A stretch of 64,000 bases of DNA from Phyllobates terribilis. Its lineage: Eukaryota. The translations under genes and the position numbers were made by a program. Location of the stretch: contig NW_027362762.1 in assembly GCF_046119375.1 (NCBI RefSeq), positions 441,378,001-441,442,000 on the forward strand, in the 5' to 3' direction. This document shows positions 1-64,000 of this stretch, in pieces (the first letter of the stretch is position 1; each line of letters begins with the position of its first letter). A model generated the notes under the pieces. The model ran no database searches. It had not been told where the DNA came from and saw only the letters and a list, made by a program, of their open reading frames with translations.

Positions 1-254
1 AAGACCATTTCCAGTGACTACCTCTTGAAGCTCATCAAGAGAATGCCAAGAGTGTGCAAAGCAGTCATCAAAGCAAAAGGTGGCTACTTTGAAGAACCTA
101 GAATATCAGACATATTTTCAGTTGTTTCACACTTTTTTGTTAAGTATATAATTCCACATGTGTTAATTCATAGTTTTGATGCCTTCAGTGTTAATGTACA
201 ATTTCCATAGTCAAGAAAATACAGAAAAATCTTTAAATGAGGTGTGTCCAAACT
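1..254 (+). mobile_element. 3' end/TIR of a Tc1-like element, same family as the DD38E copy at 45927-47529, running into the gap
   Basis: Near-identical to 47264-47515 and to the reverse complement of 45941-46169. Encodes transposase C-terminus KTISSDYLLKLIKRMPRVCKAVIKAKGGYFEEPRI. Starts AAGACC like the coding-side TIR. Confidence 0.9.
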
Positions 255-393
255 NNNNNNNNNNNNNNNNNNNNNNNNNNNNNNNNNNNNNNNNNNNNNN
301 NNNNNNNNNNNNNNNNNNNNNNNNNNNNNNNNNNNNNNNNNNNNNNNNNNNNNNNNNNNNNNNNNNNNNNNNNNNNNNNNNNNNNNNNNNNNN
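255..393. other. Assembly gap (139 N)
   Basis: Run of N. Confidence 1.
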
Positions 394-1260
394 AGCATTT
401 CTGGTACCCTACAGCCTGCTGCTTCTGCGTCCCTCTGTGAGAATGGCGATTCATTCTCCTTTTCTGCGAAATGGCTGCCACAAAAGCATGGAAACCACAG
501 TGGAAAGCCTGATCCTCCTCTGCCCTTTTTCTATTGTGGAATGGACACAGCATTTGTCACCAGCTGGGCCATTCCACACCAATTGGAAGGTGGGCATGGA
601 GTGCTTCAGACTTTCACATGGCTCCAGATGTGCTTGAGGCAGCCATTTTTGAGAAGAGGAGAATGGAAACCCTCCCCTTGAGAGAATACAAGTGGGGTCT
701 CATGAGAACACGGACCCCATAACGGAAAGGGGTAATTTATTATGGGTTTTTCTGTTCTTAACAGTTATGCTGAAAGGGTTAACAGTTGTTAGTAAGCTGT
801 GCTACTGCATGAGCAGGTTCAAACCGGTTTTATTTGGCTGTCTTGCCGCCTTTTTTTCCTGACCTCTGATTGGCAGTTGAAGAAAAGTGCGGGAAGAAAT
901 TGTGTATAAATATCAGCTGTTGCTAACGGTCAGGATCATCTGTGGATAAGAAGAAAGAAGATCCCTCCCAACCTCCCTATTTATTGTTTCCTTTTCCCAT
1001 CGCGTCGTTTATTTTGAGGGAAAATCGCCCGATTCTGCCGGGTGGATTGGATATGTTGATTATGATGAATTTTCGTTTATGGACTTTCTATTAAATATTT
1101 TTTATGAGTGAATAAAATTATTTTCAAAGTAACCAACGCCGCGGCCATTCTATTCCATGAAATTTAGTGTTGTGTATTTATTTAGTATAAGTGGGTCTTG
1201 TGTTACCATGGGCTGCTGATCCCACAGGGGTATGCAGTGGCAGCAGGACTGAGGGCAACA
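394..1260 (+). mobile_element. Possible solo LTR (5' end in gap)
   Basis: ATTGG 869-873, TATAAATA 905-912, AATAAA 1111-1116, ends ...GAGGGCAACA at 1260. No PBS follows; TSD cannot be checked. Confidence 0.3.
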
Positions 1261-1334
1261 GGTATATGACAACTATACATCGGACAAGCTCTGGAGATTA
1301 ATGTGAAATCAACACAATTTGGAGATTTTTATTA

Positions 1335-1518
1335 GGTCATGGCCCCACTATCAGTATTTGGTCAGTATTCAGTCAGTATTTTTTCTCAGGAGTGGGAGCC
1401 AAAACCAAGTGAGGAACAATCAGAGAAAAGGTATAATGGAAACAAGTCACCAATTCTACATTTATCACCCACTCCTGAGAAAAAATACTGACCGAATACT
1501 GATAGAGGGGCCGTAGCC
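1335..1518. mobile_element. Harbinger-type palindromic MITE, family A
   Basis: Termini GGTCATGGCCCC / GGGGCCGTAGCC. Body shared with 7098-7313, 52229-52419 and 61262-61434. Confidence 0.7.
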
Positions 1519-1590
1519 CTATGTTAACACCAGCATGAAGCCCCTGTGAAGTTACCAGTGGCTTTATTCTTCATACAAGAACTGCAACTA

Positions 1591-1976
1591 AGCTGTGCCA
1601 TGTTCACACAAGTTGTGTTTTTTTCTGCTGCAAATCTGCTGCTAACTTTTCTCTCACAGGAAAACAGCTGCGTTAAAAATGCAGGTTTTGGTGCGTTTTT
1701 TTAACCACCCATTACTTCCTATGGGTGAAAAAATGCTGCAAATACGCAGCAAAATCACAGGTGCATTTTCTGCTGCAAAAACGCTGAAAGAAGTGACATG
1801 CTGTATTTTCCAAATACGCAAGCAAGGCAGAAAATACGCACCAAACAAAAAGCAACGTGTGAACAGAGACTTCTGGTTTCTCATAGACTTTGCTGGTACT
1901 GCAAGACGCAGCTGAAAATTTGCATAAAAATCTGCTGCAAAATACGCAGCAAAACACAACATGTGTGAACATAGCC
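1591..1976. mobile_element. Harbinger-type MITE, family B
   Basis: ...ATGTTCACAC / GTGTGAACATAGCC|TTA termini; homologous to 41197-41706. Confidence 0.65.
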
Positions 1977-2440
1977 TTAGTCTGCAACAAAAAAAGAAGA
2001 AACTGAGAATAGCACATACAATATAACGTGACCGTGTGCAGTTAGTGGGAAGACAATACAGCCTTAGGGCTTATGCAAAGATCCATAGATCTCAGTCCGA
2101 TCTCGGACCACACTGCACGGACTCTGCGGCTCTCCTGACCCGAGCGTGACAGCTTCATGTATTTCTGTGAGGCTGTCACGCTCAGGTCTGGAGAGTCACG
2201 GCCATCATTAACGGCCCAGTTCCACCACTGGAGAGAAGGTTTCATGAAAGAACACTACTCCTTATTCTAAAAGTGAGATTGCATCGGTAGTGACCATGTC
2301 TGATGGCAAAATATTTAAAATTTGTGCCTAAGCATGTTTGGCAGATTGCAGAGAATTATAGCCCATTACTTGCATACTATTAAAATTATTTTAATTTTTT
2401 TTTTTTACCAAAAACATTTGTTTAGCCAGTTCGGCTAGGG

Positions 2441-2623
2441 CAGTGTTTCCCAAACTCCATCCTCACGGCCCCCCACAGGTCATGTTTTCAGGATCTCCTT
2501 AGTATTGCACAGGTGAGAGAATTCCTGATGCCTTGATGATACTTCAATCACATGTGTAATACTAAGGAGATCCTGAAAACATGACCTGTGGGGGTCCGTG
2601 AGGATGGGGTTTGGGAAACACTG
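2441..2623. mobile_element. hAT (Charlie-like) MITE
   Basis: TIRs CAGTGTTTCCCAAAC / GTTTGGGAAACACTG; perfect 8-bp TSD GGCTAGGG at 2433-2440 and 2624-2631. Confidence 0.9.
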
Positions 2624-5600
2624 GGCTAGGGTCACACGACCGTTTTCTCTCCAGGCTAATCAGATTTTGATCAGAGTGGGATCCGTTTTTCTCAGAGGTG
2701 GTGAGGAACAAAAAAAATGTCTCCACCTTCTCTATTCAGTCAGTCTGTGAAAATCAGACTCCACTCAGATGTCATCTGAGTGCAGTCCAGTGTTTTCCAC
2801 GAACCCATAGAGTTGCACTGACAATTTTGATCCAACACTCAATCAAATTTGGACACATCAAAGATTCAGAGAGAGCTTTTACCTGCTCCAAAGTTTGGGT
2901 CCCCATTGATTTCAATGGGTTCAGGTTCAAGTTAGGGTACAGTTCTGGTCCCTGAACCAAATTTTTGACTAAAATTCGGTCTGGGAACCAGAACCCAAAC
3001 TTCCACGGGGACGCTCATCACTAATCCTTACTGCTTTGCCTCCTCGCTGTAGAATTGAATACAGACATACTAACTTTCTCATAAAATCAATTGAGCAGGA
3101 ATAAGTAGACGCCACTTTTTTTTTTGGGGGGGGGGGGGGGTTCAGACGACATTAGCTTCCGTTATCCCTGATTAGCTCTGTAATCTGACTTTAGTAATCC
3201 ACAGGGCTTTCAGATTCATTGCTCAATGATGTATTTAAATTAACAAATTGACAATTTCCAGAATTCTATTTGATGGATGAGGGAGAACGGACAAAGAAAG
3301 TAGATGTCTGATTATATGATCATCTTTATACGGGACCTTTCACATACATAGGGACATGAACAATTAGACTCCGGGATACACAAAATCAAACATCACTTCC
3401 CTAGATAAATCATTGCATGCACTTAAATGCTCTAAGGGAAAGATTTGTCCATGGTTGCAAGTCTTACTTGTGTTTCCCATTGCACACAAGGTAATGTCAG
3501 GACAGATCACATGCCATGCATTGCTTACCACTAACTTGATGCTTGTCACCCTCAGGGATTTTCTTTGGTGTGTTTTGTAAGGCTTTACTGGGTGGAGTGG
3601 ATCAGTCACAGCTTCCTGCTTCTCCTCTTCATCCCTCCCCTATAAACCTTGAACATGATTCTTATTAGCTGGAAAAGTGCTGAATCAGTGCTGCAGTTTG
3701 TGGGACAGATAAGGTCATGTATGCACTAAGCATGCCACTCACACTACCACTACCCATTACAAGTACACACCCTGGCCCCTGGGTAGTAGATTTGCTTCTA
3801 GTAATGTTAAATATAATGTCCATCCACAGCCACAATAAACAGAACAGCAGCAATATCTGCATTGTCATTCCACACCCAGAAGTTGGTGCCAGAATTAAAT
3901 GCAGCCCTTTTCGGCTCTTATTCACTGATACATTATTGAAGGATTCATTTTAGATTTGTAGTTTTGGATATTCACTGCTTCCCCTCGTACCGCACTGTAG
4001 AATATGTTAGAACTACATAGATAAAGAAAAAAAAAATTGTTTGTCTGCCAAATGTAAAGAAAGCTCCTGGGACAGCCAGCAAACGTCTCCATAAGCCCCC
4101 ATTTTGCATTAGGCCTCTGTCTGGGGTGGTATACATTGGTATTCCATTTTTCTTTTGCATAGAATAGAAGTCTGGGCATGTATGTAATATTTTCTTTTTT
4201 TGGATACTTATTCGAAACAGTTAGATGGGGTAAATGGAGCGCCTTCATTAGGCTTCTCACGCAGTTGCAGCAGCAGCATTTTTATTATCCTACTGTTCTA
4301 CCCAACTGAACATTGATCACTTAAAAAAACACAGGAATTTCATTTTCATAAAACAAATGCTAAAATGCAGCTGTAATAAAATAAAGTCTCATGCAGGTGT
4401 CCATTTTCTTTTTTTCTTGTACAGTAGAAGAAACCAACCAACTTCCATGGGCTTTTTGGATCCAATTTATCAGTTTTTCTCATATGCCAAAAAAAACCAC
4501 AAAAACAATTGATGGAATTTTTATCCATTAATCTGAATTGGTCTGAATGTAGCCAGAGTGGATGAAAATTCTAAAAGTTTTTCCAAGTGATTTTCTAGTG
4601 TCTAAAATTGCAAAATTTAGTGCAAAGGCACAAGAATGTTGCAACTGTTCGCTCTTTTAGGACTGCCCTGTCACTTCTGTGAATGAGCCAGTTTTTCACG
4701 GTTAGCACTCGTACCTATGGCAATCTATGGGGCTACTCACATATCCGTGATTCTTTGCGGACCAAGTAGTCCTTGAAAAATCATGGAAACCGGTAAGATA
4801 TTGATCCAAGTGACAGATGAAACCCAGCAATGAAAGTCTAGAACTCCGAGAGAAAAAAAACACAGACCGCACTCAGATGTCATTCGTTTTGCACTGACAG
4901 ATACGAAAGAAAAGTTTCTGCATCAAACGCCTTCTCTTATCACTAAAAAATAAAACTGCTGAAACTATAAATGAAAATCACTGATGACTTTCGGACCGTT
5001 TTCCTCCTATGTCAAAAAAAAGTCTCAGGCATCATAGTCCACCAGCACTAAGTAACACAAGAAAACGCTCCTAATATACATCAGAAACAGACAGACAGCC
5101 AAAACAGTGTGCCAAGTTTATTACCTGATGTGTGTATTGTAATAAGTTTGGAACATCATACTCTAGTAGATGTTTTGTTCAAGACTTGCACATGAAACAG
5201 TCTAGATAAAATTTCCCCATTATTTTAAATTTAAAAAAAAAAAAAATCTACTGCCAAGACATTGAAAACAGTGAACCAGAGTAAGAAAACCCTGAGGTCC
5301 ACAACAGGCTGGTCACTAAGTGGTTAAAACATTCAGCATTAGCATAATACAGTTTGGCTGACTAAGTTGTCTAAAGTTAGTGTTCACACTACGATGAGCC
5401 GCTCAGCTCAAAAAAAAAAGTTTTCACAAAAAAAGTGCTCGTGAAACACCTAAAGACTCATCCCATACGGTCAGTCTTTTTAGTTCACTTTAGACTTTTA
5501 AAAACACCAAGAGTTTAAAAGTGACTGGTCCATTCTGCAGGCGGTTTCCATCCTTACAAGTCAATGGGAAGGCTAAAAATCACCCATAAGACACTTGGGC

Positions 5601-6535
5601 AACTGAGTGGTTAAGAGTTTCCTTCAATAAATCGCTATAGTTTTACTTATTGCTGAATGAAATTGCTTAATGAAAGTCTAAGTCACGGAGAGAAAAATAC
5701 TAATAGAAGCTTAAAAAAAATAAACACATGACACTGAGAAAATGCCAGTCAAAGATTCATGAAGTGTCTTCTGCTTGAAAACAGGATGTTTTTTACTGCC
5801 AGAAAAAAAATAAAACAGTGTGAACATGCCCATAGGGTTTGGCCAAATGGCGTGGTTGGCCCATGCAGCTAAAACTCCGTCCGTCCAAATCTAGCCAATG
5901 GCAGCACTCACTCAGCCCCACTTTAAACATGAAGCTAACCATCCCAGCAATCAGCCAAGTACATGGTGTATAGCATTGACATCCCACCGCTCTATACACC
6001 ATGGTGTGGTCATTTAAGGGTACTGCAGCTCAGCTCCCACTAAAGTGTATGGCAGAACTTACTGCCGAGGTTTCCAGCCCCCACCAAGCGGATATCCCAA
6101 GGACAGGGCATAAACATGTCAGTCCAATCAACTCAAATACAGCCGATTTAGTTCAGGACAAGTTTCTTTTGGGAGAGAAAGGCCAGGTGTGAACAATCCT
6201 TGTGGTGGACAGCAGTCAGTAGCAAAGTAACTGAACTGGTTTAGTTGTAAATTTGGGTTTTTAAAGTGCCCTTACACAAGTGTTGACCGTGATGTGCACA
6301 CAATTCGCTGATGCCTAGGGGCGTCATATTTATCTACACCTGTTAACACCCAAGTGCGGAGCTCTGCTTCAATGCATTTCAACGCCTCAGCCAGCATTAT
6401 TGTTCGTATTGGGTCAGAAAATAGGAAATAGCACGTCTGCGTTCAGAACAAGCAGGATTACATAAAGTATAGAGCTTTGGCTCTTGTAAATGTCAAAAGC
6501 AGAACAAGTGTGTAAAATAGTGAAGTAACCTCACC

Positions 6536-6808
6536 AGTAATGATGAGCACTTGCGCTCATTACTGGAGTTGGTCTAGAGTGCTCGGGTATGAATAGTATC
6601 ATGGGTGCTTGAGTGCCAAGTTAGACTCCCCACAGCCACGTGTTTCATGGCTGTTAGTCAGCCACAACACATGTAGGGATTCCCAGTGTTTGTCAGGCAA
6701 TCCCCACGTTTTGTGACTAACAGCTGCGAAACATGCGGGACAGGGACTCAAACATGTCACTCGAGCACCCGCAACAAACTCCGGTAACGAGCACTTGCGC
6801 TCATCACT
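6536..6808. mobile_element. Palindromic MITE with AGTGATGAGC-type termini
   Basis: AGTAATGATGAGC... / ...GCTCATCACT|A; internal inverted repeats. Confidence 0.55.
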
Positions 6809-6995
6809 ACTCAGTTCTCATAGTACGACGCCTCGCTAGCCTATAACTGACATCTTTCTTGCATATATGATAGAAATTTTGTTAACCCCTTCCTGCTAAG
6901 CTGCATCCACTTTTTACAATGGTGTAAGAAGGGCATTATAATATAGTCACAAATTTTGGCACTAGAGGCATGAATCGAAATTTGTTAATACAACG

Positions 6996-7033
<38 letters not shown>

Positions 7034-7097
7034 GTGTAGAACCCACAGTAAATACCACCTCAAGAGATCCTAAGCCTGGAGTCAGATTTCATGTTTA

Positions 7098-7313
7098 GGG
7101 CACAGCCCCACTATCCGTATTCAGTCAGTATTTTTTTCTCAGAAGTGGGAGCCAAAACCAGGTGAGGAACAACCAGAGAAAAAGGTATAATAAATGCAGA
7201 ATCGGTGACTTGTTCCTATTATACCTTTTCTCTGGTTGTTCCTCATCTGGTTTTGGCTCCCACTTCTGAGAAAAAAAAAATAATGACCGAATACTGATGG
7301 TGGGGCTGTGGCC
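7098..7313. mobile_element. Harbinger-type MITE, family A
   Basis: TTA|GGGCACAGCCCC ... GGGGCTGTGGCC|TTA. Confidence 0.8.
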
Positions 7314-7925
7314 TTAAAGCTAGACTTTTGCAGCTCGATGCGGACTCCCTTCTGTTATGCAAGTGTACAAAACCAGGTTCTCAAGGTGAAAACTATTCCT
7401 AATGATAGAATATTCACGTCAACTACCACAGGGATCTTCTGCATAGTAATGTCTCCTAAAGGACAAACTTGAGATGCAAGCCGCACACAGCTCGGGGAAC
7501 ATTTTTCAAAGTCAGGCTCATGGACAATAATGTGTATTGTTCCATAATGGATAGTAAACTGGTTGTCTCACCACAATATCATTGCTCACAATTGCATACA
7601 AAGGAGAGCAGAGGCTTTTGTCATTGATCAGCCCTAGTAAACAAGTGGAGGCTGACCAGCGTTGGATTTATACTTTGCTATATAGAGACACACATTTCAA
7701 TTAGCCATTTAAATAAAGTTGCCATGTTTGGGCGCAATAAAGCTTCTAATTTCAAGAACAGTAAGGCCATATCATGTATTTCTTCATTTTCTGGTTTCGC
7801 ATGTATTGATGCTCTCCAAAACTTAGATAAAACACCAGCAAATACACTCTACATTGTACCCATGTTATAAAAATCAGTCACTTCTAAAAAAGTACCTATA
7901 AACTGGAGAAGCATTCTTCTTAGAT

Positions 7926-8602
7926 CAGGGGTGGGTAACCTTAGGCCCAGGGGCAGTTCATGGCCTGCGAGGACCTTTTCTTCTGCCCCCAGGCACCGCA
8001 ATGCTTGGGCCGGCAGCTGTGAGTGACATACTTTGTCAGCAGAGTTAAGACCCCGTCTCACATAGCGAGATCGCTGCTGTGTCACGGTTTTGGTGACGCA
8101 ACAGTGACCTCACCAGCGATCAGGCCCCTGCTGTGAGGTCGCTGATCGCTGCAGAATGTCCTGGACCTTTTTTTGGTTGTTGCCCTCCCGCTGGTCAGCA
8201 CACATCGCTGTGTGTGACCAGCAGGAGCAGCGATCAGGCTGGTAACCATGATAAACATCGGGTTACTAGGGGCACGTGTGCCCCTAGTAACCCGATGTTT
8301 ACCATGGTTACCAGCCTGCTCCTGCTTCAGCAGGCTGGTAACCAGGACATCGTGGAAAGAATCTTTCCACGATGTCGCTGCTCCCCTGATCGTTGGTGAG
8401 CCTGCCTGTTTGACAGCTCCCCAGCGACCACATAGCGACGCAGCAACAATCCCTGACAGGTAATATCGTTGTCGGGATCGCTGCAGCGTCGCTATGTGTG
8501 CAGGGGCCTTTAGTGCATAATTTGTATGACCCCCGGATGTTTGTATAAATATCCAAATGGCCCTTGGCAAAAAAATAAATAAAAGGGGGGTCCCCACCCC
8601 TG
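7926..8602. mobile_element. hAT MITE containing a nested Harbinger-type MITE (8049-8508)
   Basis: TIRs CAGGGGTGGG / CCCACCCCTG; TSD TCTTAGAT / ACTTAGAT (7/8). Nested element G(A)CCCC...GGGGCC with an approximately 100-bp internal hairpin at about 8232-8325. Confidence 0.8.
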
Positions 8603-8657
8603 ACTTAGATGCAGGACCACCACTTTCCCTGCAGGGTAAACTAGGTGATGTACTTTA

Positions 8658-9016
8658 GGCCTCATTCAGACGTCCGTGTTGCACTTACCTGTTCCATTTG
8701 TGTTTTTCACGGATATAACATGTACCCATAGTATATGGAGCTGTTCACACGTCCACGTGTTTTCACAGACTATGTCGCCATACAAAACCTATGGAGACAT
8801 ATCAGTATTGTTCCAATATCATGGCTAAAAAAATGCCAAGTCAAGGGCTCCAGGAAAATCAAGGACATAACATGGATGGCATCAGTGTACCATCCGAATT
8901 GCTTCTATCTTTTACAGTGTTAATTTATCCATCCGTGAAAAACAAGGATTGTAACACTGGACACTGGTACCTTTTTTTCCACTTACGTATTTAAACACAG
9001 ATGTGTGAATGAGGAT
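8658..9016. mobile_element. Harbinger-type palindromic MITE
   Basis: TTA|GGCCTCATTCAGACGTCCGTG ... CACAGATGTGTGAATGAGG. Confidence 0.65.
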
Positions 9017-9173
9017 TTAGAGCTGGCGATTTGCTTTAAGAGAATGCTGGACATGTCAGTGGTATCTCAAGAGGTCTCATTGGTGTGGACCCTCTACCAA
9101 CATTGTCAAAGAAATTAAGTCCATTGTCATGCACGCAAATAAAGTTGGAGACGTTACGAAGAAAAATATGAGG

Positions 9174-9179
9174 TTTAAT
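9174..9179 (-). terminator. mdh2: Candidate mdh2 polyadenylation signal ATTAAA
   Basis: About 230 nt after the stop codon on the minus strand, followed by U-rich tracts (ATATTTTTCTT, TTTATTTG). Confidence 0.5.
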
Positions 9180-9407
9180 TCATTATTTGAATCTCAACAG
9201 TATCTGCTTTATGTCGGCATCTGATGTAAGTGCAGTCATAAGAGCCCATTACGTATGCTGCGAGGAAGTCTGTCCGGTAGCAATCATTCATACCAGGCAG
9301 CCATCTTGAACAAGACAGACCTCTTTACAGCATATAAAGTAGGGTTCTCGCCTAAAGTGTCACATTTCAATAAGTTAATGGAAGCCATCTTCCTGTACAG
9401 GGAACAT

Positions 9408-9539
9408 TTACTTGAAGTTCTTTGCAAAGTCTTCTCCCTTTTTAATAGAACCTTTCAGCTCTCCCATAGCTTCTCCTACCAGCTTCTCTTCAAAGGCTGA
9501 CAGTTTCCCCAAGCCCAAGTTCTTCTCAATGCCATTTTT
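9408..9539 (-). CDS. mdh2: mdh2 exon 9 (132 nt incl. TAA)
   Basis: AG|[43 protein letters not shown]. Confidence 0.97.
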
Positions 9540-9602
9540 CTATTAACAGAGAGAAGGGTTAAGGGAGAAACAAAATCATCGATTCTGAATTTATTGACAT
9601 TA

Positions 9603-9785
<183 letters not shown>

Positions 9786-9850
9786 TTAAAGGATGGAGAA
9801 CAGCAGTAACTTAATTTTAGCACCTTATGTCAAATTAAAAAAAAAATTAA

Positions 9851-10800
9851 CCCCTTCAACCCTGGGCAATTTTTTATTTTTGTTTATTCCTCCCCTTCTT
9901 CCAAGAGCCATAACTTTTTTATTTTTCCATCCCCATGGCCATTTGAAGGCTTGTTTTGTTGTACTTTTGAATTACATCATTTTATCATGTGGTGCACTGG
10001 AAAGCGGGGGGGCGGGGGGGGGGGAAGAGTGTTGAAATTGAAAAAAAAAAAGTGCACTCGCACAACTTTTTGTTGCTTTTTTTCTGTATTTACCATGTTC
10101 ACTTTATGGTTAAACTGACCTGGCAATAGGATTTCCCCAGGTCATTACAAGTACACAGATGCCAAACACGTATAGTTTATTTTTATTGAATTAGTGAAAT
10201 TGTTTTTTGTAAAAATTGCTTTTGTTGCCACCCTCCCTCCCTCCCCCCCATCCCTGAGACCCATAACGTTTTCATTTTATGGGATATGGGGCTGTGTGAG
10301 GGCTTATTTTTTGCGCCCTGGATGTCGATTTAACGGATACCATTTTGGGGTAGATATGTTTTGATTGACTTATTGCAATATTGCGACGGCCAAAAAAAAA
10401 ACACTTAATTCTGGTGTTCGGATTAATTTACTTTATATATAGATAGACTTCTACGAACGCGCCAATATCAAGTGTGTATTTGTTTTTTAATTTTCAATAG
10501 GGCAAATAAGGAGTGTGATTTGAACATTTGTTATTTGTTTCCCCTTCATATTTTAAAACACTTTTTTTTCACTTTCACAGGAGAATCATAATGACAGCTT
10601 GGGGTCTGCTGATGACCCCCGTGCCTGTCATGAAAGCCCATCGGTGCTCTGTGATCACATCACGGGGAGGCTAATGGGAGACTGGAACGACGTGCCCCTC
10701 TGCTGGTGCATGTCAAATGCTGCTGTCAGCAGCATTTCACAAGTTAACAGCCAAGGGCAGAGCCTAGATGTTAAAGGAACATGATGGCTGATTAAATCAG
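9851..10800. mobile_element. piggyBac-like non-autonomous element fragment filling mdh2 intron 7
   Basis: Starts TTAA|CCCCTT. Related segments occur at about 24650-25160, 35340-35920 and 48900-49760. Right end not found. Confidence 0.5.
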
Positions 10801-10848
10801 CCATCATGTGCAGGGACTAGAAATAGAAGCAGATAACAGAGTGGCCTA

Positions 10849-11040
<192 letters not shown>

Positions 11041-11504
11041 TCACAATAACCAATCTGATCCAGTTATACAGATATATACCATTAAAGTGAACAAAGGCCA
11101 TGCTCGTTAATAAATTATTTTACATCTCTAAATAATCCGCAGATCAGTGGGGGTCCGGGGCCAAAAATGTTCACTTTAGGAGGCAGGAGCGCCCATCTCA
11201 CATGAGTGCATGCACAGACTGCTTTATGGTCTGATACTTGCTCATAGAAAACAACCAACCAATATTTTAAACTATGCACGAATAAAACTAATGTTTTACG
11301 CCCGAAATCTGAAATGCACTTTGGTTTTGCCAAAATACAACAGTACCAGCAAATACTCCCTTAATAACCAATTCTACTTCATCTTAAAAAGGACACCCGT
11401 GTATACAGATTGAACTTTGCAGAGTCATAGCCACGATCTGTCGGCAGCACTAGGCCCACTTGTTTTTCTCAGATATATGAAATTGGGAGTTTGTCTAAAC
11501 CTAC

Positions 11505-11582
11505 CTGAGAGATTAGTGGAATAATTGTTTTGCCAGCATGTCCACCAACCACAGGAACATTGACACGAGCTGGATCCAGCCC
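11505..11582 (-). CDS. mdh2: mdh2 exon 6 (78 nt)
   Basis: CAG|[26 protein letters not shown]|GTAG; contains the catalytic His (GGHAG). Confidence 0.97.
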
Positions 11583-12123
11583 CTGAAGGGAAAAAAAATA
11601 GGATATGACACAACAATGTCTGTATTAGGGTAAGGGAGTAGTGGAGATAACTAGGGCGGGATAGAAAATTATTCTGCTAAAATATTTATTGCAAGTAAGA
11701 ATTAGATGTGCAAAATAGTAAAATTATCTAAAGTGCTACTTCATCTTGTAGTTCTGTGTTGCAGATTAGGGCCTTTAGGTTAAGTTCCCATGAGGAGTTT
11801 TGGACGCTATGAATTTTCGCTGCACAAAAAACAAAAACGGCAACGCCTTAAGAGTACAGCAAGGTGAACGGGATTTATAGAAGTCTCATCCCCACTATAC
11901 TTTTTTACGCTGCGTAAACAGACCTGCGGTGCATGTTTGTAATCCATAATATGTCAATTACTTTTGTGGGTACGCTGAGTTTTCGGTCTGGATTTTCCCA
12001 ATAGCATTGCATTAAATGTGGAAAATCCGCAGGTAAAACAAAACAAATCACACATTTTTAGTGTGTTTCCACTGAGTAAACACACATGTAATCGGAACAT
12101 GACTATCCATAAAGTTTTGTTAA

Positions 12124-12533
12124 AAGTGTTGTCTGGTTCAAGTCGATAAGTCTGCAGTGACTGTAGACTTATGAATCCCCCCCAGAAAACGCTCTGTGCA
12201 CTGCAGGGATTCGCCGGTTTCTGACCTGAGACCAAAGGGCATGTATGAGTTATACATACTCCCGGCCAGTGGGCGATGCCTTGCTCCCATACACCTGTAT
12301 GGAGCGAGGCCACGTCCTTTAGTCAGCCGGGTCACTAGACGGGGCATAGCCTTGCTCAATACAAGTGTATGGAAGTTAGGGAGCACCCACTGGCCAGAAG
12401 TTTTGTATGACACATACATGTAGGTATAACCGGCGAATCCCTGCAGTGCACACAGTGCGAGCACTGGGGGATAAATAAGTCTGCAGTCACACAGAGTGAC
12501 TGCAGATTTATCAATTTGGACTGGATTACTCCT
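12124..12533. mobile_element. Kolobok/T2-type palindromic MITE
   Basis: TTAA on both flanks, right end CTGGATTACTCCT|TTAA; homologous to about 21859-22300. Confidence 0.6.
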
Positions 12534-12608
12534 TTAAAGCCAAATACCAGCAAGTCTCAAAACCAAAAGCAACTGATAGTGATACTGATAGTGGGGCTGT
12601 GGCCTTAA

Positions 12609-12653
12609 AAGCACCATTCCAGCAGTGAAAAAAAAAAATGCTGGAGTGGTGCT
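12609..12653. mobile_element. Ultra-short (about 45 bp) Kolobok/T2-type MITE
   Basis: TTAA|AAGCACCATTCCAGCA-gtg(A)n-TGCTGGAGTGGTGCT|TTAA. Confidence 0.65.
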
Positions 12654-12760
12654 TTAAAAGAAGGCAAAGAACAACATTTAAAAATAACCAGCAAGTAACC
12701 CAATAGGTGCAGAAATACTACAGAAAATCTGCAATATCAAAACGTGGCAACGTAGACTTA

Positions 12761-13018
<258 letters not shown>

Positions 13019-13226
13019 CTAAATGTCCGCAGCTCTCCACATTCACTTCTATGGGAGCTCCAGAAACTGCAGAGTAGATGGAACTTTTATATGTGACAGC
13101 CATAAATGACAGATGGGGATAGCCTTTAAAGTTTGGAAGGGGGAGATTCGACATCCAATTTGCTGTCAAAGAACTTTTCTCCGACACTCAACTGCAGGGG
13201 TAAAACATATGCAAGAATGAACTCAC

Positions 13227-13336
13227 TGGATTTGCAATGATGCAGATCATGGCTTCTGGACACGTTTTTGCACAAGCATCAGTGAGAGTGGCAACAATAG
13301 ATGCGTTGGTGTTGAAAAGATCATCACGGGTCATCC
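13227..13336 (-). CDS. mdh2: mdh2 exon 4 (110 nt)
   Basis: CAG|(G)[36 protein letters not shown]|GTGAGT. Confidence 0.98.
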
Positions 13337-13807
13337 CTGGACGAGAAAGCATTAAAGAGTTGCTAAACTGCACACAACTATATTATACGGACTAATGTAA
13401 CTGTAAAGACGAGATAAAAAAAAACCACAGGAAAAAGTTAAGAATTCATTCTGATGTGACCCAGCACACTGATAGAAAGGAATCTATTTTTAAAACACAA
13501 AAAAACATGAACATCTGAATGAGGCCTTATATATGTGGTCAATACAAAGGCCTGGCTTATGACTGATTCCTTCTCTGGATCTTATGAAGGACTAGGAACA
13601 TTTATTACTTGCGGCAGAAAAGCTATTCCTAAATAGCACAAGATTCTAGCACAGTTAAAGTAGTAAGGCCCTACTATATCAACATTTATAAAAGGGCTGG
13701 ATACTGTTCTGATAACCAATGAAATTGGAGTTACAAATAATCTAGAGATGGACAACGTATAATTGATAGAAAGATTATATTTGAAGGACACTTGAAGAAG
13801 AACTTAC

Positions 13808-13891
13808 CAGGCTTTCTAGGTACACCAGCAGGGATTACTACTACATCAGCACCTTTCAAGCTCTCTGGTAGCTGCTCTGCACCAATATATC
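13808..13891 (-). CDS. mdh2: mdh2 exon 3 (84 nt)
   Basis: TAG|(G)[27 protein letters not shown](G)|GTAAGT. Confidence 0.98.
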
Positions 13892-13949
13892 CTATAAGAA
13901 TGAGATAGTGTTTTAAGGTTACTTACATTTATATTAATACTAGTAGAAG

Positions 13950-14347
13950 ACACGGCCCGTACATAGTCTGGTCTTTTCTGTAGTAACATATCGATGCAAA
14001 ACCTGGACGATAAAGAAACAAGACAGAAGAACTATCGGCGCCTTCGAAATGTGGTGCTGGAGAAGGATGCTATCAATACCATGGACGGCAAGAAGAACAA
14101 GCAAGTCAATTTTGAAACAAATCAAGCATCACCAAGCTACGACTTGCCTACTTTGGACACATCATACGAAGAGAACAATCACTGGAGAAGGACATCATGG
14201 TCAGAAGAATAGAAGGGACAAGGAAAAGAGGAAGACGAGCAGCCTGATGGCTATATACAATCAAGATAATGGCAGAGAAGACCCTGGTGGACAGCATCTA
14301 GGCTTGCACAAGATCCATCTTCCTACAGAGCGTTCATCCATCAAGTC
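13950..14347 (+). mobile_element. RTE-clade LINE 3' fragment, left half (continues at 19113-19149)
   Basis: TYRCKTWTIKKQDRRTIGAFEMWCWRRMLSIPWTARRTSKSILKQIK... ending LAQDPSSYRAFIHQV. Confidence 0.85.
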
Positions 14348-14424
14348 ATAGAATCATAGAATGGTAGAGTTGGAAGGGACCTCCTGGGTCATCTGGTCCA
14401 ACCCCCTGCTCAAAGCAGGATTCA

Positions 14425-17209
14425 CTAGATCATCTCAGACAGATGTCTGTCCAGCCTCTGTTTGAAGACGTCCATTGAAGGGGAACTCACCACCTCTCGT
14501 GACAGCCTGTTCCACTCATTAATCACCCTAACTGTCAAAAAGTTTTTTCTAATATCTAATCTGTGTCTCCTCCCATTTGGTTTCATCCCATTGCTTCTAG
14601 TCTTTCCTTGTGCAAATGAGAATAAAGATGATCCTTCTACAATGTGACAGCCCTTGACATATTTGTAGACAGCTATTAAGTCTCCTCTCCGTCTTCTTAT
14701 TTGCAAGCTAAACATTCCCAAATCCTGCAACCGTTCCTCATAGGACATGGTTTGCAGACCAGTCACCATTCTGGTCGCTCTTCTCTGAACTTGTTCCAGT
14801 TTGTCTATGTCTTTTTTAAAATGTGGTGCCCAAAACTGTACACAGTATTCCAGATGAGGTCTGACCAAAGAGGAGTAAAGACCGATAATGACTTCACGTG
14901 ATCTAGACTGTATGCTTCTGTTAATACATCCCAGAATTGTATTTGCCTTTTTTGCTGCTGCATCACACTGTTGACTCATGTTCAGTCTATGATCTATTAG
15001 TATACCCAAGTCTTTTTCACATGTACTGTTGCTTAGCTCTATTCCTCCCATTCTGTATATGCTTTTTTCATTTTTATTGCCCAGATGTAGTACTTTGCAT
15101 TTTTCCCTGTTAAAAACCATTCTGTTGGTTGCTGCCCACTGCTCCAGTTTATTTAGGTCTTTTTGAATCCTCTCTCTCTTCTCTAGTATTAGCTATCCCT
15201 CCTAGCTTTGTGTCATCAGCAAATTTAATCAGTTTACCCTCAATTCCTTCATCTAAATCATTGATAAAGATGTTGAACAATACAGGTCCCAGGACGGAGC
15301 CCTGTGGTACCCCACTTGAGACATTCATCCAGCTGGATGTGAAGCCATTTACAACCACCCTTTGAGTCCGATCACTAAGCCAGTTATGAATCCACCTAAC
15401 AGTTGCCTGGTCCATTGCATACTTGGTCATTTTTTCAATAAGGATGATGTGAGATACTTTGTCAAATGCTTTGCTGAAGTCAAGATATACTATATCTACA
15501 GCATTTCCCTGATCCACCCAGTCAGTGATTCTGTCATAGAAGGAAATTAAGTTAGTCTGACATGACTTGTTAGTTACAAACCCATGCTGACTCTGGTTAA
15601 TCACTTCATTCTTATCCATGTACTTACATACATGTTGTTTAATAATTTGTTCAAAGATCTTTCCTGGTATAGAAGTCAGACTCACCGGCCTATAGTTCCC
15701 TGGGTCCACCTTCTTCCCCTTTTTGAAGATAGGAACAACATTTGCTCTTCTCCAGTCTTCTGGGACTTCTCCTGTTCTCCAAGAATTTTCAAAGATTATG
15801 GAGAGTGGTTCTAAAATTTCTTCTATGATCTCCTTCAGTACTCTGGGGTGTAATTCATCTGGACCTGGAGACTTGAACTCATTTATGTTAGCTAAATATT
15901 CCCTCACAATCTTTCTGTTTACTGATAACTTGGATTCCTCTATTCCTTTAAAAGGACAGTGAAGATCAGTTGATGTTACATTTTCTTTCTGAGAGAAAAC
16001 AGATGCAAAATAGGAATTAAAAAGTTCGGCCTTCTCAACATCCTCTCTTACCATTTCTCCATTTTCATCCTGTAAAAATCCTATAGCATCTTTGACTTTT
16101 CTTTTACTTTTGACATACCCCCAAAATCCTTTTTTATTGCTTTTGACATCTCTTGCAAGCCTTAATTCATTGTCAGCTTTAGCTAACCTGATACGTGCCC
16201 TACAGGATCTGCAGACTGCATTATAATCTTCTTTAGATATGCCTCCCTCTTTCCATTTAATAAACATTTCTTTCTTTTTTAGCATGTGTTTAAGTTCTGT
16301 GTTCATCCAAACTGGTTTCCTTAAATGCTTCCCATTCTTCCTACTTTTCGGGATTGTTAACGATTGTGCTTTGAGAATCTCATTTTTAAAAATTTCCCAT
16401 CCTTCCTGGACATTTTTGTCCTTAAGGACATCCAGCCATTGGATCCCTCCTATTCTCTTTCTGAGTCTCTTAAAATCTGCCTTTCTAAAATCTAACCTTG
16501 AAGTTTGAGTCTTCACATGTCTTCCTCCTCTAGTTATCCAAAATTCTATAATAGCATGATCGCTGCCTCCTAGGGTCCCAGCCACCTTTACCTCCTCAAC
16601 CATTTCCTCCCTGTTTATAAGAATTAGATCCAAAGTAGCAGATCCCCTTGTTTTCTCCCCTACCTTTTGGAAGATAAAGTTGTCAGCAAGAGAGGATAAG
16701 AATTTGCTTGACCTGTTAGTTTTACTTGAGAGAGATTCCCAACAAATGTCTGGATAGTTGAAATCTCCCATGACCACTACGTCATATTTTTTGGAGAACT
16801 TGGTCATTTGATACATAAAGAGTTCATCCATATCTTCAGCTTGCCCAGGTGGCCTGTAGTAAATGCCTACAATGGTGTCCTTTCCGTTGTTCTCTCCTTG
16901 TATTCTTACCCAAACAGTTTCCACAGAACTCCCAGTCTCTGAAGCTTCAATCTCTGTGCAGATATACGCTTTTCTAACATACAATGCGACACCTCCTCCT
17001 CGTTTATCAAGTCTGTTTCTTGCAAATAAGTTGTATCCTTTTAGCCTTTTATTCCAATCATGTGTATCGTCCCACCAAGTTTCAGTGATTCCAATGACAT
17101 CATATTCCTTTTCCTGCATTAGTAGTTCCAATTCTCCTTGTTTGTTGCCCATGCTTTGTGCATTTGTATAAAAACATTTTAGTTTGTGATTGGTTTCTCT
17201 TCCTCCCAT
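14425..17209 (-). pseudogene. CR1 ORF2 (endonuclease-reverse transcriptase), one frameshift at about 15170
   Basis: ORFs 15149-17209 (686 aa) and 14425-15120 (231 aa) join if one AG is restored in an (AG)n run (EERE[R][11 protein letters not shown]). Confidence 0.9.
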
Positions 17210-17331
17210 ATTTTTATTATTTAGATTTTTTTGTCTTTGTTCTTCTTTTCCACTTCCAGTAGCAGAGATCTCAATAGTATTTGTCAGCTGTATGGCTTTT
17301 TCTGGCCTTTTGCTTCCCTTCCCACATTGTT

Positions 17332-18294
17332 CTAGTTTAAAGCTCTTCTGATGAATGTAGCAAGGCGACTTCCAAATACATGTTTTCCAGTCTTCGTAAG
17401 GTGCACCCCATCTCTAGCAAGTAGACCATCGTATAGGTAATTCATTCCGTGATCCAGAAATCCAAATCCTTGTTGACGGCACCATCGACGTAGCCAGTTG
17501 TTCACCTGTAGAATCTTATTCCACCTCATTGTTCCATGGCCATCCACTGGGAGGATGGATGAGAAGACCACCTGCGCTCCCAATTCTTTCACTTTCTTGC
17601 CTAAGTCTTCAAAGTCACTGCAGATGGTTTCCAGGTCCTTTCTTGCGGTGTCATTTGTCCCCACATGTATTAGCAGGAATGGGTAGTGATCTGTAGGTCT
17701 GAAGAGTCTTGATATCCTGTCAGACACATCTTTAATTTTTGCTCCTGGAAGACAGCACATTTCTCTTGAGGTTATGTCTGGTCTGCAGATAGCGGCCTCT
17801 GTTCCTCTTAACAGGGAATCCCCCATGACCACCACTCTCCGTTTTTACTTCACAACATTCTTCTTTCTCCATCCAGGAGGATTCTGAGGGCTTACAAGGT
17901 TATTCATTGCTGGCAAAGTCTTATTTTGCTGTATTTCTTCATGGTTCTCCTGTGCGAGAGCCTGGTACTGGTTCCTGAGCAGTATGGGTGCTGACTGCCT
18001 CTCGATCCTCCTGCTTCTGTGGGTCACATGCTTCCATTCCTCTGTTTCGTCAGGTGCAGTTCGAATTTCTTCTCTTTCTGAATCATGAAGAGATAATTCT
18101 GCTCTGTCTAAGAACTCTTCACCTTCCTTAATGATTTTCAAGGTAGTTAACCTCTCTTCTAGATTTCGCAACTTTTCCTCCAACAGGGACACAAGCTTGC
18201 ATTTCTGGCATGTGAAGTCTGGCTTTTCCACTGGCAAGTCTGTGAACATGTAGCAGGATATGCAGCTCACCAAATGGCTCCTGGACTCTTCCAT
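17332..18294 (-). pseudogene. CR1 ORF1 (zinc-finger-like/leucine zipper/esterase), one in-frame TAA at 17845-17847
   Basis: MEESRSHLVSCISCYMF...FTCQKCKLVSLLEEKLRNLEERL...KNVVK*KRRVVVMGDSLLRG; both ORF-track pieces are in the same frame. Confidence 0.85.
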
Positions 18295-18353
18295 GTTCTT
18301 ATTGTTAATGTTCTGAAAACAGTGAAAAAAGCTTAAAAAAAAAAGCTTCAAAA

Positions 18354-19112
18354 TGGTTTACCGATGTCCTCTTTTCAGCTGCAACAGCCAAAATCCAGTG
18401 TTCTTTGAGCTCGCGGAGACTCTTCACTTACCCCAAAATGCAGTGGGAATATGCAAATTATCTCCTCAGGACTCCTCCCCTGGTTTACCGATGTCCTCTT
18501 TTCAGCTGCAACAGCCAAAATCCAGTGTTCTTTGAGCTCGCGGAGACTCTTCACTTACCCCAAAATGCAGTGGGAATATGCAAATTATCTCCTCAGGACT
18601 CCTCCCCTGGTTTACCGATGTCCTCTTTTCAGCTCCAACAGCCAAAATCCAGTGTTCTTTGAGCTCGCGGAGACTCTTCACTTACCCCAAAATGCAGTGG
18701 GAATATGCAAATTATCTCCTCAGGACTCCTCCCCTGGTTTACCGATGTCCTCTTTTCAGCTGCAACAGCCAAAATCCAGTGTTCTTTGAGCTCGCGGAGA
18801 CTCTTCACTTACCCCAAAATGCAGTGGGAATATGCAAATTATCTCCTCAGGACTCCTCCCCTGGTTTACCGATGTCCTCTTTTCAGCTGCAACAGCCAAA
18901 ATCCAGTGTTCTTTGAGCTCGCGGAGACTCTTCACTTACCCCAAAATGCAGTGGGAATATGCAAATTATCTCCTCAGGACTCCTCCCCTGGTTTACCGAT
19001 GTCCTCTTTTCAGCTCCAACAGCCAAAATCCAGTGTTCTTTGAGCTCGCGGAGACTCTTCACTTACCTCAAAATGCAGTGGAAATATGCAAATTATCTCC
19101 GCAGGACTCCTC
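18354..19112 (-). repeat. Tandem array of six near-identical 127-bp monomers forming the CR1 5' end
   Basis: ATGCAAAT recurs at 18451, 18578, 18705, 18832, 18959 and 19086; 759 bp is about 5.98 units. Confidence 0.97.
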
Positions 19113-19149
19113 GCCATGGTTCGAGATCAAGTTGAAGGCAGTTAAATAA
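19113..19149 (+). mobile_element. RTE-clade LINE 3' fragment, right half
   Basis: GCC ATG GTT CGA GAT CAA GTT GAA GGC AGT TAA ATAA = AMVRDQVEGS*; continues the frame broken at 14347. Confidence 0.8.
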
Positions 19150-19579
19150 GGAAACAGCACTTGAATACTTAAAGCTCTCACAATAAATAATCTTGGATCA
19201 AAAAGATGTATAACGGCCAGTTAGCCCAAAACCAGGAGCCAGTACTGAGAAATTATACTGGGAACAATTCAACAAGGCTTTACCAGTAACAGAAGCATAT
19301 TGGTTACCTTGGTCTGGGGATCTGACAAAGTCCACACACGGCAGTAATAAAATGAAAGCTGAAACGTAACTAAAGGAGTACTCCTAACATATCTACAGCA
19401 TATCAGTGTTTTGGAAATAAATCAACCCTGCTTTTACCCTAAACTTGTATAATCCCTTGAATTGTCTGATCAATGGTCAAATCGCCAACAATCCAAGCTG
19501 CCAGAAGGGTGTCTGGTCACACCATTCCATCTCCTATGGAAGTTAATTAAGTGAACCCATTACCTCTCCCTCTGGAGAT

Positions 19580-19739
19580 CAGTGTTCCCCAACTCCAGTC
19601 CTCAAGTCCACCAACAGATCTAGTTTTCAAGATTTCACTGGTGGTGTACATGTGAAAATTCCATTACCTGTACAATACTAAGGAAATCCTGAAAACACAA
19701 CCTGTTGGTGGCCTTGAGGACTGGAGTTGGGGAACACTG
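19580..19739. mobile_element. hAT (Charlie-like) MITE
   Basis: Perfect TIRs CAGTGTTCCCCAACTCCAGTCCTCAAG; related to 2441-2623; TSD not recognisable. Confidence 0.75.
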
Positions 19740-20336
19740 ATATAGAATATGAGACTATGCACCCACACTCAGAATATTGTTGAGAGTCTATTAGTAGTGC
19801 CCACACATATCAAACATTGCGCCATAAATAAGCAGGCGGAGAAGCCATTGAAATGAACATGCGCATACATTGGTTTATTAAAGGGGTTGTCTCATTCTTT
19901 GTCCAGGAGCGCACCGCTCCCCTCCTGACTTCCTGCCTGCGGGCCCTCCTGAATATTAACAGTTCGAACCAGAGCCATTGTTACACCCCTACCTCCCATA
20001 CAAGCAGAGATAGTTTTACCTCTGCAGCATCGGAGGAGCAGAGGGGACGCGAGGCTGGCCAGATCCAACTTCAGAGCAGCGCTTGCAAGCTGTAAAGATA
20101 AAGTCTTGCAAGTACATGCTCCTTCTCTAAGGAAACGGCCACCTCTGGAAGAATGGAGAGATGGTCAGCAAGTTATGCAGCGAACTGTAAACTCTAGAGA
20201 ATGGGGAGGATTTTTAGTATTTAGCCTGTTTTTACAAACACTTTGCAGTTTTACCCATTTAACAAGAAGAGAACCTCTTCAACATAGAAGTAAAACTTTT
20301 CAGTAACACGTACAATACAAGTGATGGTCACTTTAC

Positions 20337-20505
20337 CTGTCACCTTTGCTCTTGTTTCAATGTGGCTCAAGTCTGCAGCTACACCGGGTGTGTGGGCAAT
20401 ATCATATAGAGCCAGGTTGCTAATCAAGGGACTGTTCTTCAGCAAAAGGGAAAGAGGCTGCCCGATTCCTCCAGATGCACCAAGTACGGCCACTCTGGCA
20501 TTGTT
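20337..20505 (-). CDS. mdh2: mdh2 exon 2 (169 nt)
   Basis: CAG|[56 protein letters not shown](G)|GTAAAG; NAD-binding GASGGIG. Confidence 0.98.
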
Positions 20506-21858
20506 CTGAAAAAGCAACAGTTATATACATTACACTTGAACTTACAGAGCTATCAGGCAACTGTGTTATTAGAACTTCTGCTTACGCCCCATGTACACTG
20601 CCATTGACAAAGCTCTAATAGAGGCTCCATTGTAGTGCATGGGGGCCTTTACAGCACTTTTATACAGTTTTTTTTAAAGTTTGAATTCATAGATATCAGA
20701 AAAAAAAAATAAGTGTGGCAAGCTCCGTCAGAAGGTGCATTGCATTACTTCTAGCAGGTCAGCTAAATACCTGCAGTCACTGCATTCGACTGCAGAACGC
20801 GGACATTGGGCATTATGCAGACAGTCTGGATTCCCCCTCTATGGCTTGATCTTGCAGGCGGTCACATGCTGACTATATCCTCAGGCGCTTCTCTCAATAC
20901 CAAATATGGTACTCAGCGTGGGAACTAAACCCTACAGTGTGTGTGTGGGGGGGGGGGTTTTACTGTAGGGTTTAGTTCCCACACTGAGTACGTATTTGGA
21001 TCAAGTTCGTATGTTATCCCCCATCAACAACATAGGAGATAACTGAGCGATCCCTGGAACCAGGCTCTGCAGAGCCACATCTTGAATGTAGTGGAAGTCT
21101 GCATGCTCAACCTCTGCTCTATTCATTGTCTAAAGGACTGACGGAGGAGGCCGAGCACTGCACTTAGTACGTTAGCCGCCATCAATCACTGTACTACCTT
21201 GACAATAAAGATTAGGCCCCATCTTCACAAGACCACTTCTCTTCCTCCTCGTCCCCACTCCTACTACCCAACTGTTGAACCCTAGAGAATAAGGCCAGAT
21301 GGAGCGCCCCTACCCAAAAGGTCTGTGCTAGATCAATGAAAGATTGAAAAGGAGAGTGCAGCTTCCATTTTTTTTTTTTGCCAATGTGGAATATCTGTGG
21401 CAAGACTTTAATGGAACAGACAAAAAAATGCATTTCTGAATTATATCCCCTGCTTTGGTTAAAATGGAAAGGGTGGAAGTTTTTTTTTTTTCTTTTTGTT
21501 AACCTATAAAGAGGCATCTGCCATATAGTTTTACTACACATACAAAGTTCCCTCTTAACACCGATGGGTTTCCTAAACTAGCTCCACATGACCTTTACTG
21601 CAGCACTAGAAGACATTGCTATTGCCTTTACACACACAACACCCAGCAATCCGGTGGACTGACCCAGCTGACACAATGTGACAGGATAGGTCAGGGGTCG
21701 GACGTGCAGGGCGCATCTCTATATTTGATCATTACAGAACCGTAAGTGGGGCCTATGCAGGAAAACCTTCAGCGCAATATGGTGACATATACAAGAACCA
21801 GCCACCATGTTCACAGCTCACAAGTGTTGCCATAGAATGCATATAGTCTAAGGCTTAA

Positions 21859-22300
21859 AAGGGGTAGTCCAGTGCAAACATAAGTATGCAGTCACTCTGC
21901 AGACATTACATGCTGCATGCACACCAGTTTATATTCCAGTTCATTTCTTTAGTTTTTTTTTCAGTCACTCTGTGTGACTGCAGACTTATGAATCCCCCCC
22001 AGAGTACGCACTGTGCGCTGTGGGGGTTCGCTGGTTTCTGACCCGGGACTGGAGGGTATGTATGTGCTATACATGCTCTGGGCAGTGGGAGTGGCCTCAC
22101 TCCATACACTTGTATTGAGCGGAGGCGGCGCCATGTCTAGTGACCAGGCCATACTCAATACAAGTATATGGAGCGAGGCCACATCCACTGCCCAGAGCAT
22201 GTATAGCACATATATACCCTCTGGTTCCGGGTAAGAAACCAGCGAACCCCCACAGTGCACAGAGCGTACTCTGGGGGGATTCATAAGTCTGCAGTCACAG
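21859..22300. mobile_element. Kolobok/T2-type palindromic MITE
   Basis: TTAA|AAGGGGTAGTCCAG start; long internal inverted repeat; right end approximate. Confidence 0.55.
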
Positions 22301-23532
22301 AGCATGACCTTTGCATCCATACCACTAAGTTCAGTAGTAAAATCCTCGTGACAGGTTCCCCTCAAACAATGCCAAAAAATATTAACATTTCTCTTGCATA
22401 AAACAAAACCACAACAGAAATGTGAGTAGAAATCTAGAAGTCATAGCAGCTTAAAGGGCTCCTGACAGCTTTCATTATACACTTCCTGACAAGGCCTTTT
22501 TACTGTCTAATTTCTTCACATGCCAAAACTCGATTTTTGACTGCAGAGGTGATAAGCTAAGAGGTGGGTGGCCAGTTGTAAAGGGTGTTGCTTCCCACAG
22601 ACTAGTCATCCTACTAATCGTGCTACTGTGGGCATGAGTATCATGATTAGCATGAGCGGCGTCAGCTGCTCTTTGTAAATCAATGCCTCCCTGACAATGT
22701 GCAGTGAGCTGGCTGTACGCTCCCTAGCGCACTGTGTATGCCCACCACATGTCACCGCTGCCTCCCTGGGCATGCGCAGTGTGCCTCTGAGGCCGGGGAG
22801 TACACCCGTCTGCCTGCACATTGTCAAGGAGGCAGAGATCTGTAAAGAACCAGCGATGACTTCACTCCTGTAAATTATGTTACTCTCACCCACAGAAACG
22901 CGATAACATGATTAATGGGACAATCACTCCAGATAAAGCAACACCCCCATGATAAGTCGCCCAGTAATTGGCATATCACTGGCCAAGTCATAAAAGTGAC
23001 TTGGCATATGAAGAAAGCAATAACAGGGGCTTGTTAGGAAGCGGAGCATGGTAGCAATAAACAAATGGCTGCAGTCTGGGGGGCTCTTGATAGTAGATCT
23101 GTCACTTGACTTCACAACACAAACTGTAAATAATAAATTAATCTTAGGCCTAATGATACTTGTGTACTTACTGTGAAAACCCATGTCAGAATGGCTGTGT
23201 AATCCAATTATTAAAGCTAGAATGTGAAATCTCATGAATAAGGGTTTACTCTCCACCAATCCACCCTGACTGCTGCAGCTTGTACTGAGCAGTGTGAGAT
23301 GACAGCATCTGGAGGGAGGAGTGACACCGAGGAGCAGAGATTGAGTTACACTTTTGTAAAGGATTGCATAGCCATTCTGACATGGATTCACAGTAAACCT
23401 ACATCCTTACATAAAGATTGATTTACTAGCATACACGGTGGGATCTGGAGAGGCCTGGGCAATAAGGAGTTACAGCTGGTGCCAACACCAGGAAATAGGA
23501 AGAGTCAGCTGTGGGCTTCCTTATGTCGAGGG

Positions 23533-23609
23533 CAGGAGATGGCACCCCCGAGGACAGGAGATGGCACCCCCGAGGACAGGAGATGGCACCCCCGAGGACA
23601 GGAGATGGC
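23533..23609. repeat. 22-bp tandem repeat, about 3.5 copies (CAGGAGATGGCACCCCCGAGGA)
   Basis: Unit starts at 23533, 23555, 23577 and 23599. Confidence 0.95.
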
Positions 23610-23868
23610 CTCTCTGGAGATGGATGCTAAGCCTAAAGGCTGACATTACTATCGGGAGAAGTGCTGTGCCTCCTATTGCTCTCTGTTATCAGCCATTCGT
23701 CATACATTCTGAAGACTGAAGCAATCCCCATGTACATGTATGAATGGCCCATACAGGGCAATAGGGGCAGAGCACAGGACAGCTCCAGCAGATAAGGGAC
23801 GTGCCGCTCAATGACAGTTCAGGACAATACGGTAATCATTACCCCGCACCACATGCGCGGCCGGCTAC

Positions 23869-23934
23869 CTGTGCGCTGGTGGAGAGTCCCCGGATGACGC
23901 CGGACGCGGCGGGTCTTACAATGCGGGAGAACAT
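23869..23934 (-). CDS. mdh2: mdh2 exon 1 (66 nt; mitochondrial presequence)
   Basis: MFSRIVRPAASGVIRGLSTSAQ|GTAGCC. Arg-rich and free of acidic residues, with an R-x-L-S-T-S processing-like motif. Exons sum to 1017 nt = 338 aa + stop. Confidence 0.95.
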
Positions 23935-24410
23935 GGCGAATACAGGTGCAGAGATAACGCGCTACAGACTGAGCAACCGGTGACTCCAACGACCTCCAGC
24001 AGCAGAGACAGCACCAGAACGAAGGGGTGGTTCTTGAGGGAACGTCTGACGTCACTAACGACCTTTCGTCCGGCGGACGTAAAATAGCGCGCATGCGTAA
24101 TAGCGGTTCGGTAACTTTCTATACTTTTGTGTTGCATAACATTAACATAACCACTACTATGTACTGAGCTCAGTATCCTAATTTGTAAAGTGGACTGTTC
24201 CAACGGTTTATAAGCCTGAGTGCAACATTGGCCTGGAGTCTGTGTCACGTGGGACAGGCTTGCCGCTGTTACTCCTCCCATAGCAACGTCGCTGGCGTCC
24301 CTAGCAACGAGAGTTTAGCCATTGCTTTGATGAGCACTGAACGATGGCAGCTGTAGTGTAGCCCGTGATCGTAAGTACTCTGCGACTTATGAGTGACCTA
24401 GCAGGTGAGC
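23930..24410. promoter_or_regulatory. CpG-rich bidirectional promoter shared by mdh2 and styxl1
   Basis: AACATGGCG (YY1-like, over the mdh2 ATG); TGACGTCA 24047-24054 (CRE); GCGCGCATGCGT 24087-24098 (NRF1-like); GTCACGTG 24244-24251 (E-box); CCATAGCAAC 24278-24287 and CCCTAGCAAC 24299-24308 (RFX half-sites). Human MDH2 and STYXL1 are also head-to-head. Confidence 0.75.
24300..24404 (+). other. styxl1: Inferred styxl1 non-coding exon 1
   Basis: Donors ATC|GTAAGT (24371) and CAG|GTGAGC (24405). The first coding exon starts at an acceptor 4 nt before the ATG, so an upstream exon is required. TSS not determinable. Confidence 0.5.
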
Positions 24411-25559
24411 AGGACATTAGTATAGTGCAGGAGAGTAACGTGCATGGCGAGATCTGTCCACTCAGTGGGGCCCACACTAGTGATTTCTGTCCCCCCAACT
24501 GTTTCCATTCTGTCAGGTGCCTATATCTTATGGACAGCGAGGATTGCACATTGTGCTGGATTAGTGACTGGGAGCCATCAGATTGTTAGAGGATCTCTGA
24601 CCATAAAGCAGACTGAGCCCTATTAGGGGCGTTTACCACTACACTTTAATCCCTTCCCATCGTGGATGATTTCTGTTCTTTTCCTCCCCTTCTTCCAAGA
24701 GTCCGTCTACATAGCCAGATGAGTGGGATGAGTTGCAGTTTTACGTTACTGTTCACTTTACCATATAATATACTGGAAAACGGGGAAATAAATTCCAAAG
24801 TTTTTGGGGTTTTGTTCTTAAGGTGTTCATTATGCAGTAAACATGGCCTGGTAACACTATTCCCCAGGACAGTATGGTTACAGCGATACCTAACTTGCAT
24901 GGTTTACTTTTTATTTTTTTTAGTGGTTAAAAAAAGGATCAGAACTTTGTAAGAATAAATGTGGTTTTGTCGACATTTTCTGATGGGATTTTTTTTTTTT
25001 CATTTTTTTGGGGAATGGGTGGCAAAAAAAAACAGCATCCATGCTGGCAGTCAAATTTTTTTCTTTTTCTTCATCATTTACTGTACATGTTAAATAAAGA
25101 TAGAATTTGATAGATCGGACTGTTGCAAATGTGATGCCAAATGCGTTTATTTGTTATTTTTATTTTAATCTCATTATATCACAGCCAGGATACTCCATAT
25201 GTAGTGCAGGCTCTGCTCCTGAGCCTGCTCCAGAAACCTGCATCTTACATGTGTCATATCTGTATGGTGGATGTCAGAAAAGGGTTAAAGGAGTTAGCCA
25301 GGATATCCTTAAAATTAGTCATCAATATCAGATCAGTGGGGGATCCAACACCTGACACCCCCAGCAGTGAACTGTTTGCAGATGCCACAGTGGTAAATTG
25401 TACACAGAGTACAGACAGGTCCGGCTCCAGGTTTTTGTGGGCCCCAGGCGAAAGAGTCTCAGTGGCCCCTTTAACGCTTACCAGATTCATGATGCACAGA
25501 TACGGCGGAGAAATATAAGTATACAACGCAGGGCCCAGCCTGCCCCCTCATCCTTCATA

Positions 25560-25870
25560 TATGTAGACGCACGTATATACAGTATGCAGACACATGCACA
25601 CACACACGGTACGCAGACGTGCACACACAGTACCCAGATATGCATACAGACACAGAGTACGCAGACATGCACAGAGAACGCAGGCATACATGTGCACACA
25701 TGCAGACATGCACACATGCAGACATGCACACATACACACACACATGCACATGGTACACAGATATGATCACGTTCAGTACGCAGACACACACATACAGACA
25801 TACATATTTGAACACAAATTCTTCAAAACACATATAAAACAGACATAAATATATATATACACAGTCATAG
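25560..25870. repeat. Degenerate CA-rich low-complexity tract
   Basis: (CACA/CATG/CAGA)n. Confidence 0.85.
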
Positions 25871-26340
25871 ACACATTAGAAATATTTTTATTATGGGGAT
25901 TGGGAAAGCTGGCAACCAGCCTCGCTCACCTGCCCCGGCCTGTGTCCCGTCCAGCTCCTCAGGCATGTGGCTGTGCAGGGCCACTGGTGTGTGTTTGATG
26001 GCCATGACTTTCACAGTCACAGACATGGCCCTGGACCATCAGGGTGGCACACCTGCCATCGGGGCCGCTCCCCAGCATCTGTGCAGGAACGCTGGCGCTG
26101 TTTGATTGCCATCACTTTACCAGACATGTGCGGCTGTGTCTGCTAGTAATGACACGGCCGGGGTGACACACAAGCAAAATTAAAGGTGCAGTGCCGACCT
26201 TGCCGTGTCATTACCAGCAGGCACAGCACACTGTGCGCGGCAATGTCTGGTAAAGTGACGGCAATCAAACAGCGCCAGCGGTCCTGCACAGATGCTGGGG
26301 GAGCCGCCTGGGCCCCTATGGCGAGTGAGCCCCCCCTAGC

Positions 26341-27855
26341 ATTTCAATATTTGCAGATGACACTAAACTCTGCAGGGTAATCAATACAGAGGAGGACAAT
26401 TTTATATTACAGGAGGATCTATGTAAACTAGAAGCTTGGGCTAATAAATGGCAAAAGAGCTTTAATGGGGATAAATGTAAGGTAATGCACTTGGGCAGAA
26501 GAAATAAAATGTATAATTATATGCTTAATTGTAAAACACTGGGCAAAACTGTCACTGAAAAGACCTGGGTGTATTGGTGGACGACAAGCTCACGTTTGGT
26601 GGCCAGTGTCAGGCAGCTGCTGCAAAGGCAAATAAAATAATGGGATGCATTAAAAGAGGCATAGATGCTCATGAGGAGAACATAATTTTACCTCTATACA
26701 AGTCACTAGTGCGACCACACTTAGAATACTGTGTACAGTTCTGGTCTCTGGTGTATAAGAAAGACATAGCTGAACTAGAGAGGGTGTAGAGAAGAGCGAC
26801 CAAGGTTATTAGAGGACTGAGGGGTCTGCAGTACCAAGACAGGTTATTACACTTGGGGTTATTTACTGTGGAAAAAAGAAGGCTTAGGGGTGATCTTATT
26901 ACTATGTACAAGTATATGAGGGGACAGTACAAAGACCTTTCTACTGATCTTTTTACTCTGAGGCCTGAGACGGGGGCAAGGGGGCATCTTCTATGTCTGG
27001 AGGAAAGGTTTAATCATAATCACAGACGTGGATTCTTTACTGTAAGAGCAGTGAGACTATGGAACTCTCTGCTGCATGATGTTGTAATGAGTGACTCACT
27101 ACTAAAATTTAAGAAGGGCATGGATGCCTTTCTTGAAAAGTATAATATTACAGGTTATATATACTAGATTCCTTGATAGGGAGTTGATCCAGGGAACTAG
27201 TCTGATTGTCGTATATGGAGTCTTTTTTGGAATTTTTTTCCCCAATGTGGAGCTTAGTGTTTGCCACATGTTTTTTTTTGCCTTCCTCTGGATCAACATG
27301 TTAGGCTATGGGTTGAACTAGATGGACTTAGTCTTCCTTCAACCTTAAAAACTATGTTACTATCTAATATATATAATTGTCTTATCCCGTCTGTCTGTCC
27401 AGGAAATCCCGCGTCGCTAATTGGTCCGGCCGTGGCCAATCAGCGACGCGGGATTTCAGAAAAAGATGGCGGCCGTTAGCGGCTCATGTGCCGCACGGAG
27501 GTCAGCGGCGATGCAGCTGGGAGATGACCGGTAGCAGAACTACCCCGACCGGCGAGTGTGATCTCCCGACGGCAAGTGTGAAGGAAGGACGGGGAGTGGC
27601 GCCGCCGTTGGGGATGCTTCTGCTGAGAGCAGCCGCTTATCTCCCGGCTGCTTGCAGCGGAAGTACCCGCACAGGCAGCGCCGCTCCCGGGCCCACACTA
27701 ATACGACGCTGATTGGTCGCGGCCACCGGTCGCGACCAATCAGCGATATTGGCGCCAAATTTAAACACCGCTCTGCTGATTGCACCCGGTCTACCGCATA
27801 CATAATCTAGAATACCCGATGCGTTTGAATCAGGCCACCATCTAGTGTTACTATG
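26341..27855 (+). mobile_element. 5'-truncated CR1 LINE whose (GTTACTAT)n tail is interrupted by a Helitron
   Basis: Begins near FADDTKL; degenerate RT C-terminus ([21 protein letters not shown]); tail AACTATGTTACTA|...|TGTTACTATG. Confidence 0.9.
27363..27845 (+). mobile_element. Non-autonomous Helitron (483 bp)
   Basis: A|TC 5' end; 3' hairpin CCCGAT-gcgtttga-ATCAGG then CCACCATCTAG|T; inserted between A and T with no TSD. Confidence 0.85.
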
Positions 27856-28139
27856 ATGGTCCAGGGCCCTGGTACTTACCGAGTTGCTGACGTCGGCCCT
27901 GAGTACAGAGCTGGAGCATCACAATAAAGTACTCTGTGTATTGGCCATTTCCGGGCTGCAGCTCAGCTCCAATTAAGGTGAATGGAGTCCCGACTCTATG
28001 CTATTTATTTCTAGTCATTGTGAGACCCGCAACTAGCTGATTTTTGAGGGTGGCGTGTGTTAGACCCCCCCTGGTCTGATACTGATGACCTACCCTAAGG
28101 GTAGATCATCAATATATAAGTCTTCGATAACCCTTTTAA

Positions 28140-28555
28140 AGTGACTCTGTCAGAAGGTTTTGGCTATGGAATCTGAGAGGTGCATGATGTAGGAGCAGAG
28201 ACCCTGATTCCAGCCATGCACCAGTTATTGGACTGCTTGGTGCAGTTTTGAGTTTTGATAGAATCCATGTTTTCTCTGCTGGAGATGTAGCGGAGCTGAC
28301 TGGCAGCTTCCTGTGTACACTGTACATTGTCATCAAGCTGCCAATCAGGGGTGGGGCCAGGGTTATACAGATTAGCAGGTCTGCTTTGCACACGACACCT
28401 GGTTCAGAATCAATAATCTCCTGCTAATAAAACACTGATTTAATTGAAACTATAGCAAGCTGCTGAGCAAGTGGCACTTTCCTGGAATCGGGGTCTCTAC
28501 TCCTACACCATGCTACTCTCAGATTACATAGCAAAATCATGCTGACAGATTCCCT
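28140..28555. mobile_element. Kolobok/T2-type MITE, family C
   Basis: AGTGACTCTGTCAG ... CTGACAGATTCCCT|TTAA. Confidence 0.75.
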
Positions 28556-29026
28556 TTAACCTCTTCTGTGATTGCGTTGTATGGAACACTGATTGCCAGG
28601 AGGAAGCGTTGTAATCTGCTTATTGTCAAGAACCATACTAACAAGTAGGGATTGTCCATAGCATACAGCCTCTTTACCATCAGAAAGAACTGAAATTGGT
28701 TCAGGTCTTTTGTACAATTTTGGAAGTAATAAGTTTTGTATGTTGCATCGTAGTGTTCATATGTTGTAAAAGAAGACGCATATGCAGCAATGCTCGCAAA
28801 ATGGTTGTCACATCTCATCCAGTGATGGGACCCGTATCTATTTGGAGAGAGGACAATGCCTTTATGTAGTGTTTGCAATGATTAAAGCAAGAAAAGGACG
28901 TATTTGGCTGCAATACATTTGCCATAATAACCAGCATCTTGATGAGAGGAAAAATATCAAAGCAATGGTTGGATTGGAGGCAAAGTGACACATGTGGGCA
29001 GCTTATCCTTTTACCACTGCAGCCAG

Positions 29027-29110
29027 CTTTGTCCTTACAACTGGACAACCCCATTACTTTGTCATTACTACTGGGCAACTCAATTACTTTGTCCTTACTA
29101 CTGGACAACC
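29027..29110. repeat. 30-bp minisatellite, left arm (about 3 diverged units)
   Basis: Unit ACTACTGGACAACCCCATTACTTTGTCCTT. Confidence 0.9.
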
Positions 29111-29806
29111 TGTCACGGGTGTGTCAGAAGTGACAGACAGTCGCCCTGCAGTTGGTTGCAGGAGATCTCTACGTTTGGCATTGCACACATCTTCTTAGAG
29201 GCTGTCTCTAGGACCCAGCGGCTACCTTCCTCTGGCTAATTAACACCCTGGCCTGGGTGTATAAATACCTGCTGTGTATCAGAGGGAGGTGCCGGCGATA
29301 TTCATTACCACCTTTGAAAGCTTTAGCAAGAGCAGTACGTCTTTCTCTCTGGTGCTGAAGACATGTGCACATTTGTCTGGAGTTGTCTAAAGCTTAAGCA
29401 ATTTTCCCCTGTTTGTCCTCCCTTGTTGTCCTTGGTGTCCTTGGTGTTCATTGGGGATCGACTAGTGCTCAACTCCTCCCTTCCCTAGCCTTAGCCATAC
29501 GCCAGGGAAAGACAGGGCGAGGAACGCGTGCGGCGATTGGTGAAGAACCAATACAGGGACGTTAGGGGAGACAGGGTGATGCTAGATCAACCTAGGAGGT
29601 CTCCACACACCCCCTTTCCCTAGAGTCTGGGCTCCCTTTCCCTCTTCCCTTTGTGTTGCACTAAGTCTTTCCCACACCTTGCGTGACATTATCGCCAGCC
29701 GAGCACATTTTGAAAAGGGGAAAAAAAAAAAAAAAGACTGAGATTTTGTTGTTTTTTTTCTCTGTGTGATTTTGGGCATGGACCTTTTTTTACTTTCTCC
29801 CTTGGT

Positions 29807-30976
29807 ATGGGTTCAATTGCAGAGCGGCTGCACAGGCTGTCTCTGGAGGTGAATGACCTCTGCGGTGAGGTTCAGCAGCAGCATCAGTGGCTACAGGTCG
29901 CCAATGTGGGGGTCTCGACAGTTAGGCCTGTCCAGCCTGAACCCAATGTTGTCCTCCTGGACAGGTTTTCAGGAGATAGGGACAAGTTTTTTGTTTTCAA
30001 GGAGGCCTCTAAACTGTATTTTAAACTTCGTCCTTACTCCTCCAGAAATGAGGTGCAACGGGTGGGAATTGTGATCTCTCTACTGCAGGGAGATTCTCCG
30101 TTGTGGGCGTTTCCTTTACCGCAGGACTCGATTTGTCTCCAGTCTGTGAAGGGGTTTTTCAGAGCTCTGGCCCTCTTCTATGATGACCCTGACCAAGTCT
30201 CCTTGCCTGAGTCTAGGCTACGTCGCCTTCAGCAGGGGAATCGGTCAGTGGAAACGTACAGTTCGGAATTCCGTAGATGGGCAACAGATTCCAAATGGAA
30301 TGACTCAGCCCTTAGAAGTCAATTTTGTGAGGGGCTTACTGAAAGGTTTAAAAATGCCTTGGCACTATATGAAACCCCTCAGTCCTTGGAGGCTGCCATG
30401 TCGTTGGCCATACGTCTTGATAGACGCCTACGGGATAGATGGGTGAGACCACCTTCTCCCTGGCCTTCTTGCTGGGGTTATGTACCTCTGCCGGGGGAGC
30501 AGTCTGGAGGTTAACCAGTACTGGGGGAGGTGGAGTAACCCATGCAGTCAGGAGGTATCTCTACATCATTCATCTCCCCGGAGATTCGCAAGAAAAAAGG
30601 CGTATGTTTTTTTTGTGGGAAAAAGGGACATTTTGTTGGGACCTGTCGTTTAATTCCTAAACAAAAGGAGACTCTATTAACTCTTGGTAGTCTGGAGTTG
30701 GATAAACACGAGGTGCATTTATTGCCAACCTGCAGTTCCCGCTTTGTCCTGATGGCAGAGGTGGTGCAAGAGAGCAAAACCGAGAAAATGTCTGTGTTTG
30801 TTGACAGTGGAGCCGGAGTCAACATGGTTGATACTGAGTTTGTGAAAACTCATCATGGTCTTGCTTGCTGTACTTTAGATAAACCTATTTACATCTTCGC
30901 CATCGACTCGGCGCCACTTGCACAGAAAGCATTTACTCATATTGTAAATAATGTAGGTCAGTTCATTGTGAAATAA
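29807..30976 (+). pseudogene. gag (PEG10/RTL-like capsid region, CCHC) and protease, frameshifted
   Basis: FSGDRDKF...WNDSALRSQFCEGL; CFFCGKKGHFVGTC; VFVDSGAGVNMVD. Confidence 0.88.
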
Positions 30977-31147
30977 TCCCTTGCTATGTCCTGGACAATC
31001 TTTCCACACCGATTGTTTTAGGTATTCCTTGGCTTGTTAAACATAATCCTTTGGTGGATTGGCAAACCGGGGAGATTATTGAATGGGGAGATTACTGCCA
31101 TGAGAACTGTTTAGATATTTCCCCTCGCTACTGTCTCTACAGAAATA

Positions 31148-34050
31148 TTGCCTGCATTTGTGTCTGGTTTAGAGGACGTATTTTCTGAGAGGGGGTGTCA
31201 GGATTTTCCTCCTCATCATGCTTATGACTGTGCTATTAACCTGACCCCCGGAGCTAAACTACTGAAGTCCAGACTGTATAATCTTTCTGGCCCTGAGAGA
31301 CAAGCCATGAAGGATTTCATTGCGGAAAGTCTGGAGAAGGGACATATCAGACCCTCATCTTCGCCCGTGGCGGCAGGCTTCTACTTTGTGAAGAAAAAAG
31401 ATGGCGGTCTACATCCCTATTTAGATTTCCCGGAATTAAATCAAATTACCATCCGTGATCCATACCCTCTTCCTCTGATTCCTGATTTGTTCAGCCAGGT
31501 TGTAGGAGCTAATGTATTCTCCGAGTTGGATTTAAGGGGAGCCTACAATCTGGTTAGAATCAGAGAAGGGGACGAATGGAAAAAAGCGTTCAATATCCCG
31601 GAAGGACATTTCGAGAGTCTGGTTATGCCTTTTGGTTTGACCAATGCACCTGCGGTATTCCAGCATTTCAGAAATGATATTTTCCATCATTTGGTGGGGA
31701 GGTTTGTGGTGATTTATCTGGATGATATTTTCGTTTACTCACCTGATTTTGAGACACATCAGGGGCGCGTTAAGCAAGTTCTCCAGATATTAAGAGATAA
31801 CAAACTTTATGCCAAACTGGAAAAATGTGTTTTCACTGTTCAGGGGGTGCAGTTTTTGGGGTACTTCTTGTCATCTTCGGGTTTTTGGATGGATCCGAAG
31901 AAGGTCCGTGCAGTCCTTGATTGGGAACTTCCTGAGAACCTGATGGCTCTACAACGCTTTCTGGGCTTTGCTAATTTTTACCGGAAATTCATCCAAAATT
32001 ACTCTGTAATTATGAGACCCCTTACTGACATGACTAAGAAGGGGTCTGATTTTTCCAAATTCGTCAGATGTATCCCTCCAGACTTTTTCTTCCTTAAAGA
32101 ATCATTTTGGCACTGCACCTATACTTAGTCAACCCGATGTTTCCCAACCCTTTATTGTGGAGGTTGATTCGTCAGATGTCGGGGTTGGGCCTATGTTGTC
32201 TCAGGGTCCCACCCCTGGTAAATGGCGTCCATGCGCCTTCTTTTCTAAAAAAAATTGTCTTCGGCTGAGACAAATTATGACGTGGGTAATAGGTAACTTT
32301 TGGCGATCAAATTGGCGTTTGAAGAATGGCGACATTGGTTTGAGGGGGCTGTCCATCGTATTACTGTTATTACTGACCATAAGAACCTTTCATATCTCCA
32401 GTCAGCTAAACGTCTCAACTCTAGGCAAGCTAGATGGTCCTTGTTTTTTACTAGGTTCAATTTTGTTGTCACTTTTCATCCAGGGATCAAAAATGTCAAG
32501 GCTGATGCTTTGTCCCGGAGCTTCTCTGGGGGTGGTAACCATGAGAACCCTGCTCCGATATTACAGAAAGGGGTAGTCATTTCGGCACTGTATCCTGGAC
32601 TGGAGGGTGAGGTGTTGGAGGCTCAGGGGGACGCCCCTGCCTCCTGACCTTCAGGAAAGTTATTTGTACCATCTGGTCTGTGTTGCAAAGTAATTAAGGA
32701 CCATCATAACTCTGTGCTTGCTGGGAATCCAGATGGTAAGGCACCCGTGGACCTCCTCTCTTGTCATTTTTGGTGGCCGGGGTTGCATCGGGATGTGATT
32801 GAACACATACTGATTGTAGTATGTGCGCGCGTTCTAAGGTTTCGCATACCCGTCCGACTGGTACTCTTCTTCCGCTACCTATGCCTAGTAGGCCATGGAC
32901 ACACGTGTCCATGGATTTTATTACTGACCTACCGGTTTCTGCAGGCAAAATGGTGATTTTGGTGGTAGTAGATAGGTTCAGTAAAATGGTTCATTTCGTT
33001 GCATTGCCTGCACCTCTAAATGCCAAGACACTTGCTCAGGTGTTTATTGAGATCGTGAAGCTTCACAGGGTTCCCTCCTATGTGGTGTCAGATCAGGGGA
33101 CCCAGTTTGTTTCCAAGTTCTGGAAGGCATTCTGTTTCCGACTGGGGGTGCAGCTGTCCTTTTCCTCTGCCTTCCACCCTCAGTCGAATGGACAGACCGA
33201 GTGTGTCAGTCAGAATTTGGAGACCTTCATCAGGTGTTTCGTCTCAGAAAATCAGGAGGAGTGGGCATTCTACTTACTTCTAGCAGAATTTGCCATTAAT
33301 AATCGTCGTCAAGAATCCACTGGCAGGTCACCGTTCTTCGGTGCATACAGTTATCACCCACAGTTTGCTACCTTTAGTGGGGGAGGATCTTCAGGAGTTC
33401 CTGAGGAGGAACGGTTTGGTTTGTCGCTCTCCTCGGTATGGCAAGGTATTCTGAGTAATTTAAAGATCATGGGAGACAGGTATAAATGTATGGCTGACAG
33501 AAAACGCTTGCCAGGTCCGGACCTAAATGTGAATGACTTTGTGTGGTTGTCTACCAGGAATATAAGATTGAAAGTTCCTTCTTTAAAGCTGGGACCTTGG
33601 TTTATTGGTCCTTATAAAATAACCGCCGTCATTAACCCAGCAGCGTTTCATCTTGAACTTCCTCAGGCCATTAAGGTCCACAACGTGTTCCATAGGTCCT
33701 TACTCAAGAAGTATGTGGAACCTCTTGAGCTCTCACCTCTACCACCACCCCCAGTAATGGTTGATGGTAATATGGAGTTCCAGATTTCGAGGATTGTAGA
33801 TTCTTTTCTCCAACATTGTTCTCTACAATACTTGGTGCACTGGAAAAGCTATGGTCCAGAGGAGAGGATGTGGGTCTCAGCATCAGAGGTGAACGCTCCC
33901 AGGTTGGATCGTTCATTCCACACCTCTTATCCTGAGAAACTCGGTCCTGAGTGTCCGGAGGCCACTCGTAGAGGAGGGGGTACTGTCACTGGTCGCCCTG
34001 CAGTTGGTTGCAGGAGATCTCTACGTTTGGCATTGCCGACATCTTCTTAG
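31148..34050 (+). pseudogene. pol (RT-RNaseH-integrase-chromodomain) with several frameshifts
   Basis: [49 protein letters not shown], chromodomain; the last ORF reads through the PPT into the 3' LTR. Confidence 0.92.
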
Positions 34051-34527
34051 AGGCTGTCTCTAGGACCCAGCGGCTACCTTCCTCTGGCTAATTAAACACC
34101 CTGGCCTGGGTGTATAAATACCTGCTGTGTATCAGAGGGAGGTGCCGGCAATATTCATTTCTCCCTGTGAAGGCTTTAGCAAGAGCAGTACATCTTTCTC
34201 TTTGGTGTTGAGGACATGTGCGCATTTGTCTGGAGTCATCTAAAGCTAAGCAATTTTCCCGTTTGTCCTCCCTTGTTGTCCTTAGTGTTCAGTGGGGATC
34301 GACTAGTGCTCATCTCCTCCCTTCCTTAGCCTTAACCAAACGCCAGGGAAAGACAGGGCAATGAACATGTGCGGCGATCGGTGAAGAGCCAATATAGGGA
34401 CGATAGAATATCACCCTGTCTCCCCTATCAGCCAGGAGGTCTCCACTCCCCACTTTCCCTAGAGTCTTGGCTTCATTTCCCTCTTCCCTTTGTGTTGCAC
34501 TAAGTCTTTCCCACACCTTGCGTGACA

Positions 34528-35068
34528 CAACCCCATTACTTTGTCCTTACTACTGGACAACCCCATTACCTTGTCCTTACTACTGGACAACCCCATTACC
34601 TTGTCCTTACTACTGGACAACCCCATTACCTTGTCCTTACCACTGGACAACCCCATTACCTTGTCCTTACTACTGGACAACCCCATTACCTTGTCCTTAC
34701 TACTGGACAACCCCATTACCTTGTCCTTACCACTGGACAACCCCATTACTTTGTCCTAACTCCTGGACAACCCCATTACTTTGTCCTAACTCCTGGACAA
34801 CCCCATTACTTTGTCCTTATCACTGGACAACCCCATTACTTTGTCCTTATCACTGGACAACCCCATTACTTTGTCCTTATCACTGGACAACCCCATTACT
34901 TTGTCCTTATCACTGGACAACCCCATTACTTTGTCCTTACTACTGGACAACCCCATTACTTTGTCCTTACTACTGGACAACCCCTTACTTTGTCCTTACT
35001 ACTGGACAACCTCTTACTTTGTGCTTACTAGTGGACAACCCCTTACTTTGTGCTTACTACTGGACAAC
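34528..35068. repeat. 30-bp minisatellite, right arm (about 18 units)
   Basis: Same unit as 29027-29110, resuming at the TSD CAACC. Confidence 0.97.
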
Positions 35069-35925
35069 ACTCCAAGGCAGCAAGTGGGGAGAAGTCACCT
35101 GCCTGACTAGTGTACAGTGCGGCTCAGTCCCCGGTGGCTTTTAAAGTATGTTTTTCTCTGAAATTCCACAGAATTTCAGAGTCAAACTTAACTAAGTTTA
35201 TACAGCCAGTGCCTGATACATGCTGCCCATTCCATGGACTGCATTTATCAGCTGTCAGGTTCTCTTTAAGGCCAGTCATACCACTAACAGTCATATATTT
35301 CTCACCTATCTTTGGATAAGTGATATATGTATTTAGTAGGACAACCCCTTTTAATGACACATCCTTGTATTTAAAATCTGTCTTGTGTCATTTCATGATA
35401 CAATTACACAGTATGCATCTAAGTGATTCTGTGATTGTTATTTTGTGACACTTTGTACTTTATGTCATTGGTACATTTTAGTAGATGCATCTTATGTCTA
35501 TTTGTAATAATAAAAAAATGAAATTTTTTTTCAGTCATTTGGAAAAATTGGCAATTTCTAAAATTATATTTTACTTGTGAGACATTCCAAACAATAGTAA
35601 CATTTACCAAATGTCTACTTTATGTTGGCTCCATTTCTTGGCATCAAGGCTATTTACCATATATTATTTTTAGGACATTAGAAAGCTTATCAATTTAGCA
35701 GTATTTTTTTCCACTTGTCAATAAAATGTAATTTCCACATCATATTCTTTAGGACCTTGTTAAAAAAAGGCATTTGCAGAGAATAGTGGAAACCCATGAA
35801 AATTTACCCCATTTTGTAAACTACACCCCAGCAATAAATTCATCTAGGAGTGCGATGAGCGTTTTGATCCCACACGTGTTTAATACAATTTTCTAGCATT
35901 GTGCTTAAAAATTAAAATTCATTAT

Positions 35926-38900
35926 ACATAGTTACATAGTTTCTAAGGCCGAAAAAAGACAAGCATCCATCCAGTTCAGCCTATTTCTTGTGCACTGCAG
36001 CTATTCCGCAGCGTTGATCCAGGGGAAGGCAAAAAAAAAACCATGCGGTATAGGCCAATTTACATCATTGAGGAAAAATTCACTTCCCGACTCCAATCTG
36101 GCAGTCAGATTAAATCCCTGGATTAATTAACTATCACTAAGCATAAGATGTAATTGTATTGTTCTCAAGAAAGGCGTCCAGGCGTCATTAAGTGAGTTGA
36201 ACATCACCACTTCCTCTCCCAGAGAATTGCAGAGTCTCATGGCTCTGACCGTAAAGAATCCCCTTCTATGCTGCCTCCAGACGCACAGTGTGCCCCCTCG
36301 TCTTTGTCACCATCCTTGGTATAAACAGGTCATGGGAGAGATCTCTGTACTGCCCCCTGATGTATTTATACATGTTTATGAGGTCTCCCCTAAGCCTTCT
36401 CTTTTCCAACGTAAATAGGCCTAATTTTGACAACCTCTCTGGGTATTCTAGTCCCTCCATTCCCTTTATTACCTTAGTCGCCCTCCTTTGTACCCTCTCT
36501 AGCTCCAATTTGTCTTTCCTGAGCACCGGAGCCCAGAACTGTGCACAATATTCTAAGTGCGGCCTTACCAGCGCTTTATACAGAGGAAGAACAATGTTCT
36601 CATCATATGCCCCTATTCCTCTTCTGATGCATGCCATGACTCTATTTGCCTTCGCAGCTGCTGCCTGACACTGGGCACTCCAATTTAATTTGCTATTAAC
36701 CAAGACGCCCAGGTCCTTCTCCATATCAGATTTCCCCAACGGTTTCCCATTTAATATGTATGGGTGACTGCTGTTTTTCTTTCCCATGTGCATGACCTTA
36801 CATTTATTGGCATTGAACCCCATTTGCCATTTTTTGGCCCAACTCCCCAATTTATCTAAATCCTCCTGTAGCTGTGCCCTATCCTCATCTGTATTAACTA
36901 CTTTACAAAGTTTAGTATCATCTGCAAATATTGCTATTTTACTATGCAACCCTTCCACTAGATCATTAATAAATATATTAAATAATATAGGGCCCAAGAC
37001 AGACCCTTGAGGCACCCCGCTAGTAACCCTGACACCCCCTGAGCTTACTCCATTGATAACCACCCTCTGTTTTCTATCACTCAGCCAGCTATTTACCCAC
37101 TTGCACACATTATCCCCCAGACCAAGCATTCTCATTTTATATACCAACCTTTTGTGTGGCACGGTATCAAACGCTTTGGAGAAGTTAAGGTATACAACAT
37201 CCACTGACTCTCCCCGGTCCAGCTGTGAGCTCACCTCCTCGTAGAAGGCGATCAGGTTTGTTTGGCAGGAGCGATCCCTCATGAATCCATGTTGATATGG
37301 AGTTAGACAGTTATTATCATTAAGATATTCTACAATAGCATCTCTAAGAAATCCTTCAAACAATTTACCCACAACAGACGTTAAGCTGACTGGTCTATAG
37401 TTCCCAGGGTCACTTTTAGACCCCTTTTTGAATATTGGTACCACATTTGCTTGGCGCCAGTCTAGTGGGACAGTCCCTGTCCATAAAGAGTACTTGAATA
37501 TAAGATACAGCGGCCTGTCTATCACATTACTTAATTCTTTTAGTACCCGGGGGTGTATGCCATCTGGGCCTGGTGACTTGTCTATTTTGATATTATTTAG
37601 GCGTTTCTGAACTTCCTCCTGGGTTAGGTGGGTGATATTTAGCGGAGGGTTTACTTTATCACTCTGCATTTCCTCCGATAAATTGTTTTCTTTTGTGAAA
37701 ACAGTGGAGAAGAAGCTATTGAGTAGGTTTGCTTTACCCTCATCGCCCTCTATGATTTTACCCAGGTTATTTTTCAATGGGCCAGCGCCATCAGTTTTAA
37801 TCCTTTTACTGTTTATATAGTTAAAGAACAGTTTGGGATTTGTTTTACTTTCCTTGGCAATTAGTCTCTCTGTCTCCTCTTTTGCTATTCTTATTTGTTT
37901 CTTACAGATTTTGTTTTTTTCCCTATAAGATATTAGCGCTTCCTCGCTGCCTTCTTGTTTAAGTTTACCAAAAGCCCTTTTTTTGTTTTTCATTGCCCTC
38001 TTGACTTCCTTATTTAGCCACATTGGCTTCCTCCTATTCCTAGCCCTTTTATTCCCATAAGGTATGTACCTTCTACAGTGACTATGTAGGACTGTTTTGA
38101 AAATTTCCCATTTTCTATCCGTGCTCCTATTACTGAAGATACTATCCCAGTCTATAAGGTGAAGGGCATCTCTTAGCTGATCAAACTTTGCCCTCCTGAA
38201 GTTCAGTGTTTTTGTGACTCCCTTGCTGGGCACCCTACTGAAGCACATGTGGAATCGTATAATGTTGTGGTCACTATTTCCCAGGTGCCCCCCGACCTGC
38301 ACCTCAGTTATTCTGTCTGACCTGTTAGTTAATATTAAGTCTAAAAGGGCCGTCCCTCTAGTTGGTTCCTGCACAAGTTGTGACAAATAATTGTCTTTGA
38401 TAATTGACAGAAACCTGTTTCCATTCTGAGATCTACAGCTTTCGGTTTCCCAGTCTATATCGGGGTAGTTGAAGTCCCCCATAATAATCACCTCGTTATT
38501 TTTTGCTACTTCGTCTATTTGTCTCATTAATAGACTTTCCGTGGCTTCTGCTATATTTGGTGGTTTATAACAGACTCCTATGATAATTTTATTATTGTTT
38601 TTTGCCCCATGTATCTCCACCCATAAGGACTCGACCTCCTCATTTCCCTCCCATACATCCTCCCGTATTGTAGGCTTTAGACACGTCTTTACATATAGAC
38701 AGACTCCACCCCCTTTCCGACTTCTTCGATCCCTTCTAAACAGACTGTAACCCTGTAAGTTAACTGCCCAGTCATAGCTTTCATCTAACCATGTCTCGGT
38801 TATTCCCACTATGTCATAGTTACCTGTAGATATTTCTGCTTCCAGTTCATCCATCTTGTTTGTCAGGCTCCTGGCATTTGCTAGCATGCAGTTTACACGA

Positions 38901-39044
38901 TTTTGTTTTGTTCCAATCTTCTCCCTGTGGATTGTATTAGAAATTTTCTTACCTCCCTTCCAAGTATCTTGTCTTGGACCTTCTTTGTCGCACTTCATAT
39001 CTTTCATTAGTATGTTCTCTGGTTTCACGTTCGTGTCCGTTTAA
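35926..39044 (-). mobile_element. CR1 LINE, 5'-truncated at the ORF1/ORF2 junction
   Basis: (TAACTATG)2 tail at 35926-35940; 920-aa ORF 36266-39028 with APE (GITETW, GDFN, SDHN) and RT (FADD); deletion/frameshift near the C-terminus. Confidence 0.95.
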
Positions 39045-39347
39045 TGTGTGGGTTTAGCTTAAAATTGTATTTTATACACCTCCATTACTAACACTGAAAG
39101 AGAGATGTAACAAAAAAACACCTTGAGAACAGCCCTCTTCAACCTTTTTATTAAAGAAATCCAATAAAGGTCCAATGTCATCCTAAACCTGTGAAACCTG
39201 TAAAAAATGATGAGCTGATGTCTTCATTAATGATATGTGACTTTTGATGGGTTTTGTTTATCTGGAAGTGGATGAACAAATAACAGAAATTTTGGCACTG
39301 TGGGGTTTTTTTTACAACCATCATGGTAACATTATAAAAAGAGTTAA

Positions 39348-39767
39348 AGGGAATCTGTCAGCAGGGTTTTTCTACCTCATCTGAGAACAGCCTGATGTAG
39401 GCAAAGAGGCCCTGAATCCAATGATATATCACTTAGATTACTGGGTGCAGCTGTTCACTTCTGACACAGAGTTTTTAGATTTAGCATGAAGCAGAGCTGA
39501 GGAAGCTAACCCCGCCCACACCACAGCTAACCCCACCCACACCAGACTCTGTATCAACATTGTCTATAGACTTTGAGCTGCTTATCACAGGAGGGGGCGG
39601 AGTCAGACTAGTATGCACGCGCTGTTGTAGTCCAGGCAATGATAATCACCAGGTGATAAAACCTTCAATGTAAGCCTGGCATGTGACACATCCTTGAGTT
39701 CAGTGTTTTAACCCCTACCTCATGCTATCCTCAGATTACATAGCAAAAGCCTGCTGTCAGATTCCCT
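39348..39767. mobile_element. Kolobok/T2-type MITE, family C
   Basis: TTAA|AGGGAATCTGTCAGCAGG ... CCTGCTGTCAGATTCCCT|TTAA. Confidence 0.9.
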
Positions 39768-40299
39768 TTAAAATGGATGAAGAATTGTTGACTCATTTTA
39801 TAAGACTTGTGTATTGCATTCTAAAATGTGTTGCCAGTGACAGTTTTCTGTGTATGGCCGATCTGGAGACTTAACAATAGCTTCCATAGCAACAATCATC
39901 AACCCCATGATTGTTTTGCATGTACCCCACGACCATTCACAAGACCAGGGGTCCTGTGTCTCCCGTTTGGTATGGCAGTCAGACATGCGCACTACCGCTT
40001 TATATAAAGTCTATGATACTGATGGAGATGGCAAAGTTCAGTTTTTGCCTATCTTTGTCAGTCCCATATACTTTAAACAGAGCAGCAGCGTTCATGCGTG
40101 ATCTCGCTCCATTCAAACTAGGCACTCATGATCTTGAATAGCGGGGGTCTAAGTGATGGGATCGTCAGTGATCAGAGACTTGGCACCTCTTCTGTGGATA
40201 GGTAATACATTTTTGATTTGGGACAATCCCTTTTTTAATGTTTTAACAGTTTGGTGCAATTAACATGAAGCCTTTTTTCTTTTTGGTTTTCCTAGAAAC

Positions 40300-40402
40300 A
40301 TGGCTGAGTTGGCATTATGTACAGAGACAGAACTGTACAACATACTGAACCAGGCGACTAAATTCTCCAGGCTTGCTGAACCAAATTATCTTTGTCTTCT
40401 GG
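40300..40402 (+). CDS. styxl1: styxl1 coding exon 1 (103 nt; acceptor at 40296)
   Basis: [34 protein letters not shown](D)|GTGAGT, matching the recalled human N-terminus [32 protein letters not shown]. Confidence 0.95.
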
Positions 40403-41196
40403 GTGAGTAGTGGAAAAAGTCATAGCAAGGCGTATGGATGGGTGGAATATACGAGGCACGATTGCCCAATATTAGCTTCTAATTACAACACATGTCAGCA
40501 GCACAAATAGGTCCTTTCTATGCCCCCTGGTATGTAACACCCGTCAGATTTGGCTAGTCCACAAAAAGCAAAAAATGCCATTAGCATAGTCACTTCATTT
40601 AAAGTTCGATTCAATGCGGAAAAAAATGGTTCAAGTTTTTGGCTTAAAAATATCCATTTATCAAGCAAAATTGGATACAATACCGGCTCCTGTCCTCCAG
40701 CATTATAGGATTTTTTTTCACTGTGTTATTTGGCATATATTAGCAATATACAATGAGACTTGAATTTCTATAAACCCTCTCCCTGGATGCTGTTCCTTGG
40801 ACCACTTTTGGTAGGTACCGACCACTGTATATTGGGATCACACCACCGCACCTGCCTTTTTTGGAGATGCTCTGATTCGCTCCTGTAGTTATCACAATTT
40901 GGTCATCGCCTTTATACAGTACTTACCTATGTTGCGGATTCTATTGTAAGAATTCTCATGCTCATGCTGCAAAATATATCCGCAGTGTAAATTGACAGGA
41001 TCTGTGGGTCTGAGATCCACAGTATGTTACTTTATACTTCAGATGTAGGTGGAAGTTTGCAATGTAAAGAGTGAAATATGTGGATTCTCCGCACCTTTTT
41101 TATAATGATATCCCCAGCGATGAATACATCTGCGCTTGACCTTGAGCAACCTCTGCTGCCGGAGGTTTTAAGTAAATACTTTCTGTGGGACTTTAA

Positions 41197-41706
41197 GGCT
41201 ATGTTCACACATCTTGGTATTTTCTGTGTTTTATTTCTGCAGCAAAACTGCAGCAAAACCTGATCTCTTGCCAGGAGGTTGTTCAGAATTTTTCTTGCTT
41301 TTTTGATTATTTTTTGGTGCGTTTTTTTCAGCGTCTTTGGTGCGTTTTTTTCACTGTTCTTTTGTCTCTAATATGCATGTACATAAAGTTCAGTGAAAAA
41401 AAAATGTCAATCTGGGTATGGCATAAAAAACGCTGAAAAACCTGACACCTGTATTTTTGGTGCATTTATTCAGTGTTTTTTTCACCACCCATTACTACCA
41501 ATGGGTGAAAAAATGCTGAAAAAAAGCTGAAAGAAGTGACATGCTCTATTTTGCAAAAAACCACGCAAAGCACAAAATCCTGAACAAAAAAAAAAACATG
41601 ATGTGTGCATGAGATTTCTGGAATCTCATACTTTGCTAGTACTGCAAAACGCAGCTGAAAATTTGCATCAAAAATGCTGAAAAAACCATGATGTGTGAAC
41701 ATAGCC
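41197..41706. mobile_element. Harbinger-type MITE, family B
   Basis: TAA|GGCTATGTTCACAC ... GTGTGAACATAGCC|TTA. Confidence 0.85.
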
Positions 41707-41844
41707 TTAGGTTAAGTTCCCAAATATGTATAGGGACAGAATGATGGTTAATACAGTTGTTCGGTCCCCATACTGCGTGCATGTTGTGGCAGCACATCCC
41801 GTTTCAGTAATCTTTCTCAATAGTCTTTTCTTTTTATCTTCTAG

Positions 41845-41906
41845 ATGCACGTTCAAAGAGAGAGTACAATGAGAGTCACATTATTACCGCAAGGAGAGCT
41901 AAGCAG
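41845..41906 (+). CDS. styxl1: styxl1 coding exon 2 (62 nt)
   Basis: TAG|(D)ARSKREYNESHIITARRAKQ|GT; rhodanese/CH2 domain. Confidence 0.95.
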
Positions 41907-42378
41907 GTACTGTTATAAGGTGCCGTGAGGCCGAATTCCCATATACAGCTGTCCTTCCTGGACTGTAGGATAATACTTTAGTAGTAGCGATCAGACAACA
42001 CTGTCTATGTTATGTTCTGTTGTAGAAATTAATCTCTATTCATTTTCTTTATTATTGCTTTTCATAAAATAAAGATTACCTCTTCCCCCATAAGTCACAT
42101 ATTGTGCCCTAATCAATAGTAAATTGCATAGTAGAAGTGTACTTACAGCTGGTGCAGAAGATATACAGGTGACATATATAAAGCTGCACTTAATTTGAAC
42201 TTTTCGATATGGATTCTCCTATTAAGCTATAAGAAGTTAGCCATTGTGCTCACGGACATATCATGTACTTGCTTTATACAAAGCCGTATTGGCCTCCATG
42301 TAATGTCATTGGGGCTCCATACGCACCGTCTCTCACTACGAATAAGTGCAATGCCATCTTCGATTTTCCTTTCTTTAG

Positions 42379-42478
42379 AATGAAGACAAGTGTTTCCTGT
42401 TGCCAGAGTATATGGAGTTGGATTGTATGAAGTACTGTGTGGTATATGATAGTCGAACTGATTCTTTGGATGGTGAAG
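42379..42478 (+). CDS. styxl1: styxl1 coding exon 3 (100 nt)
   Basis: TAG|NEDKCFLLPEYMELDCMKYCVVYDSRTDSLDGE(G)|GTAAGA. Confidence 0.93.
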
Positions 42479-42751
42479 GTAAGAGATTCATACTTAGAAT
42501 TTCTATAAAATAGCAGCAATGGTGTTAAAGAGGATCTGTCACTAGATTTCACAATACAAAATTACTTTCATTATTAAATAGAGCCCTTGGACTTGATGGG
42601 TCTGCTGTACTTACTTTGACAATCCATATCAGAGTGGCTGTATAATCCTTTGTGTACGTTTTCCCACTTCATATTAACATGAGTATTGAGCTGGGCTCAT
42701 TTTATTATCACCACGATACAGCCATTTTAGCATGGATTTTTAAAGTAAATA

Positions 42752-44630
<1,879 letters not shown>

Positions 44631-44742
44631 TACACCAGCCTCATCAGGTCTAAGAAATCTATTAAATAATGTATGCCATTTGTATTTTGAAATCTGGTAA
44701 CTGATCCGCTGTCAGTATTTTACCAATGAAATCTCTTCTCAG

Positions 44743-44876
44743 GTCCAGCTATACAATGTGCCAAGGTCATGTCACAAGTTACTCATCTCCCAGTGTTGGT
44801 GCTGAAAGGTGGATATGAGAAATTTTCTGGCTATTACCATTTCTTCCGGTCTCAGAAAGTGTTCTGGATGCCACAG
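44743..44876 (+). CDS. styxl1: styxl1 coding exon 4 (134 nt)
   Basis: CAG|(G)PAIQCAKVMSQVTHLPVLVLKGGYEKFSGYYHFFRSQKVFWMPQ|GTAATT; LKGGY rhodanese motif. Confidence 0.96.
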
Positions 44877-45011
44877 GTAATTGCTTTTTAGTGGTAGGCA
44901 CAACCTTATTTTTAAAAGGTGTTGCCCAATTTGACTGAATCATTAGGTGGGCATACACAGGACTATGGATGGCAAAACCTGACAATTTTGTCAGAATCAG
45001 AAAAAAAATTA

Positions 45012-45926
45012 CCGTATATACTCGAGTATAAGCCGACCCGAATATAGGCTGAGACACCTAATTTTACCACAAAAAACTGGGAAAACTTATTGATTCGAGT
45101 ATGAGCCGAGGGGGAGAAGTGCAGCAGCTACTGGTAAATTTCCCCATCCTGGTAAGCATTGCCCACTCATCACCAATCATGGTATGCATGGCCCCCTCAT
45201 CCCCAATCCTGGTATGCATGGCCCCCTCATCCTCAATCCTGGTATGCATGGCCCCCTCATTCCCAATCCTGTTATGCATGGCCCCCCCATCCCCAATCCT
45301 GTTATGCATGGCCCCCCCATCCCCAATCCTGGTATGCATGGCCCCCTCGTCCCCAATCCTGGTGTACATGGCCCCCTCGTCCTCAATCCTGGTATGCATG
45401 GCCCCCCTATCCTGGTATACATGGCCCCCCATCACTGCACACATGAAAAAAATAAACACTTCTATTCACCTTCCTTCCCTCTGCTCCAGCGCTGCCATGC
45501 GCACTCAGACTCTGAGGTGAGCTTCCGGGACTATGGGCGTGGAGAGGAGTGAATATTCATTTTCTTTAATAGTGCGCAGTGTCAGCAGTGGCCGAAGCTC
45601 CTGCTGTGTCTCATCGATCCTATGTGCCCGCTGCTAAAGAGAATGAATGAATATTCACTCTTCTCCACGCCCATGGGAGTGGAGAAGAGTGAATATTCAT
45701 ACTCTCTAATAGCGGGCACAGAGGATCGCTGATCCACTGCTGACACTGCGCACTATTAAAGAAAATTAATATTCACTCTTCTCCACTCCCATGGGCGTGG
45801 AGAAGAGTGAATATTCATTTCCCTTTAGTAGCGGGCACACGTGGCAACTGCAGCGGCCGGCTACTGCATGTGCCCCGCTCTTCCGCAGCTGCAAATCCCC
45901 CCCCACAGCCGGTGTATATGTGTGTA
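45012..45926. mobile_element. pogo/Tigger-like non-autonomous element with internal 30-bp tandem repeat and nested palindromes; right end missing
   Basis: TA|CCGTATATACTCGAGTATAAGCCGA; about 8 units of GGTATGCATGGCCCCCTCATCCCCAATCCT at about 45170-45430; inverted blocks at 45540-45830. Confidence 0.6.
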
Positions 45927-47529
45927 CAGTACAGACCAAAAGTTTGGACACACCTTCTCATTTAAAGATTTTTCTGTATTTTCTTGACTATGAAAATTGT
46001 ACATTCACACTGAAGGCATCAAAACTATGAATTAACACATGTGGAATTATATACTTAATATGTCTTATATTCTAGGTTCTTCAAAGTAGCCACATTTTGC
46101 TTTGACGACTGCTTTACACACTCTTAGCATTCTCTTGATGAGCTTCAAGAGGTAGTCACCGGAAATGGTCTTCCAACAATCTTGAAGGAGTTCCCAGAGA
46201 TGCTTAGCACTTGTTGGTCCTTTTGCCTTCACTCTGCGGTCCAGCTCACCCCAAACCATCTCGATTGGGTTCACGTCTGGTGACTGTGTAGGCCACATCA
46301 TCTGGCGTAGCACCCCATCACTCTCCCTCTTGGTCAAATAGCCCTTACACAGCCTGGAGGTGTGTTTGGGGTCATTGTCCTGTTGAAAAATAAATGATGG
46401 TCCAACTAAACACAAACCGGATGGAATAGCATGCCGCTGCAAGATGCTGTGCTAGCCATGCTGGTTCAGTATGCCTTCAATTTTGAATAAATCCCCAACA
46501 GTGTCACCAGCAAAACACCCCCACACCGTCACACCTCCTCCTCCATGCTTCACGGTGGGAACCAGGCATGTAGAGTCCATCCGTTCACCTTTTCTGCATC
46601 GCGCAAAGACACGGTGGTTGGAACCAAAGATCTCAAATTTGGACTCATCAGACCAAAGCACAGATTTCCACTGGTCTAATGTCCATTCCTTGTGTTCTTT
46701 AGCCCAAACAAGTCTCTTCTGCTTGTTGCCTGTCCTTAGCAGTGGTTTCCTAGCAGCTATTTTACCATGAAGGCCTGCTGCACAAAGTCTCCTCTTAACA
46801 GTTGTTGTAGAGATGTGTCTGCTGCTAGAACTCTGTGTGGCATTGACCTGGTCTCTAATCTGAGCTTCTGTTAACCTGCGAATTCTGAGGCTGGTGACTC
46901 GGATAAACTTATCCTCAGAAGCAGAGGTGACTCTTGGTCTTCCTTTCCTGGGGCGGTCCTCATGTGAGCCAGTTTCTTTGTAGTGCTTGATGGTTATTGC
47001 AACTGCACTTGGGGACACATTCAAAGTTTGTCCAATTTTTCGGACTGACTGACCTTCATTTCTTAACGTAATGATGGCCACTCGTTTTTCTTTACTTAGC
47101 TGCTTTTTTCTTGCCATAATATAAATTCTAACAGTCTATTCAGTAGGACTATCAGCTGTGTATCCACCTGACTTCTGCACAACACAACTGATGGTTCCAA
47201 CCCCATTTATAAGGCAAGAAATCCCACTTATTAAACCTGACAGGGCACACCTGTGAAGTGAAAACCATTTCCGGTGACTACCTCTTGAAGCTCATCAAGA
47301 GAATGCCAAGAGTGTGCAAAGCAGTCATCAAAGCAAAAGGTGGCTACTTTGAAGAACCTAGAATATAAGACATATTTTCAGTTGTTTCACACTTTTTTGT
47401 TAAGTATATAATTCCACATGTGTTAATTCATAGTTTTGATGCCTTCAGTGAATGTACAATTTTCATAGTCATGAAAATACAGAAAAATCTTTAAATGAGA
47501 AGGTGTGTCCAAACTTTTGGTCTGTACTG
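45927..47529 (-). mobile_element. Tc1-like DD38E (Intruder-type) element, 1603 bp
   Basis: TA TSDs; TIRs 45927-46169 and 47264-47529. ORF 47117->46065 (350 codons) with one TAG at 46452-46454. WSDESKF, and QQDNDPKH to NPIE with 38 residues between D and E. Confidence 0.93.
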
Positions 47530-47782
47530 TATATATATAAAAAATGTAATGAAACAATATTGTTTTTATTTCCTGGTGATTAGAAGGTTTCACTGATGAA
47601 CAGCTCATCCATGCTCAGGATTTGTCAGTTTAGGGACACAGTGCCCTATATTTTATTAATATGTGAGTAGCCGGGACCTAATGGATGGGATGGAAAGCTT
47701 CATATAGGAACGCTGCTAAACTCTGCATAGCTTCTAGAATTCTCTTAGGTAATTGATATTATATTGTTTGTATTTTCTACAG

Positions 47783-47928
47783 GAAATTGATGAATTTCAG
47801 GCTTACCCCATTGAAATCATACCAGGTTTGTTATACATGGGTAATCTACGACAAGCAAATGACAGACACGTACAAAAGGATCTGAAGATCAAATCTCACG
47901 TTAACGTCTCACTAGAGTCTACAAATCT
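47783..47928 (+). CDS. styxl1: styxl1 coding exon 5 (146 nt)
   Basis: CAG|[48 protein letters not shown](L)|GTAAGT; start of the DUSP domain. Confidence 0.96.
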
Positions 47929-49910
47929 GTAAGTAATAACAGGAAATGAGAGCGCTGAGAGACAGCTAACAGGATGGCTTCATTGTCTGTGTCTTCTGGT
48001 GATCGGCAAGGGCACCCCAACCTACCCAAAACCTAAGCCACTCCCCTATAAAATGGACAGGGGGTGAAATGATGGCCAAGGCTTGCTGAGGACCCCCCAT
48101 GCCTGCCATAATAGTGTACCATTGAAGTCCGGCCTGTGGGTGGACTTCATAGAAGACCGCGATTTTTACTATACACAGCAGTGCTGTAGTATTGCTGGGT
48201 TTAGTACAAGTGACCATCCGATCGTATGTTAAGGTCCCCTAAGGGGACTAACAAATAAGGATAGAAAGAAAAATCAATCTATCAAAATATAAAGTTAATT
48301 ACCCGTTTATTAGTTTTTCTTCATAATGTAATTCTTTTAAGAAGGCTTCTTAACCCTTAAGCCTCAATTCATTGAGACTGGTATTTTGCACACCAGTTTT
48401 AAAGAAGGCACCATTGGCGTAAGATGTGACTAATTCGTAAAGAGGCGCATACCACTTAATGAATTAGGCGCACCCTACATCCGGCGTGCACCTCCACCAG
48501 AAATGTTTACGCCAGTCAGAGACTGCAGAGAATTTCTGGTGTGAGTTATGCCACTAAAGTGGTGTAACTTTTTAATTTTCTGGTTTCTGCGCCACTAATT
48601 AACTGTATTTTCACCACGCAGGAACATAACCTAACACAGTGGATTTCCATCCTAAACTGGACACAATCAGCTTTATTATCATACATGCAGCAAAGCAAGT
48701 CCATGACAGTACAAAAATAAATCCTTGGTCGTATGCCCGCTAACTAAAGAAATGGCATCTTTTGCGACCAGAGGCCACTGATCCAAGTGCCTAGTACCTC
48801 AAAGCAGAAAATTCCATCCTTACCAAACAGCATGGTGGTGGCTTGCACAGCGATTGTAACAGCTTATCCTTATGAGTAGGGGCAATTAATATAGCTTATT
48901 TAACCCCTTCTTGACAAGTGACGTACAGTATATGGACATTACATTTTAGAGCTAATTCCTCTCCCACAGAACCAGCACCCACATGTATCTTCAAGCAATT
49001 CAGGCTATTCCTGATTGTGGTTGCTTAACCCCTTAGATGCCACAGTCCGTATCGATTGTAGCATTTAATTGGATAATCAAAGGGAAGGGGAATCCTGGCA
49101 CTCTTTTGCAACCCACCCCGCACATAACGTTGTTGAGGGGTCCCAATGAGAAGTCATGGCAGCTGGGTGCCTACTGAAGGCTTCTGTGTCTGAACAGTTT
49201 GAGCTCTTGTAAAGCACTGCAACAAAATTTACAATCATGAGACTAGTAAAAAAAAAAGAAGAAAATACTGAAAATAATTTTTAATAGATTAAAACATTAT
49301 TTTTTCCAATTATCTAAATGAAAATAAACATATCTGGTTTTGCTGCATCTGTAAAAGTTTGTACTTTGGAAATAAACATGTCAGATTTGACATGTTTCAT
49401 TCACTTTTCCCTCCCCTTCAAAAATGGAGTCAATTATCAAAATGTTGCTTGTACCCACTAAATGGTACCAAAAAGACTGCAGCATGTCCCTAATAAACAA
49501 GCCCTCCCTCACTTGGCTCCATTGATGGAAAAATATAAATGTTACAGGTCTCAGAATTTCTTGAACCAAACTTTTTTTTTTTTTAAGGCAATAAAACATA
49601 AAAAACTCTATACATTTGGTGTTACCATAATTATACAGACGTGAAAAATAACATTTATTTGTGTATTAAAGAACAACTTGCTTGCAAAACACAAGCTTGT
49701 ATATAGCAATAAGTTATGGCACTTGGAAGAAAGTGTTAAAAAAAATTAAAGATGGCCGATGAGAAAAGAGCCCCGCACCCTGCTAGGGCATTAGGCAGCC
49801 CACACCCTGGACTTTCCTGGATGGAGTCTTCTCTGCTTTCTCCACTTCAGCTCGAATCATTTTCACATTTGTCTTTGTTTCGACATTAGCTTTAACCTTG
49901 TATTTTTCAG

Positions 49911-50002
49911 TTTGCTGCCAAGTGAAGTATTACTGCTTCCAGAGCCAGATTCATGCGACTCAGACCTTCTCCAATTGTTTCCAAGTGCTTGTCAATTTAT
50001 AG
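49911..50002 (+). CDS. styxl1: styxl1 coding exon 6 (92 nt)
   Basis: CAG|(L)LLPSEVLLLPEPDSCDSDLLQLFPSACQFI(D)|GTAAAT; phases match both neighbours. Confidence 0.88.
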
Positions 50003-50891
50003 GTAAATATGACTGTAAATCTAGAAATAGCAATGAAGTATGTTGATGCTGTCTCCTTTTTTTTCTAAAGATGCCCAATACGCTTACGTTAGCTGTTTGC
50101 TTGACTGCTATTCTCTTGGACTCATTTATACACATGCATGTGTTTTCAATTGGTAGAAGAGAATAGGCTATTACCAGACAGCGTATGCAGAAATAAAAGA
50201 TCAGTGGCGGGTGGGACAGGTTAGTTGGCTGATCCTGCCGAAATTTGCCATTTTATCCAACTTATAACTAATGTTTAGGGGCGCCTTTTAAAGTATCACT
50301 CTAGGTTTTATTTTTTAATTTCACCCCTGGTTAGGTATCAGTTATGTATGTTCCCTGTGTTTAGTAAAATACATATCGATCGCACTGCTCCAGGCCTCTT
50401 CTTCACCACGTGACCGGTGTGTTGACTGGCCGGATTATTTCAGTGTTTGCTGACTCAATATAAGTCTATGAGATTCAGAACGAGCCTCTCATAGACTTGC
50501 ACTAAGGTTAGAGTCACATGACAGTATAAAAAATCCTTCAGAGTCTCATCCAGAAACGTGGGACAACTATTTTCTGACTTGTCATCAGTGTGCTGTCTTT
50601 TTTTCACAGCAGCAGCTATTAATCATTTACAAGACCATTTATAGTTTCCTATCTTACAGAATTGCAATGTATAGGTAAAAATTGGATCCTATATGGCATC
50701 TGATTATTTTTGCGCACTCATAGACTTGAATGGCCGAATCTCATCTGATTTACAGAAGAAACTCGTGCATGATGTGATTTTTTTTTTTCACATGCAGATT
50801 TGAAAAAAAATCGCTCATCTGCATTACCCTATTAGATAATATTCACGGATAGCACTCGAACTGAAAATATAGTCATGTGAACGAGCCCTAA

Positions 50892-51842
50892 GGCCTCTTT
50901 CAGACGTCAGTGTTTCGAGTACGTGTGATGTCCATTTCCACATGTACTGGAGACACTGACACATGGAGACCCATTCAGATTTATGGGTCTGTGCACATGT
51001 CAGTATGTTTCCACAGACTGTGTGTCCATGGGCAAAACATGCTGACATGTCTGTTTTTTACCCGCTGCACAGGCCGCAAAACATCTCACACTGATGACAC
51101 ACGGATGACATCTGTGTGACACGTGCCAGCGCATGGGAATCAGCGTACTGTTAGCGCTGTTCCCAAGCGCCAGGTGCTGAACGCTACCCTCATCATTGTC
51201 CCCTGATGGCGCTGCGATCAGCACCCACAGAGACAATGATGAGAGTAGTATTCTGCTCCTGCTGTCTCCAACTGTAATAATAGAATAAAATAAAAAATCC
51301 TTATACTCACCTTTCCTAAGTGTCCCCCGCTGTAATCCATGCGACCACTCATGCCAAGGATCCGGGTAGAATGACACACTGCAGCAAGCGGGCCCCGGAG
51401 CTGCGCTCAGTGAGTGACAAGACAATGCTCACTGAGCGCAGCTCCAGGGCCCGTTCGCTGCAGCACATCATTCTCCCCTGCTCCTCGGCATTAGTGGTCA
51501 CATGGATTACAGCGGGGGACACTTTGGATAGGTGAGTTTAAAGATTTTTTATTTTATTCTTAGTTTTACAGTTGGAGACAGCGGGAGCCGACTACAACTC
51601 TCATCACTGTCCCCTGCTGGTGCTGATTGCAGCGCCAGCAGTGGACAATGATGAGGGCAGCGTTCAGCACACGGTGCTTGGGAACAGCGCTAACTGTACA
51701 GATGATTCCCAAGCACCGGTACGTGTGATCCTGATGTGGCATATGGTTGTCACACGGTTGTCACACGGTTGCCACACGGACACGGATATCTCCAGTACGG
51801 GTTTTTCCAGTACCGGAAACATCAGGACGTGTGAAACTCGTC
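50892..51842. mobile_element. Large Harbinger-type palindromic MITE
   Basis: TAA|GGCCTCTTTCAGACGTC ... GACGTGTGAAACTCGTC|TAA; long internal inverted arms. Confidence 0.75.
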
Positions 51843-52228
51843 TAAGAGAGATAATAAATATTAGCAGGGACTTCCGGCCAGTCACAGCTGCGGCCCCAAG
51901 ATGGCAAAACAGGAACAGAGTGGTGCCAGAAAGAGTAGAAGACTGTGACCGGTAAGCATTTTACTATACACTGAGAACATACATTACTGATACCTATGGT
52001 GGTGATATTAAAAAAAAAAATACCGGGGATGGTACTTTAAGGAAGAAAAACTATAAGACCAAACAATTTAAACAGATTTAACAGATTTAATTCAGATTTC
52101 TATTTTGAGACGCTTGGCTTATGGAAGCCTATGGGAACATCACTATATAGATATATATACTGTTCTGCGCTGTGAACTGCTATTCTACAGCTGTCCTTTT
52201 CCCACTATTGACATAACTAACAGACTAA

Positions 52229-52419
52229 GGCCACGTGCACACGTTCAGTATTTGGTCAGTATTTTACATCAGTATTTGTAAGCCAAAACCAGGAGTGGGT
52301 GATAAATACAGAAGTGGTGACGTTTCTATTATACTTTTCCTCTGATTGTTCCACTCCTGGTTTTGGCTTACACATACTGAGGTAAAAAACTCACCAAATA
52401 CTGAGGTGTAAAAGTGGCC
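52229..52419. mobile_element. Harbinger-type MITE, family A
   Basis: TAA|GGCCAC...GTGGCC|TAA. Confidence 0.8.
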
Positions 52420-53079
52420 TAATCCAGGCTCTGTGAACAAATTCTGAGTTCAACTACTGCAATTCTTTACTAACTGGTTTTCCATTAAAGAAAATGTCTT
52501 GTGTATTTTATTTAATTTATTAACTGAATAACCAATTAGTCTGTAGAAGACAAATCATGTGTTTTTTCTGTTTTTTAATGGTTGTAGCTGTTTGTTTTTG
52601 TTTTTTTTTTTAATTTTGAAAACCTTCCCAGAAGAAGTCATAGTAAGGTATATGCACACGATGTGTTTTAGACGTATGCGAATCTGACAAGTTTATTGGG
52701 AGGAAGACTTTTTAGGACGTGCCATTGTCTTTTTGGACATTTCCTGAGTAATTTTTGCAACGTCTTTGTCTCACTTTATTTTTTTTACTTGTATTGTATA
52801 AACCAGCGTGCAGCTTCTAAGAGGCCGATACCTGAAGAATAATCAGGCCACTTCTTTTAACCACTTCACATCTTTGGAAACCTGTAGCAGTTAGAATAAG
52901 CTCAAAAGACTGAATATATGCACAACAAGCTGTTTTTAAATTGCAGTGCTTATATTCATTCTTTTGAGCATTTCTTTAGTGCTTTTCAGGCGGATTTTGG
53001 AGCGTACCTGCCTGAATAAAACATTGTGTGCACATACCCATAGCTTGATTGCTCTCTTGGGGAGAAACAAAATAATAAT

Positions 53080-53190
53080 AAAGCTTTCGAGACTATAAGG
53101 TCTCTTCATCAGCAGATGCAGATCAGTAGTCACGACAGCTTGCTTTGTAACATCACTTATTTTACCTTTTAATAGCTAACAAAAGTATCA
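53080..53190 (-). ncRNA. Degenerate minimal hammerhead-ribozyme motif, probable Penelope-like element terminus
   Basis: Minus strand reads CTGATGA-A-GAGAC-cttata-GTCTC-GAAA-GCTT with palindromic AAAGCTTT. An inverted degenerate copy GTCACGACAGCTTGC lies at about 53129-53143. Stem I is not formed. Confidence 0.5.
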
Positions 53191-53680
53191 TAACTACCGG
53201 ATTATTATTTTGTTTCTCCCACTGAGAGTAATCAATCATTTTTCAGCTGGCTAACACGCTATCAGAAACCTGTTTTTTCTCATATCCATAGAGACGCTTA
53301 CTCTCCTGATGTATTTTTTGTATAGCAGTAGGGTGTATGTACTTACTGACAGCTGAAATGAATAGGAATCAATTGACAGAATGTCTCCAGAAAGTGATGG
53401 AATACAACCCATTACTACATGCACCAGGGAATAATAGGGGAAATGCATACCGAACATCACAGTATATGTGTATAGTTTTAATAGAACCTGTTATCAGGTT
53501 CCTTTGTTCAAAACCAACGCCACCTAATTTGTATAGAATAAAATTTGCCCTTTACCGGCTTGTCTTTCGCCCCTTCCTCCTAAGCCACCATACTTTTTAA
53601 AGTGAATCTATCATCAGTTTTCACAATGCAATCCTCATATAATATCAAATACATCTCTTAGACCTGATGAGTCTGGTATA

Positions 53681-55229
53681 CACTTTGTGCAGAATTATTA
53701 GGCAAGTTGTATTTTAGAGGATTATTTTTATTATTGATCAACAACTATGTTCTCGATCAACCCAAAAGACTTATAAATATCCAAGCTTAATATTTTTGGA
53801 AGTTGGAGTGTTTTTTTTTTAGATTTGGCTATCTTAGGAGGATATCTGTTTGTGCAGGTAACTATTACTGTGCAGAATTATTAGGCAACTTAATAAAAAA
53901 CAAATATAATCCCATCTCACTTGTTTATTTTCACCAGGTAAACCAATATAAGTGCACAACATTTAGAAATAAACATTTCTGACATGCAAAAACAAAAACC
54001 AAAACAATTAGTGATCAATATAGCCACCTTTCTTTATGATGACACTCAACAGCCTTCCATCCATAGATTCTGTCAGTTGCTTGAACTGTTTTCGATCAAC
54101 ATTGCGTGCAGCAGCCACCACAGCCTCCCAGACACTGTTCCAAGAGGTGTACTGTTTTCCCTCCCTGTAGATCTCACATTTTATGATGGACCACAGGCTC
54201 TCTATGGGGTTCAGATCAGGTGAACAAGGGGGCCATGTCATTATTTTTTCTTCTTTTAGACCTTTACTGGCCAGCCACGCTGTGGAGTAGTTGGATGCAT
54301 GTGATGGAGCATTGTCCTGCATGAAAATCATGTTTTTCTTGAATGATACCGACTTCTTCCTGTACCACTGCTTGAAGAAGTTGTCTTCCAGAAACTGGCA
54401 GTAGGTCTGGGAGTTGAACTTCACTCCATCCTCAACCCGAAAAGGCCCCACAAGTTCATCTTTGATGATACCAACCCATACCAGTACCCCACCTCCACCT
54501 TGCTGGCGTCTGAGTCGGAGTGGAGCTCTCTGCCCTTTACTGATCCAGCCTCTGGCCCATCAAGAGTCGCTCTCATTTCATCAGTCCATAAAACCTTTGA
54601 AAAATCAGTCTTAAGATATTTCTTGGCCCATTCTTGACGTTTTATCTTATGTTTCTTGTTCAAAGGTGGTGGTTTTTCAGCCTTCCTTACCTTGGCCATG
54701 TCCCTGAGTATCGCACACCTTGTGCTTTTTGATACTCCAGTAACGTTGCAGCGCTGAAATATGGCAAAACTGGTGGCGAATGGCATCTTGGCAGCTTCAC
54801 GCTTAATTTTCCTCAATTCATGGGCAGTTATTTTGCGCCTTTTTTGGCCAACACGCTTCTTGCGACCCTGTTGGCTATTTGCCATGAAACACTTGATTGT
54901 TCGATGATCACACTTCAAAAGTTTGGAAATTTCAAGACTGCTGCATCCCTCTGCAAGACATCTCACAATTTTGGACTTTTCAGAGCCTGTCAAATCTCTC
55001 TTCTGACCCATTTTGCCAAAGGAAAGGAAGTTGCCTAATAATTAAGCACACCTTATATAGGGCGTTGATGTCATTAGTCAACACCCCTCCTCATTACGGA
55101 GATGCACATCACCAGATTTACTTAATTGGTAGTTGGCTCTCAAGCCTATGCAGCTTGGAGTAGGACAACATGTATAAAAAATATCATGTGATCAAAATAC
55201 TCATTTGCCTTATAATTCTGCACAAAATT
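53681..55229 (-). mobile_element. Tc1-related DD37E (TRT-type) element
   Basis: TA|CACTTTGTGCAGAATTATTAGGCAA left TIR; right TIR TTGCCTTATAATTCTGCACA with damaged tip. MGQKRDLTGSEKSK..., WTDEMR, MQDNAPSH-(37 residues)-E; one frameshift at about 54550. Confidence 0.88.
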
Positions 55230-55350
55230 TCAGCTGAGCCCCTGCACCACCGAACACCTCATCCTACCAGCTTGGGGTCAGCAGCCATCTCCTGCCTCCG
55301 CAGCATCTCCTGCTTCCGCCAGCAGTGACCCTGCCACCTGGGACCCCACT

Positions 55351-55590
55351 ACGCCAACATATTCCGCAGTGCTTTACAATTCATACAATTTACATACATT
55401 ATCTGCACTGTCCCCATTGGGGCTCACAATCTAGATTCCCTACCAGTATGTCTTTAGAGTGTGGGAGGAAACCCATGCAATCATGAGGAGGACATACAAA
55501 CTCCTTGCAGATGTTGTCCTTGGTGGGATTTGAACCCAGGACTCCAGCGCTGCATGGCTGCAGTACTAACCACTGAGGCACCGTGATGCC
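55351..55590 (-). mobile_element. V-SINE-like element (second copy)
   Basis: Head and core homologous to 44322-44583; tail TGTAAAGCACTGCGGAATATGTTGGCGT. Confidence 0.8.
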
Positions 55591-55805
55591 CTAATATATA
55601 CTATAGCTAAATAGTTAGCCTTCCTAGAGCGAAGGGCCCGGACACGGACAAGACCTCATACTCTTATTACCTGCCACATCATAATATGTAAGTACTTTAC
55701 TAACATCATTTCTTAGACAGCACTATCCCCCCCACTAGGGGCGCCATACGTGGCTAATCTTATATTGGTATTCACTTGCATTGTTCAAGAAGGTTTTTAC
55801 ACATA

Positions 55806-56972
55806 CAGGTGCATCTCACTAAATTAGAATATCATCAAAAAGTTAATTTATTTCAGTTCTTCAATACAAAAAGTGAAACTCCTATATTATATAGAGTCAT
55901 TACAAACAGAGTGATCTATTTCAAGTATTTATTTATGTTAAAGTTGATGATTATGGCTTACAGCCAATGAAAAAATAAAAGTCATTATCTCAGTAAATGA
56001 GAAAAATTAACAAAAAACACCCGCAAATTCTTCCTAAGCATTTAAAAAGGTCCCTTAGTCTGTTTCAGTAGGCTCAATAATCATGGGGAAGACTGCTGAC
56101 TTGACAGATGTCCAGAAGGCAGTCATTGACACACTCCACAAGGTCCCAGAGTTCCAATTTTCATTTGGAAATCAAGGTCCCAGAGTCTGGAGGAAGAGTG
56201 GAGAGGCCACAATTCAAGCTGCTTGAGGTCTATGGTGAAGTTTCCACAATCAGTGATGGTTTGGGGAGTCATGTCATCTGCTGGTGTAGGTCCACTGTGT
56301 TTTATCAAGACCAAAGTCAGCGCAGCCGTCTACCAGGAAATTTTAGAGCTTCATGCTTCCCTCTGCCGACAAGATTTTTGAAGATGGAAATTTCATTCTC
56401 CAGCAGGACTTGGCTCCTGTCCACACTGCCAAAAGTACCAATACCTGGTTTAAAAACAACCGTATCACTGTGCTTGATTGGCCAGCAAACTCGCCTGACC
56501 TTAACCCCATAGAGAATCTATGGGGTATTGTCAAGAGGAAGATGAGACACCAGACCCAACAATGCAGACGAGCTGAAGGCTGCTATCAAAGCAACCTGGG
56601 CTTCCATAACACCTCAGCAGTGCCACAGGCTGATCGCCTCCATGCCACGCCACATTGATGCAGTAATTGATGTAAAAGGAGCCCCGACCAAGTATTGAGT
56701 GCATTTACTGAACATACATTTCAGTAGGCCAACATTTTGGATCGTAAAATCATTTTTCAAGCTGTTATAAAGTATTCTAATTTACTGAGATAATGACTTT
56801 TGTGTTTTCATTGGCTGTAAGCCAAAATCATCAACATTAACAGAAATAAACACTTGAAATAGACCCCTCTGTTTGTAATGACTCTATATAATATAGGAGT
56901 TTCACTTTTTGTATTGAAGAACTGAAATAAATTAACTTTTTGATGTTATTCTAATTTTGTGAGATGCACCTG
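55806..56972 (+). mobile_element. Internally deleted Tc1 DD34E element (1167 bp)
   Basis: TA|CAGGTGCATCTCAC ... GTGAGATGCACCTG|TA; about 200-bp TIRs. MGKTADLTDVQKAVIDTLHK, then a deletion; QQDLAPVH-(34 residues)-E. Confidence 0.92.
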
Positions 56973-57335
56973 TATATACTCTCACCTGCATGCTCTACAT
57001 ATCGCACTCTGGATAGTCTTGTCCTGCTCTGGCAGCACACCTAGCTATCTCATCAGCACTTCGCTCTGGGAAGGCTAACTATTTAGCTATATATTAGTCT
57101 ACAGCATATGTACTTATTCATGTGGTCCTCTATTGGGGTTTTCCCTGACTTATTCTTCATTCCTGTTTTTATTATGTATTTATTACTTTAATAAAAGTTG
57201 TATTTTATGAGACTTATATGCACTATGTGGTTTTTGTTTTTGCAGTCTATACATGGGGTGCATCTCTAGTTATGTATATTAATTTCATATTTATATGCTC
57301 TTTTCTGTTGGTTCTTCTCTATCCAACTAGCCTGA

Positions 57336-57410
57336 TTGTTGTCTTTGGTGGGATTTGAACCCAGGACCACAACACTGCAAGGCTGCAGTGCTAACCACTG
57401 AGCCACCCTG
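57336..57410 (-). mobile_element. SINE tRNA-like head fragment
   Basis: GGTGGCTCAGTGGTTAGCACTGCAG...GGGTTCAAATCCCACCAAAGAC on the minus strand. Confidence 0.75.
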
Positions 57411-58004
57411 TTATTGTATTGGTTACCCTTCTCTTCTAGAAAAAAATCATGATCTCAGGTTAAGTTCACACATGCAGATGTGCAGCATCTTACAGTTCCA
57501 GCATAATGGATGAGCTTTAGAGAAATCTCCTGCCCACAGTGGTTTTTTGTTTTTTTTACGCAGTGTGAACTGACGTGCGGTGCTTTTTTTTAAATCCACA
57601 ACAATTTTTCTTGTGGGCATGCTGAGTTTTATGTGCTGATTTTCCCCATAGAATTCCTTTAGATGCAAAAAAATCCACAGGTAAAGAATCCATGTTTGTT
57701 TTTTGTGCATTTCCACTATGAAAACGAACTGAAAAAACGCATGCAATCTACACATTACTGTATCAATAAAGTACCGTCAAAACCAAACTTTGCAACTTTT
57801 GAAAGCAGTTTACACTAGAATTCTGATGTAATCACTATTGTGAATCGGGGCCCAAGTGTTTTTTTTGTTATTATGTGCAGTAAAGCTATTAAGAAACGTT
57901 GTCCGTAGTGAATAACCCCTTTAAGCAGAAGAGAAAGTGGTGAATACTGATAGTGCTGCATATGTCATTTTTTTCTGAAAAATACCTTTTCTTTCTTTTC
58001 CTAG

Positions 58005-58117
58005 ATTCTCACATGGCAACAAATTGTGCAGTTCTTGTCTTTTCCCAGTTAGGGATCAGTCGCAGTGGTGTTGTGGTAATAGCATATATCATTCATTACA
58101 GAAGATGCACACTCCAG
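58005..58117 (+). CDS. styxl1: styxl1 coding exon 7 (113 nt), pseudo-catalytic motif
   Basis: TAG|(D)SHMATNCAVLVFSQLGISRSGVVVIAYIIHYRRCTLQ|GTAATG; FS replaces HC of HCx2GxSR. Confidence 0.96.
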
Positions 58118-58559
58118 GTAATGTGTGGACACTTGTACATTCGGATTACGTAACAAGATTTACCCTTGGTTTATGGACACTCCTTACTATAAGATGCTCC
58201 ATAGGTTTAGATATCAGAAGATAGAAAAATATATTTCCTACTAATTTAAACTTCTGTGATGACATACATAAGCAGAGGGTCCGTATCACCAGGTGGTAAT
58301 AAAGTGATCTAGGGAGCTCTGTAGGAAAGTAAAAGTCAGGTTAAGGGCTCGGTCAGAAGTCAATTTTTCTCATACAAGTCCTATCATTGGTTTTCACAGA
58401 TCGCACTAGTACCTATTATAGTCTATGGGCTGTTCACATGTCCATGCATTCTTGCGAACTGAGTGGTATGCATCAAATCACAGAGATGTGTCCGATACTG
58501 ATCCGAGTGCTGGATGAAAATTTACACTGTAAGTCTATGGGTCCTTGAAAAAAAATCAC

Positions 58560-58730
58560 ACAACACTCGGAGGGTCCCTGAAAAAAGTCAGACAGCACTC
58601 GGAAGGTCCCTGAAAAAAAGTCAGACAGCACTCGGAGGGACCCTGAAAAAAATCGGACAGCACTCGGAGGGTCCCTGAAAAAATCAGACAGTATTCGGAG
58701 GGTCCCTGAAAAATTCAGACAGCACTCAGA
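58560..58730. repeat. About 34-bp tandem repeat, about 5 copies, inside a palindromic MITE
   Basis: CACTCGGAGGGTCCCTGAAAAAA(A)GTCAGACAG. Confidence 0.85.
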
Positions 58731-59353
58731 TGCCATCTGTGTGCTGTCCGTTTTTCACAGACCGTTTGATAAGAGAAACTTGAATTTTTTTTAATACATA
58801 CAAAAGAAACTGGTGGAACTCTGATGACAAAAAACGACACTCTGACCAAACTCTGATATAATTCGGATTGTTTTTTTGTGTACAAGAGAAATCACTGGCA
58901 CCTGAATGAGCCGTACCAGTCAGCTCCTGTTCTCTGCAGCATTCACATTATGCACACCCGTCTCCTACAGGCATGTATATACATATGTATACAGACACCT
59001 TTGAGGCAGGCATCCTACACCGATTTTAATCTATAGTTTACCTCCAGGTATAAAGTTTTCTTCTTCCCCATACATCCCAGTTTCCTCGAGGCCTTGCAGT
59101 TTCAGGACCTACAGCATGGTACTGTTTTCTAGTAAAATGATGGCCACACTAATGGAAATTAAACATACCCCTATTCCTATAGCAGAATAAATAAAATCAC
59201 TCCAAACCCCAGTGTGAACCTCGCCTAAGCTGTTTCCAGTAGTGAATAATGTGTTTGGTCATGCATTTGTATAGAACCAGATGTTGCCTTGAATGATGTA
59301 GAGAACAGAAAACGACCCGCAGTTTCCTCTAATATGCGTCTTGTTTTTTCCAG

Positions 59354-59485
59354 GAAGCGTGGAATCACGTTCTCAAGTGCAAAACAAATATGAGGCCAAA
59401 CAGAGGATTTGTACAGCAGCTGTCCGAATGGGAAAAGATCACTTTAGGACGGCAGCTTACCGATGTATCCGATCCCAAGTTCTAA
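59354..59485 (+). CDS. styxl1: styxl1 last coding exon (132 nt incl. TAA)
   Basis: CAG|EAWNHVLKCKTNMRPNRGFVQQLSEWEKITLGRQLTDVSDPKF*; exons sum to 882 nt = 293 aa + stop. Confidence 0.96.
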   Translation, partial: EAWNHVLKCKTNMRPNRGFVQQLSEWEKITLGRQLTDVSDPKF

Positions 59486-59644
59486 CTTTGAACATTTGTC
59501 TTTACGGACAGGGATTGGTTTTCTCCAAATGATCTGTTTCTATGGTTCCATTAGACAATACACTGTACAGATTACATTGTGATCCACATACATTCATTGT
59601 GTAGCAGGAAAGAAGACCAATGTATAAATGGGATGGAACATAAA

Positions 59645-60079
59645 GATCAGCATAATGTAGGGCCAGAGACCCTGAATCCAGCGATGTGTCACTTACTAGG
59701 CTGCTTCTGTAGCTTTGATAAAAATCACTGCTTTATCAGCAGGAAATTATCCCTAGAGGACTAATAAACCCGCTGCCATGTGGTCATCCATATTCATGTG
59801 CTTTGTATAACCCCGCCCCCATCACTTATTGACCCCGCCCCCATCACTTATTGGCGGCTTTCTGCCTATGCACAGCGTACACAAAAGCTGCTAATCAGTG
59901 TTGGGGCGGAGCTATACAGAGCTCAGCATTCAGAGAACTGGAAGATCTGCAGTAGGTAAAATAGGGATTTTATCAAAATGACAGCAAGCAGCCCAGTAAG
60001 TGACACTGGAATCAGAGTCTCTGCCCATACATTATGTTGCTCTCAGATGGGATAGCAAAAACTTGGTGACAGATTCCCT
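59645..60079. mobile_element. Kolobok/T2-type MITE, family C, left end truncated
   Basis: Homologous to 39348-39767; ends GTGACAGATTCCCT. Confidence 0.75.
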
Positions 60080-61261
60080 TAAAAGAAACTGATGCCATAT
60101 GGACATCATCAGTATGGCATCTGTTCTTTTATGGATCAATTATTAACATTTTGATTATTTTTTAATTGTAGATGTATAAAAATGGATACTATACATATAT
60201 CATACAGATGTAAAATATGGACATACGAGTGGCCTATGAATGTAAAAATTATCCCTTTTTATGGATGAAAAATGGCACTTGTCTGAACCTTCACACTTTT
60301 GATCTTGCCCAAAATAATGCTGTTTGAAAGTGGTCTTTAGGGTTATGTGCACACTGAATTTTTTTGAAGGCAGTCAAAAACGATGAGATTTCTAGTGGAA
60401 ATCGCTTCAGAAAATGCTCCTTTTTCAGGTGTTTTTCATTTGATAAAGCGGTTTTGGAAGCATTTTTTTCCTGAAGCGTTAGTGCCTTGTTTGGAGGAGT
60501 TCCCATGAGTGGATTCTTCAAAGGAATGACCTGCACTGCCTTTTCTCAAACCAAGCGTTTTCCAAAATCTTCAAGCCGGAAAAAAACGTTCAGATCACTG
60601 AAAACATGAACAGCAAAGTGGTTTTACAATCAAAATGAATAAGAAGAGTATTTTGAGCCGTTTTTGAGCAGACTCATTTCAAAAATACTCTGACCCTGAA
60701 GCTCCTGATCATTAAGTGGTGTAGACTGGAGTGTCTGACGAGTGGACTGGAGTAAGATTTCTGGTGTAAGGAATGTAACAGCTCATCGTGAATTAAACAA
60801 TCAAGTGTCGCCAGCTCCGCCAGTAAAACCATATATGCGTTATTTACCTGAAGATTTTCCGCATCACCTTCAAGTCTGTAGGGACTGCGGACATAGTTGC
60901 CTGAATTTCTCGATTCCAATAAACTCCCTGCATATCCTATTCTGATCCATTTTTGCACACTGTGCACTTACAGGTCAGTTTTTGCAGCGTGGAGCTGTGA
61001 CCTCATTTATTGGGAAAGCAGTTACTGATATTGTTAATCTGGCACTCTAGATTGCACTACAAGGCTGTGTTCACACACAGAGTTCATGCTGCGGCTTTTA
61101 CCCACAAAAGCCCTGTGCTGCTGACATCTTTTTACCATTTATCTGCAGTCACTCTATCTTGCAGGAAACAGCTGGTTCACCTGTAAAACTGTGCGGCCAT
61201 CACTATCAGGGCGCAGTCAGAACGCTGCATTACTGGCGGGAGGATCGTGAATGCAGCCTGA

Positions 61262-61434
61262 GGCCACGGCCCCTCTATCAGTATTCGGTCAGTATTTTTT
61301 CTCAGGAGTGGGTGATAAATGCAGAATTGGTGACTTGTTTCTATTATACCTTTTCTCTGATTGTTCCTCACCTGGTTTTGGCTTCCACTCCTGAGAAAAC
61401 ATACTGACCAGATAATGATAGTGGGACCGTGGCC
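61262..61434. mobile_element. Harbinger-type MITE, family A
   Basis: GGCCACGGCCCC...GGGACCGTGGCC|TTA. Confidence 0.8.
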
Positions 61435-61438
61435 TTAA

Positions 61439-62330
61439 AGGGAATCTGTCAGCAGGTTTTTGCTACCACAACAGACACGTATCATATTTTGCGGAGTATA
61501 AGACGCACCCCAAATTTTGGGGTGCAATATAGGAAAAAATGTGTTGTTTTTTTAAATAAAATGGTGTGCCTTATAATCCTTTTTACCTGGGGGCAGCGGT
61601 GGTGGAGTGGGGGTCACAGGAGCCAGAGTCACACATACCGGATATTGCCGGCGAAGGTTGCTGCGGCAGGAGTCGGACGATGCTGCAGCCCCGTCCACAG
61701 TAGTGTCAGAGCTGGGCTAGTTCAGCGGGGCGATGCTGCTGCCCCATCCTCAGAAGTCGGTGGTGAGTGGAGGAAAGGGTCCTTTCCCGTACATAGCTCT
61801 GCGCTGTGCTTCGGTAAAATGGCCGCTGGAGCAGGCACAGATTGAGATCTCAGCGCAGGGCTATGTCAGGACTATGTACAGGATAGAGAACCTCACTGCC
61901 GACTTCTGAGGACGGGGCCGCAGCATCGCCACGCTGAACTCACCCAGCTCCCACCGCCTTGACTCACTGACACTTCTGAGGACAGGGCCACAGCAGAAGC
62001 CGCCAACCTCCAGTGTCTGGGACCCTGATCCGACCCCGCCCCCAGGTAAAATACCGTAACTTCTCATTATAAGACACACCCCCTTTTTCCTCCCAACTTT
62101 GTGGGAAAAAAGTGAGTCTTATAATCCGTAAAATATAAAAAAAATATTTAGCAATTACATGCCTGTAGTGTTTAGGCACATTTTTTTTTTTTACAAAATC
62201 CTGGATATCCCCTTTAATTGCAGTAAAACAGCACACAGCCTAATACAAGACACATCGCTGAAATCAGTGTCCAGCCCCTACATCAGACTGCCCTCGGATT
62301 ACACAGCATAAACCTGCTGACAGATTCCCT
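61439..62330. mobile_element. Kolobok family C MITE containing a pogo/Tigger-like element (about 61482-62138)
   Basis: TTAA|AGGGAATCTGTCAGCAGG ... CCTGCTGACAGATTCCCT; nested termini TA|TCATATTTTGCGGAGTATAAGACGCAC and GTGAGTCTTATAATCCGTAAAATATA. Confidence 0.75.
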
Positions 62331-62594
62331 TTATTCAGATGTGACATCATTAAGGTATCAAGAAATGGATCCGAAAATCTGCATTTAATGTTGCAGCATT
62401 TTTATTTTAATACAGTTGCATTTTATTTTCAGAGCACAGATAAAAGCCATTACTGTGGCGAACCCTAATGCAATACTTGTATCAACCTGCACTAGGTCCA
62501 GTATAAAGAGATTCACAACTGAACAGGCCTTTCCTGAGAGAAACCCCCCGGCAGGAGGGAGCAGCGCTGCTGTTAGCGGCCAGAGCGCCACATT

Positions 62595-64000
62595 CTGCCC
62601 TGTATATTCTGCCCTGTACGGTCTGCCCTGTACATTCTGCCCTGTACGGTCTGCCCTGTACATTCTGCCCTGTACGGTCTGCCCTGTACATTCTGCCCTG
62701 TACATTCTGCCCTGTACGGTCTGCCCTGTACATTCTGCCCTGTACGGTCTGCCCTGTACATTCTGCCCTGTACGGTCTACGCTGTACGGTCTGCCCTGTA
62801 CATTCTGCCCTGTATGGTCTGCCCTGTACATTCTGCCCTGTACGGTCTGCCCTGTACATTCTGCCCTGTACGGTCTGCCCTGTACGGTCTGCCCTGTACG
62901 GTCTGCCCTGTACATTCTGCCCTGTACGGTCTGCCCTGTACATTCTGCCCTGTACGGTCTGCCCTGTACATTCTGCCCTTTACGGTCTGCCCTGTACATT
63001 CTGCCCTGTACATTCTGCCCTGTACGGTCTGCCCTGTACATTCTGCCCTGTACGGTCTGCCCTGTACATTCTGCCCTGTACATTCTGCCCTGTACAGTCT
63101 GCCCTGTACGGTCTGCCCTGTACATTCTGCCCTGTACGGTCTGCCCTGTACATTCTGCCCTGTACGGTCTGCCCTGTACGGTCTGCCCTGTACATTCTGC
63201 CCTGTACGGTCTGCCCTGTACATTCTGCCCTGTACATTCTGCCCTGTACGGTCTGCCCTGTACATTCTGCCCTGTACATTCTGCCCTGTACGGTCTGCCC
63301 TGTACGGTCTGCCCTGTACATTCTGCCCTGTACATTCTGCCCTGTACGGTCTGCCCTGTACGGTCTGCCCTGTACATTCTGCCCTGTACATTCTGCCCTG
63401 TACGGTCTGCCCTGTACATTGTGCCCTGTACATTCTGCCCTGTACGGTCTGCCCTGTACATTCTGCCCTGTACGGTCTGCCCTGTACGGTCTGCCCTGTA
63501 CATTCTGCCCTGTACGGTCTGCCCTGTACGGTCTGCCCTGTACATTCTGCCCTGTACATTCTGCCCTGTACGGTCTGCCCTGTACATTCTGCCCTGTACG
63601 GTCTGCCCTGTACATTCTGCCCTTTACGGTCTGCCCTGTACATTCTGCCCTGTACGGTCTGCCCTGTACATTCTGCCCTGTACGGTCTGCCCTGTACATT
63701 CTGCCCTGTACATTCTGCCCTGTACGGTCTGCCCTGTACGGTCTGCCCTGTACATTCTGCCCTGTACATTCTGCCCTGTACGGTCTGCCCTGTACATTCT
63801 GCCCTGTACGGTCTGCCCTGTACATTCTGCCCTGTACGGTCTGCCCTGTACGGTCTACGCTGTACGGTCTGCCCTGTACATTCTGCCCTGTACGGTCTGC
63901 CCTGTACATTCTGCCCTGTACATTCTGCCCTGTACGGTCTGCCCTGTACATTCTGCCCTGTACGGTCTGCCCTGTACATTCTGCCCTGTACGGTCTGCCC
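62595..64000. repeat. 14-bp two-variant minisatellite, about 100 units, open at the window end
   Basis: Units CTGCCCTGTACATT (A) and CTGCCCTGTACGGT (B); the 14-bp register holds at 62777, 62973, 63617 and 63855. Confidence 0.99.

What the first reader, a model, noticed from the sequence alone, without database searches (positions are those of the whole stretch)
18354..19112. CR1 LINE with a monomer-array 5' end: six 127-bp units, each carrying a perfect octamer ATGCAAAT
Seen: the array directly abuts ORF1. It lies inside the interval bounded by the two halves of the split RTE, so it came in with the CR1, at least as a precursor unit. Octamers are at 18451, 18578, 18705, 18832, 18959 and 19086. 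Known: tandem 5'UTR monomers act as additive promoters in rodent L1, and ATGCAAAT is the POU site; frog Pou5f3 proteins drive zygotic genome activation. Inference: this is a renewable monomer promoter/enhancer tuned to oocyte or early-embryo POU factors. I do not recall this architecture being described for CR1.
Basis: partly seen in the sequence, partly recalled or inferred. Interest (0 to 1): 0.8.

Follow-up and report, generated by a model that had tools for sequence, protein, structure and literature searches.

The report
Frog CR1 LINE with repeat-built leader
A young but dead CR1 jumping gene in a poison-frog genome starts with six near-identical 127-base repeats, a layout known from mouse L1 that I did not find reported for CR1; whether the repeats act as its promoter is untested.

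Summary
Window 18354-19115 is six head-to-tail 127-bp units. Four are identical, one differs at 1 base, and the outermost differs at 5. Each carries one perfect octamer at the stated coordinates.

Corrections:
- The CR1 lies on the minus strand, so the octamer reads ATTTGCAT on the sense strand.
- A 59-nt T-rich tether separates the array from the ORF1 ATG, so the array does not abut ORF1.
- The six octamers are one event copied six times.

A 7-bp target-site duplication bounds a 4779-bp insertion (14347-19125) in MDH2 intron 2. The array starts 10 nt from the element's 5' end, so at least one unit came in with the CR1 RNA.

The coding body is 78% identical in DNA to a related CR1, but the 5'UTR has no counterpart there. 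ORF2 is 97-99% identical to Phyllobates terribilis proteins.

The scan has noted this before on other DNA of the same genome: many CR1 copies with 127-bp arrays of about 3 to 75 units, one already followed up. I could not fetch those copies.

Best reading: a family-level, variable-number monomer 5'UTR that holds the internal promoter. This is argued by elimination, not shown. Tuning to oocyte or embryo POU factors is untested, and the units are neither CpG-rich nor paired with a Sox site.

This is a new variant of a known kind, of moderate interest.

The parts
19126..19132 (-). Upstream copy of the 7-bp target-site duplication (ACTTGAT on the element strand)
   Evidence: Exact 7-mer shared with 14340-14346, directly next to both element ends. 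The flanks join in frame when the insertion is removed.
19116..19125 (-). 10-nt 5' terminus of the element (CTCGAACCAT). It ends in the AACCA that also ends every unit, and with the next bases it forms ATGGCG and the only ATG of the 5'UTR.
   Evidence: Direct reading. Either a remnant of a seventh unit or the ancestral upstream flank; not resolved.
18354..19115 (-). Six tandem 127-bp units. On the sense strand each holds AGATAA (18-23), octamer ATTTGCAT (23-30), GGTAAGT (49-55) and TTGCAG (97-102). Units have no sense ATG, 48% GC and CpG o/e 0.44.
   Evidence: TRF; unit-by-unit comparison; motif positions and composition; no other copy in the window by nhmmer or blastn.
18989..19115 (-). Unit 6, the 5'-most unit. 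It has 4 private substitutions plus one shared with unit 3.
   Evidence: All 4 private changes falling in one unit has P about 0.005 under random decay.
18295..18353 (-). 59-nt T-rich non-repeated tether, ending in a pyrimidine tract plus CAG 18 nt before the ORF1 ATG
   Evidence: Direct reading. TRF finds only a 14-bp x2 A/T-rich repeat here.
17332..18294 (-). ORF1: Cys-rich N-terminus and coiled-coil part, then a GDSL/SGNH esterase domain. It is interrupted by one in-frame TAA at 17845-17847.
   Evidence: ORF list; Pfam Lipase_GDSL_2 3e-08; 48% and 76% identity to the ORF1 of L001; stop codon.
14425..17209 (-). ORF2: apurinic-type endonuclease plus reverse transcriptase, broken by one frameshift near 15121-15151
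   Evidence: Pfam Exo_endo_phos 6.7e-17 and RVT_1 3.7e-28; frame change; 97-99% identity to Phyllobates terribilis proteins.
14347..14424 (-). 78-nt 3'UTR with a GGUUGGA...UCCAAC hairpin and a terminal (ATTCTATG)x2 at 14347-14362; no poly(A)
   Evidence: Direct reading. The fold is -23.9 kcal/mol but not better than shuffles, z -1.2.
14340..14346 (-). Downstream copy of the 7-bp target-site duplication

Best explanation
This is a young, inactive copy of a CR1 LINE family of a dendrobatid frog, probably Phyllobates terribilis. It has one nonsense codon in ORF1 and one frameshift in ORF2.

Its 831-nt 5'UTR is almost wholly a 127-bp unit repeated six times, joined to ORF1 by a 59-nt tether. The array belongs to the retrotransposed unit and is a family trait with a variable unit number.

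Because a LINE must carry its own RNA polymerase II promoter downstream of its start site, and nothing but units, 10 nt and a T-rich tether precedes ORF1, the promoter most likely lies in the units. The octamer/GATA block is the best candidate site.

Unit number changes by slippage or unequal exchange, seeded by the AACCA that flanks the unit, and possibly by start-site choice.

Shown: the anatomy, the insertion boundaries, and that the 5'UTR is specific to this lineage. Inferred: the promoter role. Unproven: dependence on the octamer and any germline or embryo POU factor.
For: - The array is real and far beyond chance.
- The element is a CR1 by ORF2 EN+RT, the ORF1 esterase, the (ATTCTATG)n tail and its reptile/bird CR1 relatives.
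- A 7-bp duplication bounds 14347-19125, with the array 10 nt from the 5' end.
- Units form 762 of 831 nt of the 5'UTR.
- The sense strand of the unit has no ATG (shuffle P 0.06), as suits a scanned leader.
- The body aligns at 78% nucleotide identity with a related CR1 (L001) from codon ~14 of ORF1 to the 3' end, but the 5'UTR has no counterpart. This is the pattern of 5'UTR replacement known in L1 (PMC5381506).
- No free copy of the unit lies elsewhere in the 64 kb.
- Unchecked scan notes report the same 127-bp units 5' of CR1 at many other loci, with about 3, 4, 10, 18, 20 and 75 units.
- Mouse L1 precedent: monomers act as additive promoters, two suffice, and the mean is 4-5.6 per element (PMC2894050).
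Against: - There are no expression, start-site or binding data.
- I could not fetch a single other copy to verify the family-level claim.
- The units are not GC- or CpG-rich (48%, o/e 0.44), unlike mouse L1 monomers.
- The octamer is one copied event.
- Inner units are nearly identical while the edge unit holds all 4 private changes. This shows recent homogenisation or expansion that needs no selection.
- A reported 9.6-kb array is more satellite-like than promoter-like.
- Some LINE promoters extend into ORF1, so the argument by elimination is not airtight.
Confidence: 0.6

Rival explanations
1. The array is a neutral variable-number minisatellite inside the 5'UTR. The family has a fixed start site at the 10-nt terminus and a promoter confined to the first unit or extending into ORF1. 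The extra units are passengers that expand and contract by slippage or unequal exchange, without additive promoter effect.
For: - There are exactly 6.0 units in phase, flanked on both sides by AACCA. This is the signature of slippage between short direct repeats (model cited in PMC6947457).
- The edge unit is diverged and the inner units are homogenised.
- Units 3 and 6 share a variant three units apart, suggesting a 381-bp block duplication.
- An array of 9.6 kb is reported elsewhere (unchecked).
- L1 5'UTRs of horse, elephant, opossum and hyrax also carry 2-3 tandem duplications with no shown role (PMC5381506).
Against: - A young, successful family that keeps multi-unit arrays at many loci suggests at least tolerance, and perhaps benefit.
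- In mouse L1 the same architecture is additive (PMC2894050).
- The absence of any sense ATG in the unit fits a retained, translated-through leader.
Confidence: 0.25
2. The repeated leader is built to be spliced. Each unit offers a consensus donor (G|GTAAGT), and one strong acceptor lies 18 nt before the ORF1 ATG. One RNA form would keep the array as retrotransposition template, and another would lose it to give a short-leader mRNA. This can coexist with either reading above.
For: - GGTAAGT is at unit position 49 in all six units.
- A pyrimidine tract plus CAG ends 18 nt before the ATG.
- An earlier scan note reads the same stretch this way (s1-225798).
Against: - This rests on motif matches only, with no RNA evidence.
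- The donors are one event copied six times.
- I computed no splice-site scores.
- Splicing of L1 leaders is known mainly as a defect-producing side reaction (from memory, not checked here).
Confidence: 0.15
3. The array is private to this locus: a single-unit 5'UTR was amplified to six units after insertion into the MDH2 intron.
For: Near-identity of units 1-5, and an integer unit number in phase. I verified no other copy myself.
Against: - Many scan notes of 127-bp arrays 5' of CR1 at other loci of the same genome, with differing unit numbers.
- The four private changes of unit 6 imply that the array already had distinct unit types.
Confidence: 0.05

Closest known systems
Mouse and rat L1 (L1Md A, Tf, Gf) monomeric 5'UTR
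   Same: - A tandem array of like units at the extreme 5' end.
- A non-repeated tether before ORF1.
- Unit number of the same order: six here, against a mean of 4-5.6 and up to 12-17 in mouse (PMC2894050).
- A 5'UTR unrelated to that of sister families (PMC5381506).
   Different: - A different LINE clade: CR1, with an esterase ORF1 and an (ATTCTATG)n tail instead of poly(A).
- Units of 127 bp, not ~200 bp (mouse) or ~650 bp (rat).
- Not GC- or CpG-rich.
- A 59-nt tether, not ~250 nt.
- The candidate site is an octamer/GATA block, not YY1 within a CpG island.
- Promoter activity is untested.
Amniote CR1 (chicken CR1-B, turtle and lizard CR1)
   Same: - ORF2 with EN+RT and ORF1 with an esterase domain.
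- A 3'UTR hairpin plus an (ATTCTATG)n tail.
- ORF2 identity of 55-78% to turtle, Podarcis, Anolis and tegu proteins.
   Different: The chicken CR1-B 5'UTR is a tested promoter (PMC2734521). I found no report of a tandem-unit 5'UTR in the papers searched. The related Logan element L001 has an unrelated leader.
Tandem duplications in the L1 5'UTRs of horse, elephant, opossum and hyrax
   Same: Motifs of ~70-100 bp duplicated two or three times inside a LINE 5'UTR, with no shown function (PMC5381506).
   Different: Here there are six nearly identical units, and reportedly up to tens elsewhere. They make up almost the whole leader, in a CR1.
Octamer-driven promoters and enhancers (histone H2B, immunoglobulin, snRNA enhancers; Pou5f3 targets at frog and fish genome activation, PMC6753111, PMC8831532)
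   Same: A perfect ATTTGCAT/ATGCAAAT, repeated every 127 bp.
   Different: No adjoining Sox half-site, no TATA at the usual distance, no evidence of binding, and the site is also bound by ubiquitous Oct1 (established knowledge).

Membership tests
CR1-clade LINE | ORF2 with an apurinic-type endonuclease followed by a reverse transcriptase | tested here: met
   Pfam Exo_endo_phos 6.7e-17, Exo_endo_phos_2 7.2e-12, RVT_1 3.7e-28.
CR1-clade LINE | ORF1 with an esterase (SGNH/GDSL) domain. I recall this as typical of CR1-like elements from Kapitonov and Jurka 2003; not re-read here. | tested here: met
   Lipase_GDSL_2 3e-08, above the curated cut-off. 76% identity to the ORF1 of a related CR1 contig.
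CR1-clade LINE | 3' end without poly(A), ending in short 8-nt repeats (ATTCTRTG)n after a hairpin | tested here: met
   (ATTCTATG)x2 at 14347-14362, directly before the target-site duplication. The hairpin folds but is not better than shuffles.
CR1-clade LINE | Nearest protein relatives are CR1 elements | tested here: met
   The best hits are EN+RT proteins of lizards, turtles, birds and alligator at 47-78% identity, and Phyllobates terribilis at 97-99%. Source names are generic, so the clade label rests on the other rows.
L1Md-type monomeric LINE promoter | Two or more like units in tandem at the 5' end, joined to ORF1 by a non-repeated tether | tested here: met
   Six units of 127 bp plus a 59-nt tether.
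L1Md-type monomeric LINE promoter | Belongs to the L1 clade | tested here: not met
   The element is a CR1 (rows above). The likeness is therefore one of design, not of descent.
L1Md-type monomeric LINE promoter | GC-rich, CpG-island monomers (>65% GC and ~16 CpG in Tf monomers, PMC2894050) | tested here: not met
   48% GC, 3 CpG per unit, o/e 0.44.
L1Md-type monomeric LINE promoter | Unit number varies between copies of the family | not testable with these tools
   No other copy could be fetched. Unchecked scan notes give about 3 to 75 units.
L1Md-type monomeric LINE promoter | Units initiate transcription, and activity rises with their number | not testable with these tools
   Needs CAGE or 5' RACE and reporter assays.
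POU/octamer-dependent regulatory element | Perfect octamer ATGCAAAT/ATTTGCAT | tested here: met
   One per unit, six in all. About 0.004 expected per unit.
POU/octamer-dependent regulatory element | Octamer conserved more than its surroundings across diverged units or copies | tested here: inconclusive
   The units are 96-100% alike. With 5 changes in unit 6, missing the 8-nt site by chance has P about 0.72.
POU/octamer-dependent regulatory element | Adjoining Sox half-site, as in Pou5f1/Pou5f3-Sox composite elements | tested here: not met
   The bases next to the octamer are GGGAAT on one side and TATCTCC on the other (+ strand), with no CATTGT-type motif. A GATA-type AGATAA overlaps the site instead.

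The most novel reading that the evidence does not exclude
The 127-bp unit is a modular promoter that depends on its octamer and responds to maternal or embryonic class V POU factors. Its copy number would set how strongly this CR1 family is transcribed in the germline or early embryo. That would be an independent, CR1-clade invention of the rodent L1 monomer strategy, possibly combined with splicing-out of the array to make a short-leader mRNA.
Probability: 0.2. Interest if true: 0.7.

Novelty: new variant of a known kind. Interest (0 to 1): 0.5.

Why it matters
Monomer-built LINE promoters are known mainly from rodent L1. They are the standard example of how a retrotransposon renews and tunes its own promoter. 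The same design in a CR1, in a 12.6-Gb frog genome estimated at 88% repeats (PMC12208295), would be a case of convergent evolution. It would also give a second, independent system for asking how unit number is kept up despite 5' loss at each round of copying, and which host factors drive LINE expression in amphibian germlines. It matters for annotation too: such arrays can be mistaken for satellites, and a sense-oriented copy puts six splice-donor-like sites and a strong acceptor into an MDH2 intron.

Tried and rejected
Attempts to obtain other copies of the family all failed:
- The two Phyllobates terribilis proteins at 97-99% identity sit on records too large to be served as DNA.
- A protein search with the 112-aa antisense ORF that runs through the array found nothing.
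- A search with the ORF1 N-terminus found nothing in the allowed length range.
- The exhaustive representative search gave no hit above 66% identity. Of the two hits I looked up, one was not on record and the other had no DNA served.
- Exact scans of metagenome contigs (two patterns) and viral contigs with parts of the unit found nothing.

Other checks that led nowhere:
- Rfam: no RNA family in 18200-19300.
- RNA folding of one unit is unremarkable, z -0.5.
- The ESM Atlas did not identify the flanking repeat as an RTE.
- A second CR1-like LINE in the window (36266-39028) has no tandem array at its 5' side and no upstream ORF1, so it is no useful control.

Ideas considered and dropped:
- A free satellite captured next to a CR1 by chance. 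The target-site duplication encloses it.
- An snRNA-type promoter (octamer plus PSE). Only half of a remembered PSE consensus matches, and the spacing does not fit the observed 5' end.

Full report
**What is there**

Tandem Repeats Finder reports a single strong array at 18354-19121: period 127, 6.0 copies, 98% matches, score 1485. Cut in register from 18354, the units compare as follows:
- Units 1, 2, 4 and 5 are identical.
- Unit 3 differs at one base.
- Unit 6 (18989-19115) differs at five bases, one of them shared with unit 3.

The octamer ATGCAAAT occurs at the six stated positions.

As statistics, the six octamers are one event copied six times. A unit of this composition is expected to hold about 0.004 octamers. 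That is rare for one named motif, but not remarkable given how many motifs a reader would have found meaningful.

**Orientation and identity of the element**

The LINE lies on the minus strand.
- ORF1 starts at 18294. It has a Cys-rich N-terminus and a GDSL/SGNH esterase domain.
- ORF2 has an apurinic-type endonuclease and a reverse transcriptase (Pfam).
- The 78-nt 3'UTR ends in (ATTCTATG)x2 with no poly(A). It contains the GGUUGGA...UCCAAC hairpin, which folds but is not better than shuffles.

These are the features of a CR1 in the strict sense.

ORF1 carries one in-frame TAA at 17845-17847, and ORF2 has one frameshift near 15121-15151. This copy is therefore dead, though little decayed.

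**Boundaries**

The 7-mer ATCAAGT (+ strand) lies at 14340-14346, directly after the CR1 tail, and again at 19126-19132. With the insertion removed, the flanking sequence reads on in one frame to a stop.

The element is therefore 14347-19125, 4779 bp. It sits in sense orientation in the intron between two MDH2 exons.

Its 831-nt 5'UTR consists of:
- a 10-nt terminus (CTCGAACCAT);
- six units, 762 nt in all;
- a 59-nt T-rich tether.

Because the array lies inside the duplication, at least one unit was part of the RNA that was copied in. I did not test that the flanking repeat is an RTE.

**Host and relatives**

- ORF2 is 97% and 99% identical to two proteins annotated in Phyllobates terribilis, on records of 985 and 657 Mb. 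The window is very probably from that species or a close relative.
- The next relatives are a Logan contig (74%), tegu lizard (76-78%), Podarcis and Anolis (62-63%) and turtles (about 55%). Another frog, Leptobrachium, reaches only 42%.
- The Logan contig L001 aligns with this element at 78% nucleotide identity from about codon 14 of ORF1 to the 3' end. Its 92 nt of leader and this element's whole 5'UTR share nothing.

The leader is thus a lineage-specific acquisition on a conserved body, as is usual for L1 (PMC5381506).

**Is it a family trait?**

I could not fetch any other copy. The attempts are listed under Tried and rejected. Within the window, the unit occurs nowhere else.

The only evidence is the scan's own notes on other windows of this genome, which I did not verify. 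They describe 127-bp, octamer-bearing arrays 5' of CR1 at many loci. The lengths are 342, 507, 1228, 1285, 1351, 2370 (18 units), 2550, 2641 (about 20 units) and 9601 letters. One of these was followed up by another agent, whose conclusion was: layout like mouse L1, promoter role untested.

So the scan has found this before on other DNA. On that basis I rate a locus-private expansion as unlikely.

**What the unit looks like**

On the sense strand the unit (window:18481-18607:-) holds:
- AGATAA at positions 18-23, overlapping ATTTGCAT at 23-30;
- a consensus donor-like GGTAAGT at 49;
- a CpG-containing CCGCGAGCTC;
- TTGCAG at 97.

Further properties:
- It has no sense ATG (shuffle P 0.06).
- It is 48% GC with a CpG ratio of 0.44, so it is not a CpG island.
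- Its RNA fold is unremarkable.
- No Rfam family matches.
- No Sox-type half-site adjoins the octamer (direct reading).

**How the array behaves**

All four private substitutions sit in the 5'-most unit. The chance is about 0.005 for any one unit and 0.0008 for that unit. The other five units are almost identical. Edge units that lag behind a homogenised core are typical of arrays that turn over by slippage or unequal exchange.

Units 3 and 6 share a variant exactly three units apart, which hints at a 381-bp block duplication.

AACCA ends every unit and also ends the 10-nt terminus just before unit 6. This is the short flanking direct repeat expected if the first duplication arose by slippage (model cited in PMC6947457).

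This suggests a sharp test between two models. If all full-length copies begin with the same 10 nt, the start site is fixed and the array is a variable stretch inside the leader. If their 5' ends fall at many positions within units, each unit starts transcription, as in mouse L1.

**Mechanism**

A LINE must carry its polymerase II promoter inside the transcript. Here nothing but 10 nt, the units and a T-rich tether precedes ORF1, and the family is young and abundant. The promoter therefore most likely lies in the units, or at least in the first one.

This is an argument by elimination, not a result.

- The octamer/GATA block is the best candidate site.
- The terminus also forms ATGGCG, the core that L1 elements of mammals and lizards carry near their start (PMC5381506). 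This is a post hoc match.
- An additive effect of unit number has a precedent in mouse L1 (PMC2894050) but is untested here.
- Tuning to maternal Pou5f3 is plausible in principle, since Pou5f3 acts with Sox3 on chromatin before frog genome activation (PMC6753111). Nothing in the sequence supports it over ubiquitous Oct1.

**Comparison and novelty**

The design matches rodent L1 in having units, a tether, a variable number and a lineage-specific leader. It differs in LINE clade, unit size, base composition and candidate factor.

Of the six literature searches, the four aimed at CR1 or non-LTR leaders found no tandem-unit CR1 5'UTR. The chicken CR1-B promoter paper does not mention one. Repbase notes and subscription journals were not covered.

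I class it as a new variant of a known kind, of moderate interest.

Noticed in passing
window 14347-19125 versus one search hits: This frog CR1's ORF2 is 74-78% identical to a tegu lizard CR1 and to an unidentified Logan sample (SRR32269917). It reaches only 42% with the one other frog in the hit list (Leptobrachium) and about 55% with turtles. The tegu and Logan proteins are also 78% alike. This is either an old, slowly evolving CR1 lineage kept in few hosts, or transfer between hosts.
   Followed up: partly
window 18405-19149, + strand: The strand antisense to the CR1 is open almost throughout the array: one stop per 381 nt across all three frames, giving ORFs of 105-112 aa. Shuffles of the unit reach this in 1.25% of cases. 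The ORF product has no relatives. This is probably a by-product of the purine-rich sense strand.
   Followed up: partly
window 19112-19125, minus strand: The element's first bases read CTCGAACCATGGCG, containing ATGGCG at +9 to +14. This is the core of the YY1-type box found near the start of mammalian and lizard L1 (PMC5381506). It is also the only ATG of the leader, in a good Kozak context, and opens a uORF of about 35 codons. The match is post hoc.
   Followed up: no
window 12758-20517, minus strand: The host gene is mitochondrial-type malate dehydrogenase (Ldh_1_N 1.2e-14; further exon-like frames). The CR1 lies in sense orientation in the ~6.4-kb intron after the NAD-binding exon. It brings six GGTAAGT sites and a strong acceptor into that intron.
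   Followed up: no
window 19578-19741: A 76-nt inverted repeat pair, 84% complementary and 12 nt apart, just upstream of the CR1 insertion site. It looks like a small foldback or MITE-type element.
   Followed up: no
window 36266-39028, minus strand: An uninterrupted 920-aa EN+RT ORF of a second, distantly related CR1-like LINE (64% nucleotide identity over 684 nt). It has no ORF1 and no tandem array upstream.
   Followed up: partly
window 29027-29110 and 34527-35068; 62594-64000: The same 30-bp unit is repeated 2.8 and 18 times at two sites about 5.5 kb apart, around long + strand ORFs. These may be the two ends of an LTR element that another scan note calls a chromovirus. A 28/42-bp satellite runs off the window end.
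   Followed up: no
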